From positions 1,888,001 through 1,952,000 of the forward strand of contig OZ219866.1 in NCBI GenBank assembly GCA_964291675.2: DNA of 64,000 nt, given 5' to 3'. The translations under genes were made by a program, and so were the position numbers. Position 1 is the stretch's first letter, and each line of letters opens with the position of its first letter. Positions 1 to 64,000 of the stretch are shown piece by piece. The DNA comes from Alphaproteobacteria bacterium (GTDB lineage Bacteria > Pseudomonadota > Alphaproteobacteria > MPNO01). Below the pieces are notes generated by a model. The model had not been told where the DNA came from. It was given only the letters and a program-made list of their open reading frames with translations, and did no database searches.

Positions 1-1
1 C

Positions 2-131
2 GCCGCGGGGCACCACCCTCGGCGATGTCGCCAAGGCCGCGGCGCCCTATGTCGTCTGCGACCTGATCCTGTTCGCCCTGCTCGTCGCCTTCCCGTCGAT
101 CGCCCTGTTCCTGCCCGGCCTGATGGAGTGA
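2..131 (+). CDS. 3' end of TRAP transporter large permease (DctM-like), truncated by window edge
   Basis: Frame 2 reads AAGTTLGDVAKAAAPYVVCDLILFALLVAFPSIALFLPGLME*, a typical DctM C-terminus. Confidence 0.7.
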   Translation, partial: PRGTTLGDVAKAAAPYVVCDLILFALLVAFPSIALFLPGLME

Positions 132-159
132 TCCGCCAGGCGCCGTCGGGGCGCCGGCG

Positions 160-428
160 GTGCCAGAGTCCATCGAGCCATCCGAGCGCATGGCCTCGCG
201 GATGCGATGCGACAGGAACCACGCCGACCGGACCGTGACGCCCAGCGTCCGGGAGAGCTTGCCCTCGGGGTGCTTCTTGGACCGCTTGGTACGGACGCCC
301 TTCAGCACACAGGCGCCGTCGACGACGCCGCACGCGGGGCAGACTGGCCCATCGGGCCACAGCATCGCCTCGACATGGGCGAACGCCGCTGTCTCATCGT
401 GCATGTACGGGGCTGAAACGGCTGACAT
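160..428 (-). pseudogene. IS1595-family transposase N-terminal remnant, internally deleted
   Basis: MSAVSAPYMHDETAAFAHVEAMLWPDGPVCPACG (Zn-ribbon start) joined directly to LSRTLGVTVRSAWFLSHRIREAM (HTH part); no DDE domain. Confidence 0.75.
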
Positions 429-509
429 CGCGGGCTTGCCGCCGGCGGCTGGCGAGAAATGGGGGCCGTTTCCGGCGACCGGCACTTGTCGAGGAAGAGG
501 CTCGCCCGC

Positions 510-974
510 CTACTTCCAGCGCGGCTCGATGCCCTCCTCGCGCAAGAACTCTTCGGCAAGCTCCCCGGCGCGCCGGTCCCGGAAGGCGTTGAAGGCGTCG
601 ATCGTCTCCCGGTCGTCGACCCGCCTCTTCCACTGCCCGATCCGGCCGGAATAGGCGTCCGCCGCCCTTTGCCGGCGCGCTTCGTCGTCGGTCCAGTCCG
701 AGCGCAGGAAGTCCCGCAGCATCCGGCCGTAATCCCCGCCGTCGAGGCTCGGGATGTCGAGATAGCGCCCGGGGTCGGCCTCGACGCGCTCGCGCAGCGC
801 GCGGTTCTCCTCGGGCGGGATGCCGACCACGGACTCGGCGTCCTCGTCGTTCTCGTAGACCCAGAGCACTTCGCCGGTCCGCCGGTCGAGATGGAAGGTC
901 TGCGGCTCGGCGTAGTCGAAGGACGCGCCTTCCTCGAAGGCGAGCATGAAGGAGGTTCGGTCGATCTCCACCAT
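510..974 (-). CDS. UPF0158 family protein
   Basis: 154 aa acidic protein; FHLDRRTGEV, RYLDIP, YGRMLRDF and EFLREEGIEP motifs. Confidence 0.7.
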   Translation of the reverse strand: MVEIDRTSFMLAFEEGASFDYAEPQTFHLDRRTGEVLWVYENDEDAESVVGIPPEENRALRERVEADPGRYLDIPSLDGGDYGRMLRDFLRSDWTDDEARRQRAADAYSGRIGQWKRRVDDRETIDAFNAFRDRRAGELAEEFLREEGIEPRWK

Positions 975-1011
975 GCCCCGGTTCTGCCTCGCCCCGCCCC
1001 GCCGCGCAAGT

Positions 1012-1139
1012 CCCCCGGGGACGCGGGAGCGATTTCAGGCCGAATCGCGGTTTTCCATGCTGCCGTTACGGTTTCGGGCAATTCGTTGAAGCGATACATA
1101 GGTCAACAAGGTTGACCATTGTTTCACGTGAAACATTAG
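1012..1139. repeat. ~130-bp parS-containing repeat, copy 1 (inverted relative to 5261..5387)
   Basis: Reverse complement matches 5261..5387, identical over ~48 bp next to the MFS stop codon and then diverged. Confidence 0.9.
1120..1135. promoter_or_regulatory. parS centromere site
   Basis: Perfect palindrome TGTTTCACGTGAAACA, the bacterial parS consensus. Confidence 0.85.
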
Positions 1140-2329
1140 ACCCGCCCGTCTTCGCCCAGCACCGAGAGGATTCCGAACAGGAAGGAGGCGGCGGCCGCGG
1201 CTATGACCACCGCCGCCACGGGGAGCGCGGTGCCGTCGTAGAGCATGGCGACGGCCTGGGTGAGCAGGCCCGACAGCAGGAACTGGGCGAAGACGACGAT
1301 GCCCGACGCGGTGCCGGTGAGCGCCGGGTCGGCCGACATGGCGGCGGCCTGGGCCTGCGGCATCGAGAGCCCTTGGCCGACCGAGAGGATCAGGATGGGC
1401 ACGAACAGCGCCGCCGGGGCGAGCGGCAGGCCGAGGGCGGGGGCGATCGCCGTCAGCGCGCCGGCCAGCGTGAGCCCGGTGCCGGAGACGATCAGCAGGC
1501 GGGCCGAGAGCCGCCCGCTCGCCCGGCCCGACAGGTAGTTGCCCAGCATGAACCCCGCCGGGCCGAGGGTGAACCAGAGCCCGTACTCGGTCGCGGGGCG
1601 GCCCAGCACGTCGACCATCAGATAGGCGGCGCCGGCATTGGCCGCCATGAAGGTCGCGCTCCCGAAGGCCGGGTTGGCCATGTGGAGCACGAAGCGCCGG
1701 CGCGCCAGCAGGCGGGCGAACCCGGCGGCGAGCCCGGTCGCGGGCGCGGCGGCGCCCGCCCGGGTCTCGCCGATCACCGCCACGGCGAGCAGCATCACCG
1801 CCAGCCCGAATCCGGCCGGCAGGATCATGATCGACTGCCAGCCGAGCGTGTCGGCGAGCCCGCCGCCGATGACCGGGGCGACCATCGGGCCGAGCACGTA
1901 GGCGGTCGTCAGATAGGCGATCATCTGCGGCAGGCGCTCGGCGCCGTAGACGTCGCTCACCATGGTGCGCGCCAGCACCACGCCGCAGGCCGCGCCCAGC
2001 CCCTGCAGGATGCGGCCGGCGATCAGCAGCTCGATCCCGGGCGCCGCCGCGCCGAGCGCCGCCCCGCCGGAGAACAGCGCGAGCCCGCCGATCAGCGTCG
2101 GCAGCCGGCCGATGCGGTCGGCCAGCGTGCCGTAGACCAGCGTGCCGGCCGCCATCGCCAGCATGGCGAGCGAGAAGGCGAGCTGCGCGGTGCCGGCATC
2201 GACCGCGAACGCGCGGCCGACGAAGGGGACGGCGGGGAAGAACAAATGGACCGAGAGCGGCCCGATCAGGGTGACGCCGACCAGGGCGGCGAACAGGACG
2301 GCGCCGGGCTCCGGCGGCCTCCGGGCCAT
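1136..2329 (-). CDS. Bcr/CflA-type multidrug MFS transporter
   Basis: 397 aa, ~12 TM segments; GTLADRIGRLP motif A; GRILQGLG motif. Confidence 0.85.
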   Translation of the reverse strand: MARRPPEPGAVLFAALVGVTLIGPLSVHLFFPAVPFVGRAFAVDAGTAQLAFSLAMLAMAAGTLVYGTLADRIGRLPTLIGGLALFSGGAALGAAAPGIELLIAGRILQGLGAACGVVLARTMVSDVYGAERLPQMIAYLTTAYVLGPMVAPVIGGGLADTLGWQSIMILPAGFGLAVMLLAVAVIGETRAGAAAPATGLAAGFARLLARRRFVLHMANPAFGSATFMAANAGAAYLMVDVLGRPATEYGLWFTLGPAGFMLGNYLSGRASGRLSARLLIVSGTGLTLAGALTAIAPALGLPLAPAALFVPILILSVGQGLSMPQAQAAAMSADPALTGTASGIVVFAQFLLSGLLTQAVAMLYDGTALPVAAVVIAAAAASFLFGILSVLGEDGRV

Positions 2330-2342
2330 CGGCGCCCTGGGC

Positions 2343-3101
2343 TCAGTGCATCACCAGCCCGCCATCGACCAGGACGGTCTGGCCGGTGATGAAATCGCTC
2401 TCCGCCGAGGCGAGGAAGACCATGGTGCCGAGCAGGTCTTCCGGCATCTCGTCGCGCTTGAAGGCGCGCCCGGCGAGGTTCATGTCGATGTTGAACCGGA
2501 GCGCCTCGCGCTGGCTCTCGATCTGCTCGCTCATGGTGAAGCCCGGCGCGATGGAGTTCACCCTGATGCCGAAATCGCCGAGCTCGCGCGCCGCCGCCCG
2601 GGTCATCGCATCGACCGCGCCCTTGGACGAGACATAGTGCAGGAACCAGGGCACGCCGGCCTGCACGGTGGCCGACGAGATGTTGACGATCTTGCCGTAG
2701 CCCTGCTCTTTCATCTGCGGCACCACCGCCTTGATGCAGACGAAGGTGCCGCGCACGTTGACCGCCATCACCCGGTCCCACTCCTCGACCCCGATGTCGA
2801 GGAAGGAGCGGCGCTCGATGGCGGCGAAGATCGCCGCGTTGGGCACCATGACGTCGACCCGGCCGAAGCGCTCGACGGTCCGCGCCACGAGCTCGCCGAC
2901 CTGCGCCTCGTCGGACACGTCGACCTCCAGGCCGAGCGCCTCGCCGCCCGACTGGGCGATGGTGTTGACCACGTTGGTGCAGTCCTTCACGTCGCAGATC
3001 GCGACCTTCGCGCCCTCCTCGGCGAAGCGCCTGGCATAGGCCGCGCCGATCCCCTGCGCGGCGCCGGTGACGATGGCAACCCGGCCGTCGAGACGTCCCA
3101 T
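2343..3101 (-). CDS. SDR family oxidoreductase
   Basis: MGRLDGRVAIVTGAAQGIG; YVSSK catalytic motif; ITGQTVLVDGG. Confidence 0.9.
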   Translation of the reverse strand: MGRLDGRVAIVTGAAQGIGAAYARRFAEEGAKVAICDVKDCTNVVNTIAQSGGEALGLEVDVSDEAQVGELVARTVERFGRVDVMVPNAAIFAAIERRSFLDIGVEEWDRVMAVNVRGTFVCIKAVVPQMKEQGYGKIVNISSATVQAGVPWFLHYVSSKGAVDAMTRAAARELGDFGIRVNSIAPGFTMSEQIESQREALRFNIDMNLAGRAFKRDEMPEDLLGTMVFLASAESDFITGQTVLVDGGLVMH

Positions 3102-3186
3102 CCGTTCCCCCCTGGTCGCTGTGGATGCGCGCCGGAGGATACCGCAAGCCGCGCGCCGGTGCGATACTGGCCCGGGGAGGAGAGCC

Positions 3187-4065
3187 ATGGGCGAGGTCGA
3201 AGTCGCCGCAGGCGGCAACGCGGTGCTGGGCGAGAGCCCGCTCTGGTCGCCGGGCGAGGCGGCGCTCTACTGGGTCGACATCAACAACCCGACGGTGCAC
3301 CGGCTGGACCCGGCGAGCGGCGAGCGGAGGCGCTGGCGGATCGAGACCGAGACCGGCTCGATCGGCCTCGCCGGCGAGGGCCGGCTGGTGGCGGGGCTCA
3401 GGACCGGGGCGCATTATCTCGACCTCGAGAGCGGCAAGATCGAGAAGATCTGCGACCCCGAGGGCGAGGGCCGCTTCAACCGCAACCGGATGAACGACGG
3501 CAAGGTGGACCGCGCCGGGCGGTTCTGGGTGGGGACGATGAACGACCCCGGCCACGCGCCCGAGGGCACGCTGTGGCGGATCGGGGCGGACGGCGCGGCC
3601 GAGCCGATGCTGCGCGGGATCCGCATCCCCAACGCGCTCTGCTGGAGCCCGGACTCGTCCGTCATGTACTTCACCGACTCCTACTCGAACGAGATCTGGG
3701 CCTTCGACTTCGACCTCGCCACCGGGGCGATGGAGAACCGGCGGGTGTTCGCCCGCCTGCCCGAGGACGAAGGCGTGCCGGACGGCGCGACGGTGGACGC
3801 CGAGGGCTTCGTCTGGTGCGCCCGCATGTTCGGCGGCAAGGTGAGCCGCTTCGACCCCGACGGCGCCCTCGAACGCTCGATCGCGCTGCCGGTGCCGCAG
3901 GTCACGTCGTGCGCCTTCGGCGGGGCCGATCTCGACACGCTCTACATCACCACCGCCTCGCTCCGCATGGACCGCGCGGCGCTCGCCGGGCAGCCGCTGG
4001 CGGGCGCGCTGTTCGCCGCCGATCCCGGGGTGCGCGGCCTCGCCGAGCCGGAGTTCGGCGCCTGA
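3187..4065 (+). CDS. SMP-30/gluconolactonase/LRE family protein
   Basis: LGESPLW, RMNDGKVD, PNALCWSPD and PDGATVDAEG motifs. Confidence 0.9.
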   Translation: MGEVEVAAGGNAVLGESPLWSPGEAALYWVDINNPTVHRLDPASGERRRWRIETETGSIGLAGEGRLVAGLRTGAHYLDLESGKIEKICDPEGEGRFNRNRMNDGKVDRAGRFWVGTMNDPGHAPEGTLWRIGADGAAEPMLRGIRIPNALCWSPDSSVMYFTDSYSNEIWAFDFDLATGAMENRRVFARLPEDEGVPDGATVDAEGFVWCARMFGGKVSRFDPDGALERSIALPVPQVTSCAFGGADLDTLYITTASLRMDRAALAGQPLAGALFAADPGVRGLAEPEFGA

Positions 4066-5264
4066 CCGAGGGGCGCGCCACCTCCTGGCCGGCGGTGGCG
4101 ACGATCGCCGTCGCCGGCATCGTGGCGGCGTTCCAGATCGGCAAGCTGCCGGCGGCGCTGCCGGGCTTGCGCGCCGAGCTCGGCCTGACCCTGGTGGAGG
4201 CGGGCTGGATCGTGTCCGCGCTGGCCGCGGTGGGCGTGGCCACCGGCATGGTCTGGGGCTTCGTCGCCGACCGCTTCGGCCACCGCCGCATGCTGCTGTC
4301 GGGGCTCGGCGTGATCGTCCTCGGCACCGCGCTCGGCAGCCTGGCCGAGACCGGGGCGGCGCTGTTCGCCACCCGCGTGGTCGAGGGCTGCGGCTATGTC
4401 GCGGTGCTGACCGCGGGGCCGACGGCGATCGGCGCCTTCTGCCGCGAGCGCGACCGGCCGATGGCGCTCGGCCTGTGGGCGTTCTACATGCCGGTCGGGC
4501 TGGCCGGCATGGTGGTGGTCTCGCCGGCGGCGATCGAGGCGGCGTCCTGGCGCGGGCTGTGGCAGCTCAACGGCGCGCTCGCGCTGGCCGCCATCGCGGC
4601 GGCGGCCTGGGCGACGCGGGACGCGCGCGGGGCGCGGGCGGCGACCGCCGCCGGCGGCGCGACGCCGATCTGGACCGCCATCCGCAAGACCGTCACCAGC
4701 CCGGGCCCGCCGACGCTCGCGGTCTGCTTCGCCGCCTACTCGCTGGTCTACCTCTCGGTCTCGGTCTTCCTGCCGACCTTCCTGATCGAGCGCCAGGGCT
4801 ACGCGCACCACGCCGCCGCCTACTGGGCGGCGCTCGCCATGGTGGCGAACGCGCCGGGCTGCGTGCTCGGCGGCTGGCTGCTCAGGCGCGGCTGGCCGGC
4901 GGCGCGGGTGGTCGGGCTCGCCTATCTCGGCATGCTGGTCTCGACGCCGCTGATCTTCGCCGACGGCATCGACCCCGCGCTCCGCCTCGGGGCCGCGATC
5001 TTCATGCCGTTCATCGGCGGCATGATCCCGCCCGCCGTGCTCGCCCGCACCGGGGCGCTGGCCGCCGCGCCCGGGCTCGCGGCCACCTGCGTCGGGCTGG
5101 TCAGCCAGGCGCTGATGCTCAACCAGCTCATCGGCCCGCCGCTGCTCGCCGCCCTGGTCGCCGGCCTCGCCTCCTGGGAGCGCGCCAACTGGCTCACCTT
5201 GCCGATGATCCTGCTCGGCCTCGCCGCCGCCTGGGTGCTGTCGCGGCTGGACAGGCGCGCCTAA
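4062..5264 (+). CDS. MFS transporter (CynX/NimT-like); start uncertain, possibly CTG
   Basis: ~400 aa hydrophobic; GFVADRFGHRR motif A; TRVVEGCG. Confidence 0.8.
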   Translation: MTEGRATSWPAVATIAVAGIVAAFQIGKLPAALPGLRAELGLTLVEAGWIVSALAAVGVATGMVWGFVADRFGHRRMLLSGLGVIVLGTALGSLAETGAALFATRVVEGCGYVAVLTAGPTAIGAFCRERDRPMALGLWAFYMPVGLAGMVVVSPAAIEAASWRGLWQLNGALALAAIAAAAWATRDARGARAATAAGGATPIWTAIRKTVTSPGPPTLAVCFAAYSLVYLSVSVFLPTFLIERQGYAHHAAAYWAALAMVANAPGCVLGGWLLRRGWPAARVVGLAYLGMLVSTPLIFADGIDPALRLGAAIFMPFIGGMIPPAVLARTGALAAAPGLAATCVGLVSQALMLNQLIGPPLLAALVAGLASWERANWLTLPMILLGLAAAWVLSRLDRRA

Positions 5265-5387
5265 TGTTTCACGTGAAACAATGGTCAACCTTGTTGACCT
5301 ATGTATCGCGTCAGGAAACTGCCGGAAGCCGTAACAACAGCTCGCGAAACCGCGCTCCGGCGCGAAATCGGCCGCGCGTCCCCGGGG
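5261..5387. repeat. ~130-bp parS-containing repeat, copy 2
   Basis: Inverted match to 1012..1139. Confidence 0.9.
5265..5280. promoter_or_regulatory. parS centromere site
   Basis: TGTTTCACGTGAAACA immediately after the MFS TAA stop. Confidence 0.85.
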
Positions 5388-5490
5388 GCCCTTCGATACG
5401 CCGCGCATCGCGTCCGGGGCGTATCAGGGGACCGGATTGCCGCGCCCGCGCGCCCGTGCGACAGTCGGGGCGGACGCGCGGGAGGGGGTC

Positions 5491-6096
5491 ATGCTGTTCC
5501 TCGTCACCTCGAAGGAGCCGAGACCGCACGGGACATGGCACACGCCCGCCCGCCATGCCGGCTGCCTCGCCCACTGGGTCGGCACGCATGTGTCGGGCGT
5601 CGCGGTGATCCACCCGATCATGTTCGTCCGGGGCTATGCGATCTATGTCGAGGCGGATAGCGGGCGCGCCTTGCGCGAGATCCTCGAAGGCAACCCGATG
5701 TGGCCCGACGAGACCTACCGGATCTACGTGCTGGAGGAGAACGGCCCCGTGAAGAACCAGCCCGTGCCCGAGGGCAAGCAGCGCTTCCTGATCCTCGCCC
5801 GCCCGGCCAAGCCGCTGCCGCCCGACCTCGACTACGCCGGCACCGACGCGATGCTGGAGCGCATCGCCGCCGAGCACGGCGCGATGGTGCATCGCCTGGT
5901 CGAGGACATCGCGGGCTACGCCATCCTGGTCGACGTGGCGAGCAACGACCAGATCCGCACCCTGCTGGAGCCGCTGCCGATCACCACCTTCGTCAACTAC
6001 GAGATCCTGCCGCTCGGCTCGATGGGCGGCCACGAGAGGCATATCGAGGCGCTCGGGCTCGACGTGCCGTTCGAGGGGAAGGGGGAGGGCGGGTAG
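5491..6096 (+). CDS. Hypothetical protein with two tandem muconolactone-isomerase/DUF3303-like repeats
   Basis: GGAGG RBS; internal repeat GYAIYVEADS...ILEGNP...YRIYVL versus GYAILVDVAS...LLEPLP...YEILPL. Confidence 0.6.
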   Translation: MLFLVTSKEPRPHGTWHTPARHAGCLAHWVGTHVSGVAVIHPIMFVRGYAIYVEADSGRALREILEGNPMWPDETYRIYVLEENGPVKNQPVPEGKQRFLILARPAKPLPPDLDYAGTDAMLERIAAEHGAMVHRLVEDIAGYAILVDVASNDQIRTLLEPLPITTFVNYEILPLGSMGGHERHIEALGLDVPFEGKGEGG

Positions 6097-6139
6097 GGGG
6101 AGGCGGCCTTCGATACGCCCTTTCCTCCGTCTCATCCTG

Positions 6140-6399
6140 TTTGCGCGCCGCACCGAGCCGCGCTCGCGGGGAGGTTCGAGGTTCGCGCCGCGCGGCGGGT
6201 TGTCGACCGGCCATCGCCCGGGCGGCGGGCGGGCGCGCGCGCGGGCCTGCCGCCCGGCGGCGGGCGCCGCCACGAAGGCCCGCCGGCGGCCGATCCGCCG
6301 CGGCCCCTCTTCTTGCGCCGGGCGCAGGACCTCGGACAGCCGCGCCCTGGCCCCGGCGACGGTCCAGGCGCGGCGGGGGTCGGGAACCGGATCGGGCAT
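6140..6399 (-). pseudogene. Degenerate Phd/YefM-type antitoxin
   Basis: WTVAGARARLSEVLRPAQEEGPRRIGRRR resembles the WxVAEAKARLSExL Phd N-terminus; no normal stop; no toxin partner. Confidence 0.6.
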
Positions 6400-6510
6400 G
6401 CGTGCTCCGCTGAGATGCATGGTCCGACATGGTCCGGAATGTCACGGATATCGACCGCCGCGCGCTCCGGTCGGAACTACGAGGGGCGAAGCGCCGCGGG
6501 TCCTTCGATA

Positions 6511-7324
6511 GGGGCTTATCCAGATTACTTGACGAGCGGGGGGCCGCGACGTTTCGTCCGTCATACCCGGCCCCCGGATCAAGTCCGGGCGTGTTCCCCT
6601 GCTGTCCGGTCTCGCCTTTCGACGCGCGCCGCACCCGGCTCTCCCCGCTCCTCCACCGCCACCACCCCGTCATGGCCGGCCCCCGCTCCTTCTCCCCGTT
6701 GCTCCACCGACTCCCCCGCTACTCCCCACCCCGTCATGCCCGGACTTGATCCGGGCACCCATGGCCGGACTTGATCCGGCCACCCACCGGCGCCGCCACG
6801 CCTCCCCACGGCCCGCCGTGCGCGCCGATAGGCCGCATGGGTGCCCGGATCAAGTCCGGGCATGACGAGGGGGGAGCATGACAGGGGGAGCATGACGAGG
6901 TGGGGCAGCATGGAAGCATGGGGAGCGTTCGGGCGCTCGGGCACGACGCCGGGGATCGCCGGCGGGCACGCCGCAGATCGCGCCGCGCGGCCGCGCCGCC
7001 CCCCTTGGCGCCCGGCCCCCGCTCCTTCTCCCCGTTGCTCCACCGACACTCCCGCTACTCCCCCACCCCGTCATGCCCGGACTTGATCCGGCCACCCACT
7101 GGCGCCGCCCCCCCACGGGCCGCCTTGCGCGCCGAGAGGCCGCATGGGTGCCCGGATCAAGTCCGGGCATGACGAGGGGGGGGTGAACGGGCGGGGGGTG
7201 CATGACGAGGTGGGGAGGCATGGCGAGCGTTTCGACGTTCGGGCGCGACGCCGGGGATCGCCGGCGGGCGCGCCGCCCCCGTGGCGCCCGGCCCCCGCTC
7301 CGTCAAGCAATCTGGATAAGCCCC
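6511..7324. mobile_element. Non-autonomous IS1595-like MITE (MITE-1) filled with REP-B palindromes
   Basis: 24-bp TIRs GGGGCTTATCCAGATTACTTGACG / CGTCAAGCAATCTGGATAAGCCCC; 8-bp direct repeat CTTCGATA at 6503..6510 and 7325..7332. Confidence 0.8.
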
Positions 7325-7455
7325 CTTCGATACGCCCCTTCCGGGCTGCTCAGGATGAGGCTTCGATACGCCCCCGTCAGGCTTGACGGCGCCGCCCCGG
7401 GCGGCGACTCTGGGGGTTCGGGCGGCAATCCAACCACCTTCGGCGGGGGAGAGTC

Positions 7456-8469
7456 ATGCGCGCGGTATGCTTGCGCGAACACGGCGGAATCGATGCGCTC
7501 AGGCTGGAGACCGACTTTCCGGACCCGGCGGTCGGCGAAGGCCAGGCGGTGATCCGCGTCCGCGCGACCTCGCTCAACTACCACGACGTGTTCACCTGCG
7601 ACGGCATGCCGGGCATCAAGGTGCCGATGCCGATGATCATCGGGCTCGACATCGCCGGCGAGATCGCCGAGATCGGGCCGGGGGTCGAGGGCTGGCGGGT
7701 CGGCGACGACGTGCTGGTCAACCCGCTCGATCCGATCGCCCCGGAGAAGGGGCTGATGGGCGAGATGGTGCTGGGCGGCACCGCCGAGTACTGCCTGGTC
7801 GACGCGACCCGGCTGATCGCCATCCCGGACGGGGTGAGCCACGCCCAGGCCGCGGCGCTGCCGGTCGCCTACGGCACCGCGCACCGCATGCTGTTCACCC
7901 ATGGCGGGCTGAAAGCGGGCGAGCGCATCCTGATCCTCGGCGCGAGCGGCGGGGTGGGCTCGTGCTGCGTGCTGCTCGCCAAGCTGGTCGGCGCCGAGGT
8001 GGTGGCCTGCGGCTCGACGCCGGAGAAGCTGGATGCGCTCAGGGAATGGGGCGCCGACCACGTGATCGACTACACCGAGACCCGGTTCGAGCGCGAGATC
8101 TGGAGGCTCTACGAGAAGCCGCACCGGCGGCGGTTTACCGGCGGCGTCGACATGGCGGTCAACTTCACCGGCGGCGATACCTGGGTGCCGAGCCTGAAGG
8201 CGCTCAAGCGCGGCGGCAGGCTGATGACCTGCGGCGCGACGGCGGGCTACGACCCGAGCGAGGATCTGCGCTACATCTGGACCTTCGAGCTCAAGGTGCT
8301 GGGCTCGAACAGCTGGGCGCCGGAGGACCTCACCCGGCTGATGGCGCTGATCGCCGACGGCAGGCTCGACCCCGTGATCGACTGCACGCTCCCGCTGGAG
8401 GAGACCCGCGAAGGCGTGCGCCGGCTGCGCGACCGCGAAGTGATCGGAAAGATCGTCATCGAGCCATGA
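7456..8469 (+). CDS. Zn-binding alcohol dehydrogenase/quinone oxidoreductase (MDR) family
   Basis: SLNYHD, GLDIAG, GASGGVG and GKIVI motifs. Confidence 0.85.
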   Translation: MRAVCLREHGGIDALRLETDFPDPAVGEGQAVIRVRATSLNYHDVFTCDGMPGIKVPMPMIIGLDIAGEIAEIGPGVEGWRVGDDVLVNPLDPIAPEKGLMGEMVLGGTAEYCLVDATRLIAIPDGVSHAQAAALPVAYGTAHRMLFTHGGLKAGERILILGASGGVGSCCVLLAKLVGAEVVACGSTPEKLDALREWGADHVIDYTETRFEREIWRLYEKPHRRRFTGGVDMAVNFTGGDTWVPSLKALKRGGRLMTCGATAGYDPSEDLRYIWTFELKVLGSNSWAPEDLTRLMALIADGRLDPVIDCTLPLEETREGVRRLRDREVIGKIVIEP

Positions 8470-9977
8470 CGCGGCCGCGCAACCTCGGCAGCGTGTTCGC
8501 ATCCCATGCCGGGAGCGACCGCCCGGCGGTGGTCGACCTGTTCGACCCGGACCGGCCGCGGAGCCTGAGCCACCGCGAGCTCGACCGCGCCTGCGGCGCG
8601 ATGGCGGCGGGGCTCGCCGCGCGCGGGCTCGGGCGCGGCGACCGGGTGGCGATCTGCGCGCTCAACCGCCTCGAATACCTGGTGGCGCTGTTCGGCGCGA
8701 TGCGGGCCGGCTGCGTGCCGGTGATGGTCAACATCAAGCTGCCCGAAGACACGATCCGCTTCATCGTCGCCGATTCGGGGGCGCGAATCGTCTTCGCCGA
8801 CGGCGACTTCGCCTTCGATCCGCCGGACGGCGTGGCGCTGATCTCGTTCGACGGCGCCGGCTGGCGGGCCTTCGCCGGGCCGGAGCCGGTACCGGCCACC
8901 CTGCCCGAGCCCGGCGACATCGCCGAACAGCCCTATACCTCGGGCTCGACGGGACGGCCCAAGGGCGTGCTGCTCGACCATGCGGGGCAGTGCTGGATGA
9001 TCGACAAGCTGGTCGAGACCCGCGCGCTGCGCGCCGACGATGCGAGCGTGATCTCGGCCCCGCTGTACCACAAGAACGCCCTGCTCGCCGTCAAGTCGGC
9101 GCTCGCCGCGGGCGGCTCCATCGTGCTCTTCGCCCGCTTCGATGCGCGTCGCTATATCCGCGCGATCGGGCGGTACGGGCTCACCATGCTGACCGGCGTG
9201 CCGACCATGTACGCGCTGATCCTGCAGGAGGAAGAGCTGCTGCGGGAGACCGATCTGAGCTCGGTCCGCGCCTGCTCGATGGGCTCGGCGCCGGCCTCGG
9301 ACAATCTGCTGGACGCGCTTGCGCTGACCTTCCCGGGCGCCGCGCTCAACCTCAACTACGGCATCACCGAGGGCGGGCCGATCCTGTTCTCGTGGAAGCA
9401 CCCGGACGGGCTGGAACGGCCGCGCATGACGGTCGGCTACCCGATCGACGGGGTCGAGATCAGGCTGGTCGGCGGACCCGATGCCGATGAGGGCACGCTG
9501 CATGTCCGGAGCCCGGGGGTGATGGCGGGCTACCACAACCTGCCGGACGACACCGCCCGCGTGCTGCGCGACGGCTGGCTCGACACCGGCGACGTGCTGA
9601 GCCGCGACGCCGACGGCTGGTACTACTTCGTCGGGCGGGTCGACGACATGTTCGTGACCGCGGGCGAGAACATCTACCCGGGCGCCGTCGAGGCGATGCT
9701 GGAGCGCCACCCCGACATCATGCAGGCGGTCGTGGTGCCGGCGCCCGACGCGCTCAAGGCGCATGTCCCGGTCGCCTTCGTCGTCGCCCGGCCGGATTCC
9801 GGGATGGACAAGGAGGCGGTCAAGCGCCACGCGCTCGCCAACGGGCCGGCCTACGCTCATCCGCGCCGCGTGTTCTTCGTCGACGCGCTGCCGCTGTCGG
9901 GCACCAACAAGATCGACCGCCGCGCCCTCCAGGCCCGCGCCGCCGCGGCCGCGCGGGAGAGCGGCACGGCGGGGTAG
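8466..9977 (+). CDS. AMP-binding acyl-CoA synthetase (class I adenylate-forming)
   Basis: YTSGSTGRPKG, YGITE, GWLDTGD and NKIDRR; ATGA overlap with upstream gene. Confidence 0.9.
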   Translation: MTRPRNLGSVFASHAGSDRPAVVDLFDPDRPRSLSHRELDRACGAMAAGLAARGLGRGDRVAICALNRLEYLVALFGAMRAGCVPVMVNIKLPEDTIRFIVADSGARIVFADGDFAFDPPDGVALISFDGAGWRAFAGPEPVPATLPEPGDIAEQPYTSGSTGRPKGVLLDHAGQCWMIDKLVETRALRADDASVISAPLYHKNALLAVKSALAAGGSIVLFARFDARRYIRAIGRYGLTMLTGVPTMYALILQEEELLRETDLSSVRACSMGSAPASDNLLDALALTFPGAALNLNYGITEGGPILFSWKHPDGLERPRMTVGYPIDGVEIRLVGGPDADEGTLHVRSPGVMAGYHNLPDDTARVLRDGWLDTGDVLSRDADGWYYFVGRVDDMFVTAGENIYPGAVEAMLERHPDIMQAVVVPAPDALKAHVPVAFVVARPDSGMDKEAVKRHALANGPAYAHPRRVFFVDALPLSGTNKIDRRALQARAAAAARESGTAG

Positions 9978-9991
9978 GGCGTCCTTCGATA

Positions 9992-10868
9992 GGGGCTTAT
10001 CACCGCTACTCGACGGAACGTCAGCTGGCGCAGACCGGCGGCGGGAACGCCGCCCGCACGGCCGCCGGTTGGGAGGGGTGGCGCCAGTGGGTGCCCGGAT
10101 CAAGTCCGGGCATGACGGGGTGGGGGGCATGGCGACGGGGCGGGCCGCGCCCGGCTCTTCCTGCTTCTCCACCGCCACCACCACCACGTCATGGCCGGAC
10201 TTGATCCGGCCATCCATACCCCTCCGCACGCACGGCGACTCGTGTGGAGGCATGGCGATCGGGGCGGGCCGCACCCGGCTCTCCATGCACCGCTCATGGA
10301 TGCTCGGAACAAGTCCACTGCTGTGCGGTTTAGATTTTCGACGCGGGCTCCGCGCCCGTGAGCATCTGCATCTCCGCTCCCGCTGTTACCCCTACGTCAT
10401 GGCCGGCCCCCGGATCAAGTCCGGGGGTGATCCGGCCATCCACGCGGCCTCTCCGCCCGCACGACGGTCCGACGAGAGGGGCGGCGGCGCCCATGGATGC
10501 CCGGATCAAGTCCGGGCATGACGAGGGAGGGCCGAGGGCGACGGCGGCATGCGACGACGCGTCGCGCGTGTCGCGATCCGTGTCCCGATCCGGCGGATGG
10601 GCCGGAAATCCGCGCGTACCGAGGCTTTGCGCCCGGTCCAGCTCATCCAAACCGGACAGCAGTGGACTCGATCCGGGCATCCACTGGCGCCGCCGCTCCT
10701 CCCGACGGGGCGTTGTACCGGTGGCGCCAGTGGTTGCGCGGATCAAGTCCGCGCATGGGTGGCCGGATCAAGTCCGGCCATGACGGGGTGGTGGTGGCGG
10801 TGGAGGAGTACGGGAGCCGGGGGCGGCCCGCCCGCCCGTGGGTGCCCGGAACGAGTCCGGGGTGACAC
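9992..10868. repeat. Repeat cluster: MITE-1 left end, REP-B copies and one MITE-2 (10316..10664)
   Basis: CTTCGATA|GGGGCTTATC at 9984..10001; many CCGGATCAAGTCCGG; TIRs CACTGCTGTGCGGTTT / AAACCGGACAGCAGTG. Confidence 0.85.
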
Positions 10869-10884
10869 AGGGGCCGGCGGCCGC

Positions 10885-11733
10885 TCACCCCATCAGCGCG
10901 CGGATGTATCCCGGCAGGCCGAAGGCGGCGAGGTGGACCTCCGGCGTGTAGTAGCGGGTCTCGATGCCGGCGGCGCGGAAGCGGCGTTCGATCTCGGCGA
11001 GCGGGGTGGCGCGGGGCGCGGCGCTCCGGCTGCCCCAGCCCAGCGTCATGAAGCCCGCCCCGTAGGTCGGCACCTGGGTGAGGTAGAGCCAGGCGTCGGC
11101 GAACAGCGTCCGCATCCGCCGATAGGTGCCGCGCGCCTCGTCTTCCTGCATGAAGGTGACGCCCGACTGGGCGACCAGGATGCCCGACTCGCCGAGCCGG
11201 GCGCGGCAGTCGGCGTAGAATTCCTGCTCGAACAGCGCGACCGACGAGCCGACGGGATCGGTCGAATCGACGACGATCACGTCGAAGACCTCGTCGGTCT
11301 CCTTCATGAAGGCGGCGCCGTCGGCGAAAATCACCTCGGCGCGCGGGTCGTCGAAGGCATCGCCGCAGATCGACGGCAGGTAGCGGCGCGACAGCTCGAC
11401 GACGGCGGGGTCGAGCTCGATCAGCGCGACCCGCTCGACATCGTGCTTCAAGGCCTCTTCCAGCGCGCCGCCGTCGCCGCCGCCCACGATCGCCACCCGC
11501 CGCGCCGCCCCGTGGGCGAGGATCGGCACGTGGACCAGCATCTCGTGATAGGCGAACTCGTCGCCCTCGGTGGTCTGGACGATGCCGTCGAGCGCCAGCA
11601 CCCGTCCGAAATACGGGTTCTCGAAGATCAGCAGGTCCTGGTAGCCGGTGCGTTCGCGGTGCAGGATCTTCGAGACCCTGAGGCTCTGCCGGTAGTCCTT
11701 GTAGAGGACTTCGGTGAACCATTCCTCGCTCAC
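10885..11733 (-). CDS. speE: Spermidine synthase
   Basis: GTG start; LALDGIVQTTEGDEFAYHE, GGGDGG and DVIVVDSTDP. Confidence 0.92.
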   Translation of the reverse strand: MSEEWFTEVLYKDYRQSLRVSKILHRERTGYQDLLIFENPYFGRVLALDGIVQTTEGDEFAYHEMLVHVPILAHGAARRVAIVGGGDGGALEEALKHDVERVALIELDPAVVELSRRYLPSICGDAFDDPRAEVIFADGAAFMKETDEVFDVIVVDSTDPVGSSVALFEQEFYADCRARLGESGILVAQSGVTFMQEDEARGTYRRMRTLFADAWLYLTQVPTYGAGFMTLGWGSRSAAPRATPLAEIERRFRAAGIETRYYTPEVHLAAFGLPGYIRALMG

Positions 11734-12125
11734 CCGACGACGCCCCGCCTGCGCTCCTCGACCGCCTCGCGGCCGGGCCGGTAGCGGCGCCTGAGCACCG
11801 GGACCGCGTTGCCCGGCTCGCAGCTTCCGCACATGAAGACGTCGAAGGCGGCGTAGCCGATCTCCGGCCAGGTGTGGACGCTGATATGCGACTCGGCGAG
11901 CACCGCGACCCCGGAGACGCCGCCGTTCTCCTCGAACCTGTGCACGTGGATGTGGAGGATCGTCGCGCCGCAGGCCTCGGACGCCTCGCGCAGCGCGGCC
12001 TCGGCGACGGCGATGTCGTCGAGACGGGAGGCGTCCCAGAAGTCGATCAGCAGATGGGTGCCCGCATGGACCGCGCCTTCGCTGCGGACGAGGTAGTCGC
12101 CGGCGGGCGGGGCGATGTCGGCCAT
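11730..12125 (-). CDS. speD: S-adenosylmethionine decarboxylase proenzyme
   Basis: AESHISVHTWPE cleavage motif, DVFMCG; adjacent to speE. Confidence 0.92.
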   Translation of the reverse strand: MADIAPPAGDYLVRSEGAVHAGTHLLIDFWDASRLDDIAVAEAALREASEACGATILHIHVHRFEENGGVSGVAVLAESHISVHTWPEIGYAAFDVFMCGSCEPGNAVPVLRRRYRPGREAVEERRRGVVG

Positions 12126-12134
12126 CGGGTCCGG

Positions 12135-13913
<1,779 letters not shown>

Positions 13914-13934
13914 GGCAAGAGTCCTCGTGGCGGG

Positions 13935-15371
13935 TCAGGGGTCCGGCGGGGCCAGCACCTTGCCCGGGTTCATCAGGTTGTCGGGGTCGAGCGCCTGCTT
14001 GATCCGGCGCATCAGGTCGATGGCGATTCCGGGCTTGTAGCGGAGCAGCGCCTCGCGCTTGAGCTGGCCGATCCCGTGCTCGGCGCTGATGCTGCCGCCG
14101 TGGCGCGCGGCGGCGTCGTGGACGATGGCGTTGAGCTCGCTCTCGCGCTCCAGGAACGCCGCCCCGTCGCCGCCCGCCGGCTGGCTCATGTTGAAGTGCA
14201 GATTGCCGTCGCCGACATGGCCGAAGGCGCAGACCCGGACGCCGTCGACCGCCGCCCCGGCCGCCGCCGCCGCCTCTTCCATGAAGGCGGGGATGCGCGA
14301 GACCGGCACCGAGACGTCGTGCTTGATCGAGACCCCGTCGCGCGTCTGGGCCTCGGGGACGGTCTCGCGGATTTTCCAGAAATCGGCCGCCTGGGCGCCG
14401 CTCTCGGCGATCACCGCGTCGCGCACCAGCCCGTCCTCCATCGCCTCGGCGAGCAGCGACTCCATCCGGCCGCGCACGTCGTCGGCCTCCGAGCCGGCCG
14501 AGAGCTCGGCGAGCACGTAGCACGGGTGGCGGTCGGCAAAGGGATCGCGGGTGCCCTCGATCCGGGCGATGGTCATCTCGAAGGGGAGCCGCAGGATGAG
14601 CTCGAACGCCGTCACCCGGTCGCCCGTCGCCGCCCGCGCGCGGGCGAGCAGCTCGACCGCGGCCGCCGGGTCGTCGATCGCCACCAGCGCGGTCTCCACC
14701 GCCCGCGGGCGGGGAAACAGCTTCAGCACCGCCGCGGTGATGATGCCGAGCGTCCCCTCCGCGCCGATGAACAGATGCTTGAGGTCGTAGCCGGTATTGT
14801 CCTTCCTGAGCGCCGACAGCCCGTCCCAGACCCGCCCGTCGGGCAGCACGACCTCGAGCCCCAGCGCGAGGTCGCGCGCATTGCCGTAGCGCAGCACCCC
14901 GGTGCCGCCCGCGTTGGTCGACAGATTGCCGCCGATCCGCGCCGTCCCCTCGCCGCCGAGCGAGAGCGGGAACAGCCGGTCGGCCTCCGCCGCCGCCTTC
15001 TGCACGTCGGCCAGGATCACGCCGGCCTCGACGGTGATGGTGTAGTTGAGCGGATCGACCTCGCGCACCCGGTTGAGCCGCGCCAGGCTGAGAACCAGCG
15101 CGCGGCCGCTCGGATCCGGCGTCGCCGCGCCGCAGAGCCCGGTATTGCCGCCCTGCGGCACGATGGGGATTTTTTCGCCCGCGCACAGCGCGACCACCCG
15201 GGCGACCTCGCCGGTGGTCGACGGGCGGACCACCGCCTGCGCCGCCCCGCGGTAGCGCTTGCGCTCGTCGACCAGATAGGGCGCCATGTCGGCCGCCCCG
15301 GTCAGCAGCCCGCCGGCGCCGACGACGGCGGTCAGGCGCTCGCGCAGCGCGGGTTCGAGCGTGGCATCCAT
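13935..15371 (-). CDS. FAD-linked oxidase, D-2-hydroxyglutarate/D-lactate dehydrogenase family
   Basis: PQGGNTGL, LRKDNTGYDL, GHVGDGNLH and SAEHGIG. Confidence 0.88.
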   Translation of the reverse strand: MDATLEPALRERLTAVVGAGGLLTGAADMAPYLVDERKRYRGAAQAVVRPSTTGEVARVVALCAGEKIPIVPQGGNTGLCGAATPDPSGRALVLSLARLNRVREVDPLNYTITVEAGVILADVQKAAAEADRLFPLSLGGEGTARIGGNLSTNAGGTGVLRYGNARDLALGLEVVLPDGRVWDGLSALRKDNTGYDLKHLFIGAEGTLGIITAAVLKLFPRPRAVETALVAIDDPAAAVELLARARAATGDRVTAFELILRLPFEMTIARIEGTRDPFADRHPCYVLAELSAGSEADDVRGRMESLLAEAMEDGLVRDAVIAESGAQAADFWKIRETVPEAQTRDGVSIKHDVSVPVSRIPAFMEEAAAAAGAAVDGVRVCAFGHVGDGNLHFNMSQPAGGDGAAFLERESELNAIVHDAAARHGGSISAEHGIGQLKREALLRYKPGIAIDLMRRIKQALDPDNLMNPGKVLAPPDP

Positions 15372-15403
15372 GCGTGACTTTTAACCCGCATGTCTCGCCG
15401 CTG

Positions 15404-16359
15404 TCACGGGCGCGGCGCGGCGGCGCGGCGCAGCCGGTCCATGATCGCGCGGCCGAGCCCGTCCTCCGGCACCGGCATGGCGACGATCGCCGCGCAGCCG
15501 CTGCGGTCGAGCTCGTGCAGCGCGGCGAACAGATTGGCCGCCGCCTCGACCGGATTCCCGCGGGGCTCAGATTGCGCTCGACCGCGGCGCCCGGCGGCGC
15601 ATCGGGGCCGAAGGACAGCAGCGCCTCGCCGGGCCCGGCGCCCCGGGCGTCGATCCTGAGCGGCAGCTTGGGCGCGTAGTGGCTCGCGAGCTGGCCCGGC
15701 GAGCGCGGCGCGGCGCCTGGCCCGGGCGCCGCCAGCGGACCGATCAGCGCCTCGATCTCCTCCGCCGGCGTGCCGCCGGGGCGGAGCAGCCGGGCGGTCG
15801 CGCCGCTGAGATCGACCACGGTCGACTCGATGCCGACCGCGCAGGGCCCGTCGTCGAGCACCAGGTCGACCGCATCGCCGAGCGCATCCAGCACATGCCG
15901 GGCGCGGGTCGGGCTGACGGCGCCGGCCGCGTTGGCGCTCGGCGCGGCGACCGGCAGGCCGGTCTCCGCCAGCAGCGCCTCCGCCGCCTGCCCGCGCGGC
16001 GCCCGGACGGCGAGCGTCGGCAGCCCGGACCCGGCCAGCATCGAGACCGGGCAGCCCGGGCGCCGCGGCAGCACCAGCGAGAGCGGGCCCGGCCAGAACC
16101 GTTCCGCGAGGGTCTCCGCTTGCTCGGTCCACGCCACCAGCGAGCGGGCCGCCTCGACCCCCGTCACGTGGACGATCAGCGGGTTGAATGCCGGGCGGCG
16201 CTTGGCCTCGAACAGGCGGGCGACGGCGCGCCCGTCGGTCGCATCGGCGCCGAGCCCGTAGACCGTCTCCGTCGGGAAGGCGACCAGGCCGCCGGCGCGC
16301 AGCACCCGGGCGGCCTCGGCGATGGCCGCCGGGCCGGGCTCAAGCGCCGTCGCGCCCAC
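15404..16359 (-). CDS. sua5: L-threonylcarbamoyladenylate synthase (Sua5), apparent 1-nt frameshift near 15557
   Basis: FPTETVYGLGA, NPLIVH, AAPSAN and SPGQLASHYAP; C-terminal NPVEAAANLFAALHELD continues in another frame. Confidence 0.85.
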
Positions 16360-17116
16360 GGGCGATGAACTCCGGGTTCAGGAACCCCGGCTTGCCGTAG
16401 CGGAGCGGCGCGCCGCCGGTCGTCCGCACGCTGCCGCCGGCGGCGCGCAGGACGGCGTCGCCCGCGGCGGTGTCCCACTCGTTGGTCTCGCCGTAGCGCG
16501 GGTAGAGATCGCCCTCGCCGGCGGCGAGCAGGCAGAACTTGAGCGAGCTCCCGACAATGCGGTGGGTGGAGATCTTCATGCCCGCGAGCAGCTCGGCGAG
16601 CCTCTCGCGGTCGCCATGCCTGCGGCTCGACAGCACCGCCGGGCCCCCGGCGGGCACCTTCCGGGCCGAGATCGGCTCGCGCGCGCCGCCCCGCCGCGAC
16701 CGCCACGCAGGCCCCGGCGCGAGCCCGCCATAGGTCACCCCGAGCGCCGGCGCATGCACCGCGCCCAGCACCGGCGCCCGGTCCTCGATCAGCGCGATGT
16801 TGACGGTGAACTCGTCGGTCTCGCCCAAAAATTCCCGGGTTCCGTCCAGCGGATCGACCAGCCAGAACCGTTCGCCGCCCTGTTCCGGCGCGGCGCCGGC
16901 GGCGGCCTCCTCCTCGGCGATTGCCGGGATGCCGGGGTCGAGCGCGCGGAGCGCCCGGAGGATCAGCGCCTCCGCCTCGCGGTCGGCGATCGTGACCGGC
17001 GAGGCGTCCGCCTTGCGCTCGACGGCGACGCCGGTGCGGTAATGGCGGAGGATCGCCCGCCCGGCCTCCTCGGCGATCGCCGCGACGCGGTCGAGCAGGG
17101 CGGGGCCGGCCTTCAA
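16340..17116 (-). CDS. cysQ: 3'(2'),5'-bisphosphate nucleotidase
   Basis: SPVTIAD, WLVDPLDGTREF, GSSLKF and EWDTAAG. Confidence 0.9.
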   Translation of the reverse strand: MKAGPALLDRVAAIAEEAGRAILRHYRTGVAVERKADASPVTIADREAEALILRALRALDPGIPAIAEEEAAAGAAPEQGGERFWLVDPLDGTREFLGETDEFTVNIALIEDRAPVLGAVHAPALGVTYGGLAPGPAWRSRRGGAREPISARKVPAGGPAVLSSRRHGDRERLAELLAGMKISTHRIVGSSLKFCLLAAGEGDLYPRYGETNEWDTAAGDAVLRAAGGSVRTTGGAPLRYGKPGFLNPEFIARGRDGA

Positions 17117-17958
17117 CGCGCCCCGGGCCAGGCGGCGGCCGTCCCCGCGCCGGGCCAGGCGGCCGGCGCGCGGGCGGCCTCGGCGGCCTCCGCGGGGGGC
17201 AGCGCCGGGTCCCAGTCATTGCCGACGAAGCGGCAATCCGTCACCCCGTCCGAGGCGTCCGAGGCGAGCCAGAGCAGCGGCGCCACCATCACGCCGGGCT
17301 GGACCAGGGCGTCGCGGTCGAACGGCGCGTTGGCGGGGATGAAGCCGGTATTGGTGGGCCCGCCCGGGACCAGCACGTTGGCGGTCACCCCGGTGCCCTC
17401 CAGATCCTTGGCCCAGCTCGAGGTCGCCGCCTCCAGCGCCGCCTTCGACTGGCCGTAGGGGGTGTAGGCCTTGCGGTGCATGGTATCGAGGCTGGTGGTG
17501 ACGTTGACGATGCGGCCCCAGCCCTGGGCCACCAGATGCGGCGCGGCGAGCCTGGCGATCATGAAGGGCGCCTTGAAGTTCACGTCCATCATGCGCTGCC
17601 AGCGCTCGATATCGGCCTCCCAGAACGACACCGGCTCGTTCATGTAGGTCTCGCGGATGGTCTGCATGCCGACGCCGGCGTTGTTGACCACGATGTGGAG
17701 CCCGCCGAGGGCGCCGTTCGCGCGGGCGACCAGCGCGGCGCAGGCGGTGGAGTCGGTTATGTCGGCCGCCATGGTGTCGAGACGGCCGGGCCCGTTGCGC
17801 GCGCGCGCCGCCTCGGCCAGCGCCGCCAGCGGCTCGGCGCGCATGTCGACGGCGAGCACGTCGGCCCCGTCGCCGACCAGGCCGAGCGACATCGCGCTAC
17901 CCATGCCGCCGCCGCCGCCGGTGACGATCGCGACCTTGCCGGCCAGGGGTTCCGCCAC
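17113..17958 (-). CDS. SDR family oxidoreductase
   Basis: GGAGG RBS plus GTG; TGGGGGMG, NNAG and YGQSK. Confidence 0.85.
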   Translation of the reverse strand: MAEPLAGKVAIVTGGGGGMGSAMSLGLVGDGADVLAVDMRAEPLAALAEAARARNGPGRLDTMAADITDSTACAALVARANGALGGLHIVVNNAGVGMQTIRETYMNEPVSFWEADIERWQRMMDVNFKAPFMIARLAAPHLVAQGWGRIVNVTTSLDTMHRKAYTPYGQSKAALEAATSSWAKDLEGTGVTANVLVPGGPTNTGFIPANAPFDRDALVQPGVMVAPLLWLASDASDGVTDCRFVGNDWDPALPPAEAAEAARAPAAWPGAGTAAAWPGAR

Positions 17959-18066
17959 GAATACCTCCCATCGCGCGGTTTCAGAGTGCGCGCGGAACTT
18001 ACTTGCGGCAATCCCGGCGGACAACCGCGCGGACCGGCGCCGCCCGGCGGGCGATCCCGCGGCCGG

Positions 18067-18420
18067 TCACGCGGCGTGGGGCTCGATCTCGCGTTCGATC
18101 CTGTCGCGCAGCCCGCGTTCGGCAATTTCCAGGTCGTACCGGGTCTGTAGATTCATCCAGAACTCCGGCGTCGTGCCGAAATAGCGCCCCAGGCGCAGCG
18201 CGGTGTCGACGCTCACGCCCCTTCGGCCCTGCACGAGATCGTTCAGCCGCGGCCGCGAGACCCTGAGCGCTTTGGCGAGCCGGTACACGCTGAGCGCCAT
18301 CGGCGTCAGGAACTCGTCGCGCAACACCTCGCCGGGATGCACCGGCGCCAGCCGCCGTCCGGCAACGACATCCGAGAAATCGATCCGCCGCCGGTCGACA
18401 TCCTCTCGCTCGATGGTCAT
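18067..18420 (-). CDS. higA: HigA family addiction module antitoxin
   Basis: PVHPGEVLRDEFL...TALRLGRYFGTTPEFWMNLQ. Confidence 0.9.
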   Translation of the reverse strand: MTIEREDVDRRRIDFSDVVAGRRLAPVHPGEVLRDEFLTPMALSVYRLAKALRVSRPRLNDLVQGRRGVSVDTALRLGRYFGTTPEFWMNLQTRYDLEIAERGLRDRIEREIEPHAA

Positions 18421-18433
18421 GGCATGCCGCCCT

Positions 18434-18480
18434 TCAACGATAATCGACGATCTCGACCTCCCAGGCGGCGCCCTCGCGCC
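18434..18480 (-). pseudogene. C-terminal remnant of HigB toxin
   Basis: REGAAWEVEIVDYR* just upstream of higA matches the HigB VEIVDYH terminus; remainder missing. Confidence 0.65.
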
Positions 18481-18541
18481 TGCTCGGGATGAACATAGAG
18501 GACTCCCTCACCCTGGGTAGCGGCGGAGCCGCGTATCGAAG

Positions 18542-18999
18542 GAGGCTTATACCGAATACTTGACGGGCGGGACGCCAACGACACTTCTTCCGTCATGCCC
18601 GGCCCCCGCTCCTTCTCCCCGTTGCTTCACCGACACTCCCGCTACTCCCCACCCCGTCATGCCCGGACTTGATCCGGGCACCCATGGCCGGACTTGATCC
18701 GGCCACCCACCGGCGCCGCCCCCCACCGGCCGTTGTGCGCGCCGAGCCGATAGCCGCCGAGAGGCCGCATGGGTGCCCGGGCGGGAGGCGCCGTGGTGGC
18801 AGTGGGTGCCCGGATCACCCCCGGACTTGATCCAGGGGCCGGGGCATGACGAGGGGGGTGCATGACGGGGGGTGCATGACGAGGTGGGGAGGCATGGCGA
18901 GCGTTCCGACGTTCGGGCGCGACGCCGGGGATCGCCGGCGGGCGCGCCGCCCCCCGTGACGCCCGGCCCCCGCTCCGTCAAGTAATCTGGATAAGCCCC
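18542..18999. mobile_element. MITE-1 copy
   Basis: TIRs GAGGCTTATACCGAATACTTGACG / CGTCAAGTAATCTGGATAAGCCCC; TSD TATCGAAG at 18534..18541 and 19000..19007. Confidence 0.8.
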
Positions 19000-19913
19000 T
19001 ATCGAAGGGCGGCCAGGCGGCACCCACGGCGTGGATCACCAGCCACGCGCCCATGGCGAATTCGGGCGGGATCGCGATCGCGCTTCCGGCAAGCTCGGCG
19101 ACGGGCACGCCGGCGGATTCGACGAAGCGCCTTGTCGCCGCGATATCGGCGCTTTCGAGGATTGCGGCGGCGATGAAGGGGAGGCTCGGCGGGCGGGCGG
19201 CGGGGAGGATGCGGGCGAGCCCGGCGGGGTCGACGAAATCGAGCCGGCCGCGGTCGAGCGCGACGGTCGACGGTCGCCGCCGCCGCCTCGCGCCCGGTGA
19301 AGCGGGCATGACGGGCGGCGGCCTCGGCAGGGTCGTCGGTGCAGACCAGGACGCCCGCGAGCCCGGCGAGCGCGTTGTCGCGGGCGATCGCCGAGTCCTG
19401 CCAGACGAGGTCGGGCGTCTCGTGGCGCAGGATCTGCATGCGGCCCTCCGCCATGGTGCCGGGCGGGACGCGCAGCACCGAGAACGCGGCCTCTTCCTCG
19501 CCGCCGCCGTCGACCGGCATCGGCCGGCGCAGATGGGCCACGGGCCGCGGCGCAAACCCGGCTTCCTCCAGCCGCCGCGCCTCGGCGTCGGTGTCGTCGA
19601 CCGAATACGCGATCAGGTGCAGCCCCTCATGGCGGGCGACCGCCTCGCGGTGGGCGCGCGCGAACGGCGTGTCGAGCCCCGCCACGTCGGTCAGGATCTC
19701 CAGATAGCCGCGCCGCAGCATGGCGCAGCGATTGGCGGTGCCGGTCGGCACGCGCTCGCCCGCCGCGTCTTCGTTGCGGTGGATCGTGAACGGGGTCAGC
19801 GGGAAGCCGAGGCGGGCGAACGCCCCGGATGCCGCGTCCATGTCGGAGACGAACCAGCCGACATGGTCGAGGAAGATCTCCCCCGGGGCGGGGGTCTGTG
19901 CGGCGGCGCTCAG
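19000..19913 (-). pseudogene. VOC/glyoxalase-like protein, frameshifted
   Basis: FLDHVGWFV, GTANRCAML and GYLEI; 7-bp tandem duplication at 19262..19275 shifts frame; 3' end interrupted by MITE-1. Confidence 0.7.
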
Positions 19914-20872
19914 TCGTCCCAGACCTCTTCCCAGCTTCCCTGGGTCGCCGCCTTGGAATACTCCGTCGCCCGGTTCTCGAAGAAGTTGGTGTGCTCCATG
20001 CCGTTGAGCATCTCGTCCATCCAGGGCAGCGGGTTGCGCTCGGTGCGGTAGATCGGCTGCAGGCCGAGCTGAGACAGGCGGCGGTCGGCGATGTAGCGGA
20101 TGTACTGCTTGACCTCCGCCCCGGTCAGCCCCTCCACGCCGCCGAGCTCGAAGGCGAGGTCGATGAACGCGTCCTCGTGCTCCACCACGGTGTTGCAGAT
20201 CGTGTAGAGCTCGCGCTGGAACGCCTCGGTCCAGATCTCCCGGTTCTCGTCGATGAAGGTGCGGAACAGGTGGACGATCGAATCCGTGTGCAGCGACTCG
20301 TCGCGCACCGACCAGGAGACGATCTGGCCCATCCCCTTCATCTTGTTGACGCGCGGGAAGTTCATCAGGATCGCGAAGCTGGCGAACAGCTGGAGCCCTT
20401 CGGTGAAGGCGCCGAACACGGCCAGCGTCTTGGCGATGTCCTCCTTGGTGTCGGTGCCGAATTGCTGCATGAAGTCGTACTTGTCCTTCATCTCCTTGTA
20501 GCGGAGGAAGGCCTGGTACTCGGTCTCCGGCATGCCGATGGTGTCGAGCAGATGCGAGTAGGCGGCGATGTGGACGGTCTCCATGTTGGAGAACGCCGAC
20601 AGCATCATCTGCACCTCGGTCGGCTCGAACACGCGGGCGTAGTGCCGCATGTAGCAGTTGTTCACCTCGATGTCGGACTGGGTGAAGAAGCGGAAGATCT
20701 GGGTCAGCGTATGGCGCTCTTCCGCGCTCAGCTTGTTGTGCCAGTCCTTGACGTCGTCGGCGAGCGGCACCTCCTCGGGCAGCCAGTGGATGCGCTGCTG
20801 GGTGAGCCAGGCGTCATAGGCCCAGGGGTAGCGGAAGGGCTTGTAGACTCCGTTCGAATCGAGCAGCGACAT
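19910..20872 (-). CDS. nrdB: Class Ia ribonucleotide reductase beta subunit
   Basis: FFTQSDIEV, ETVHIAAY, RDESLH and NFFENRATEY. Confidence 0.95.
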   Translation of the reverse strand: MSLLDSNGVYKPFRYPWAYDAWLTQQRIHWLPEEVPLADDVKDWHNKLSAEERHTLTQIFRFFTQSDIEVNNCYMRHYARVFEPTEVQMMLSAFSNMETVHIAAYSHLLDTIGMPETEYQAFLRYKEMKDKYDFMQQFGTDTKEDIAKTLAVFGAFTEGLQLFASFAILMNFPRVNKMKGMGQIVSWSVRDESLHTDSIVHLFRTFIDENREIWTEAFQRELYTICNTVVEHEDAFIDLAFELGGVEGLTGAEVKQYIRYIADRRLSQLGLQPIYRTERNPLPWMDEMLNGMEHTNFFENRATEYSKAATQGSWEEVWDD

Positions 20873-20890
20873 CGGCGTTCCTACCCGGAC

Positions 20891-22786
20891 CTACTGACAG
20901 GCGAGGCACTCTTCGTAGTCGTTGGCCGACGCTTCCGCGGCGGCCTGGCCGTTGGCCGCGCCGACCGGCACCGGGGTCTCGGCGCGGGCCCGCGCAGCCC
21001 CGTTGCCGATGACCGCGACGTCGACCCTGTTGGCCACCTTGTCGGCGCGCTGGATCGAGCGCGAGCGGCAATAGTAGAGCGACTTCACGCCCTTCTTCCA
21101 GGCCTGGAAGTGGATGTCGTGCAGGGTCTTCTTGTGCACGTCGGCCGGCAGGAACACGTTGAGCGACTGCGACTGGCAGACGAACGGCGCGCGGTCCGCC
21201 GCGAAGTCGATCAGCCAGCGCTGGTCGACCTCGAACGCGGTCTTGAAGATCGCCTTCTCGTCGTCCGAGAGGAAGTCGAGATGGGCGACCGAGCCCTCGT
21301 TGACGGTGATCGAGGTCCAGACGTCGTCGGTGTCCCTGCCCTTCGCGGCGAGCAGCGCCTTGAGGTACTTGTTGCGCACGCTGAACGAGCCCGACAGGGT
21401 CTTGTGGGTGAAGGCGTTGGCCACGTTGGGCTCGATCCCCGGCGAGCAGCCGCCGCAGATGATCGAGATCGAGGCGGTCGGCGCGATCGCCAGCTTGTTG
21501 GAGAAGCGCTCCTCGAAGCCGTAATCGGCGGCGTCCGGGCACGGCCCGCGCTCGGCGGCGAGCGCCCGCGAGGCGGCGTCGGCATGGCCCCTGATGTGGC
21601 GGAAGATGTTGCGGTTCCACGCCTTGGCCGCGGCCGATTCGATCGGCACGTTCTGGCTCTGCAGGAAGGAGTGGAAGCCCATCACCCCGAGCCCGACCGA
21701 GCGCTCGCGGCTCGCCGCGTAGCGCGCCCGCGACATGCTGTCCGGCGCGCTCTCGATGAAGTCGTCGAGCACGTTGTCGAGGAAGCGCATCACGTCCTCG
21801 ATGAACAGCGGATCGTTGCGCCATTCGAGGAAGGTCTCGAGGTTGAGCGAGGACAGGCAGCACACCGCCGTGCGCTCCTCGCCGTGATGGTCGGGGCCGG
21901 TCGGCAGCGTGATCTCGCTGCACAGATTCGACATGCGGACCTGGAGCCCGGCGAGCTTGTGGTGCTCGGGCGCGGCGCGGTTCACGTGGTCGATGAAGAT
22001 GAAATAGGGCTCGCCGGTCTCGATCCGGCTGGTCAGCAGGCGGATCCACAGCGCGCGCGCCCCGATGCGGCGCACCACCGTCTTGTCCTTGGGGCTGATC
22101 AGCGCCCATTCCTCGTCGTTCTCGACCGCGCGCATGAAGGCGTCGGTGATCACCACCCCGTGATGCAGGTTGAGCGCCTTGCGGTTGGGGTCGCCGCCGG
22201 TGGGGCGGCGGATCTCGATGAACTCCTCGATCTCGGGGTGGTCGATGCCGATATAGACCGCCGCCGAGCCGCGCCTGAGCGAGCCCTGCGAGATCGCCAG
22301 CGTCAGCGAATCCATCACCCGGATGAACGGGATGATGCCCGAGGTCTTGCCGTTGGCGCTGACCTTCTCGCCGATCGAGCGCAGATTGCCCCAGTAGCTG
22401 CCGATGCCGCCGCCGCGCGCGGCGAGCCAGACATTCTCGTTCCACAGATCGACGATGCCGTCGAGGCTGTCGGACGCCTCGTTGAGGAAGCACGAGATCG
22501 GCAGGCCGCGCACCGTGCCGCCGTTCGACAGCACCGGCGTCGACGGCATGAACCAGAGCCGCGACATGTAGTCGTACAGCCGCTGCGCGTGCCCGGAATC
22601 GTCGCCGTAATGCGAGCTCACCCGGTAGAACAGGTCCTGGTAGCTCTCGCCCGGCAGCAGATAGCGGTCGTCCAGCACCGCCCTGCCGAACCCGGTCAGC
22701 AGGGCGTCCCGGTCGCGATCGATCTCGACCGCGACGTCGCGCCTGGACTGAAGCAGGTCAAGCTTCGAGGAAACCAGATCTAGCAC
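20891..22786 (-). CDS. nrdA: Class Ia ribonucleotide reductase alpha subunit (no ATP cone)
   Basis: PISCFL, SNLCSEI, AIAPTAS, KSLYYCR and C-terminal CLAC. Confidence 0.95.
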   Translation of the reverse strand: MLDLVSSKLDLLQSRRDVAVEIDRDRDALLTGFGRAVLDDRYLLPGESYQDLFYRVSSHYGDDSGHAQRLYDYMSRLWFMPSTPVLSNGGTVRGLPISCFLNEASDSLDGIVDLWNENVWLAARGGGIGSYWGNLRSIGEKVSANGKTSGIIPFIRVMDSLTLAISQGSLRRGSAAVYIGIDHPEIEEFIEIRRPTGGDPNRKALNLHHGVVITDAFMRAVENDEEWALISPKDKTVVRRIGARALWIRLLTSRIETGEPYFIFIDHVNRAAPEHHKLAGLQVRMSNLCSEITLPTGPDHHGEERTAVCCLSSLNLETFLEWRNDPLFIEDVMRFLDNVLDDFIESAPDSMSRARYAASRERSVGLGVMGFHSFLQSQNVPIESAAAKAWNRNIFRHIRGHADAASRALAAERGPCPDAADYGFEERFSNKLAIAPTASISIICGGCSPGIEPNVANAFTHKTLSGSFSVRNKYLKALLAAKGRDTDDVWTSITVNEGSVAHLDFLSDDEKAIFKTAFEVDQRWLIDFAADRAPFVCQSQSLNVFLPADVHKKTLHDIHFQAWKKGVKSLYYCRSRSIQRADKVANRVDVAVIGNGAARARAETPVPVGAANGQAAAEASANDYEECLACQ

Positions 22787-22879
22787 CCGTCACCCCCCGC
22801 CGTTATCCGGCCCGTTTGCGGATCTGCGAAACGGCGCCGAAAACGAATCGGTTGCCGAAGCACCGCGAACCCCCAGCTT

Positions 22880-22927
22880 GCACAAGAAATTGTGGTCTCG
22901 CAAGAACAAACCTACCAAACATTGTGT
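22880..22927. promoter_or_regulatory. Tandem NrdR boxes
   Basis: GCACAAGAAATTGTGG (22880) and CTACCAAACATTGTGT (22912), 32 bp apart upstream of nrdA. Confidence 0.7.
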
Positions 22928-23060
22928 TATGCACGGCGACGAATTCCCCTGTTCGAATCCAATATTCGTCATTTGTTCGTCAATTGTACCAGCTAGGTTC
23001 GACGGCACAAGCTGTCGTTCGCCCTCTGTTCCGATTCGAATTGCGTGAATCCCGGGGATA

Positions 23061-23080
23061 GACCACAAGATATTGTGGTC
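23061..23080. promoter_or_regulatory. NrdR box (strong palindrome)
   Basis: GACCACAAGATATTGTGGTC. Confidence 0.7.
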
Positions 23081-23093
23081 GGGCGAACGCCCC

Positions 23094-25427
23094 TCAAGTC
23101 GCCGGATCGGCGCGGCACATCCGGGCCAGCGCGTCCGGGCGGATCGGGATCTCCGTCACCTCGACCGCGAAGGGGGCGAGCGCGTCCTCGACCGCCGCGG
23201 CGACCGCCGCGGCCGCCGGCACGGTGCCGCTCTCGCCCACCCCCTTGACGCCGAGCGGGTTCAGGCCGGTCGGCGATTCGAGGTGCCGGATGGCGATCGG
23301 CGGCAGCTCGACGGCGCCGGCGATCGTGTAGTCGGCGAGCGTCGCGGTGAGCGGCTGCGCCTCGCCGTCGAAGACGATGCGCTCCAGGATCGCGGTGCCG
23401 ATTCCGTGCGCGACGCCGCCCCGTACCTGGCCGTCGACGATCAGCGGGTTGATCATGCGCCCGCAATCGTGCACCACGACGTAGCGCAGGATCGCCACGT
23501 GTCCGGTCTCCGGATCGGCCTCGACCTCGGCGACGTGGCATCCGTTGGCGTAGCTCAGCGCATCGAAGGGCAGCGCCGCGGTGGCCTCCAGCCCGGGGGA
23601 GGCGCCGGCGGGGAGCGCGTAGCCGGGCGTGCCGTAGACCGCGTTGGCGAGCTCGCCGAAGCCGACGGAGAGCTCCGCCACGCCGCGCACCCGGGCGCAC
23701 CCGTCGACGAGCTCGATGTCGTCGGGCGCCGCTTCGAGGCGTAGCGCGGCGAGGCTGCGCAGCTTGTCCGCCACCTCGCTTGCCGCCGTCAGCGCCGACG
23801 AGCCGGCATTGACCGCCTGGCGGCTGGCCGAGGCGCCGATGCCGATCGCCATCGCGGCGGTATCGCCCATCACGATGTCGATCGACGCGGGGTCGACGCC
23901 GAGCCTGTCGGCGCAGATCTGCGCCAGCATGGTCCGCGTCCCCTGGCCGATCGCCGTCGCGCCGGTGACCAGGCTCACCCGCCCCGACGGGGCGACGCGC
24001 ACCGTCACCGCCTCGAACGGGCCGCGCCCGGTCCCCTTGACGTAGTTGGCGAGCCCGATGCCGAGATGGCGCCCTTCGGCGCGCGCCGCCGCCTGCCGCG
24101 CCCGGAACCCGTCCATCCCGGCGGCGTCCAGCGCGGCGTCGAGGCAGGCCGGGTAGTCGCCGCTGTCGAGCACGATGCCCGAGCCGCTGCGCGTCGCAAG
24201 CGGCCGCGCATAGGGCATCTCCTCGGCGGCGATGAAGTTGCGCCGCCGCACCTCCTCGCGCGCCAGCCCGGTTGCGGCGGCGATGCGGTCGACGATGCGC
24301 TCCATCGCGAAGATCCCCTGCGGATGCCCGGCGCCGCGCACCGGTGTGGTGGGCACCTTGTTGGTCACCGCCACCCGCACCCGCATCCGGTAGGCCGGCA
24401 AACGGTAGGGGCCGGGCACCACGGTCGCGGCGTTGTAGGAGAGGTTCAGCCCGCGCGCGGTATAGGCGCCGTGGTCGTGGATCATCTCGCCGCGCAGGGC
24501 GAGCAGGCGGCCGTCCGCGTCGGTCGCCGCCTCCATCTCCCAGTACTGGTCGCGCTCCTGGGTGGTGGCGGTGAAGTGCTCGCGCCGGTCCTCGATCCAC
24601 TTGACCGGACGGCCGAGACGCCGCGCCGCGTGGGCGATCACGATGTCCTCGGGGTAGACCACGAGCTTGGGCCCGAAGCCGCCGCCGAGATCGGCGGCGC
24701 GGACCGCGATCCGGCTCTCGTCGAGCCCGAGCGTCGCCACCAGGGCGCGCAGCGCGCCATGCGGCGCCTGGCTCGACAGAAACAGCGTCAGCCGGTCGTC
24801 GAGCGGGTCGGGTACGGCGACGGCGCCGCGGCACTCGATGGCGAGGCCGAGCCCCTTGTGCTGCTTCAGCGAGACCCGCACGCGATGGGCGGCGGCGGCG
24901 AAACCCGCCTCGACGTCGCCATAGCCGATCTCGTACTCGGCGAGCAGGTTGTCGTCGAGATGGCGATGCGCGCGGGGCGCGCCCTCGGCCAGCGCCTCGC
25001 TGCAGTCGGAGGCGGCGGGCAGGGCGCGGTAGTCGATTTCGACCGCCGCGGCCGCGTCCTCGGCGGCGTAGCGGCTGTCGGCCAAGACCACGGCGACCGG
25101 CTCGCCGACATGGCAGACCTCGTCCCGGGCGAGGATCTGGCGGTCCAGTATGTGGCGGTAGGACGGGCTCGGGAGCGCCGTCACCAGCCGTTCGGCGGCG
25201 AGATGCGGCGCGATCTCGGCATGGCCCAGCACCGCCGCCACCCCGGGCCGCGCGGCGGCGGCCGCGCTGTCGATGCCGGCGATCCCGGCATGGGCGAAGG
25301 GGCTGCGGACGAACGCCGCGTGCAGCATCCCCGGCAGGCCGATGTCGTCGACGAAGCGCCCGGCGCCGCGCAAGAGCGCCGGGTCCTCCAGCCGCTTGAT
25401 CGGCTTGCCGATCAGCGTGGAGCTCAG
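23094..25427 (-). CDS. Xanthine dehydrogenase/CoxL-family molybdopterin-binding subunit; start possibly CTG
   Basis: IGKPIKRLEDPALLRG, LGGGFGPK, GQGTRT and KGVGESG; active-site loop VRGAGHPQ. Confidence 0.88.
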   Translation of the reverse strand: MSSTLIGKPIKRLEDPALLRGAGRFVDDIGLPGMLHAAFVRSPFAHAGIAGIDSAAAAARPGVAAVLGHAEIAPHLAAERLVTALPSPSYRHILDRQILARDEVCHVGEPVAVVLADSRYAAEDAAAAVEIDYRALPAASDCSEALAEGAPRAHRHLDDNLLAEYEIGYGDVEAGFAAAAHRVRVSLKQHKGLGLAIECRGAVAVPDPLDDRLTLFLSSQAPHGALRALVATLGLDESRIAVRAADLGGGFGPKLVVYPEDIVIAHAARRLGRPVKWIEDRREHFTATTQERDQYWEMEAATDADGRLLALRGEMIHDHGAYTARGLNLSYNAATVVPGPYRLPAYRMRVRVAVTNKVPTTPVRGAGHPQGIFAMERIVDRIAAATGLAREEVRRRNFIAAEEMPYARPLATRSGSGIVLDSGDYPACLDAALDAAGMDGFRARQAAARAEGRHLGIGLANYVKGTGRGPFEAVTVRVAPSGRVSLVTGATAIGQGTRTMLAQICADRLGVDPASIDIVMGDTAAMAIGIGASASRQAVNAGSSALTAASEVADKLRSLAALRLEAAPDDIELVDGCARVRGVAELSVGFGELANAVYGTPGYALPAGASPGLEATAALPFDALSYANGCHVAEVEADPETGHVAILRYVVVHDCGRMINPLIVDGQVRGGVAHGIGTAILERIVFDGEAQPLTATLADYTIAGAVELPPIAIRHLESPTGLNPLGVKGVGESGTVPAAAAVAAAVEDALAPFAVEVTEIPIRPDALARMCRADPAT

Positions 25428-25894
25428 CTCTCCCGCCCCCGCTCGGTGACCACGCGCTCGAACGCCGCCAGGGTCTCCTCGCTGACATGGTGCTCCAGGC
25501 CCTCGGCATCGGCGCGCGCCGCGTCCTCGCTGACGCCGATCGCCTGGAGGAAGGCGACCACGATCTGGTGCCGCCGCCGCGAGGCCTCGGCGATGCGCCG
25601 CCCCTCGTCGGTCAGGAAAATCGCGCGATAGGGCTGGGTGGTGACCAGCCCGCTCTGCTGCAGCCGCGCGACCGTCTTGGTGACGCTCGCATGGGTCACG
25701 CCGAGCCGGCGCGAGATGTCGGCGGAGCGCGCCTCGCCGGTCGAGTCGATGAGGTCGGCGATCAGCTCGACATAGTCCTCGGCGATCTCGGTCTGACGCG
25801 CCAGCCGGGTCTGGCGGTGATGCCCGGCCTGCTCGTCGGGCTCGACGAGCACCGGCGCCACCTTCGCCGGCCTCCTGCGCGTGTCCTTCGCCAC
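25424..25894 (-). CDS. mntR: Manganese-dependent transcriptional regulator (DtxR/MntR)
   Basis: EIAEDYVELIADLI, PYRAIFLT, RRRHQIV and ADAEGLEHHVS. Confidence 0.9.
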   Translation of the reverse strand: MAKDTRRRPAKVAPVLVEPDEQAGHHRQTRLARQTEIAEDYVELIADLIDSTGEARSADISRRLGVTHASVTKTVARLQQSGLVTTQPYRAIFLTDEGRRIAEASRRRHQIVVAFLQAIGVSEDAARADAEGLEHHVSEETLAAFERVVTERGRES

Positions 25895-25946
25895 CCGGGT
25901 CCCCCGCCTTGCCGCGCCGCGCCGACTATGCCGGAGCGCGAGCCGC

Positions 25947-25992
25947 TTGACAATTCTGGGCCGGGGCCAAATAAGTTAGCCATGGTTAAACA
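25947..25992 (+). promoter_or_regulatory. Sigma70-like promoter overlapped by MntR-like operator
   Basis: TTGACA at 25947; near-palindrome AAGTTAGC-CATG-GTTAAACA (25973..25992) resembles the TAGC-N4-GCTA MntR box. Confidence 0.65.
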
Positions 25993-26016
25993 GTTCAGCG
26001 CGGGGAAAGACTGACA

Positions 26017-27849
26017 TTGGCACGCAACCGGGTTCGGGGGACGGCCCGGCCGGCGGCCGCGCTGCTCTGCCTCGCCGTCCTGCTGGCGGGCACGGCCTCG
26101 GCCCATGTGGCGAGCCGCGCCGAGTGGCACCCGCTGGCCGCCGCCTATCTCGACGCGGTGTTCGCGAGCCGGATCGACCCGGTCGACTGGCGGGGGATCG
26201 CGCGGCGCTACGACGGCACCGATCCGGCGTTCCGCCATGTCGGTTCCGAGCCGGCCTTCGCCGCGCTCGCCCGGCTCGCCCGCTTCGCCGGGACCGATCC
26301 CGGCGCGGCGATCCGCCGGGCGATCGCCGCGCGCGACGCAGGCGCGCTGAGGCAGGCGGCGGCGCGGGCCAACGCGACCGCGCTCCGCGCCGGGCTGGAG
26401 AGGGTTCGCGGGCTGCTGAACAGGCCGCGCGAGGCGCGCGCCGAGCTTCGTTCCGCCCGCCTCCTCTATCGCGGCTTCGAGACCGGCCTGCGCGCCCGCG
26501 ATCCGGCGGCGCACCGGCGTCTCGGGCTCGCCTGGCTCTCCCTCGCCACCCTGCTCTCCGGCGGGCAAAACGGGGCGGAGGCGGAACGCCTGATCGGCTT
26601 GCTGGCGGGCGAGATCCGCGCCCGGTTCGAGGCGGCGGCGCCGCCCTTGCCGCCATCCGCCCGGCTGCCGCCGGGCGGCGCGCTGGTCGAGCAGCGGCCG
26701 CTGCCCCGCGCGGTGCTCAATTTCGAGCGGCGCGGGGTGGAAGAGAAGACGCTCTTCCTCGTCGCCTATGGCGACATGCTGTTCGATTCGCCGGAAATTT
26801 TCGGCGCGCCGGCCCGCAGCCTCGGCCTCGCCTGCTCGTCCTGCCACAACCGGGGCGACGTCAACCGGGCGCTGTTCGTCCCCGGGCTCAGCCGCCGCCC
26901 CGGCGGGATCGACGTCGACAACGGCTTCTTCAACCCGCGCGGCAATGACCGGCGGTTCGACCCGCTGGACACGCCGAGCCTGCGCGGCATCCGCTTCACC
27001 GCGCCCTACGGGCGGGACGGGCGCACGGCGAGCCTGCGCGAATTCGTCCGCAACGTGATCGTCGGCGAGTTCGGCGGCGCGGAGCCGACCCCGCTGATGC
27101 TCGATGCCCTGCTCGCCTACATGAACGAGTTCGACTTCCTGCCGGCGCCGCTGCTGGCGCGCGACGGGCGCCTCAACGAGCGCGCGGGCGCGGCGGCGCG
27201 GCGCGGCGAGGCGATCTTCAACCGCCCCTTCCCCGGCATGGCGGGCCGGTCGTGTGCGACCTGCCACGTGCCGGACGGCAATTTCATCGACGGGCGGCGC
27301 CACGACATCGGCTCGGTCGCGGCCTCGATGCCCGGCGCCCGCGACGGCGCGCTGGATACCCCGACGCTCCTGGGCATCCGCTACACCGCGCCCTATTTCC
27401 ACGACGGCTCGCTGGCGACGCTCCCCGCCGTGGTCGCCTGGTTCGACCGGCGCTACCGCCTCGGCCTCGATGCGGGCGAGCGGGCCGACCTCGCGGCCTA
27501 TCTGGAGGCGGTCGGCACCGGGGAGCATCCCTTCGAGGCGTTCGACGGCACCAACACGCGCTTCCGGCTGGGCTTCGAGGAGGCTTCGACCTTCCTGTCG
27601 ACGCTGGACACGCTGATCCCGGCGCGCGACCGGCGCCATGCCTTGCTGCTGCTCGCCACCGTCGGCCGCGATCTGCGCTCCGATGCGGCGGCGATGGACA
27701 ACATCGCGGCGCTCGGCCGGGTGTCCGAGCTGGCCGCGAAGATCGACGCCATCTCGGACGCGGTCTCGGCGGAGGACTGGGCGGCGGCCGAGCGGCTGTG
27801 GGCCGGCTACAAGCAGGCGGAGGCGCGTCATGCGGCCGAGCTCTACTAG
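26017..27849 (+). CDS. Secreted di-heme cytochrome c peroxidase/MauG-like protein with extra helical domains
   Basis: Signal peptide ending ASA-H; CSSCH (~26833) and CATCH (~27253); DTPSLRGIRFTAPY and DTPTLLGIRYTAPYFHDGS. Confidence 0.8.
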   Translation: MARNRVRGTARPAAALLCLAVLLAGTASAHVASRAEWHPLAAAYLDAVFASRIDPVDWRGIARRYDGTDPAFRHVGSEPAFAALARLARFAGTDPGAAIRRAIAARDAGALRQAAARANATALRAGLERVRGLLNRPREARAELRSARLLYRGFETGLRARDPAAHRRLGLAWLSLATLLSGGQNGAEAERLIGLLAGEIRARFEAAAPPLPPSARLPPGGALVEQRPLPRAVLNFERRGVEEKTLFLVAYGDMLFDSPEIFGAPARSLGLACSSCHNRGDVNRALFVPGLSRRPGGIDVDNGFFNPRGNDRRFDPLDTPSLRGIRFTAPYGRDGRTASLREFVRNVIVGEFGGAEPTPLMLDALLAYMNEFDFLPAPLLARDGRLNERAGAAARRGEAIFNRPFPGMAGRSCATCHVPDGNFIDGRRHDIGSVAASMPGARDGALDTPTLLGIRYTAPYFHDGSLATLPAVVAWFDRRYRLGLDAGERADLAAYLEAVGTGEHPFEAFDGTNTRFRLGFEEASTFLSTLDTLIPARDRRHALLLLATVGRDLRSDAAAMDNIAALGRVSELAAKIDAISDAVSAEDWAAAERLWAGYKQAEARHAAELY

Positions 27850-28696
27850 GCGCCTCGCGCTCGCGCTTGCGCTCGCCGCGCTGGCCGCCTGGCCGGCGGC
27901 GGCGGACCGGCCGCTCACCGTCGCCTTCGTGCCGCAGGAGAACCCGGAGAAGCTGCTCGGCGACGTGCGCGCCATCGGCGCCTATCTGGAGGGCGCGACG
28001 GGACGGCGGATCGAGCCGCGCCTCACCATCGACCACGCGGCGGCGATCGAGAGCCTCGCGGCCGGGCGCGCCGACATCGCCTTCATGGGCGCGCTGCCCT
28101 ATGTGATGGCGCGCTCGCGCATCGGCGCGCGGGCGCTGCTGTCGGAGGTCTATCGCGGCAAGCCGAGCTACCGGGGCGCGGTGTTCGTGCGCCGGGATGG
28201 CGGGATCGCGCGGCTGGCGGAGTTGAGGGGCAAGTCCATCGCCTTCGCCGACCCGATCTCGGAATCGGGCTTCCTCTACCCGCTCGACCTGTTCGTCGAG
28301 GCCGGGCTGCTGGCCGCGCGCGACGACCCCAGGGCGTTTTTCGGCGAGGTCTATTTCGCGGGCGGCTACCAGCAGGCCATCCAGGCGGTGGCCAACGGGC
28401 TGGTCGACGCCGCCGGGGTGAGCATCTACGCGACGCTGCTGCTCGATGCCGGCCAGCGCGGCGCGGTCGCGGCGATCGCCCGCACGCCGCCGATCCCGTC
28501 CCATGTCGTGGTCGCCCGGGACGGGCTGGAGCCCGGCCTCCGCACCGCCTTCGTCGAGGCGATGCTGGGGCTCAACGCGCCCGCGAGGCGGCATCTGCTG
28601 AAACACGTCTATGGGCCGGACGGCTATGTCAGGCCGGACCACGCGGCCTATGACCGGGTCGCCGCGATGGCGCGCAAATACGGGCTGATCCGGTGA
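27830..28696 (+). CDS. PhnD/PtxB-fold ABC substrate-binding protein with non-canonical ligand residues
   Basis: Signal peptide; LRGKSIAFADPISESGFLYP and AVANGLVDAAG. Confidence 0.85.
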   Translation: MRPSSTRRLALALALAALAAWPAAADRPLTVAFVPQENPEKLLGDVRAIGAYLEGATGRRIEPRLTIDHAAAIESLAAGRADIAFMGALPYVMARSRIGARALLSEVYRGKPSYRGAVFVRRDGGIARLAELRGKSIAFADPISESGFLYPLDLFVEAGLLAARDDPRAFFGEVYFAGGYQQAIQAVANGLVDAAGVSIYATLLLDAGQRGAVAAIARTPPIPSHVVVARDGLEPGLRTAFVEAMLGLNAPARRHLLKHVYGPDGYVRPDHAAYDRVAAMARKYGLIR

Positions 28697-29517
28697 GCGC
28701 CGACGCGCTTCGCCTGTCGGGTCTCAGGGTCCGCTACGCCGCCGATGTGGAGGTTGCGCTGGCGATCGACGCGCTCGCGATCGCCGCCGGCGAACGCGTC
28801 GCGGTGATCGGGCCGAGCGGCTCCGGCAAGACCACGCTGTTGCGCGCGGTTCACGGGCTGGTCGCGCCGGAAGCCGGCACGGTCATGCTGGACGGCGTGG
28901 ACACGGCGTCGGCGGCGGCGCGCAGCCGCGTCTTCCGGCGCCGTCATGCCGCGGTGTTCCAGGAGTTCCAGCTCGTCGAGCGCGCCTCCGTGCTCGGCAA
29001 CGTGCTGTGCGGCCGGCTGGGCCACGCGCCGGTGCTGCCGAGCCTGCTCGGCCTGTTCGGCGCCGCCGACCGGGAGGCGGCGCTGGCGGCGATCGGGGCG
29101 ACCGGGCTCGGCGACTACCCGCGGCGCCGCGTCGACACACTGTCGGGCGGGCAGCGCCAGCGCGTCGCGGTCGCCCGCGCGCTCGCCCAGGCGCCGTCGC
29201 TGATCACCGCCGACGAGCCGGTCAGCAATCTCGACCCCGTCATCGCCGACGACATATTGCGCGCGCTCATGGGCTCGGCGCGCGATCACGCGATCACCGT
29301 GCTCGCCGCCGTGCATCACCCGGCGCTCGCCACCGCGCATGCCGACCGGGTGATCGGGCTCGCCGGGGGCGAGATCGTCCATGACAGCGCGGACGGCGCG
29401 CCGCTCGACGCATCGGCGCTCAGGCGGATCTACGGCCGCAGCGTGGCGCCGCAGATCGTCCAGGACGTGACGCCCCGCGAAGCCGGCGATGCGCGCTCCC
29501 CTCGCAACGTGGCGTAG
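28693..29517 (+). CDS. PhnC-like ABC ATPase
   Basis: GPSGSGKTT, LSGGQRQRV, ADEPVSNLDP and NVLCGRLG. Confidence 0.88.
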   Translation: MSADALRLSGLRVRYAADVEVALAIDALAIAAGERVAVIGPSGSGKTTLLRAVHGLVAPEAGTVMLDGVDTASAAARSRVFRRRHAAVFQEFQLVERASVLGNVLCGRLGHAPVLPSLLGLFGAADREAALAAIGATGLGDYPRRRVDTLSGGQRQRVAVARALAQAPSLITADEPVSNLDPVIADDILRALMGSARDHAITVLAAVHHPALATAHADRVIGLAGGEIVHDSADGAPLDASALRRIYGRSVAPQIVQDVTPREAGDARSPRNVA

Positions 29518-30265
29518 CAGCCTCGGCCGCGCGGCGGTGGCTCTCGGCATCGTCGTCGCGATCGCCTGGGCCTGGGCCGGGACCGGGTTCGATCCGGCCG
29601 CGCTCGGCATCGGCCTGCCCCGGCTCGGCGACTTCCTCGCCCGCATGGCGCCGCCCGATCTCAGCATCGCCGGCGTGGTGTTCCGGGCGATGCTGGAGAC
29701 GGTGCAGATCGCGCTGCTCGGCACCTTCCTCGGCGCTGTGCTCGCAATCGGGCTCGGCCTGCTGGCGGCCGCCAATTTGACGCCCGCCTGGGTCCACCAG
29801 CCGGTCAAATGGCTGCTCGGCGCGATCCGCGGAATCCCGGTGATCCTGCTCGCGCTGATGTTCGTCAGCGCCTACGGGCTCGGCCCGCTGCCCGGCGTGG
29901 CGGCGATCGCGCTGCATTCCTCGGGCATGCTGGGCAAGTTCTACGCCGAGGCGTTCGAGGCCGCCCGGCCCGGCCCGGTCGAGGCGCTGAGGACCGCCGG
30001 CGCGGCCTGGCCGCAGATCGTCCGCTTCGCGATGCTGCCCCAGATCGCCCCCGAGCTCGCCCGCGACACGCTGTTCCGCTTCGAGCTGAATCTGCGCGAA
30101 TCCCTGGTCCTCGGCCTGGTCGGCGCAGGCGGGATCGGCTTCTACATCCAGCTCTACGCCCGCGCATTCCACTACGACAAGGTGGCGACGCTGACGCTGG
30201 TCGTGCTGGCGATGGTGGTGCTGGTCGAGCAGGCGAGCGTGCTCGCACGGCGGCGGCTGAGCTGA
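29489..30265 (+). CDS. PhnE-like ABC permease
   Basis: GLGPLPG, GKFYAEAFE and FELNLRESLVLGLVGAGGIG. Confidence 0.88.
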   Translation: MRAPLATWRSSLGRAAVALGIVVAIAWAWAGTGFDPAALGIGLPRLGDFLARMAPPDLSIAGVVFRAMLETVQIALLGTFLGAVLAIGLGLLAAANLTPAWVHQPVKWLLGAIRGIPVILLALMFVSAYGLGPLPGVAAIALHSSGMLGKFYAEAFEAARPGPVEALRTAGAAWPQIVRFAMLPQIAPELARDTLFRFELNLRESLVLGLVGAGGIGFYIQLYARAFHYDKVATLTLVVLAMVVLVEQASVLARRRLS

Positions 30266-30291
30266 GCGAGGAGAGTCCGCGCGGCAACGCG

Positions 30292-30396
30292 TCCTTCGAT
30301 ACGCGGCTTCGCCGCTACTCAGGATGAGGTTGGAGGGTGGCGGTCCAGACTTCCCCCTCATCCTGAGTAGCCGCCGAAGGCGGCGTATCGAAGGAC
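30292..30396. repeat. Inverted pair of REP-A elements between convergent genes
   Basis: CCTTCGATACGCGGCTTCGCCGCTACTCAGGATGAGG and its inverted counterpart CCTCATCCTGAGTAG...CGTATCGAAGGA. Confidence 0.85.
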
Positions 30397-30403
30397 GCCC
30401 CGG

Positions 30404-30946
30404 CTAGCTCGCGATCTGCGGGCCCATCTGCTTGACCGCGCCGGTCTCCAGGTTGAAGGCGATGCGCGGGATCACGTCCAGATTGGTTCCCGTCACCCGG
30501 ACGAAGCGCGCGTCGTCGGGATAGTCGATCGAGTGGATCTTGCCGTCCGCATAGATCCCGGCATGCCCCGGCGTCAGCCGGTAGGATTTTTCCGGCCGGA
30601 CCTCGCCGCGGCCGGGATCCGAGCCGTCGTCGAGCCGCTCCCACTCGGTCATGTCGGTGTATTTGGTCGCCTGGCCGTAGATCGCCCAGGAGGCGCCGTG
30701 GTCGTGCGGCGGCGAGACCCGCGCGCTCGCGTTGATGTGGGACAGCACCTGGAAGCCGAGATCGGGATCGTCGTAGAGCACGCGGACCCCGCGCTCGACG
30801 CCCGGCCCGCAATATTCCTCGACGAACTCGGGCACCCGGAGCAGCCGTTCGAGGTCGCGGCGGACCTTCTCGCGACCGCCGGGGCCGGGGTCTTCGCCGA
30901 GATGCCTGCGGCAGTCCTGACAGAACTCTTCCAGCGTATAGGCCAT
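30404..30946 (-). CDS. Cupin / cysteine dioxygenase-like protein
   Basis: PPHDHGASWAIYG and IHSI metal-binding motifs. Confidence 0.7.
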   Translation of the reverse strand: MAYTLEEFCQDCRRHLGEDPGPGGREKVRRDLERLLRVPEFVEEYCGPGVERGVRVLYDDPDLGFQVLSHINASARVSPPHDHGASWAIYGQATKYTDMTEWERLDDGSDPGRGEVRPEKSYRLTPGHAGIYADGKIHSIDYPDDARFVRVTGTNLDVIPRIAFNLETGAVKQMGPQIAS

Positions 30947-31025
30947 GGGTCGTGCTCCCTCGATCCTCGCGGTCTCGTGCGATCTATCCTGCCACAGGGT
31001 TGGGGAACGGTGCTAGTCTCGGCGC

Positions 31026-32309
31026 ATGGCCCGGCCCGTCTCATCCGACCCGCCGCCCGCCGGCAAGCGCGCGCAATTCGCCTGGTGTCTCTACGACTGG
31101 GCCAATTCGGGCTTCCCGACGGTCATCGTCACCTTCGTCTTCGCCGCCTATTTCTCGCGCGCGGTAGCCGAGAACACCATCCAGGGCACCGCCGCGTGGG
31201 GCCACGCGCTGGCGATCTCGGGGGTGGCGATCGCGATCGTCAGCCCGATCCTGGGCTCGATCGCCGACCGCACGGGACGGCGCAAGCCCTGGCTCGGCGT
31301 CTTCGCCGCGATCACCATCGTTGCCTCGGCGCTGCTCTGGTACACCCGTCCCGAGCCGTCCTACGTGCTGTGGGCGCTGGTCTTCTTCGCCATCGCCAAT
31401 ACCGCCTTCGAGATCGGCAACGTGTTCTACAACGCGATGCTGCCGGGGCTGGCGGCGAAGGAGCGGATCGGCCGGCTGTCGGGCTGGAGCTGGGGGCTCG
31501 GCTATATGGGCGGGCTCTCTTGTCTCGGCCTGCTGCTGGTGCTGTTCGTCCAGGCCGAGACCCCGCTGTTCGGGCTCGACAAGGAGGCGGCCGAGCACAT
31601 CCGCATCGTCGGGCCGATGGTGGCGCTCTGGTTCGCCGTGTTCGCCATCCCGATCTTCCTCTGGACCCCCGACGAGGCGGGCAGGCGGACGACGGCGAGC
31701 GCGGCGATCCGCGAGGGGCTCGCCCAGCTCGCCGGCACGCTGCGCGAGATCAGGCGCCACGCCAATATCGCGCGCTTCCTGCTCGCCCGGCTGTTCTATG
31801 TCGACGGGATGAACACCATGTTCGCCTTCGGCGGCATCTACGCCGCCGGCACGTTCGGCATGTCGTTCGCCGAGATCATCCAGTTCGGCATCGCGCTCAA
31901 CGTCACCGCCGGGCTGGGCGCCGCCGGCTTCGCCTGGCTCGACGACCGCATCGGCTCCAAGCGCACCGTGCAGATCGGCATCTTGGGGCTGATCGCCTTC
32001 GGCGTGCCGCTGCTGGTGGTCGAGGGCAAGACCGCGTTCTGGCTGCTGGCGCTGCCGCTCGGCATCTTCATGGGGCCGGTGCAGGCGGCGAGCCGGTCGC
32101 TGATGGCCCATCTCGCCCCGACCGAGCTGAGGACCGAGATGTTCGGGCTCTACGCGCTGTCCGGCAAGGTGACATCCTTCGCCGGACCCGCGGTGCTCGC
32201 CTGGGCCACGGTCGCCTTCGAGTCGCAGCGCGCCGGGATGGCCACCATCATCGCCTTCTTCGTCGTCGGCTTCGTGCTGATCGCCCTGGTCGCGCCGCCG
32301 AGGCGGTAG
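31026..32309 (+). CDS. MFS transporter, UMF1/Atg22 family
   Basis: WCLYDWANS, FYNAMLP, QAASRSLM and FGLYALSGK. Confidence 0.88.
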   Translation: MARPVSSDPPPAGKRAQFAWCLYDWANSGFPTVIVTFVFAAYFSRAVAENTIQGTAAWGHALAISGVAIAIVSPILGSIADRTGRRKPWLGVFAAITIVASALLWYTRPEPSYVLWALVFFAIANTAFEIGNVFYNAMLPGLAAKERIGRLSGWSWGLGYMGGLSCLGLLLVLFVQAETPLFGLDKEAAEHIRIVGPMVALWFAVFAIPIFLWTPDEAGRRTTASAAIREGLAQLAGTLREIRRHANIARFLLARLFYVDGMNTMFAFGGIYAAGTFGMSFAEIIQFGIALNVTAGLGAAGFAWLDDRIGSKRTVQIGILGLIAFGVPLLVVEGKTAFWLLALPLGIFMGPVQAASRSLMAHLAPTELRTEMFGLYALSGKVTSFAGPAVLAWATVAFESQRAGMATIIAFFVVGFVLIALVAPPRR

Positions 32310-32359
32310 CCCCGTCGTTTCGACCGGGCGCAGCGAGCGGAGATATCGCGCGCCCACCG

Positions 32360-32836
32360 CCCCACCCCGTCATGGCCGGACTCGTTCCGGCCATCCACGC
32401 CGCCCGCAAGGGGCGCGGCCCCCGCTCCTCCCCCACCCCGTCATGCCCCGGCCCCCGGATCAAGTCCGGGGGTGATCCGGGCACCCATGGCCGGACTTGA
32501 TCCGGCCACCCACCGGCGCCACCCCTCCCCACGGGCCGTTGTGCGCGCCGAGAGGCTGCATGGGTGCCCGGATCAAGTCCGGGCATGACGAGGGGGGGTG
32601 AACGGGCGGGGGGTGCATGACGGGGTGGGGCAGCATGGCGAGCGTTCCGACGTTCGGGCGCGACGCCGGGGATCGTCGGCGGGCGCGACGCAGGTTCCAC
32701 CGCGCCGCCCCCCGTGACGCCCGGCCCCCGCTCCTTCTCCCCGCTATTCCACCGACTCCCCCCCCCCGTCATGCCCCGGCCCCCGGATCGAGTCCGGGCA
32801 CGACATAAGGGGGCGAGGGACGGGCGTATCGAAGGA
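32360..32836. repeat. REP-B cluster (MITE-1-type interior, ends degenerate)
   Basis: Multiple GTCATGCCCGG/CCGGATCAAGTCCGG units, same modules as 18542..18999. Confidence 0.85.
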
Positions 32837-32846
32837 TGCGCCGGGG

Positions 32847-34427
32847 TCAGTGGCGGAAATGCCGCCGTCCAGTGAACACCATCGCGATGCCGCGCTCGTC
32901 GGCGGCGGCGATCACCTCGTCGTCGCGGATCGACCCGCCGGGCTGGATCACCGCCGTGGCGCCCGCCTCGGCGGCGGCGATCAGCCCGTCGGCGAAGGGG
33001 AAGAACGCGTCCGAGGCGGCGACCGAACCCCGCGTCGCGGGCTCGCCGGCGCCCGCCTTCCGCGCCGCGTCCTCCGCCTTGGCGGCGGCGATGCGGGTGG
33101 AATCGACCCGGCTCATCTGGCCCGCGCCGATGCCCGCCGTGGCCTCGCCGCGGGCGAACACGATGGCGTTCGACTTGACGTGCTTGGCGACGGTGAAAGC
33201 GAACAGGAGGTCGCGAAGCTCCGCCTCCGTCGGCGCCCGCCTGGTCGCCACGCGGAAATCGTCCCCGCCGCTGCGCGCCGCGTCGCGGTCCTGCACCAGC
33301 AGCCCGCCGGCGACCGTGCGCACGGCAAGCCCGGGCGCGCCGGGATCGGGCATCGCGCCCGTAGCCAGCACGCGGATATTGGGCTTTTCGGCGAATATCG
33401 CGCGCGCCGCCTCGTCGATCGCCGGCGCGATCACCACCTCGACGAAGATCGCGGCGATCGCCCTTGCCGCCGCCTCGTCGATCGTCCGGTTGGCGGCGAC
33501 CACCCCGCCGAAGGCGCTGACGGGATCGCAGGCGAGCGCCTTCGCCCAGGCCTCGGCGAGGCTTGCGCCGAGCGCCGCGCCGCAGGGGTTGGCGTGCTTG
33601 ACGATGGCGATGGCCGGGCGGTCGAGCTCGGCGGCGAGCTCGAAGGCGGCATCGGCGTCGCCGAGATTGTTGTAGCTGAGCGCCTTGCCCTGCAGCAGGC
33701 GGGCGCAAGCCGCGCCCGGGCGGGCGGGAAAGCCGCGATAGAGCGCGGCCTCCTGGTGCGGGTTCTCGCCATAGCGCAGGATCCCGGCGCGCGTGCCGCC
33801 GAAGGCGATGTGGCGGGGGAACGGGATGTCGACCTCGCGCGCGAACCACTGCGAGATCGCCGCGTCGTAGGCCGCGGTCCGCGCATAGGCCGCGGCGGCG
33901 AGGCATCGGCGGAAGTCGAGCCCGGTCCCGCCGTCGTTCTCCGCGAGCTCGCGCAGGATTTCCGGGTAATCCGCCGGGTCGGTGGCGACGGCGACGAACT
34001 CGTGGTTCTTCGCCGCGGCGCGGATCAGCGCCGGCCCGCCGATGTCGATCTGCTCCACCGCCTCGTCGCGATCCGCCCCGCCGGCGACGGTCTCCTCGAA
34101 CGGGTACAGGTTGACGACGACGAGGTCGATGGCGGCGATGTCGTTGGCCTCCATCGCCTCGCGGTGGGCGGCGATGTCGCGCCTCGCCAGGATGCCGCCA
34201 TGGATCGCCGGGTGCAGGGTCTTCACCCGCCCGTCCATCATCTCGGGATAGGAGGTGAGGGACGCCACGTCGGCCGCCTCCAGCCCGGCCTCGGCGAGCG
34301 CCCGCCCGGTGCCGCCGCTCGCCACCAGGGCCACGCCGCGTTCCGCCAGCGCGGCGGCGAACGCCACCAGCCCGGTCTTGTCGGAGACCGAGAACAGCGC
34401 GCGCGAGACCGGAACCCGGTCGTTCAT
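32847..34427 (-). CDS. purH: Bifunctional AICAR transformylase/IMP cyclohydrolase
   Basis: [33 protein letters not shown] and SDAFFPF. Confidence 0.96.
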
Positions 34428-34933
34428 GCCCCCTCCCCACCCGAATCGCAGCCGTCGAGCAGCCACTCGGCGAATTCGCGCACCGCGCCCGACCCGCCGG
34501 CGCGCTCCGTGGTGTAGCCGGCGACGGCGTGCACCGCCGGCACCGCGTTGGGCACCGTCGCCGGCAGCCCGACGGCTTCGAGCACCGGCAGGTCGTTGAG
34601 GTCGTCCCCCATATGGGCCACCGCGTCGAAGCCGATCCCGAGACGGGCGCAGAGATCGGCGAGCGCCTGCCTCTTGTCGCCGACGCCCACCAGGCAGTGC
34701 TTCACGCCCAGCACCTCGGCCCGGCGTTCGATGGCCGCGGTCCGGCTCGCGGTAACGAACGCAACCTCCAGCCCGGCCTCGATCAGCATGCGGATGCCCA
34801 CCCCGTCATGCACGTGGAAGGCGCGCCACTGCCGCCCGTCCTCGCCATAGAACAGCGTCCCGTCGGTCATCACCCCGTCGCAGTCGAGGCTGACCAGGCG
34901 GATGCGCGCGCGCATCGCCGCCGCGCCGGTCAT
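34424..34933 (-). CDS. kdsC: KDO 8-phosphate phosphatase (HAD)
   Basis: [23 protein letters not shown] and GGSGAVRE. Confidence 0.85.
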
Positions 34934-35679
34934 GCCGCGCCCGCCCGGGCGAGCGCCGCCTCGACCAGGGCCACGTCCTCCGGCCGGTCGACCCCGATGG
35001 AGCCCGGCGGCACCGGCGCGCAGGCGATGCGCTCGCCGTGCTCGATGACGCGCAGCAGCTCGACGCTCTCGGCGCGCTCGACCGGCCCGCGCTCCCACGC
35101 CCGGAAGCGCGCCAGCGCGGCGGCGGTGAAGGCGAACATGCCGACATGGATCTTGCGCGCCGCGTCCTCGGCGAAATCGAGCGGCACGGGGAGCCGGCTG
35201 AATGTCATCACGCAGCCGTCGAGCCCGGGCTCCAGGTGGACCACCGACTCGTCGGCGCATTGCTCCGGCGTCGCGCCGTCGAGATAGCCGGTCGAGACCT
35301 CGATCCCGCGCCCGCGCGCAGCGCGGAGCGCGGCGACCACGATGTCGATGGCGGCCGGGTCGATCAGCGGCTCGTCGCCCTGCACGTTGACGTAGATCTC
35401 CGCCGTCCTGCGGCTCGCGACCTCGGCGAGCCGGTCGGTCCCGGTGGCGTGCGCCGGCGATGTCATCTCGCAGTCGATGCCGTGCTCGCGGCACAGCGCG
35501 GCGATGCGCTCGTCGTCGGTCGCCACCACGGCGCGGTCGACGCTCCCGGCCGCGCTCGCGCGCCGCCACACCCGGACCACCATCGGCACGCCGGCGATCA
35601 TGGCCAGCGGCTTGCCGGGGAAGCGGGTCGAGGCGTAGCGCGCCGGGATGACGGCGAGGACGGAGAGGCTGCCGGCCAT
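34930..35679 (-). CDS. kdsB: CMP-KDO synthetase
   Basis: IPARYASTRFPGKPL, GTDRLAE and NVQGDEP. Confidence 0.9.
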   Translation of the reverse strand: MAGSLSVLAVIPARYASTRFPGKPLAMIAGVPMVVRVWRRASAAGSVDRAVVATDDERIAALCREHGIDCEMTSPAHATGTDRLAEVASRRTAEIYVNVQGDEPLIDPAAIDIVVAALRAARGRGIEVSTGYLDGATPEQCADESVVHLEPGLDGCVMTFSRLPVPLDFAEDAARKIHVGMFAFTAAALARFRAWERGPVERAESVELLRVIEHGERIACAPVPPGSIGVDRPEDVALVEAALARAGAA

Positions 35680-35752
35680 GGGGTCCTTGCGGGATCGGTC
35701 GCGGGCGAGAATAGTCGCGCCGAACCGGAAGCGCGAGGGTGGCGAACGGCCC

Positions 35753-36415
35753 ATGACCGAGACCGTTGTCTTCGACCTCGACGGCACGCTCGTCGACACC
35801 CTGCCCGACATTGCGGCGGCGGCCAACCGGGTGCTGGCGGCGGAAGGCCGCCGCGCGCTGAGCCGCGAGGAGGTGTGCCGGCTGATCGGCAGCGGCGGCC
35901 GCGTGTTGATGGCGAACGCCTTCCGGGCGACCGGCGAGCCGGTTTCGGAGGCGCGCATCGATGCCGCTTTCGCCGCCTATATCGCGGCCCACGAGGCCGA
36001 CCCGGTCGTGGGCAGCGCGCCCTTCCCCGGGGTGCACGCGGCGCTGGAGGCGCTCGTCGAACGCGGCACCCGGCTCGCGGTCTGCACCAACAAGCCGGGC
36101 CGCCTCGCCGGGATCGTGCTGGACACCTTCGAGCTGACAAAGTTCTTCGCCGGGGTGGTCGCGGGCGACACGCTGCCGACCCGCAAGCCGAGCCCGGAGC
36201 CGCTCGTCGAGGCGGTCGCGCGCGCCGGCGGGGCGGGGCGCAAGGCGGCGATGGTGGGCGACAGCCCGATCGACGCCGAGGCGGCGCGCGCCGCCGCCAT
36301 CCCCTTCGTCGCGGTGAGCTTCGGCTACAGCCCGGTGCCGGCCACGCAGCTCGGCGCCGACGCGGTGATCGACGGCTTCGACGCGCTGGCCGGGGCGATC
36401 GACGGGCTGCGGTAA
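35753..36415 (+). CDS. gph: Phosphoglycolate phosphatase (HAD)
   Basis: FDLDGTLVDT, CTNKP, RKPSP and MVGDS. Confidence 0.8.
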   Translation: MTETVVFDLDGTLVDTLPDIAAAANRVLAAEGRRALSREEVCRLIGSGGRVLMANAFRATGEPVSEARIDAAFAAYIAAHEADPVVGSAPFPGVHAALEALVERGTRLAVCTNKPGRLAGIVLDTFELTKFFAGVVAGDTLPTRKPSPEPLVEAVARAGGAGRKAAMVGDSPIDAEAARAAAIPFVAVSFGYSPVPATQLGADAVIDGFDALAGAIDGLR

Positions 36416-37036
36416 GGGGCGTCCTTCGATACGCGCCCTGCGGGCGCTACTCAGGATGAGGGTGGGCGATAGGCGGCTTTGCCGCCACTCGGGATGAGGC
36501 TGGGGCGAGGGGCGTCCTTCGATACGCGCCCTGCGGGCGCTACTCAGGATGAGGGTGGGCGATAGGCGGCTTTGCCGCCACTCGGGATGAGGCTGGGGCG
36601 AGGGGCGTCCTTCGATACGCGCCCTGCGGGCGCTACTCAGGATGAGGGTGGGCGATAGGCGGCTTTGCCGCTACTCGGGATGAGGGTGTGGTGAGGGGCG
36701 TCCTTCGATACGCGCCCTGCGGGCGCTACTCAGGATGAGGGTGGGCGATAGGCGGCTTTGCCGCCACTCGGGATGAGGCTGGGGCGAGGGGCGTCCTTCG
36801 ATACGCGCCCTGCGGACGCTACTCAGGATGAGGGTGGGCGATAGGCGGCTTTGCCGCCACTCGGGATGAGGCTGGGGCGAGGGGCGTCCTTCGATACGCG
36901 CCCTGCGGGCGCTACTCAGGATGAGGGTGGGCGATAGGCGGCTTTGCCGCCACTCGGGATGAGGCTGGGGCGAGGGGCGTCCCCGATAACTCTCCCTCAT
37001 CCTGAGTAGCCCGCCGCAGGCGGGCGTATCGAAGGA
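36415..37036. repeat. Tandem array of six 93-bp REP-A-based units plus one inverted REP-A
   Basis: Unit starts at 36415, 36508, 36601, 36694, 36787 and 36880 (partial at 36973); units near identical. Confidence 0.95.
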
Positions 37037-37100
37037 CGGCTTGGTCCGCGCCCGCCGCGACCCTATCTTCAGTGAGCCCGGTCCCGAGGGAGAGGACGAC

Positions 37101-38711
37101 ATGCCGGAGTTCGCCCACCACGCGCTGTTCCCGCTCGCCGACGACGCGACGCCCTGGCGCCCCCTGTCCGCGGACCATGTCGGCGTCGAGCGGTTCCGCG
37201 GCGCGGACATGCTGACCGTCGAGCCGCAGGCGCTCGGCCTGCTCGCGGAACAGGCTTTTTTCGACATCTCGCATTATCTGAGGCCGGGCCACCTCGCCCA
37301 GCTGCGCGCCATCCTCGACGACGCCGAGGCCTCGGACAACGACCGCTTCGTCGCCTACGACCTGCTCAAGAACGCCAATATCGCCGCCGGCGGGGTGCTG
37401 CCGATGTGCCAGGACACCGGCACCGCGATCGTCATGGGCAAGAAGGGCGAGCGCGTCTGGACCGGCGGCGGCGACGAGGCGGCGCTCGCCGGGGGCATCC
37501 ACAGGACCTATACCGAGCGCAACCTGCGCTATTCCAACCTCGCGCCGCTCTCGATGTACGAGGAGGTCAATACCGGCGACAACCTGCCGGCGCAGATCGA
37601 GATCTACGCGACCGAGGGCGACGAATACGGCTTCCTGTTCATCGCCAAGGGCGGCGGGTCGGCCAACAAGTCCTTCCTGTTCCAGGAGACGCCGGCCCGG
37701 CTCAACCCCGAGGCGATGCTGCGCTTCCTCGACGAGAAGATCCGCACCCTCGGCACCGCGGCCTGCCCGCCCTACCACCTCGCGATCTGCATCGGCGGCA
37801 TGTCGGCCGAGTTCAACCTGAAGACGGTCAAGCTCGCCAGCACGCGCTATCTCGACGGCCTGCCCACCGAGGGCTCGGAGCGCGCCCAGGCGTTCCGCGA
37901 TGTCGAGATGGAACGGCAGATCCTGGAGCTCACCCGCGGGATGGGAATCGGCGCCCAGTTCGGCGGCAAGTATTTCTGCCACGACGTGCGCGTCATCCGC
38001 CTGCCGCGCCACGGCGCCTCGCTGCCCATCGGGCTCGGGGTGTCGTGCTCGGCCGACCGCCAGGCGCTCGGCAAGATCACCCGCGAGGGCATCTTCCTGG
38101 AGCGGCTGGAGACCGACCCGGCGCGGTATCTGCCCGATGTCGAGGAGGCGAGCCTCGGCGGCGAGGCGGTGGCGGTCGACATCGACCGGCCGATGGCCGA
38201 GATCCGCGAAACGCTGGGCCGCTACCCGATCAAGACCCGGCTCTCGCTCACCGGCTCGATGGTGGTGGCGCGCGACGCGGCGCATGCGAAGATCAAGGCG
38301 CGGCTCGACGCGGGCGAGCCGATGCCGGCCTATATGCGCGACAACATGGTGTATTACGCCGGCCCCGCGAAGACGCCCGAGGGTTACGCGTCGGGCTCGT
38401 TCGGCCCGACCACGGCGGGGCGCATGGACTCCTACGTCGCCCGCTTCCAGGAGGCGGGCGGCAGCCACGTCATGCTCGCCAAGGGCAACCGCTCGCCCGA
38501 GGTAACCGCCGCCTGCAAGCAACATGGCGGCTTCTATCTCGGCTCGATCGGCGGCCCGGCGGCGCGGCTCGCGCAGGACTGCATCTCGAAGGTCGAGTGC
38601 ATCGAGTATCCCGAGCTCGGCATGGAGGCGGTGTGGCGCATCGAGGTGCGCGACTTCCCGGCCTTCATCGTGGTCGACGACAAGGGCAACGACTTCTTCC
38701 GTGCCCTCTGA
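37101..38711 (+). CDS. fumA: Class I (Fe-S) fumarate hydratase
   Basis: [30 protein letters not shown] and LGMEA. Confidence 0.93.
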
Positions 38712-39225
38712 GCTGCCGGTGCTGGCCGATGTCATCGAGCCCGGGGTGACGACGCTCCTGTGCGGCAGCGCGGCGGGCGCGGTCTCGGCGCGGCTGGGCC
38801 TGCCCTATGCCGGCCCCGGCAACAAGTTCTGGCCGATGCTCGCCGAAGCCGGGCTGACGCCGAGGCTTCTGGCGCCGGCCGAGTACCGCGAGTTGCCGCG
38901 CCACGGCCTCGGCCTGACCGACATCAACAAGACCGAGTCCGGCGCGGATTCCGACCTCACCGGGGCGGGCGACGACGCCGATGCGCTGCGCGCCAAGGTC
39001 GAGGCGTACCGCCCGGCGATCCTCGCCTTCACCGCCAAGCGCCCGGCGCTGGTGTTCCTCGGCGCCCTGTTCGGCGCCAGGCGGGTCGGTTACGGGGCGC
39101 AGGAGCAACGCCTGCGAGAGACCGAGATCCACGTCCTCCCCTCCCCCTCCGGCCTCGCCATCCGCTGGTGGGACCCGTCCCACTGGCACGCGCTGGGGGC
39201 GCGGCACCGCGCGCTGGTGGGATAA
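38701..39225 (+). CDS. mug: Mismatch-specific uracil-DNA glycosylase (MUG/TDG family)
   Basis: [15 protein letters not shown] and LPSPSG; motif A reads GSAAG rather than GINPG. Confidence 0.8.
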
Positions 39226-39248
39226 GCCCGGGAGCGCGCCCTTCGACA

Positions 39249-39965
39249 GGGGCTTACATGGATGGGTTGACGGGCGGTTGGCTGGCGCAGACTGCCGACG
39301 GGAACGCCGCCCCGCCTGCCCCCTCCCGTCATGCCGGGACTTGATCCACTGCTGTCCGGTTTAGATTTTCGACGCGGGCTCCGCGCCCGTGAGCATCTGC
39401 ATCTCCGCTCCCGCTGTTACCCCTACGTCATGGCCGGACTTGATCCGGCCATCCACGCGGCCTCTCCGCCCGCACGACGGTCCGACGAGAGGGGCGGCGG
39501 CGCCCATGGATGCCCGGATCAAGTCCACTGCTGTCCGGTTTAGCCTTCGACGCGCGTCGCGCCCGGCGTTTCCCGCCCCATCACCATGCCTCCCCCCATC
39601 GTCATGCCCGGCGCCCGGATCAAGTCCGGCCATGACGGGGTGGGGGTGGCGGTGGAGAAGCACGGGAGCCGGGTGCGGCCCGCCCCGCCCGTAGGTGCCC
39701 GGAACGAGGCCGGGGTGACAACGGAGGGGCAGGGACGGCAAGTGCGGGCGTGCGGCGATCCATGTCCCGATCCGGCGGATGCGTCGATATCCCGCCCGGA
39801 ACAAGGCTTTGCGCCCGGTCCAGCTCATATGAACCGGACAGCAGTGGACTTGATCCGGGCACCCACTGGCACCGCCGCCCCTCCCGGCCGAGCGCCGTGC
39901 GGGCGGAGGGGCTGCATGGGTGGCCGGATCACCCCCGGGCTTGATCCCGGGGCCCGCCATGACGG
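39249..39965. repeat. Repeat cluster: MITE-1 end, REP-B copies and MITE-2 (39347..39846)
   Basis: GGGGCTTACATGGATGGGTTGACG; TIRs at 39347, 39526 and 39832; GGACTTGATCC on both sides of MITE-2. Confidence 0.85.
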
Positions 39966-40044
39966 GGGGAGGGGCGCCCGTCAGGCGGATAGAAACGTCC
40001 CAATCGGGGCACTACTCTCCCCCCCCCAACCGCCGGAGGGACCC

Positions 40045-40854
40045 ATGCTCACGCTCTACCACCAGGGAAGCTCGGTCTGCGCGGCCAAGGTGCGGGTCGC
40101 GCTGCACGAGAAGGGGCTCGACTGGCGGGGGGTCGTGGTCGACGTGCTCAGGGGCGAGCAGTTCCAGGACTGGTACCTCGCGCTCAACCCCAACGCGGTG
40201 GTGCCGACGCTGGTCGACGGCGGGCGGGTGGTGATCGAATCGACGGTGATCTGCGAATATCTCGACGAGACCCGGCCCGACCCGCCGCTCAGACCCGCCG
40301 ACGCCTACGATACGGCCCGGATGCGGGTCTGGACCAAGCGGATCGACGAGCGGCTGCACCCGATGACCAGCGCGCTCACCTATTCCGCCTCGCACCGCCA
40401 CGCGATCCTCGACAACAACACGCCCGAACAGGTCGAGGCGATCATCGCCGAGACCCGCGACCCGGTGAAGCGCGCGCGCAAGTGGGAATGGATCGAGCAG
40501 GGCATCAAGGCGCCGAGCGCGCGCGCCGCCGTCGCCGAGTTCGACGCCACCCTGGCCGACATGGAGGCCGCGCTGGCCGAATCGCCCTGGCTCGCGGGCG
40601 ACAAATACTCGCTCGCCGATATCGGCATGACGCCCTATGTCAACCGGCTGTCGATGCTCGGCATGGCGGGGTTCTGGGACGCGCGGCCCCGCGTCGCCGC
40701 CTGGTTCGCCCGCATCCGCGCCCGCGCGAGCTTCGCCCCGGCGCTGATCGACGCCGTGCCCGACGAGCTCGCGCGTTCGCTCGCCACAAACGGAGCGCGG
40801 AGCTGGCCCCTTGTGGCCGGGATGCTGGAGGCGGGGCGCAAGGGGGGCGGGTGA
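40045..40854 (+). CDS. Glutathione S-transferase family protein
   Basis: SVCAAKVR, LNPNAVVPTL, ESTVICEYLD and YSLADI. Confidence 0.9.
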   Translation: MLTLYHQGSSVCAAKVRVALHEKGLDWRGVVVDVLRGEQFQDWYLALNPNAVVPTLVDGGRVVIESTVICEYLDETRPDPPLRPADAYDTARMRVWTKRIDERLHPMTSALTYSASHRHAILDNNTPEQVEAIIAETRDPVKRARKWEWIEQGIKAPSARAAVAEFDATLADMEAALAESPWLAGDKYSLADIGMTPYVNRLSMLGMAGFWDARPRVAAWFARIRARASFAPALIDAVPDELARSLATNGARSWPLVAGMLEAGRKGGG

Positions 40855-41180
40855 GCGGGGGGGTGGCATAGCAGACGCAAGGGGGCGGTCCCGGCGGGGC
40901 CGCCCCGTTTGCCTGGCACGGCGAGAACGGTCGTCCCGTTCTGCGTGGATCGCCCGGGCCGCCCCACCGTCTATGGTTGTTTTCAACACAAGTAATGCTA
41001 GTCTAAATGGCGAAGGGGGCCCTCATGCAGGTTCTTCGCCCCACGCTCGCGGCGCCCATCGCCGCCGCAACACCCACCGCCACCGGCGCGCATGACAGCG
41101 AGACGCCTGCCCGGGACAGCCCGCCCGACCCCGGCGGCGGCCGGACCGCGCGCCGGGGGTTTCGATAGGGAAGAACGGCC

Positions 41181-43478
41181 ATGCACCCGCGTTTCTCGAT
41201 CGCCCCGGCCGCAATCCTGCTGCTCGCCGCCTGCGGCGGCGGCGGCTCCACCGTCCAGGCGCCGCCCGCTCGCCCGCCGCCGGCGACTCCCGACCCGGCG
41301 TATCACCTCGGCACGGCGCGCTTCACCACGCACCAGCCCGGCGTGCTGGAGCAGATCGGGGCGCACCACGCCTACGCGCGGGGCCTCTCGGGGCGCGGGG
41401 TGCGGATCGGCATCGAGGACAGCATCGTCGACTACACGCAGCGCGGCGAGTTCGGGAGCCGGGTCAGGCTGCGCGACGCCGACGGCGCGAGTCTGGCGTA
41501 TTCGCGCCCGTTGGGGGATTTTCCCGGCCACGAGATCCAATCCTGCGAAGACCGCCGCACATGCGCGATCTGGGAGGGAAACAGCGAGGACGACGACGAA
41601 GCGCTCAATCGCTGGGTAAGGCGAATCGTGCGGGAGGACGGCTGGCCCACCCGGGACGACAGCGTGTTCGTGCTCGACGAGTATTACCCGCAACGCGGCC
41701 CAGGGCTATTGTTCCGATGGTCGGAATTGCCGACGCCCTACGGTCGGGGGGCGCACGGCACGGTGGTCGCCGCGCTTGCGGCCGGAACCAATCTCGGTGT
41801 CGCGGCGCAAGCCACGATCGTCCCCTTGGCGATCAACCTCACCGACGATCGGCGCGAGGACGCCGTCGCGGGTCGGGTCTTTGAAACCGTCGTCGAGTCG
41901 CTCCGGACCGCGGACCGGCGGGACCTCGATGAGTCGATCGCCCGGGGGGTGCGGGAGGATTATGGGAAATTCGACATCATCAACCGGTCCCATGGAGCGC
42001 GCACCTCTCAGCTTACGATTGCGCAGACCGCTCGACAGGTCGCATGGCTCCAGACGTATCTGCCAAACAGTCTGCGTGCCGAATGGCAGATGGACAGACC
42101 CGATTCCGAGAAGACCGTTGTGGTCTGGGCGGCAGGGAATGACAGCGATCCGGTGCCCGGTCGGGGCGCGGCCCTGCCATACGTCATCCCGGAGCTGCGC
42201 GGACATACGCTCGCGGTCATCGCGACGAACCCGCGGACCGGCGGCATCGCAGGCTATTCCAACCGCTGCGGTTCGCTTCCGCAGGACTGGAGCACCGCCC
42301 GGTACGGGCGGCACTATTGCCTGGCCGCGCCCGGGACCGTGCGGGGCCTCGTGCCCAACCCGAACCGTCCCGGAAGGGGCGACGCGAGAAGCGGGCTGAA
42401 CGGAACCAGCTTCGCCGCGCCCCTCGTCTCCGGCTCGCTCGCGCTGCTGATGGAGCATTTCCGGGGAACGCGCGGAAACACGCAAATCGTCAAGCGCATG
42501 ATCGACACCGCCGACCGGAGCGGGCGGTACGCCGATCTTGAGACTTATGGCGCGGGCCATCTCGATCTCGAGGCGGCGCTGTCGCCGGTCGGCTCGCTCA
42601 GCGCGGGACAATCGGCGCACGCGCTTGGCCGCACGTCGCTCCAGACACCGGCCGCTTTCGGCTCCCTCGCCGACCGCGCCGGCTCCATCGAGCTCGCGAC
42701 GTTCGATGCGCAGGAGTTTCCGTTCTGGGTTCCGCTGTCCGCGCTGGTCTCGCAGGGTGCGGCCGGGCGGTCCCCGATCCCCCGGTTCGGGGAGGCGGAG
42801 GCGTCGCACTCGCCCGCCCCCGGCCTCGACGACCTCGCCCTGCACTGGATGAATGTGGGCGACGATGCAGGCGCGCGAGACCCGGACGGCCGGCAGTGGG
42901 CGATGGGGTTCGGCCGGGCATCGGCAAGCCTCGCGCGCCGGCCGGGCGACGGCGGCTGGGGGTACGGGCTGAGCGTCGACGACGGCGGGCATCTGGGAAC
43001 CGAGGCATCCGGCGCGTTCGGCACCGACCTGCGGTCCGGCACGATGTGGGCCTCGCGTGACGTTTCGCATGAATTGGCGGCCGGGTGGACGCTGAAGGCC
43101 ACCGGGACGGTGGCGCTCAGCCTGCCGCAATACGGCAAGGACGCGATGTTCCGGGCGACCCCCTCCATGCTGACCGCCATGTCGGCGCGAATCGGCACCC
43201 GGACCACGGGGATCGTCGTCGAGCAGCCGCTGCGCGCCGAGACCGGCACCGGCCGGTTCCGGGTCGAGAACGGGCGGATGGAGAACGGGAAACGGCTTGT
43301 TGACGCGTTTCGCGTTCCGCTGCGCCCCGATGGGCGCGAGCTGCGGATGACGCTGCGCCACGACCTGGAGGCGCTGGGCGGGACCGTCGCGATGGAGGCA
43401 GGCGGCGCGGTGCATGCCGGCCATGTCCCGGGCGAGCGCGAAGCGACCGTCGGCGTCGCCTGGCGCGCGACCTGGTGA
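41181..43478 (+). CDS. S8 subtilisin-like serine peptidase lipoprotein with C-terminal beta-rich domain
   Basis: Lipobox LLAAC-GGGG; IEDS, HGT, AGN and GTSFAAP catalytic motifs; ends AWRATW. Confidence 0.85.
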   Translation: MHPRFSIAPAAILLLAACGGGGSTVQAPPARPPPATPDPAYHLGTARFTTHQPGVLEQIGAHHAYARGLSGRGVRIGIEDSIVDYTQRGEFGSRVRLRDADGASLAYSRPLGDFPGHEIQSCEDRRTCAIWEGNSEDDDEALNRWVRRIVREDGWPTRDDSVFVLDEYYPQRGPGLLFRWSELPTPYGRGAHGTVVAALAAGTNLGVAAQATIVPLAINLTDDRREDAVAGRVFETVVESLRTADRRDLDESIARGVREDYGKFDIINRSHGARTSQLTIAQTARQVAWLQTYLPNSLRAEWQMDRPDSEKTVVVWAAGNDSDPVPGRGAALPYVIPELRGHTLAVIATNPRTGGIAGYSNRCGSLPQDWSTARYGRHYCLAAPGTVRGLVPNPNRPGRGDARSGLNGTSFAAPLVSGSLALLMEHFRGTRGNTQIVKRMIDTADRSGRYADLETYGAGHLDLEAALSPVGSLSAGQSAHALGRTSLQTPAAFGSLADRAGSIELATFDAQEFPFWVPLSALVSQGAAGRSPIPRFGEAEASHSPAPGLDDLALHWMNVGDDAGARDPDGRQWAMGFGRASASLARRPGDGGWGYGLSVDDGGHLGTEASGAFGTDLRSGTMWASRDVSHELAAGWTLKATGTVALSLPQYGKDAMFRATPSMLTAMSARIGTRTTGIVVEQPLRAETGTGRFRVENGRMENGKRLVDAFRVPLRPDGRELRMTLRHDLEALGGTVAMEAGGAVHAGHVPGEREATVGVAWRATW

Positions 43479-43482
43479 TCCG

Positions 43483-43779
43483 GTGACCGGGCTTCCCGGG
43501 CCGGCGCTCGGTTGCGCGGCTCTGCTCGCCGCTTCCTGCGTCGCCGCACCGGTCCCGGAACCGCGCCCCGCCGCGCCGGCGCCGGGCCCTCCGGTGGTCC
43601 GCGAGGGCATGGTCCATACCCCGGCGGGCATTGGCCCGCGGGGGTGCGTTCTCTACCGTGTGAGCGTTCCGGGCGGCAAGGCGCCGGCCGCGCTGGTGTA
43701 CCGGAGCACGGACGGCGCGTTCACCTATGACCGTCCGGCCCGATGTGTGAGAAGCGGCGCGTCGGGGGCCTCGCGATGA
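43483..43779 (+). CDS. Small putative lipoprotein
   Basis: GTG 4 nt after the peptidase stop; LLAASC lipobox-like motif, Pro-rich linker, two more Cys. Confidence 0.5.
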   Translation: MTGLPGPALGCAALLAASCVAAPVPEPRPAAPAPGPPVVREGMVHTPAGIGPRGCVLYRVSVPGGKAPAALVYRSTDGAFTYDRPARCVRSGASGASR

Positions 43780-43884
43780 CGCCGCCGCGTGCAGCCGGCG
43801 CTCGGTTCTTCCGTGCCGGCCCGCTTTCCTGGAGACACTTGGAAAGGAGACCCACCGATGCCGCGTAACGCATCCTCAACTACA

Positions 43885-44462
43885 CAAGTCCACTGCTGTC
43901 CGGTTTAGATGCGCTGGATCGGGCGCAAAGCCTTGTTCCGGGCGGGATATCGGCGCATCCGCCGGATCGGGACACGGATCGCCGCACGCCTGCACTTGCC
44001 GTCCCTGCCCCTCCGTTGTCACCCCGGCCTCGTTCCGGGCACCCACGGCCGGGGCGGGCCGCACCCGGCTCCCGTACTCCTCCACCGCCACCCCCACCCC
44101 GTCATGGCCGGACTTGATCCGGCCACCCATGCGCGGACTTGATCCGCGCAACCACTGGCGCCGCCGCCCCTCTCGTCGGACCGTCGTGCGGGCGGAGGGG
44201 CTGCGTGGATGGCCGGATCACCCCCGGACTTGATCCGGGGGCCGGCCATGACGTAGGGGTAACAGCGGGAGCGGAGATGCAGATGCTCACGGGCGCGGAG
44301 CCCGCGTCGAAAATCTAACGGCCGCGGGCCGGGCACCGGACAGCAGTGGATCGAGTCCGGGCATGACGGAAGGGGGCCGGGCATGACGGGGTGGGGCGGG
44401 GCGGCGTTCCCGTCGGCGGTCTCCGCCAGTCGACCGCCCGTCAACCCATCCATATAAGCCCC
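43885..44462. repeat. Repeat cluster inverted relative to 39249..39860 (MITE-2 43891..44348 plus MITE-1 end)
   Basis: TIR CACTGCTGTCCGGTTT at 43891; ACCGGACAGCAGTG at 44335; CGTCAACCCATCCATATAAGCCCC at 44439..44462. Confidence 0.85.
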
Positions 44463-44491
44463 CAAATATATCCCGAATACGCATTTTTCGC

Positions 44492-44520
44492 TTGACATGG
44501 GACACGTTTTGGGGTAGATT
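44492..44520 (+). promoter_or_regulatory. Sigma70-like promoter
   Basis: TTGACA-17 bp-TAGATT. Confidence 0.6.
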
Positions 44521-44608
44521 TGCCACAGTCGCGAAATGGGGCGCCGGAGGTTTCGGCGCCCCTTTCTCGTGCCCGCACCCCTCGCATCGCAGAACGGAGT
44601 ATTGCCCG

Positions 44609-45400
44609 ATGGAAAATCGGCCGATCGGACATCTCGATCCCGTCGACCCCGCGACCGTCTGGAACACCGAGCCGGGCGATTTCGTCCCCTGGCTGATACA
44701 GCCGGCCAATCTGCGCCGTCTCGGCGACGCGCTCGGGCTCGACCTGGAGCCCCTGGCGCGGGAAGCCCCGGTGGGGCGGTTCCGCGCCGACATCGTCTGC
44801 CGCGACCGCCGCAGCGGCGGGCTGGTGGTGATCGAGGCGCAGCTCGGACAGTCCGACCACAGCCATCTCGGCCAGCTCCTGGCCTACGCGGACGGGCTCG
44901 ACGCCGGTGTCGTGGTCTGGCTCGGCAAGGGCTTCTACGACGAGCACCGCGCGGTGCTCGGCCGGCTCAACCGGTCCCGCGACCTCGGCATCCGCTGCTT
45001 CGCCGTGGCGATCGATCTGTGGGAGCTCGGCGGTCCCCTGGCCGCGGCGCAGTTCACCGTGCTCGCCGCGCCCGGCGACTGGCGCGGCCCGGCGGCCGGA
45101 ACGCCCGGCCACCGCCCGGCCCCGGCGAAGGCCGACGCCGCCCGGGCGGGAGCGGCGGATCGCCCGCCGCTGGGCAACCACCCGATACGGATGCGCCGGC
45201 TGGGCCGGGGCCTGACCCTGAAGCAGCTCGCCAGGGCCGCCGGGCTCAGCCCGGCCTGCGTGGCGCATATCGAGACCGGCCGGAACAAGGGTATGCCGAA
45301 GACCCTGGCCGCCATCGAGAGGGCGCTGAACCTGCCGCCCGGCGAGCTCGGCAGATGCGCGCAGCCCGCAACCGGCAGGCGGAAGAAGCCCGCGGCGTGA
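44609..45400 (+). CDS. PD-(D/E)xK-like (NucS/DUF4268-associated) domain fused to XRE HTH
   Basis: RADIVC..VVIEAQLGQSDHSHLGQLLAYA; C-terminal GLTLKQLARAAGLSPACVAHIETG. Confidence 0.7.
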   Translation: MENRPIGHLDPVDPATVWNTEPGDFVPWLIQPANLRRLGDALGLDLEPLAREAPVGRFRADIVCRDRRSGGLVVIEAQLGQSDHSHLGQLLAYADGLDAGVVVWLGKGFYDEHRAVLGRLNRSRDLGIRCFAVAIDLWELGGPLAAAQFTVLAAPGDWRGPAAGTPGHRPAPAKADAARAGAADRPPLGNHPIRMRRLGRGLTLKQLARAAGLSPACVAHIETGRNKGMPKTLAAIERALNLPPGELGRCAQPATGRRKKPAA

Positions 45401-45419
45401 GCGTCGCCGCCGCGCCCCG

Positions 45420-45649
45420 GCCGCCCGTCGTCCCGCAGCGCGCACAGGATGCGGCAGTCGCCGACGCGGCAGCGCCGGTAGCGGCCGGGTTCGGACCCGT
45501 GCAGCGGGGCGCCGGCCCGGCGCGGATCGTCGAGCCGGGCCAGGCGGTCTCGCAGACAGGCGCGGATGCGCGCCGCGCCCGGAGCGCGCGGCGAGCGCCC
45601 GCAACCGGTCGCAGGTGGCGTCGGGCAGACGCGCGGCGGTCTGTTTCAC
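45420..45649 (-). pseudogene. Collapsed RHH antitoxin + RelE/StbE toxin remnant
   Basis: GGAGG + VKQTAARLPDATCDRLRALAARSGR, then ARLDDPRRAGAPLHGSEPGRYRRCRVGDCRILCAL. Confidence 0.6.
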
Positions 45650-45917
45650 GGCGTCCTCCTGCGGTTGACCTGCATGCCACGCGTGCCCGCCCGAGCGGGC
45701 CGCGCTGCGCTGCACGAAGCGGAGAACGCCGCCGGTCCCGGACCGGAAGCCGACGCCATGAGCCGGGCAAGGCCGTGCGGCTTGAAACGGCTGCCGCGCC
45801 CGCCCATGTCGTTCATGCCTCATCTCCTGGCGAGGCGCTCATGGATGACGGCTGCGAGACGGGCGGCACGGGCCGGGGCGGGCGACAGCGTCGTCGGCCA
45901 GTGCGATATTCCGCCCC

Positions 45918-46808
45918 ATGACGCGGCGTTACAGCAAGGCGATCCGGGTGCTGCGCTATCTGACCGCCGCCGTCGTCGGCTACGCGTTGCTGACCGGCGG
46001 ACTGTTTCTCGGCCAGCGCCGGTTGCTCTATTTCCCCGACCGGGCGCCGCCGGATCTGGCGCTCGCGGGTCTCGACGGCATGGCGCCGGCGGCGCTGGCC
46101 ACGGATGACGGCCTGTCGCTCCTAGCGTGGTACGCGCCGGCGCGCGGCACGGGCAAGGCGACGCTGGTCTACTTCCACGGAAACGCGGGACATATCGGCC
46201 ACCGCGCCGGCAAGGTGCGGCCCTATCTCGACGCCGGCCACGGGGTGCTGTTGGTGAGCTGGCGCGGCTACGGCGGCAACGACGGCAGTCCGACCGAGGA
46301 TGGGCTGTATCGCGACGGCCGCGCCGCCTTCGCCTTTCTCGACCGGGCGGGCGTGGTGCCGGAGACGACGATCGTCTACGGCGAGTCGCTCGGCAGCGGC
46401 GTGGCGGTCCAGATGGCGCGGGAACGCCGCGTCGGCGGGGTGGTGCTGGAATCGCCCTATACGTCGATCCCCGCGGTCGCCGCGCACCATTACTGGTACA
46501 TTCCGGCCGCTTCCCTTGTCCGCGACAAGTTCGACTCCCTGTCCAAGATCGGCGGGATCGGCGCCCCGTTGCTGGTCCTTCACGGCGAGCGCGACCGCGT
46601 CGTCCCGGTCGAGTTCGGGCGCGAGCTCTTTGCCGCCGCCAGGGAACCCAAGACGTGGCGCGGCTTCGCGCAAGCCGGTCACGACCTCTACGGGGCCGGC
46701 GCGGCCGACGCGGTGCTCGCCTTCCTGTCCGAGGCCATGGGCAGGCCCGCCGAACCGGACAGCGCGGCCGACAGCGCCCCCGGGCCGGATCCGGCAGCGC
46801 CCCGGTGA
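45918..46808 (+). CDS. Alpha/beta hydrolase (Bem46/ABHD13-like) with N-terminal TM
   Basis: YFHGNAG, WRGYG, GESLG and HGERDRVVP. Confidence 0.88.
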   Translation: MTRRYSKAIRVLRYLTAAVVGYALLTGGLFLGQRRLLYFPDRAPPDLALAGLDGMAPAALATDDGLSLLAWYAPARGTGKATLVYFHGNAGHIGHRAGKVRPYLDAGHGVLLVSWRGYGGNDGSPTEDGLYRDGRAAFAFLDRAGVVPETTIVYGESLGSGVAVQMARERRVGGVVLESPYTSIPAVAAHHYWYIPAASLVRDKFDSLSKIGGIGAPLLVLHGERDRVVPVEFGRELFAAAREPKTWRGFAQAGHDLYGAGAADAVLAFLSEAMGRPAEPDSAADSAPGPDPAAPR

Positions 46809-46933
46809 CCCGCGGGGGCGAAGGGAATGGCCGCGGAGCGCCCCTCAAGCCGCTTTGACAGCGGGAACGATGGCCGGTAACAGCGTCGGGGGAAGGCTCG
46901 GACAAGCCCCGTTCCAAGCCGGAGGCGGAGAAG

Positions 46934-47449
46934 GTGGAAAGGGCGATCTGGCTGTCCTACGACCTCGGGACGAGCGTCGCCTTCCTGAAGAGCTATGAGT
47001 TCGAGCGGAACTTCCTGGAGTCCCTGAAGGCCGATGTCGGCGACGCGGTCACGATGAAGCGGCGCTCGCGCATCTATGTCACGTACAGGGACGACGGCCG
47101 CATGAGAGGCAGTTTCCTGTTCGGAAGGCGCAAGGCCCCGCCCTGGACCGGCTTCGGCGATCGGGCCGAACGGGAATTCGATGAAGACCGACGATCGGAC
47201 CGGAGCGGGTACCGGTCGATTCCGGTTTTGTCTTCGCGCCGTTCAACGAGCGCGACCGGCATCACGCGTCCGCGGGCCGGCTGGCAGGATGGTTGGACCT
47301 GGCGCGGGCCGTCTGGCCATGTCGACGCCGTGCCCTGCAATGTCATCGAAGACGTGAACGCACCGGTGTCCGCAATATTGACGTTCAACGAGCGGGATTT
47401 TCTGGACGTCTGCTTGCAGCACGACATCGAGCTGCTTACCGCCGACTGA
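46934..47449 (+). pseudogene. Fused remnants of a hypothetical gene and a PIN-like C-terminus
   Basis: AIWLSYDLG...FGRRKAPPWTG followed by VDAV..NVIED...ILTFNERDF; looks internally deleted. Confidence 0.4.
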
Positions 47450-47560
47450 GATCGCGCCGACCGCGTTCTCAGGGTTGCGGCGCGGATGTCCGTCTGCCTC
47501 CGGCTTGGCGTCGCGGGCGTCTTCTCCGGACGGGGTTGACCCCCTGGAGTTCTTACCATA

Positions 47561-47579
47561 TGTTACTAAAAAGGTAACA
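47561..47579. promoter_or_regulatory. Putative autoregulatory operator of the TA operon
   Basis: TGTTAC-N7-GTAACA downstream of TTGACC. Confidence 0.5.
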
Positions 47580-47616
47580 ACAAGCTCCTCCGGCAAGATT
47601 ACCCTTCAGGAAACTC

Positions 47617-47964
47617 ATGGAGATCTTCGCCAGGGACAGGAAGCTCGCCGCGGCCCTTGAGCATGAACACGTGTGCAAGCGGCGTTTCGGAGTAGCGATG
47701 TGCAACAAGCTCAGAGTTCGACTGGCAGCTCTCCGAGCGGCGGACTCCCTGGCGACGTTCTGGCCGCCGAACTCGAGACCCGAGCGTTGTCACGAGTTGA
47801 AGGGCGCTCGCGCGGGAACCTTTTCAATCGATCTACAGCAACCGTATCGGCTGTTGTTCAAGCCGATCGAAGAAGAACCGCCAAGAGACCGATCGAACGA
47901 GCAGGAACGCTGGTCGTCGATAACTGAACTGGAAATACTAGGGATTGAGGACACCCATGGCTAG
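47617..47964 (+). CDS. HigB/RelE-like toxin (killer protein)
   Basis: RCHELKGARAGTFSIDLQQPYRLLF...IEDTHG. Confidence 0.8.
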   Translation: MEIFARDRKLAAALEHEHVCKRRFGVAMCNKLRVRLAALRAADSLATFWPPNSRPERCHELKGARAGTFSIDLQQPYRLLFKPIEEEPPRDRSNEQERWSSITELEILGIEDTHG

Positions 47965-49081
47965 CAATGACCGTATTCCCATCGAACCGATGGCGACACC
48001 GCATCCTGGAGAGGTGATCGTCGAGTACCTTGCCTCCCATGGCTGGACCCAACGAGAGCTCGCCCGGCGTACCGGCCTTACACCCAAGACAATCAGCGTG
48101 ATCTGCCGCGCCAAGGCATCGGTCACTGCGACGACAGCCTTGTCGTTGGAGCGGGTCTTCCGGCGTCCGGCGCATTTGTGGCTAAACCTTCAAAGGCAAT
48201 TCGACGAGGCAGAGGCGCGGCAACGGGCGCTTGAAGACTCTGTTCGATGGAAGAATTGGGCGAGTACTTTTCCTCTCCGGGACATGAAAAGGCTCCGGTT
48301 CTCATTGCAGCCAGCCAGCTCCGATGTCGATACGCTGCTCAACTATCTGGGCGTCTCCTCCCCGGATAGTTGGGATGCGGTATGGCAAGACTGTGACATC
48401 GCCTACAGACAGACGCGGCACTTGACCGGGAGCATGGCGTCAATTTCTGCGTGGGTGCGCGAAACCGAGCTGTTGGCCGGGGAGATCCAGACGGAAAATT
48501 ACAACGAGACAGTTCTCCGCTCACTTGTCGAAGAGCTTCGACGGCTCACGACTGAGCGCGTGGACGAGGCTATGGGGGCGGTCCAGGAACTTTGTGCGAA
48601 AGCGGGCGTCGCCGTCGTCCGGGTGCCGCAATTGCCGAATTCGGGAATTAGCGGATGTGCCAGGTGGCTGAACGACACCAAGGCCCTTATCGGCCTTACG
48701 CATCGGTACGAAACCGACGACCAAATGTGGTTTTCCTTTTTCCACGAATTGGGGCACTTGCTGCTGCACAAGAGAATGCGTCCATTTGTTCTCGACAACG
48801 CCGTGGATGACCTGTTCGACAGAATTGTCGATCCAGAGATGGAGAAATTCGAAACGGAGGCCAACCAATTTGCCGCAGATACATTGATTCCTCCCGCAGC
48901 GCTGGACGAGTTCATAAGGCGGAAGACTTTTTCAAACGATGGCATTTGCGATTTTGCACGAACTATGGGTGTGTCTCCAGGAATTGTCGTAGGTCGACTT
49001 CAATATCTTGGACTGCTCGAAGCCTGCCAAGGCAATGCTCTCAAACAGAAACTTGCATGGCACATGGCTGAGGCCGAATGA
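47957..49081 (+). CDS. HigA-like HTH fused to ImmA/IrrE metallopeptidase
   Basis: PHPGEVI..TQRELARR; WFSFFHELGH; EANQFA; lower GC than flanks. Confidence 0.85.
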   Translation: MASNDRIPIEPMATPHPGEVIVEYLASHGWTQRELARRTGLTPKTISVICRAKASVTATTALSLERVFRRPAHLWLNLQRQFDEAEARQRALEDSVRWKNWASTFPLRDMKRLRFSLQPASSDVDTLLNYLGVSSPDSWDAVWQDCDIAYRQTRHLTGSMASISAWVRETELLAGEIQTENYNETVLRSLVEELRRLTTERVDEAMGAVQELCAKAGVAVVRVPQLPNSGISGCARWLNDTKALIGLTHRYETDDQMWFSFFHELGHLLLHKRMRPFVLDNAVDDLFDRIVDPEMEKFETEANQFAADTLIPPAALDEFIRRKTFSNDGICDFARTMGVSPGIVVGRLQYLGLLEACQGNALKQKLAWHMAEAE

Positions 49082-49323
49082 GCACGACTCTTGACGGTCG
49101 CGCGCCGGCGGCCCGAACTGTCAGGTGATTACCGTCCCACTACATGCGAAGGATCGGTATCCGGGTCCCAACCCCGGCTTGGGGTCGTGTCCCCGGACGA
49201 GGTGCAGGCGTTCCGGGTTCGGTTGGCAGCCGTGGGCAAATGACCCGCCGCGGCGACCGTCGTGAATGTGGCGGCGAGGCGTTCCTGGATACGCCCCGGG
49301 CTCGATCCGGCGCCGTATCGAAG

Positions 49324-50018
49324 GGGGCTTATGCCGAATACTTGACGGGCGGGTGGCCAACGACACTTCTTCCGTCATGCCCGGCCCCCGGATCGAGTCC
49401 GGGGGTGACGAGGGGGGTACATGACGAGGTGGGGCAGCATGGAAGCATGGGGAGCGTTCGGGCGCTCGGGCACGACGCCGGGGTTCGCCGGCGGGCACGC
49501 CGCAGATCGCGCCGCGCGGCCGCGCCGCTCCCCGTGACGCCCGGCCCCCGCTCCTTCTCCCCGTTACTCCACCGACTCCCCCGCTACTCCCCCCGTCATG
49601 CCCGGACTTGATCCACTGCTGTCCGGTTTAGCCTTCGACGCGCGTCGCGCCCGGCGTTTCCCGTCCCATCACCATGCCTCCCCCCATCGTCATGCCCGGA
49701 CTTGATCCGGGCATCCACTGGCGCCGCCGCTCCTCCCGACGGGGCGTTGTACCGGTGGCGCCAGTTGTTGCGCGGATCAAGTCCGCGCATGGGTGGCCGG
49801 ATCAAGTCCGGCCATGACGGGGTGGGGGTCGCGGTGCAGGAGTACGGGAGCCGGGTGCGGCCCGCCCCGGCCGTGGGTGCCCGGAACGAGGCCGGGGTGA
49901 CAACGGAGGGGCAGAGACGGCAAGTGCGGGCGTGCGGCGATCCGTGTCCCGATCCGGCGGATGCGCCGATATCCCGCCCGGAACAAGGCTTTGTGCCCAG
50001 TCCAGCTCACATAAACCG
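49324..50018. repeat. Repeat cluster: MITE-1 left end, REP-B copies and a MITE-2 (from 49614) interrupted by IS110
   Basis: TATCGAAG|GGGGCTTATGCCGAATACTTGACG; TIR at 49614; right TIR split at 50018/51922. Confidence 0.85.
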
Positions 50019-50366
50019 TCATGGTCTCGGCGGTGCTGAGCCACCCCGTGGCATGAAACTCGGGGCGTTCGGCTGAGGGTTTGCCGATCGTCGCGCGGGT
50101 CTGCCGTGGCAGGATGGGAATGGTGGAGGCGGCGACGCGTGAGCGTTCCGTTTATCGGTGATGTGGTTCCCGAGATATAAACTGCTTCCGGCGGTCGGCT
50201 CCGCACCCCGTACTGTGCCCGGCCCGCGGCCGTGGACGCGCGGCAAATCGAACCGCACCCGCTCGACGGGTGCGTGTCCTTCCGACCGCTGTCCCCGCCT
50301 CCACCGTGGCGATGCCACGGCGCGATCCTACGCCGCCGTGGCGAGAGCGCAACGAGGAGGACAGCG
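50019..50366 (+). ncRNA. Candidate IS110 bridge RNA region
   Basis: Long structured non-coding left end; hairpin GCACCCG-CTCGA-CGGGTGC flanked by target-like AATCGAACC and TGTCC. Confidence 0.5.
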
Positions 50367-51617
50367 ATGAAGACGGAAGGCTTGCACGTCGTGCGGCCGC
50401 GCGCGGCGGGTCTGGACGTGCACAAGATGGAGATCACCGCGACGGTTCGCCTGTGCGAGGGCGAGGGCGAGCCGGTGGTGGAGACGCGCTGCTTCAGCTC
50501 GCTTCCGAGCGGTCTGGCGGAGATGGTCGCCTGGCTGACCGGTCGCCGCGTCGAGGCCGCTGTCATGGAAGGGACCGGGATCTACTGGCAGGCGCCCTTC
50601 GCGGCGGTGGAGGCGGCGGGGATCGAAGCGATCCTGGTGCACGCGCGTCAGGTCAAGCAGTTGAAGGGGCGCAAGACCGATGTCGCCGACAGCGTGTGGC
50701 TGGCCTGCGTGTGCCAGTTCGGGCTCTGCACGCCTTCCCATGTTCCCCCCGAGCCGTTCCGGGAGCTGCGCTCGCTGAGCCGCCAGCGGCGTACCCTGGT
50801 CAGGCAGCGCTCGACCGTGCGCAACCGGGTGCAGAAGATCGTCGACCGCGCCGGCCTGCGCATCGGCGGCATCCTCTCCGACGTCTTCGGCGTCAACGGC
50901 CGCAAGATCCTCGACGGGCTGGCGCAAGCCACGCCGCGCGCGGTCATCCTCGCCTCGCTCACCGGCCACGTCGCCAACAAGCTGGAGGGGCTCGGCGAGG
51001 CGCTCTCCCTGAGCCTGGGCGACAACGACCGCTTCATGCTCGGCGATCTGCTGGACGAGCATGACGCGCTCGAGGCGCGCATCGCGTCCTACGGCGAGAA
51101 GATCGACCGGCAGATGACGCCGTGGCAGGAACAGCTCCGCCTGCTGACCACCATCCCCGGCATCGACCGCATCGCCGCCTCGACCATCCTGATCGAGATC
51201 GGCCCGGATATCGAGGCGTTCGCCTCCAAGCAGCACTTCGCCGCCTGGGCCGGGCTCTGCCCCGGCAACAACGAAAGCGGCGGAAAGCGCCGCAACGCGC
51301 GCACCCGAAGGGGCTCCAAGACGCTGCGCGCCAGCCTCGTCGAATGTGCCCACGGCGCGGCCCGAACCAAGGGGTGCCAGTTCGAGGCCCACCACCGCGC
51401 GCTCGCCGCCCGGCGCGGATACAAGCGCGCCATCGTGGCCAGCGCACACAAGATGCTGCGCATCGTTTATGTCGTGCTCAAGACCGGCAGGCCCTACTAC
51501 GACCGCACCGCCGACTACGACGCGCTGATGGTCAAGCGCAACGCCCCGCGCTGGATCCGAATGCTCCGCCGCTACGGCTACATCCAACCCCGGCGCGCCG
51601 AACCCAAGGCCACCTGA
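50367..51617 (+). CDS. IS110 family DEDD transposase/recombinase
   Basis: GLDVHK, VMEGTG, KTDVADS, TIPGI and GLCPGNNESGGK. Confidence 0.95.
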   Translation: MKTEGLHVVRPRAAGLDVHKMEITATVRLCEGEGEPVVETRCFSSLPSGLAEMVAWLTGRRVEAAVMEGTGIYWQAPFAAVEAAGIEAILVHARQVKQLKGRKTDVADSVWLACVCQFGLCTPSHVPPEPFRELRSLSRQRRTLVRQRSTVRNRVQKIVDRAGLRIGGILSDVFGVNGRKILDGLAQATPRAVILASLTGHVANKLEGLGEALSLSLGDNDRFMLGDLLDEHDALEARIASYGEKIDRQMTPWQEQLRLLTTIPGIDRIAASTILIEIGPDIEAFASKQHFAAWAGLCPGNNESGGKRRNARTRRGSKTLRASLVECAHGAARTKGCQFEAHHRALAARRGYKRAIVASAHKMLRIVYVVLKTGRPYYDRTADYDALMVKRNAPRWIRMLRRYGYIQPRRAEPKAT

Positions 51618-51628
51618 CCGGCCCGCAT

Positions 51629-51921
51629 AACGCCGGACCGCCGCGCGGGACCGCTTCGGGCCACATCGGGGAAGTCCACCGCTCGTCTCGCCGCCCCCTT
51701 CCGGCGATCTCAGCCAACTCCCTCCCGGCGTTGGATGGGGCCCTCGCGCGCCCCCACCGAAACTGTTTCACGGCAACGCCGGACCGCCGCGCGGGACCGC
51801 TTCGGGCCACATCGGGGAAGTCCACCGCTCGTCTCCGCCGCCCCCTTCCGGCGATCTCAGCCAACTCCCTCCCGGCGTTGGATGGGGCCCTCGCGCGCCC
51901 CCACCGAAACTGTTTCACGGC
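51629..51921 (+). repeat. Tandem duplication (146/147 bp) of the IS110 right end
   Basis: Copies at 51629..51774 and 51775..51921, both ending AACTGTTTCACGGC. Confidence 0.92.
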
Positions 51922-51998
51922 AACCGGACAGCAGTGGATCGAGTCCGGCCATGACGAGTGGGGGTGCCGGCGGTGAGTTCGCGGCGGCCCGCGCGCCC

Positions 51999-53174
51999 CT
52001 ACAGCAGCGCGTTGTTCGGCGCGAGCCCGGCGGCGATGCGGCCGAACTCGGCGCCGTTGATGTCCCAGGAGAGGTGGATCTGGTGCGCCGCGGCGTGGAT
52101 GTCGCGGTGCTGGCGCTGGAGGTCGCTGGCGAGATAGTTGGCCCTGGCCCCGCAGGCGCCGTGGATCAGGTCGACCGCCTGGACGCAGCAGCGCGCGGCC
52201 CAGGCGCCGTTGCGCCGCCAGCGCGCGCGGTCGATCAGCGGCAGCCGCTCGCGCCCGGCGATCAGCGCCTCGGCCTCCAGGCAGTCCTCGCGCACCAGCA
52301 GGCGCGCGATTTCGACGAGCTGCGCCGCCTCGGCGAGCTTGAGCTGGATCGTCACGTGCTCGGCGACGCGCGAGCGGTTGTAGGTCGAGACCTGCTCCCT
52401 GAGATGGGCGGCGTAGTCGTCATACGCGGCCCGGGCGGCGCCGATCATCGGGGCGGCGACCAGATGCGGGATCAGCGGCAGCAGCGGCAGGCGGTAGGCG
52501 TCGCTCATCCCCTCGGTCTCGGGCGGGTAGCCCTCCCGCGACGGCGCCATGTCGAGCACCATGTGGGCCGGCAGGAACAGATCCTCGCAGGCCACGTCCT
52601 TCGAGCCGGTGCCGACCAGGCCGGAGACCTGCCAGGTGTCGATGATCTCGATGTCGGCGGCGCGCACCAGCACGATGCGCGGGCCGGGCGCGTCGTCCTC
52701 CGGGCCCTGGCCGATCGCGCCCAGCATCATCCAGTCGCTCGAATCCACCCCGCTCGCATAGGGCCAGCGCCCGGTCAGCCGATACCCGCCCTCCGCCGGG
52801 GCGAGCCTGCCGGCGGGGAACACCAGGGTCGAGCCGATCAGCGCGTCGGGGTCCTCGCCCCAGATGTCCTCGGCCGCCCCGGCCGGCCAGTAGGGCAGCA
52901 TCCAGTTATGCGCGACCAGGTTGATATAGACCCAGGAGGTGGCGGCGCAGCCGCGCCCGAGCTCGATGGTCACGTCGATCATCAGCCGGTAATCGGTCTC
53001 CACCCCGCCATAGCGCGCGGGCTTCAAGATGTTCCACAGCCCGGCCGCGCGCAAATCCGCGATCGTCTCGTCGGGGATGCGGCGGATGCGCTCGGCCTCG
53101 GGCGCGCGCTCGCGCAGCACCGGGATCAGGCCGCGCGCGGCGTCGAGGATTTGCTCGCGGGTGGGGTGTGTCAT
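51999..53174 (-). CDS. Flavin-dependent monooxygenase, acyl-CoA dehydrogenase-like (HsaA/C2 type)
   Basis: PARYGG, GRWPYASG, DTWQVSGLVGTGS and QRQHRDIHAA. Confidence 0.85.
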   Translation of the reverse strand: MTHPTREQILDAARGLIPVLRERAPEAERIRRIPDETIADLRAAGLWNILKPARYGGVETDYRLMIDVTIELGRGCAATSWVYINLVAHNWMLPYWPAGAAEDIWGEDPDALIGSTLVFPAGRLAPAEGGYRLTGRWPYASGVDSSDWMMLGAIGQGPEDDAPGPRIVLVRAADIEIIDTWQVSGLVGTGSKDVACEDLFLPAHMVLDMAPSREGYPPETEGMSDAYRLPLLPLIPHLVAAPMIGAARAAYDDYAAHLREQVSTYNRSRVAEHVTIQLKLAEAAQLVEIARLLVREDCLEAEALIAGRERLPLIDRARWRRNGAWAARCCVQAVDLIHGACGARANYLASDLQRQHRDIHAAAHQIHLSWDINGAEFGRIAAGLAPNNALL

Positions 53175-53254
53175 CGGGCCGGAGTTTAGGAACTCGCCCC
53201 TATGGGGTCCATCGCGGCGATCTCTTATGATGGCGGGGAGACCGGGAGGGACCA

Positions 53255-54250
53255 TTGGCGAACGAGCTGAGGCTGACGCTGGCGTCCGGCGATTACGAGA
53301 GCGTCCGCGCCCTCAAGGAAGGCACGGTGGCGCCCGACGGGGTGGCGCTCAACGTGCTCACCGACATGGACTCCTCCACCCGGCACTGGCGCATGCTGCG
53401 CAACCGCGACTTCGACGTGTGCGAGCTCTCGCTCTCCTCCTATCTGGTGGCCCGGGACCAGGACTATCCGCTGGAGGCCATCCCGGTGTTCCTGCACCGG
53501 CGCTTCCGCCACGGCTTCATCTTCGTCAACACCGAAGCCGGGATCGCCGAGCCCAAGGACCTGATCGGCAGGCGGATCGGCGTAAAGACCTTCCAGACCA
53601 CGGCGATCCTCTGGCTGCGCGGCATGCTGGAGCACGAATACGGCGTGCCGCATACCGAGGTGCACTGGGTCTCCGAGCTGATCGAGGACGTCGAGTTCAC
53701 GCCGAGGCCCGGGCTCAGGCTGGAGCGCGCGCCGGCGGGCCGGCGGGTCGAGGACATGCTGGCCGAGGGCGAGATCGACGCCTGCCTGCACGCCGACGTG
53801 ATCGACCCCATCGTCGACGGCGACCCGCGCGTCGGGCGGCTGTTCGAGAACTATGCCGAGATCGAGCGCGCGTATTTCAGGCGCACCGGCATCTTCCCGA
53901 TCATGCACGTGACGGCGATCCGCCGGGAGCTGGTCGACGCCCATCCCTGGCTGGCGCAGAACCTGATCGACGCCTTCGAAGCATCGAAGGCCGCGTCCTA
54001 TGCCAGGCTCAGGAACCCGCGCATCGTCCCGCTCGCCTGGTACAACAGCTACCGCGACGAGGAGGCCGCGTTCTTCGGCGGCGCGGACCCCTGGCAGTAC
54101 GGGCTCGGCGAGGCCAACCGGCGCAACCTCGAGACCGCCATCGGCTACTCCCACGATTGCGGGCTGATCCGCCGCCGGCTCGCGGTCGACGACATCTTCG
54201 TCGAGCCGGCGAGCGATGCCGGACGGGCGCGGGCGAAGCGGGTACAATGA
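53255..54250 (+). CDS. 4,5-dihydroxyphthalate decarboxylase-like protein (SBP fold)
   Basis: FDVCELSLSSY, PVFLHRRFRH, GIFPIMH and DPWQYGL. Confidence 0.8.
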   Translation: MANELRLTLASGDYESVRALKEGTVAPDGVALNVLTDMDSSTRHWRMLRNRDFDVCELSLSSYLVARDQDYPLEAIPVFLHRRFRHGFIFVNTEAGIAEPKDLIGRRIGVKTFQTTAILWLRGMLEHEYGVPHTEVHWVSELIEDVEFTPRPGLRLERAPAGRRVEDMLAEGEIDACLHADVIDPIVDGDPRVGRLFENYAEIERAYFRRTGIFPIMHVTAIRRELVDAHPWLAQNLIDAFEASKAASYARLRNPRIVPLAWYNSYRDEEAAFFGGADPWQYGLGEANRRNLETAIGYSHDCGLIRRRLAVDDIFVEPASDAGRARAKRVQ

Positions 54251-54278
54251 GCCGCGCGCAACGCAGCGGAGGGCGCCG

Positions 54279-54440
54279 GTGACCGACACCTGGCGCATCA
54301 GGCAGGCGGTAAGGATGCATCTCGCGCGGCCCGACGGCCGGGTCGGGCGGCCGATCCCGCTGCGGACGGCGGCGATCTGGTGGTGCGCGCTGATGGCGAT
54401 CTGCCTGCCGGGCGCGCTCTACTTTCTGGGCTGGCTGTAG
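54279..54440 (+). CDS. Small membrane protein (53 aa)
   Basis: GGAGG RBS plus GTG; C-terminal hydrophobic helix. Confidence 0.4.
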   Translation: MTDTWRIRQAVRMHLARPDGRVGRPIPLRTAAIWWCALMAICLPGALYFLGWL

Positions 54441-54477
54441 GCGGCGCTGCGCGCCTCGGCCGCGGCGCCCCTTCACC

Positions 54478-54850
54478 CGTCATGCCCGGACTTGATCCGG
54501 GCACCCATGCGGCCTCTCGGCGCGCACAACGGCCCGTGAGGGGGGGTGGCGCCGGTGGGTGGCCGGATCAAGTCCGGCCATGGGTGCCCGGATCAAGTCC
54601 GGGCATGACGGGGTGGGGAGTAGCGGGGGAGTCGGTGGAGTAACGGGGAGAAGGAGCGGGGGGCGGACGTCACGGGGGGCGGCGCGGCGGCGCGGTGGAA
54701 CCTGCGTCGCGCCCGCCGGCGATCCCCGGCGTCGCGCCCGAACGTCGGAACGCTCGCCATGCTTCCCCACCTCGTCATGCACCCGCCGTCATGCCTCCCC
54801 CCTCGTCATGCCCGGCCCCCGGATCGAGTCCGGGGGTGATCCGGGCACCC
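54478..54850. repeat. REP-B cluster between convergent genes
   Basis: Four GTCATGCCCGG/CCGGATCAAGTCCGG-type units with shared spacer modules. Confidence 0.85.
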
Positions 54851-54864
54851 GCTGGCGCCGGGCG

Positions 54865-55704
54865 TCAGGCTGCGCTCCGCCCCTCGGCGGAAGCGAAGAA
54901 CGCCGCGAGCTCGCGGTTGAAGGCGTCGGGCTCCTCGAGATTGACCGCATGCCCGGTGTCGGGCGCGATCCAGAGGCCGCAATCCCGGATCGTGCGCTTG
55001 AGGAAGATGCCGGTCTCCAGGCAGTCGCCGTCGGTGTCGCCGGAGACCACGAGCACCGGCATCGGCAGCGCGGCGAGCCCGGCGGCGAAGTCCCAGAGCG
55101 AGGGGCGGGCGCCCTGCACGTGGCGCATGTGCATCGCCGCCCCGAGCGCCGAGTGGCCGGCGAACTGCGCGAGATACTCCTCGAACCCGCGCCGGTCCTT
55201 GCGCTTGAGCGTGAGCCTCGCCTCGGTGTCGCTGTACTCGGCGGCGAAGGCCGGCATGCCGATGCGCTCGATGCGCTCGGCATTGGCGCGCGCGGCGGCC
55301 GCGAACCCGGCGTGGCTGTCGGGCGGCGCGCCGTAGCCGCAGCCGGCGACCGTCAGCGTGCGGGCGCGGGCGGCGTGGCGCAGCCCGAAATGGAGCGCGG
55401 CGAAGCCGCCCATCGAGAGGCCGACGATATGGGCGCGCGCGATCGCGAAACGGTCGAGCACGGCGGCGATGTCGTCGGCTGCCCTCGCCTGGCCGTAGGC
55501 CGACGGATCGTCCGGCACGTCGGAGGGCGCATAGCCGCGCGCGTTGAAGGCGATGCAGCGATAGCGCCGGGCGAAATGGCGGAGCTGCGGCTCCCAGCTC
55601 GCCACGTCGCCGGCGAACTCGTGGACGAACACGACCGGGTAGCCGGTGCCGGCCTCCTCGCAGTAGAGCCGGACGCCGCCGGCCTCGGCGAAGCTGCCGC
55701 TCAC
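54865..55704 (-). CDS. Alpha/beta hydrolase
   Basis: FVHEFAG, GLSMGG and GHAVNLEEP. Confidence 0.88.
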   Translation of the reverse strand: MSGSFAEAGGVRLYCEEAGTGYPVVFVHEFAGDVASWEPQLRHFARRYRCIAFNARGYAPSDVPDDPSAYGQARAADDIAAVLDRFAIARAHIVGLSMGGFAALHFGLRHAARARTLTVAGCGYGAPPDSHAGFAAAARANAERIERIGMPAFAAEYSDTEARLTLKRKDRRGFEEYLAQFAGHSALGAAMHMRHVQGARPSLWDFAAGLAALPMPVLVVSGDTDGDCLETGIFLKRTIRDCGLWIAPDTGHAVNLEEPDAFNRELAAFFASAEGRSAA

Positions 55705-56444
55705 GAGCCCGCCGCCGGGCAGTGCGCCGCACCCAGGATCGGCCCCGCCGCGCCGGCCTGGACGATCACCGCGCAGCCCCGCTTCGCGTCATTCGCGACC
55801 GAGGCCACGTCGATAATCCGGTCCTTGCCGTTCCACTCGCCGATGCGGCGCATCTCGGTCACGATATTGTGGTTGACCAGCAGCTTGCCGTGGTTCTCGC
55901 CGCGCAGCACCCGGGTGGCCTCGCGGCGCAGGAACGACACCAGCCAGACGCCGCCGGCGCGGTCCGGCCCGCGCTTCAGCGAAACCTTGAGCCCGCCGCC
56001 CTCGGCCACCGCGGCGACCGCGACGCGCGAGCCTGCGCGGGCCCGCGCGTCCTCGATCGCCATCTCGACCGCCCCCTCGCGGCTGCCCACCGCCTCCAAC
56101 CTGCCGTCCACGACCATCTGCGGGGTATAGACCCCCGTTCGCCCGCGGATCTGCACGTTGTAATCCCGCTGACGCGCCGTGAAGGCGGGGCTTGAGTAGG
56201 GGTCCTTCCACTTGCCCGCCGACCCATAGGTCAGATTGTCCCAATAATCGACGTGGAATTCGAGGGCGAGGACTCCGTCGCGATCGGCGAGCTCGCCGAG
56301 GAAGCGCTCGGCCGGCGGGCAGGAATAGCAGCCCTGCGAGGTGAACAGCTCGACGACGGTGGGGCCGTCGGCGCGGGCGGTCCCGGCGCCCGCCGCGAGG
56401 GCGGCGAACAGCGGCGCGAGGGCGAGCAGGCGGCGCATGGACAT
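55701..56444 (-). CDS. DUF1223 thioredoxin-like secreted protein
   Basis: Signal peptide; VELFTSQGCYSCPPA, HVDYWD, YTPQMVV and RGENHG. Confidence 0.88.
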   Translation of the reverse strand: MSMRRLLALAPLFAALAAGAGTARADGPTVVELFTSQGCYSCPPAERFLGELADRDGVLALEFHVDYWDNLTYGSAGKWKDPYSSPAFTARQRDYNVQIRGRTGVYTPQMVVDGRLEAVGSREGAVEMAIEDARARAGSRVAVAAVAEGGGLKVSLKRGPDRAGGVWLVSFLRREATRVLRGENHGKLLVNHNIVTEMRRIGEWNGKDRIIDVASVANDAKRGCAVIVQAGAAGPILGAAHCPAAGS

Positions 56445-56568
56445 GGGGTCTCTCCTCCATCGGCGGCGATGCGACTCCATATCGGTCGGGCGCCGCGCGT
56501 TGGCAAGCCCCCGGGTGGCGGCAGTAGAATGGCGGGCGCGCGCAAGGCCGCATCGGAGGAGCATCGCG

Positions 56569-57531
56569 ATGAAGCTGCTGACCCTGGACACCGGCGGGAA
56601 GGGCCATCCCGGCGTCTTGCTCGACGAAGACACGGTGCTCGATCTCGCGCTCGCCGCCGACCGCCTGCCCGAGGCCCGCCTGGTGCCCGGCAGCGTGCGC
56701 CGGATCTTCGCCGCCGGCGAGGACGGGCTGGAGGCGGTGCGCCGCGCGGCGGGCGCCGTCGCCTCGCTGGCCGGCGCCGAGCGCGACCGGCTGCGCGAGA
56801 CCGGCGCGCTCCGGGGCTTCGCCGATGCGCCGCTGCTCGCCCCGGTCCCCGACCCCTCGCTGATCCTCTCCGAGGGGCTCAACTACCGCCGCCATCTGGA
56901 GGAGATGTCGGGCACGCCGACTCCGCCCAACCCGACCGCCTTCATCAAGGCGGCGTGCTCGCTGACCGGCTCCGGCAAGCCGATCCCGGTGCCGCCGCAA
57001 TGCCCCGACATGATCGACTACGAGGGCGAGTTCACCTTCGTGGTGGGGCGGCGCTGCCACCGTGTGTCCGTAGACGAGGCGCTGGAATGCATCGGCGGCT
57101 ACACGATCTGCAACGACGTGTCGGCGCGCGACTGGGTGGGCGAGGTGTTCGAGGCCGAGCAAAAGTTCGGCATCATCCAGGCCTGGGAACGCAACATCAT
57201 GGGCAAGCAGCTTCCCGGCTTCACCCCCTGCGGCCCGGTGGCGGTCACCGCCGACGAGATCGCCGACCCGCACGACCTCCAGCTCACCACCACGCTGAAC
57301 GGCGAGATCGTGCAGTCGACCGGGACCGACGATTTGATCTACGGCGTCGGCGAGATCCTCTCCTATTTCTCGCGCTGGTACCGGTTCGAGCCCGGCGACC
57401 TGGTGACCACCGGCTCGCCCGCCGGCGTCGGCTTCGGCCGCGAGCCCAAGCTGTTCATGCAGTCGGGCGACCGCATCGAGGTCGAGATCGAGGGCATCGG
57501 CCGGCTGAGCAACGTGCTCGCGTCCGGCTAA
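56569..57531 (+). CDS. Fumarylacetoacetate hydrolase family protein
   Basis: GLNY, DYEGE, NDVSARD and TGSPAGVG. Confidence 0.9.
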   Translation: MKLLTLDTGGKGHPGVLLDEDTVLDLALAADRLPEARLVPGSVRRIFAAGEDGLEAVRRAAGAVASLAGAERDRLRETGALRGFADAPLLAPVPDPSLILSEGLNYRRHLEEMSGTPTPPNPTAFIKAACSLTGSGKPIPVPPQCPDMIDYEGEFTFVVGRRCHRVSVDEALECIGGYTICNDVSARDWVGEVFEAEQKFGIIQAWERNIMGKQLPGFTPCGPVAVTADEIADPHDLQLTTTLNGEIVQSTGTDDLIYGVGEILSYFSRWYRFEPGDLVTTGSPAGVGFGREPKLFMQSGDRIEVEIEGIGRLSNVLASG

Positions 57532-57554
57532 CGCGGCCGGCCCTCCCCGGTCCC

Positions 57555-58424
57555 GTGGCGGGGCGCGCTCCCTCGGCGCTCGGCGGCGTCGCGTGGATGA
57601 CGCTGGCGGCGTTCTTCTTCGCGATGCTGATCGTCGCCGGGCGCCGGCTGAGCCACCTGCCGCCGGTCGAGATCGCCTTCTTCCAGACCGGCGGGGCGGT
57701 GGCCTGTCTGCTGCCCTGGCTGGTGGCCAGGGGACCGGGCGGGCTGAGGACCGCCAACCTCGCCATGCACCTGGTCCGGGGGCTCGCCGCCTTCGCCGGC
57801 ATGTCGGCCCTGTTCTACGCCGCCCGCTTCACACCGGCGGCCGACATCACGGCGCTGCTCTTCCTCTCGGTCCTGTGCACCGTCCTGCTCGCCGCGGCGT
57901 TCCTCGGGGAGCGGGTGGGGCTCGGGCGCTTCATCGCCATCCTGGTCGGCTTCGCCGGCGCGCTGATCGTCATCCGGCCCGGCTTCGAGGCCGCCTCCTG
58001 GCCGGCGCTGATCATGCTGTTCGTCGCGCTCGCCTTCGGCGCGGTCAACACCGCGACCCGCTTTCTCGCCGGCACCGAAGACCCCAACGCGATCGTCTTC
58101 TACATGTACGGGCTGATGTGCCTCTATGCGCTGGTGCCGACGATGCTGCTCTGGCAGACCCCGTACTGGGCGGACGTGCCGTGGCTCGCCGCGACCGGGG
58201 TGTTTTCGGCCATCGCCCAGCAGGGCATCACCCGCTCGCTGTCGATGGCGCCCACGGCGGTCGCCATGCCGGCCTACTACCTGCAGCTCCCCTTCGCCGC
58301 GATCGCCGGGTATGTCCTGTTCGGCGAGGCGCCCGATGCGTGGATCTGGCTCGGCGCGGCGGTAATCTGCGGGGCGACCTACTACGTCATCCGCACCGCC
58401 CCGCCGGAGCGGCGCCGGGGCTAG
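57555..58424 (+). CDS. DMT/EamA family transporter
   Basis: ~10 TM segments; FLGERVG, IVIRPG and LFGEAPD. Confidence 0.85.
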   Translation: MAGRAPSALGGVAWMTLAAFFFAMLIVAGRRLSHLPPVEIAFFQTGGAVACLLPWLVARGPGGLRTANLAMHLVRGLAAFAGMSALFYAARFTPAADITALLFLSVLCTVLLAAAFLGERVGLGRFIAILVGFAGALIVIRPGFEAASWPALIMLFVALAFGAVNTATRFLAGTEDPNAIVFYMYGLMCLYALVPTMLLWQTPYWADVPWLAATGVFSAIAQQGITRSLSMAPTAVAMPAYYLQLPFAAIAGYVLFGEAPDAWIWLGAAVICGATYYVIRTAPPERRRG

Positions 58425-58891
58425 TTGGCGGCGGGCTCCGATATCCTCATGAGCAGGATGTCGAGCTTGCCGTCGATCTGGTCAAGCCTGGCGTCCATCT
58501 GGTCCAGCCTGGCGTCCATCCGGTCCAGCCTCGCGTGCATCTGGTCCAGCCTGGCGTCCATCCGCTCCAGCTTCTCGTCCATCCGGTCGAGCCTGTCGTC
58601 CACCCGGTCGAGCCTGTCGTCCACCCGGTTGAACCTGGTATCGACCTGCCTGAACAGCTCAAGGGCGGTGTCCGCCCGGCTGTCGAGCCGGGCGACCTCG
58701 GACCCGGTCTGCTTCTCGACGCGATCTATGGCGGATTCGGCGACCGCGGACACCTTCTCCATCTCGGCTCTTTGCCGGGCGTCCTGCGCGTTGAGCGCCC
58801 AGACGCCCAGCCCGCCCACCGTGCCGAGCAGGGCGAGAATGAAGAGGCCGAAGCTCCAGTAGCCGCTCTGCTTCTTGAGCCATTCGCGCAT
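58421..58891 (-). CDS. Membrane-anchored coiled-coil protein with heptad repeats
   Basis: N-terminal TM; ~8 repeats of (L/F)DR(M/V)DAR from 21-bp DNA repeats. Confidence 0.7.
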   Translation of the reverse strand: MREWLKKQSGYWSFGLFILALLGTVGGLGVWALNAQDARQRAEMEKVSAVAESAIDRVEKQTGSEVARLDSRADTALELFRQVDTRFNRVDDRLDRVDDRLDRMDEKLERMDARLDQMHARLDRMDARLDQMDARLDQIDGKLDILLMRISEPAAN

Positions 58892-59023
58892 GGGTTGAGT
58901 ATGTGTCCGGCATGGCTGAGCGTCAAGGGAATCCCGCCCGGGCGGCCCGACTTCCTGCCGCCCCGATTGGTCCCCGCGCCGCCGCCGGGTACAGTCCCGC
59001 CGGCCACAGCGGTCGGAGGGACG

Positions 59024-59428
59024 ATGACGGACGAAGAGGTCGCCGCCGTGTTCGAGCGCCTGCCCGCGCTGGTCAACGGCGACATCGCGCTGGTCAGGCG
59101 GGGCAGGCATCTGACGACGCGCTTTCTCCTCGGCGCCGGGGCGCTGCCGGTGCTGGTCGCCCTGCGGGAAGGCGCGGTCGCCGATGTCGCGGTCTCGCCG
59201 CCGCCTATGCAGTCGTGGCGCTTCGCAATCCGCGCCGGCGCCGATGCCTGGCGCCGGTTCTGGCAGGCGGAGCCCGAGCCCGGCTATCACGACCTGCTGG
59301 CGATGACCCGCTTCGGCACCGCCCGCATCGAGGGCGATCTGCATCCGCTGATGGCCAACCTGCGCTACGTCAAGGAGGTGCTGGAGGCGCCGCGCCGCGC
59401 GGGGCTCGGAGGCGGCGATGGCGCTTGA
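59024..59428 (+). CDS. SCP2-like hypothetical protein
   Basis: GGAGG RBS; ARIEGDLHPLMANL; overlaps the hydrolase start. Confidence 0.65.
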   Translation: MTDEEVAAVFERLPALVNGDIALVRRGRHLTTRFLLGAGALPVLVALREGAVADVAVSPPPMQSWRFAIRAGADAWRRFWQAEPEPGYHDLLAMTRFGTARIEGDLHPLMANLRYVKEVLEAPRRAGLGGGDGA

Positions 59429-60266
59429 GTTCGAACCGATCGCCGGGCGCTACGCGACGCTCGAGCTCGACGGCCGCCCCTGCCGGCTCTACTTCGAGGA
59501 GGCGGGGCGGGGGATCCCGCTCTTGTGCCTGCACACCGCCGGCGCCGACACCCGGCAGTACCGCCACCTGATGACGGACGAGGCGGTCACCGAACACTAC
59601 CGCGTGATCGCCTTCGACATGCCGTGGCACGGCAAGTCGTTCCCGCCGCCGGGCTACCAGGACGAGGAGTACAGGCTCACGACCGACTCCTATACCGGCG
59701 CGATCCTCGCCGTCGCCGACGCGCTGGAGCTCGACCGCCCGGTGCTGCTGGGCTGCTCGATCGGCGGGCGGATCGTGCTCGACATCGCCGCCCGCCACGC
59801 CGGGCGGTTCCGCGCGCTGATCGGACTCCAGGCCGCCGACCACCAGACCCCGTGGTACGACGCCCAGTGGCTGCACCGCCCCGACGTGCATGGCGGGGAG
59901 GTCTCGGCGGCGCTGGTCTCCGGCCTCGTCGCGCCCCAGGCACCGGAAATCCACCGCTGGGAGACGCTCTGGGCCTATCTGCAAAGCGGGCCGGGCGTGT
60001 TCCGCGGCGACCTCCATTTCTACCGCGAGGACTCCGACTTCCGCGACCGCACCCATTCGATCGACACCGCGCGCTGCCCGCTCTATCTGCTGACCGGCGC
60101 CTACGACTACTCCTGCACGCCGGAGGACACGCTCCGCACCGCCGCGGCGATCCCCGGTGCGCGCGTCGAGATCATGCCGGCGCTCGGCCACTTCCCGATG
60201 AGCGAGAACCCCGAACGCTTCCGCCAGCACATCCTGCCGGTGCTCGACGAGATCCGGGGGGCCTGA
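59418..60266 (+). CDS. Alpha/beta hydrolase
   Basis: LHTAG, DMPWHG, GCSIGG and GHFPMSENP. Confidence 0.88.
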   Translation: MALEFEPIAGRYATLELDGRPCRLYFEEAGRGIPLLCLHTAGADTRQYRHLMTDEAVTEHYRVIAFDMPWHGKSFPPPGYQDEEYRLTTDSYTGAILAVADALELDRPVLLGCSIGGRIVLDIAARHAGRFRALIGLQAADHQTPWYDAQWLHRPDVHGGEVSAALVSGLVAPQAPEIHRWETLWAYLQSGPGVFRGDLHFYREDSDFRDRTHSIDTARCPLYLLTGAYDYSCTPEDTLRTAAAIPGARVEIMPALGHFPMSENPERFRQHILPVLDEIRGA

Positions 60267-60345
60267 CGCGCCTTCGTCGTATCGACGGGAGCCGGGACGT
60301 CGCGCCGTCCGATTGCCGGCGGGGATCCTGGTCAATCGGTCAGGG

Positions 60346-60531
60346 TCATTCTTCCGCGGTGGGGGGCAATCCGAACCGGCCACGAAACTCGCCGCGGAGC
60401 TCGGACAGCTCCCGCGCCAGGTCGTCGATTCGGCCATCCATTGCGCGCATGTCCCGATGCAGGCCCCAGAGGAAAGCGAGAACGGCGAGGACGCCGGCCA
60501 GATTCACATATCCCAAGGTCTCGGGACTCAT
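60346..60531 (-). CDS. Small TM + coiled-coil protein (61 aa)
   Basis: LAGVLAVLAFLWGL followed by MDGRIDDLARELSELRG. Confidence 0.5.
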   Translation of the reverse strand: MSPETLGYVNLAGVLAVLAFLWGLHRDMRAMDGRIDDLARELSELRGEFRGRFGLPPTAEE

Positions 60532-60714
60532 TGTCACGCTCCCGCTTTCGCTACCCCGAACATGCACTCCGAAGAGATGGAATTCAATCTATGGGGGCAA
60601 GGCGGCCCTGTCCATGCAACCAACTCTCGGGCGTCGTCGGTCTGCCCGACCGTGAGCGATCGAGTGAGAGCGTCGCGGACTTCCCGGGGTGAGACAACGA
60701 CTGTGACATCGGCT

Positions 60715-60993
60715 TCAGAGTGAAAGCGTCCGTGTGCGAGCATTGCCCATCGTGTAGCTGACACGGAGCGCGCCGGGCGAGCCGATTCGGATCAGATGCA
60801 GGTGTCCCTTCGGAGCGGCTTCAATTGCCGCTTGCATGGCGTCTTCCGGCCACCGGCCGCGATATGCCTCGCCTGTCTTCACGTCGATCACGACGTGATG
60901 ATTGTGGAATTTCCGCTCGAATTCCCTGCGGTATTTCTCGTCGTAAATCCTCTCCGCCGCCGTCGCGATCTCCGCCGGCGTCATTTGCGACAT
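60715..60993 (-). CDS. Small hypothetical protein (DUF5678-like)
   Basis: GGAGG RBS; VVIDVKTGEAY and LIRIG. Confidence 0.55.
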   Translation of the reverse strand: MSQMTPAEIATAAERIYDEKYRREFERKFHNHHVVIDVKTGEAYRGRWPEDAMQAAIEAAPKGHLHLIRIGSPGALRVSYTMGNARTRTLSL

Positions 60994-61162
60994 GGCTGGA
61001 TCCTCCCTTTCCTGGCGCCGAGAGCGGTGAGGTGAAGGCCACTGGACGAATATAGGACGAAAAATGGAAAACCGGCGCAAAACCCTGTGAACAGGGGGGC
61101 GTTCCCGAAGCGGCGCCAGGCCGAGTCGAGGGCCGGCCCCGAGCGCTTCGAAGGACGCCCCC

Positions 61163-61981
61163 CTACTCGGCGAAAAAATCCGCCACCAGGCGGCAGAAGC
61201 GCTCGTTCCGCTCGATCTGGGTCCAGTGGCCGCATTGCCCGAACACGTGGAGCTGCGAGCGCGGGATCAGGCGGTGGAGCGCGATCGAGGACTCCAGCGG
61301 GACGATCCGGTCGTCGCGGCCGTGCACGATCAGGGTCTCGTGCTGGAGGCCGCGCAGGGTCTCCTCGCTCTGCGCCATCGCCTCGACATGGCGCTGGCGC
61401 GGCGCCGGGAACATGGACGCATACGATTCCTGGTAGCCCGGCCGGATGCTCGCCTCGTAGCGCAGCCGGACCAGCTCGTCGGTCGCGATCGAGGAGTCCC
61501 AGGCGAACAGCCCGACCAGCTCGCGCATCCGCTCGGGCGAGGGCTCGTAGCCCCACACCGCATCCAGCCCGGGCGTGATCTCGAACGCGTAGCCGGCCGA
61601 GCCCATCAGCACCAGCCGGCCGACCCGCTCCGGGCGGGCCGCCGCCATCGCCAGCGCGAGCCCGCCGCCGAAGGAGTTGCCGACGATGGAGCAGGTCCCG
61701 ATCCCGAGCGCATCGAGCACCGCGAAGGCGTGGTCGCGCCAGTACGGCATCGCATAGACCGCGCCCGCCGGGCGCTCGGTATAGCCAAAGCCCACGATAT
61801 CCGGCGCGATTACGCGGAAGCGGTCCTCCAGCCGGGGCAGCACCGTGCGCCAGTTGGCCCAGGCGGTCACCCCCGGCCCGGAGCCGTGCAGCAGCAGCAC
61901 CGGCGCACCCGCGCCCCGGTCGTGCAGATTGGTCGCGATGCCCCCGGCATCGACGGTGCGGCCGATCTCGGGGTCGGTCAT
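61163..61981 (-). CDS. Meta-cleavage product hydrolase (DmpD/XylF/CumD-like)
   Basis: LHGSGPGVTAWANW, GNSFGG and CGHWTQIE. Confidence 0.9.
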   Translation of the reverse strand: MTDPEIGRTVDAGGIATNLHDRGAGAPVLLLHGSGPGVTAWANWRTVLPRLEDRFRVIAPDIVGFGYTERPAGAVYAMPYWRDHAFAVLDALGIGTCSIVGNSFGGGLALAMAAARPERVGRLVLMGSAGYAFEITPGLDAVWGYEPSPERMRELVGLFAWDSSIATDELVRLRYEASIRPGYQESYASMFPAPRQRHVEAMAQSEETLRGLQHETLIVHGRDDRIVPLESSIALHRLIPRSQLHVFGQCGHWTQIERNERFCRLVADFFAE

Positions 61982-61987
61982 GCGCTG

Positions 61988-62458
61988 CTACTTGCGCGAT
62001 TCGTAGAAGTTGACCAGCTTGACCACGTCGGCGGCGTCGACCCGCCCCAGCGGGCCGTCGCTGTAGGACGACATCGCCACCTTGTTGTCCGCGTCCAGCA
62101 GGAACTCGGACGGCTGGACGATCCCGCGCCGGTCCTCCCACCACGCGCCCAGCGCATCGGCGGTCGCGCGGCTCACCCCGAAGCCGACCGGGAAGCCCAC
62201 CTCGTCGGCCACCTCCTCGGCCTTCTCCAGCGGGTCCGTGCTGGCCGCGACCAGCTTCACGCCCATCCCCTCAAGCGTCTCCCGCTCCTTCTCGAAGCCG
62301 ACCAACTGCCGGCGGCAGAACGGTCACCAGTGGCCCCGGTAGAACAGGACGATCTTGTACTTCGCATCCAGCCCGTCGGGCAGGGAAAGACTCCCCCCGC
62401 CGACCAGATCGAGTCGAAGCCCGGGGAACGCATCCCCGATGCCAAGCTTTTCAGCCAT
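61988..62458 (-). CDS. Peroxiredoxin/AhpC-like selenoprotein (in-frame TGA at 62324..62326)
   Basis: AGGAGG RBS; MAEKLGIGDAFP...LFYRGHW-U-PFCRRQL; frame continuous across TGA; SECIS-like hairpin follows. Confidence 0.85.
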
Positions 62459-62619
62459 GCGACCGCGCTTCCTCCTGTGGCGACCCGGCGGGATGCCGGC
62501 GACCCGGTTTTGTCAGAACCGCGCGGGCGTGGCAATCCCGCGCCGCCACCCTACGTCATATCGACCGGGGTCGTGCGAAGCGCGTCCGAGCGGAGATGTC
62601 TGGACATCATACGGAAAAC

Positions 62620-62806
62620 TAGCCAAGTCCCGTTTACTCCACACGAGTCCGAAGCACCCGCCCCGCCCCGCTACGTTGCAGAATTCGCAGGGCGACACAA
62701 TATCGATGATATGAATGCCGCGGATCAGATGTTTCGTCTGGCACAGGACATGGCGGGGAAACGGCTGATTTGCCGGGAACTGGTTGCGCGAAGTACCGAG
62801 ACTTGA
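62620..62806 (+). pseudogene. IS1595-family transposase C-terminal remnant
   Basis: HTSPKHPP / RYVAEFAGRHNIDDMNAADQMFRLAQDMAGKRLICRELV, frameshifted. Confidence 0.7.
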
Positions 62807-62899
62807 CGGGAATCTCTAGGAATACCGGGGAGAATCGGCTAGCGCTGTCGCCGCGTCTGCAGGGGGCAGTCGAGCGGGACTCTGCTTGACTGAGACGAT

Positions 62900-63409
62900 A
62901 TGGGATATTCGGCAAAGGCTATCGCCAACTTCTTCATCGACCACTACAAGAAGCAAAAATTCACTCCCCTCAAGCTCCAGAAGCTCATCTATATCGCTCA
63001 CGGCTGGCACTTGGCCATGTACGACGAGGATCTGGTGAACGATGAGTACGCCGAGGCGTGGCAGTTCGGTCCAGTGTTCCCCTCGGTCTACCATGAATTC
63101 AAGGACCTGGGGTCGCAGCCCGTTCGTCGCCGCGCGACAGACTTGGATCTCGATGAGGATGGGAACGTCACATTCGCGGCCCCGCTGGTCAAACCCAATG
63201 ACGAGCGCACGACGGCACTGCTTCGTCGGGTTTGGGACGTGTACGGGAAATTCACTGCGGCCCAACTAATCGAACTTACCCATGCTCCGGGATCTCCTTG
63301 GGACAAGGCCCAGAGAAAGGATGGTGGCCTTAGGAGAAATCCTCACATAGAGCGCGAGGACATCGAGAGCCACTACAAGGCTCTATACGAGAAGAATGTC
63401 CGATCTTAG
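62900..63409 (+). CDS. Panacea (DUF4065/SocA) domain antitoxin
   Basis: PLKLQKLIYIAHG, EAWQFGPV and LTHAPGSPW. Confidence 0.9.
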   Translation: MGYSAKAIANFFIDHYKKQKFTPLKLQKLIYIAHGWHLAMYDEDLVNDEYAEAWQFGPVFPSVYHEFKDLGSQPVRRRATDLDLDEDGNVTFAAPLVKPNDERTTALLRRVWDVYGKFTAAQLIELTHAPGSPWDKAQRKDGGLRRNPHIEREDIESHYKALYEKNVRS

Positions 63410-63803
63410 CGCAATCGACGAACAGCCGACCGCCAATGGCGAGCCTTCTGGAGAAGGCGAGCTTCCCGAAGGAGATCGGCAGCGCCTGCTGAACCTATTG
63501 AGGCAATCGAGCGGCGGCCCCGATGCTCGGCAAAGGCGGTCCCTCCGCTGGTTCGCTATCGCGTTCTCGGTCGTTCTTGTTCTGGCGCTCTGCTGGTTGG
63601 AGTACTACATCCTCTGGTGCCTGATACACACGCCCCTCGGTTCCAACGATCTTTTCGTGGTGCTCTGCGTCGCGCCCATCGTCGCGGTGACGACTATCGT
63701 TGTGTTCATGCTTATCGGGGTATTCAGAGGGTTTCGTGAAAGCGATCTGGATTCCTCCCCGCTAAGAACAGCGCTGCAAGCTGCGATGGGAGGTCCCGAA
63801 TAG
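63396..63803 (+). CDS. Two-TM hypothetical protein, candidate toxin partner of Panacea
   Basis: Overlaps Panacea by 14 nt; two hydrophobic segments; lower GC. Confidence 0.6.
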   Translation: MSDLSAIDEQPTANGEPSGEGELPEGDRQRLLNLLRQSSGGPDARQRRSLRWFAIAFSVVLVLALCWLEYYILWCLIHTPLGSNDLFVVLCVAPIVAVTTIVVFMLIGVFRGFRESDLDSSPLRTALQAAMGGPE

Positions 63804-64000
63804 TCATGACCGAGAAGACCGCCAGGCCGACCGCCAAAGCCGACTCCCAAGGTCGCAGCTACGCCAGAGGAAGCCGCGCGCGCTATCTTCTCTGCTGTCC
63901 GGCCACCCGACCCTTTCCCGCAAGCGCCCAAGAGGCGGTCCGGTCGGGAGGCCGTGGCTAGTCAAGCACAAGGATCCCAGATATCTCCCTCCCACGGTGC

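What the first reader, a model, noticed from the sequence alone, without database searches (positions are those of the whole stretch)
50014..50366. IS110 with readable target and candidate bridge RNA guides
Filled site ATAAACCG|TCATGG...TTTCACGGC|AACCGGACAG versus empty sites ATGAACCGGACAG (39829) and CAAACCGGACAG (10648) defines the target and junction core. In the left end, AATCGAACC-[GCACCCG CTCGA CGGGTGC]-GTGTCC (about 50246..50279) places a left-target-like sequence and the reverse complement of GGACA on either side of a hairpin. This matches the layout of a bridge RNA target-binding loop as described for IS621. The guide assignment is inference.
Basis: partly seen in the sequence, partly recalled or inferred. 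Interest (0 to 1): 0.7.

Follow-up and report, generated by a model that had tools for sequence, protein, structure and literature searches.

The report
IS110 bridge RNA, guides reassigned

Summary
The element is real: an IS110-family insertion sequence (about 50013-51921, 416-aa DEDD recombinase at 50367-51617), present 8 times in this genome and always at the same position of a repeat unit.

The guide assignment is wrong. In 26 related lineages with different insertion sites, the left-end segment that changes with the left flank is 50175-50182 (ATATAAAC). It matches the cognate flank over at least 7 contiguous bases in 25 of 26 lineages.

A second segment, 50146-50155, is complementary to the right flank more than chance allows (0 of 5000 shuffles), but individual matches are short. 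GCGGCAAA at 50240-50247 copies the right-end tip and covaries with it, so it is the left donor guide.

Its flanks are conserved in relatives with other targets (shuffle p 0.40 and 0.07).

A five-helix fold is supported by covariation. In this genome, occupancy follows the match to 50175-50182.

The guide order (top-strand match 5' of bottom-strand match) is the reverse of IS621 and ISEc21. No right donor guide was found, and RNA expression is not shown.

The parts
50013..51921 (+). IS110-family insertion sequence. The AA at 50013-50014 and at 51922-51923 is the shared core, so the ends are ambiguous by 2 nt.
   Evidence: 8 copies in the genome share these ends. Junctions are aligned. The 2-nt AA core is inferred from the variable right junctions of a 91%-identical relative.
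50015..50024 (+). Left-end tip (right donor half), ACCGTCATGG
   Evidence: Conserved as AC-NNN-CATG(G) in all 26 lineages.
50050..50059 (+). Subterminal inverted repeat, left copy (GGCATGAAAC), partner of the right-end tip GTTTCACGGC
   Evidence: 8 of 10 positions are complementary. One column is complementary to right-end position -10 in 23 of 23 lineages, MI 1.62. Own-versus-other excess at this place.
50124..50135 (+). Helix P1, 5' strand (pairs with 50292-50303); closes the whole RNA
   Evidence: 12 pairs, 7 with changes on both sides, 92.5% of cells paired.
50141..50145 (+). Helix Pt, 5' strand (GAGCG; pairs with TGCTT at 50183-50187); closes the target loop
   Evidence: 5 pairs, 2 with changes on both sides, 98.5% paired.
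50146..50155 (+). 5' side of the target loop, TTCCGTTTAT: candidate right target guide (complementary to the top strand, core plus right flank)
   Evidence: Best region of the left end for reverse-complement matches to the cognate right flank. Shuffle test 3.87 against 3.23 +/- 0.16, 0 of 5000. Per-lineage matches run from 2 to 6 nt.
50156..50172 (+). Hairpin Pa between the two target guides
   Evidence: 5 pairs, 2 with changes on both sides, 99.2% paired.
50173..50182 (+). 3' side of the target loop, AGATATAAAC: left target guide. 50175-50182 (ATATAAAC) is identical to the left flank plus core.
   Evidence: Covaries with the left flank in 26 lineages. Shuffle test 4.67 against 2.83 +/- 0.15, 0 of 5000. 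Genome occupancy follows the match.
50183..50187 (+). Helix Pt, 3' strand
50189..50198 (+). Helix P2, 5' strand (CGGCGGTCGG; pairs with CCGACCGCTG at 50282-50291); closes the donor junction
   Evidence: 10 pairs, 4 with changes on both sides, 89.1% paired.
50199..50213 (+). Conserved single strand CTCCGCACCCCGTAC of the donor junction; function unassigned
   Evidence: The C-rich core is conserved in all lineages. No covariation with any flank was found.
50214..50238 (+). Hairpin Pb
   Evidence: 9 pairs, 98.7% paired, mostly invariant, 2 pairs with changes on both sides.
50240..50247 (+). Left donor guide GCGGCAAA, identical to the right-end tip plus core (CACGGC+AA+A)
   Evidence: 6-8 contiguous identities (7-8 in 19, 6 in L074) in the 20 lineages that could be scored. 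CGGC or CAGC in the RNA goes with CGGC or CAGC at the right end. Own-versus-other excess.
50252..50277 (+).
   Evidence: Single-sequence folds gave a hairpin here in most of the 23 lineages that were correctly anchored (3 were mis-anchored). Stem sequences differ between clades. It was not counted on the alignment because MAFFT misaligns it.
50282..50303 (+). 3' strands of P2 (50282-50291) and P1 (50292-50303)
50367..51617 (+). Recombinase gene, 416 aa (DEDD RuvC-like domain plus Tnp domain)
   Evidence: PF01548 at 2.3e-22 and PF02371 at 3.6e-23. NF033542 scores 266.6 bits against a cut-off of 140. IS621 and ISCro4 chains match at E 2e-14 and 1e-14.
51629..51924 (+). 147-bp x 2 tandem duplication of the right end, peculiar to this copy
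   Evidence: TRF reports 99% matches. The 7 other copies lack it.
51912..51921 (+). Right-end tip GTTTCACGGC (left donor half)
51922..51931 (+). Core AA plus right half of the target (CCGGACAG) in the repeat unit
39829..39841 (+). Empty copy of the target (ATGAACCGGACAG)
10648..10659 (+). Empty copy of the target (CAAACCGGACAG)

Best explanation
An IS110-family insertion sequence whose long left end encodes a bridge RNA (seekRNA) of about 180 nt, roughly 50124-50303.

A long helix, P1, closes the RNA around two arms. Arm 1 is the target loop. [quoted passage not shown] That 3' strand would therefore pair with the bottom strand.

Arm 2 is a three-way junction (P2, Pb, Pc). [quoted passage not shown]

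By analogy with IS621, the recombinase-RNA complex would bring the circle junction CACGGC-AA-ACCGTCATGG together with the repeat-borne target CATAT-AA-(A)CCGGACAG and exchange strands at the AA core.

Shown here: the element, its ends, the fold, and the covariation of the left target guide and the left donor guide. Supported statistically but weakly: the right target guide. Inferred only: transcription, protein binding, the circle, and the chemistry.
For: There are 8 copies, all at the same position of one repeat.

The recombinase domains are present. D17, E68, D105 and D108 are invariant in 13 relatives and align with ISCro4.

Left target guide: in 25 of 26 lineages the best site matches over at least 7 contiguous nt, and in 20 of 26 over at least 8. 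Non-cognate pairs reach 7 in 15 of 644. In the shuffle test, 0 of 5000 reach the observed value.

Genome census: sites with 0 mismatches to ATATAAAC are 5 occupied and 0 empty; with 1 mismatch, 3 occupied and 22 empty; with 2 or more, 0 occupied and 394 empty.

Left donor guide: 6-8 nt identical to the right-end tip in the 20 scored lineages (7-8 in 19, 6 in L074), and CAGC or CGGC changes together with the right end.

Right target guide: this is the best region for reverse-complement matches to the right flank, with 0 of 5000 shuffles reaching the observed value. There are 6-nt matches in the L077 and L095 lineages and at the non-repeat site of L011.

Fold: 94.6% of cells are paired against 36-54% when the partners are slid. 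17 of 41 pairs change on both sides, and 0 of 500 shuffles reach the observed value.

The right end shows no comparable signal (largest excess 0.46).

Contigs from RNA libraries cover the left end of 91-95% relatives. This is weak, because DNA can be present in such libraries.
Against: No right donor guide was found by covariation or by direct search.

Right-guide matches are short. The window's own element has only 4 contiguous nt; my hand alignment gives 8 Watson-Crick pairs, 1 wobble and 1 mismatch over 10. Eight lineages show only 2-3 nt.

The 91%-identical relative with 37 copies has nearly unconstrained right flanks.

No Rfam family matches and no sigma-70-like promoter was found.

There is no evidence of RNA ends or strand. 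No circle or head-to-tail junction of this element occurs in its own genome or in the runs laid.

Lineages are related, so shuffle tests overstate independence. The 26 representatives were chosen by me from 37 distinct left ends.
Confidence: 0.85

Rival explanations
1. One reading: AATCGAACC (50246-50254) and GTGTCC (50274-50279), on either side of the hairpin, are the left and right target guides of an IS621-like target-binding loop.
For: AACC and GGACA of the target are matched on the two sides of a hairpin. The 3' segment shows a weak, non-significant excess (p 0.07).
Against: Both segments are unchanged in relatives inserted at unrelated sites. The left segment gives p 0.40. Its first three bases belong to the conserved donor guide GCGGCAAA. 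AC and GT pair as the base of the hairpin. Another segment tracks the left flank in 25 of 26 lineages.
Confidence: 0.03
2. The flank-copying segments act as DNA, not RNA. For example, they could be internal protein-binding copies of the target and end sequences, or products of gene conversion.
For: No RNA ends, strand or protein binding are shown here. The subterminal repeat (50050-50059) is most simply a DNA feature.
Against: The segments lie in the single-stranded parts of a fold that is kept by compensatory changes. That is selection at the RNA level. The same arrangement has been shown experimentally for family members (PMC11208160 section 6; PMC11187229 sections 9 and 12, as read).
Confidence: 0.05
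3. The guide RNA is encoded in the right end, as in IS1111-group elements.
For: A subterminal inverted repeat is present. The right end contains a target-like string (CGCATAA-CGCCGGACC, 51625-51640).
Against: The left end is 354 nt and the right end about 158 nt. No region of the right end matches its own flanks beyond 0.46 excess, against 1.72 for the left-end guide.
Confidence: 0.02

Closest known systems
IS621 and its bridge RNA (Durrant et al. 2024, PMC11208160, sections 6 and 12 read; Hiraizumi et al. 2024, PMC11208158, passages on handshake guides read)
   Same: A DEDD plus Tnp recombinase. The RNA is encoded in the long left end. An 8-9 nt segment is identical to left flank plus core, and another is identical to the right-end tip plus core. 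The core is 2 nt. The target lies in a repeated intergenic element.
   Different: The protein is only distantly related (E 2e-14; 416 aa against 328). In the target loop the bottom-strand-pairing guide is on the 3' side and the top-strand-pairing one on the 5' side, the reverse of IS621. The donor guide sits in a three-way junction, not a simple internal loop. One helix closes the whole RNA. No right donor guide or handshake positions were identified.
ISEc21 seekRNA, IS110 family (Siddiquee et al. 2024, PMC11187229, section 12 read)
   Same: Upstream non-coding region; target matches to both strands within one short RNA.
   Different: In ISEc21 the top-strand match is 3' of the bottom-strand match. 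Here it is 5'.
IS1111-family seekRNAs (ISEc11, ISPa11, ISKpn4; PMC11187229, sections 6 and 9 read)
   Same: The top-strand match is 5' of the bottom-strand match. The matches overlap in the target. A subterminal inverted repeat is present. Donor nucleotides lie in a multi-loop, which PMC11208160 section 12 says of many IS1111 members.
   Different: The RNA is upstream of the gene, not downstream. The recombinase has 416 aa against the 330-350 quoted for IS1111. Its full-length plasmid-borne relatives are actinobacterial, Firmicutes and Burkholderia-group IS110 transposases at 37-43% identity, while most Enterobacterial IS110-family hits sampled align only over the C-terminal third (the naming of those hits is not given, so this placement is an inference).
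ISPpu9 / ISPpu10 of Pseudomonas putida (PMC12288879 and 10.64898/2026.03.19.712850; search listing and abstracts only)
   Same: IS110-family elements that insert into repetitive extragenic sequences present in many copies.
   Different: A different host and a different repeat. Their RNA architecture was not compared here.

Membership tests
IS110 family (RNA-guided DEDD recombinase insertion sequences) | N-terminal RuvC-like DEDD domain | tested here: met
   PF01548 at 2.3e-22. D17, E68, D105 and D108 are invariant in 13 relatives and align with ISCro4.
IS110 family (RNA-guided DEDD recombinase insertion sequences) | C-terminal Tnp domain (PF02371) with the G--P----SG motif | tested here: met
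   PF02371 at 3.6e-23. GLCPGNNESG aligns with the ESG of ISCro4. NF033542 scores above its cut-off. Invariance of the serine was not checked.
IS110 family (RNA-guided DEDD recombinase insertion sequences) | Site-specific insertion without long terminal inverted repeats and without a multi-base target duplication beyond a short core | tested here: met
   8 of 8 copies sit at one position of a repeat. Only AA is shared, by inference from relatives.
IS110 family (RNA-guided DEDD recombinase insertion sequences) | A non-coding end encoding a structured RNA whose loops covary with target and donor | tested here: met
   Fold. Left target guide. Left donor guide. The right target guide is supported only statistically. 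The right donor guide was not found.
IS110 family (RNA-guided DEDD recombinase insertion sequences) | The RNA is made and binds the recombinase | not testable with these tools
   Only contigs from RNA libraries cover the left end of relatives. They show no ends, strand or binding.
IS110 family (RNA-guided DEDD recombinase insertion sequences) | Circular intermediate with abutted ends | tested here: inconclusive
   No abutted ends of this element in its genome. Relatives show head-to-tail junctions CACGGC-AAAC-NNN-CATG (L023, L068, L071). These may be tandem insertions rather than circles.
IS621-type bridge RNA architecture | In each loop the 8-9 nt bottom-strand-pairing guide is on the 5' side and the shorter top-strand-pairing guide on the 3' side; both loops are simple internal loops | tested here: not met
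   The left target guide is on the 3' side of its loop. The left donor guide lies between two hairpins of a three-way junction.
IS1111 group | Subterminal inverted repeats of 7-17 bp | tested here: met
   GGCATGAAAC (50050-50059) against GTTTCACGGC (51912-51921): 8 of 10 complementary, with one column covarying. The left copy lies about 36 nt inside the end.
IS1111 group | Long non-coding region and guide RNA downstream of the gene; recombinase of 330-350 aa | tested here: not met
   Left end 354 nt, right end about 158 nt. No flank-matching region in the right end. Protein of 416 aa.
IS1111 group | Top-strand match 5' of the bottom-strand match in the RNA | tested here: met
   50146-50155 lies before 50173-50182. 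This rests on the weaker right-guide assignment.

The most novel reading that the evidence does not exclude
This clade is a true intermediate between the two described layouts. It has a long IS110-type recombinase with the RNA upstream. Its RNA has the IS1111-type order of target guides, a multi-loop donor junction and a 10-bp subterminal repeat, and one helix closes both arms. On this reading the target loop is a circular permutation of the IS621 loop, and guide order is not tied to which end encodes the RNA. Right-flank reading would be weak or optional, which would explain the 37-copy relative with nearly free right flanks.
Probability: 0.4. Interest if true: 0.5.

Novelty: new member of a known kind. 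Interest (0 to 1): 0.35.

Why it matters
Bridge and seek RNAs are being developed as programmable recombination tools, and natural variants show which parts of the RNA can change.

This element offers a clean natural data set. Twenty-six lineages have different left flanks and matching guide changes. Within one genome, perfect targets are saturated: 5 of 5 are occupied. The relatives differ sharply in how strictly the right flank is read.

It also shows that reading guides off a single sequence is unreliable. A hairpin flanked by short target-like strings can arise by chance, so guides should be assigned by comparison with relatives.

Tried and rejected
Rfam release 15, permissive scan of 49500-52500: only a chance lncRNA match at E 0.32.

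Promoter scan of 49900-52000: 0 sigma-70-like sites. The abutted-ends promoter was not tested, because that would need a joined sequence.

Single-sequence folds of the left end gave z -2.05 and -2.35. These are uninformative in G+C-rich DNA and I did not rely on them.

Right donor guide: mutual information, own-versus-other scan (largest excess 0.34) and direct reverse-complement search gave no consistent place. Ideas that CCGTGGAC (the 3' strand of Pb) or CTCCGCACCCCGTAC pairs with the left-end tip were examined by eye and dropped as unsupported.

Right end as the RNA location: no signal.

Widening the set. The metagenome scan gave 15 loci; 10 were entered into the extraction, 9 passed it (L089 was skipped), and 6 serve as lineage representatives. 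A class-level genome search found relatives in 4 of 401 genomes including the window's own. Loci L105-L107 from it were not used.

Caballeronia plasmid relatives (H7-H10) are all one IS3-family element carrying the IS110 gene, so their ends could not be defined.

Runs laid: no joint that abuts the two ends was listed. Parts of the element have no cover in some runs. Both facts are uninformative, because these are contigs.

Literature search for 'bridge RNA', 'IS110' and 'permut' found no paper that speaks of permuted loops. A 2026 preprint (10.64898/2026.10.21.760802, passages read) says many bridge RNA models deviate from the IS621 structure, so this layout may already be in its data.

Rows dropped before counts. 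L009 is a 52-nt match. L091, L092, L098, L099 and L101 have incomplete left ends. L048, L064, L067, L075 and L089 had no recognisable left tip. L104-L110 are duplicates or were unused. In one search the donor-guide anchor fell on the wrong segment in L013, L059 and L097, and L063, L100 and L102 have no right end.

Full report
**What is there.** The region holds an insertion sequence. Its left junction reads ...CACATAAACCG|TCATGGTC... and its right junction ...CTGTTTCACGGC|AACCGGACAG.... An ORF from 50367 to 51617 (416 aa) carries PF01548 (DEDD_Tnp_IS110, 2.3e-22) and PF02371 (3.6e-23). It also matches NCBIfam NF033542, 'IS110 family RNA-guided transposase', at 266.6 bits against a cut-off of 140. 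Among solved structures only the ISCro4 and IS621 transposases match, distantly (E 1e-14 and 2e-14). The DEDD residues and the ESG motif are aligned.

**Copies and target.** The window's genome holds 8 full copies. All sit at the same position of one repeat unit...CCAGCTCATATAAACCG|IS|A(A)ACCGGACAGCAGTGGA.... AACCGGACAG occurs 8 times in the window against 0.01 expected.

**Relatives.** A scan of species-representative genomes gave 79 loci at 99% to 59% protein identity, and a metagenome scan gave 15 more. Copies within genomes define the ends. Across the clade, elements begin AAAC-NNN-CATG(G) and end TTTC(A/G)C(G/A)GC-AA.

In a 91%-identical relative with 37 copies, the base after CACGGCAA varies and right flanks are diverse. 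The shared core is therefore at most AA; this is an inference. Head-to-tail junctions in relatives read CACGGC-AAAC-NNN-CATG (L023, L068, L071). Ninety-two loci had a recognisable left end, giving 37 distinct left-end sequences. I chose 26 lineage representatives from these.

**Where the guides are.** In the left-end alignments, one short segment changes with the left flank in every lineage. The pairs of RNA segment and flank are:
- window: ATATAAAC / CATATAAAC
- L010: ATCTAAAC / CATCTAAAC
- L014 and L016: GACAAAAC / GACAAAAC
- L057: CACCAAAC / CACCAAAC
- L059: ACGCAAAC / ACGCAAAC
- L077: TGAGAAAC / TGAGAAAC

Other lineages follow the same pattern. The best site per lineage matches over at least 7 contiguous bases in 25 of 26 lineages and over at least 8 in 20 of 26. 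Non-cognate pairs reach 7 in 15 of 644. Against 5000 shuffles of flanks among lineages, the observed score is 4.67 against 2.83 +/- 0.15, and no shuffle reaches it. In the window this segment is 50175-50182. It is identical to the top strand, so as RNA it would pair with the bottom strand. That makes it a left target guide in the sense of Durrant et al. (PMC11208160, section 6).

The invariant GCGGCAAA at 50240-50247 copies the right-end tip CACGGC+AA+A. In six lineages whose right end reads CAGC, the RNA also reads CAGC. This is the left donor guide.

For the right flank, an unbiased scan of the left end put the strongest reverse-complement signal at 50140-50160. The loop 50146-50155 scores 3.87 against 3.23 +/- 0.16, with 0 of 5000 shuffles reaching it. 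Individual matches are modest:
- 6 nt in the L077 and L095 lineages, and at the non-repeat site of L011
- 5 nt in eight lineages
- 4 nt in the window's own lineage
- 2-3 nt in eight lineages

For the window I align TTCCGTTTAT to the top strand ATAAACCGGA as 8 Watson-Crick pairs, one wobble and one mismatch. This alignment is by hand.

No right donor guide emerged. The right end shows nothing comparable.

**The fold.** RNAalifold on the 26 sequences and a manual structure counted on the same alignment give five helices. Of all cells, 94.6% are paired, against 36-54% when the partners are slid. Changes on both sides occur in 17 of 41 pairs, and 0 of 500 shuffles reach the observed covariation.

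The helices are arranged as follows (coordinates):
- P1 (50124-50135 with 50292-50303) closes the RNA.
- Pt (50141-50145 with 50183-50187) closes a loop. Its 5' strand is the right-guide candidate and its 3' strand is the left target guide, with hairpin Pa between them.
- P2 (50189-50198 with 50282-50291) closes a three-way junction with hairpins Pb and Pc. The donor guide lies between Pb and Pc.

Those flanks are the same in relatives with unrelated targets, and they match cognate flanks no better than others (p 0.40 and 0.07).

**Evidence inside the genome.** I took all sites that carry CCGGACAG and compared the preceding 8-mer with ATATAAAC:
- 0 mismatches: 5 occupied, 0 empty
- 1 mismatch: 3 occupied, 22 empty
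- 2 or more mismatches: 0 occupied, 394 empty

**Comparison with known systems.** In IS621 and ISEc21 the bottom-strand match is 5' of the top-strand match. In IS1111-family seekRNAs the order is reversed and the matches overlap in the target (PMC11208160 section 6; PMC11187229 abstract and sections 9 and 12).

Here the order is the IS1111 one, and the donor guide sits in a multi-loop. A 10-bp subterminal repeat (50050-50059 against 51912-51921) covaries with the right end.

Yet the RNA is upstream and the protein has 416 aa. Its full-length relatives on plasmids are IS110 transposases of actinobacteria, Firmicutes and the Burkholderia group at 37-43% identity. Most of the Enterobacterial IS110-family hits sampled align only over the C-terminal third.

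I therefore file it in the IS110 family, not as an IS621-type RNA and not as an IS1111-group element. Whether this mixed layout is already catalogued I cannot tell. A 2026 preprint says many bridge RNA models deviate from IS621, and supplements were closed.

**Expression.** Two metatranscriptome runs hold contigs covering 50157-50327 (X13, 10 differences) and 50010-50076 plus 50153-50253 (X18). These come from 91-95% relatives. Being contigs, they show no ends or strand, and DNA may be present in such libraries. This is only a weak hint. No junction of abutted ends was seen there or in the genome.

**Verdict.** This is a real, ordinary IS110-family element with a well-supported left-end guide RNA. 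It is a new member of a known kind. Its guide order and junction layout are mildly unusual and worth a note.

Noticed in passing
window 51629-51924: This copy alone carries a 147-bp x 2 tandem duplication of the right end. The joint CACGGCAA|CGCCGGACC links the right-end tip to an internal site CGCATAA|CGCCGGACC (about 51625-51640) that resembles the true target CATATAA|(A)CCGGACAG. It looks like a guide-directed recombination into the element's own right end, followed by loss of one copy. A second genome copy (L007) has a 15-bp duplication of the right-end tip.
   Followed up: partly
loci L016-L047, L049, L051, L058, L076, L088 (one metagenome-assembled genome): A 91%-identical relative has 37 copies. 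The left flanks match its guide GACAAAAC over 6-8 nt in 35 of 37 sites, but the right flanks are nearly free. Several copies lie head to tail: 5 have the right-end tip as their left flank. Its own abutted junction resembles its target.
   Followed up: partly
window, e.g. 10590-10720, 39290-39910, 43840-43970, 49560-49690: The target lies in a repeat family (...CCAGCTCAT-N-TAAACCGGACAGCAGTGGA...GATCCGGGCAT...). The genome holds 62 copies of the 17-mer core, and the repeats occur in both orientations and in clusters. The nature of the repeat itself was not studied.
   Followed up: no
L011 (relative at 99% protein identity): One of its three copies sits outside the repeat, at GGCTAA|AGGAGAAC. This site fits that element's right-guide loop (AAAGGA, 6 nt) better than its two repeat sites do (3 nt).
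   Followed up: partly
L111-L114 (Caballeronia sp. SBC2 plasmids): A 37%-identical IS110-family gene lies inside an IS3-family element, 24 nt upstream of the IS3 transposase gene. The arrangement is identical on four replicons. It recalls ISEc21, which targets IS3-family elements.
   Followed up: no
window 50039-50050 and 50203-50213: The motif (C/G)CACCCCGT occurs both in the left-end DNA, just before the subterminal repeat, and in the single strand of the donor junction of the RNA. The two copies tend to change together between clades. The meaning is unknown.
   Followed up: partly
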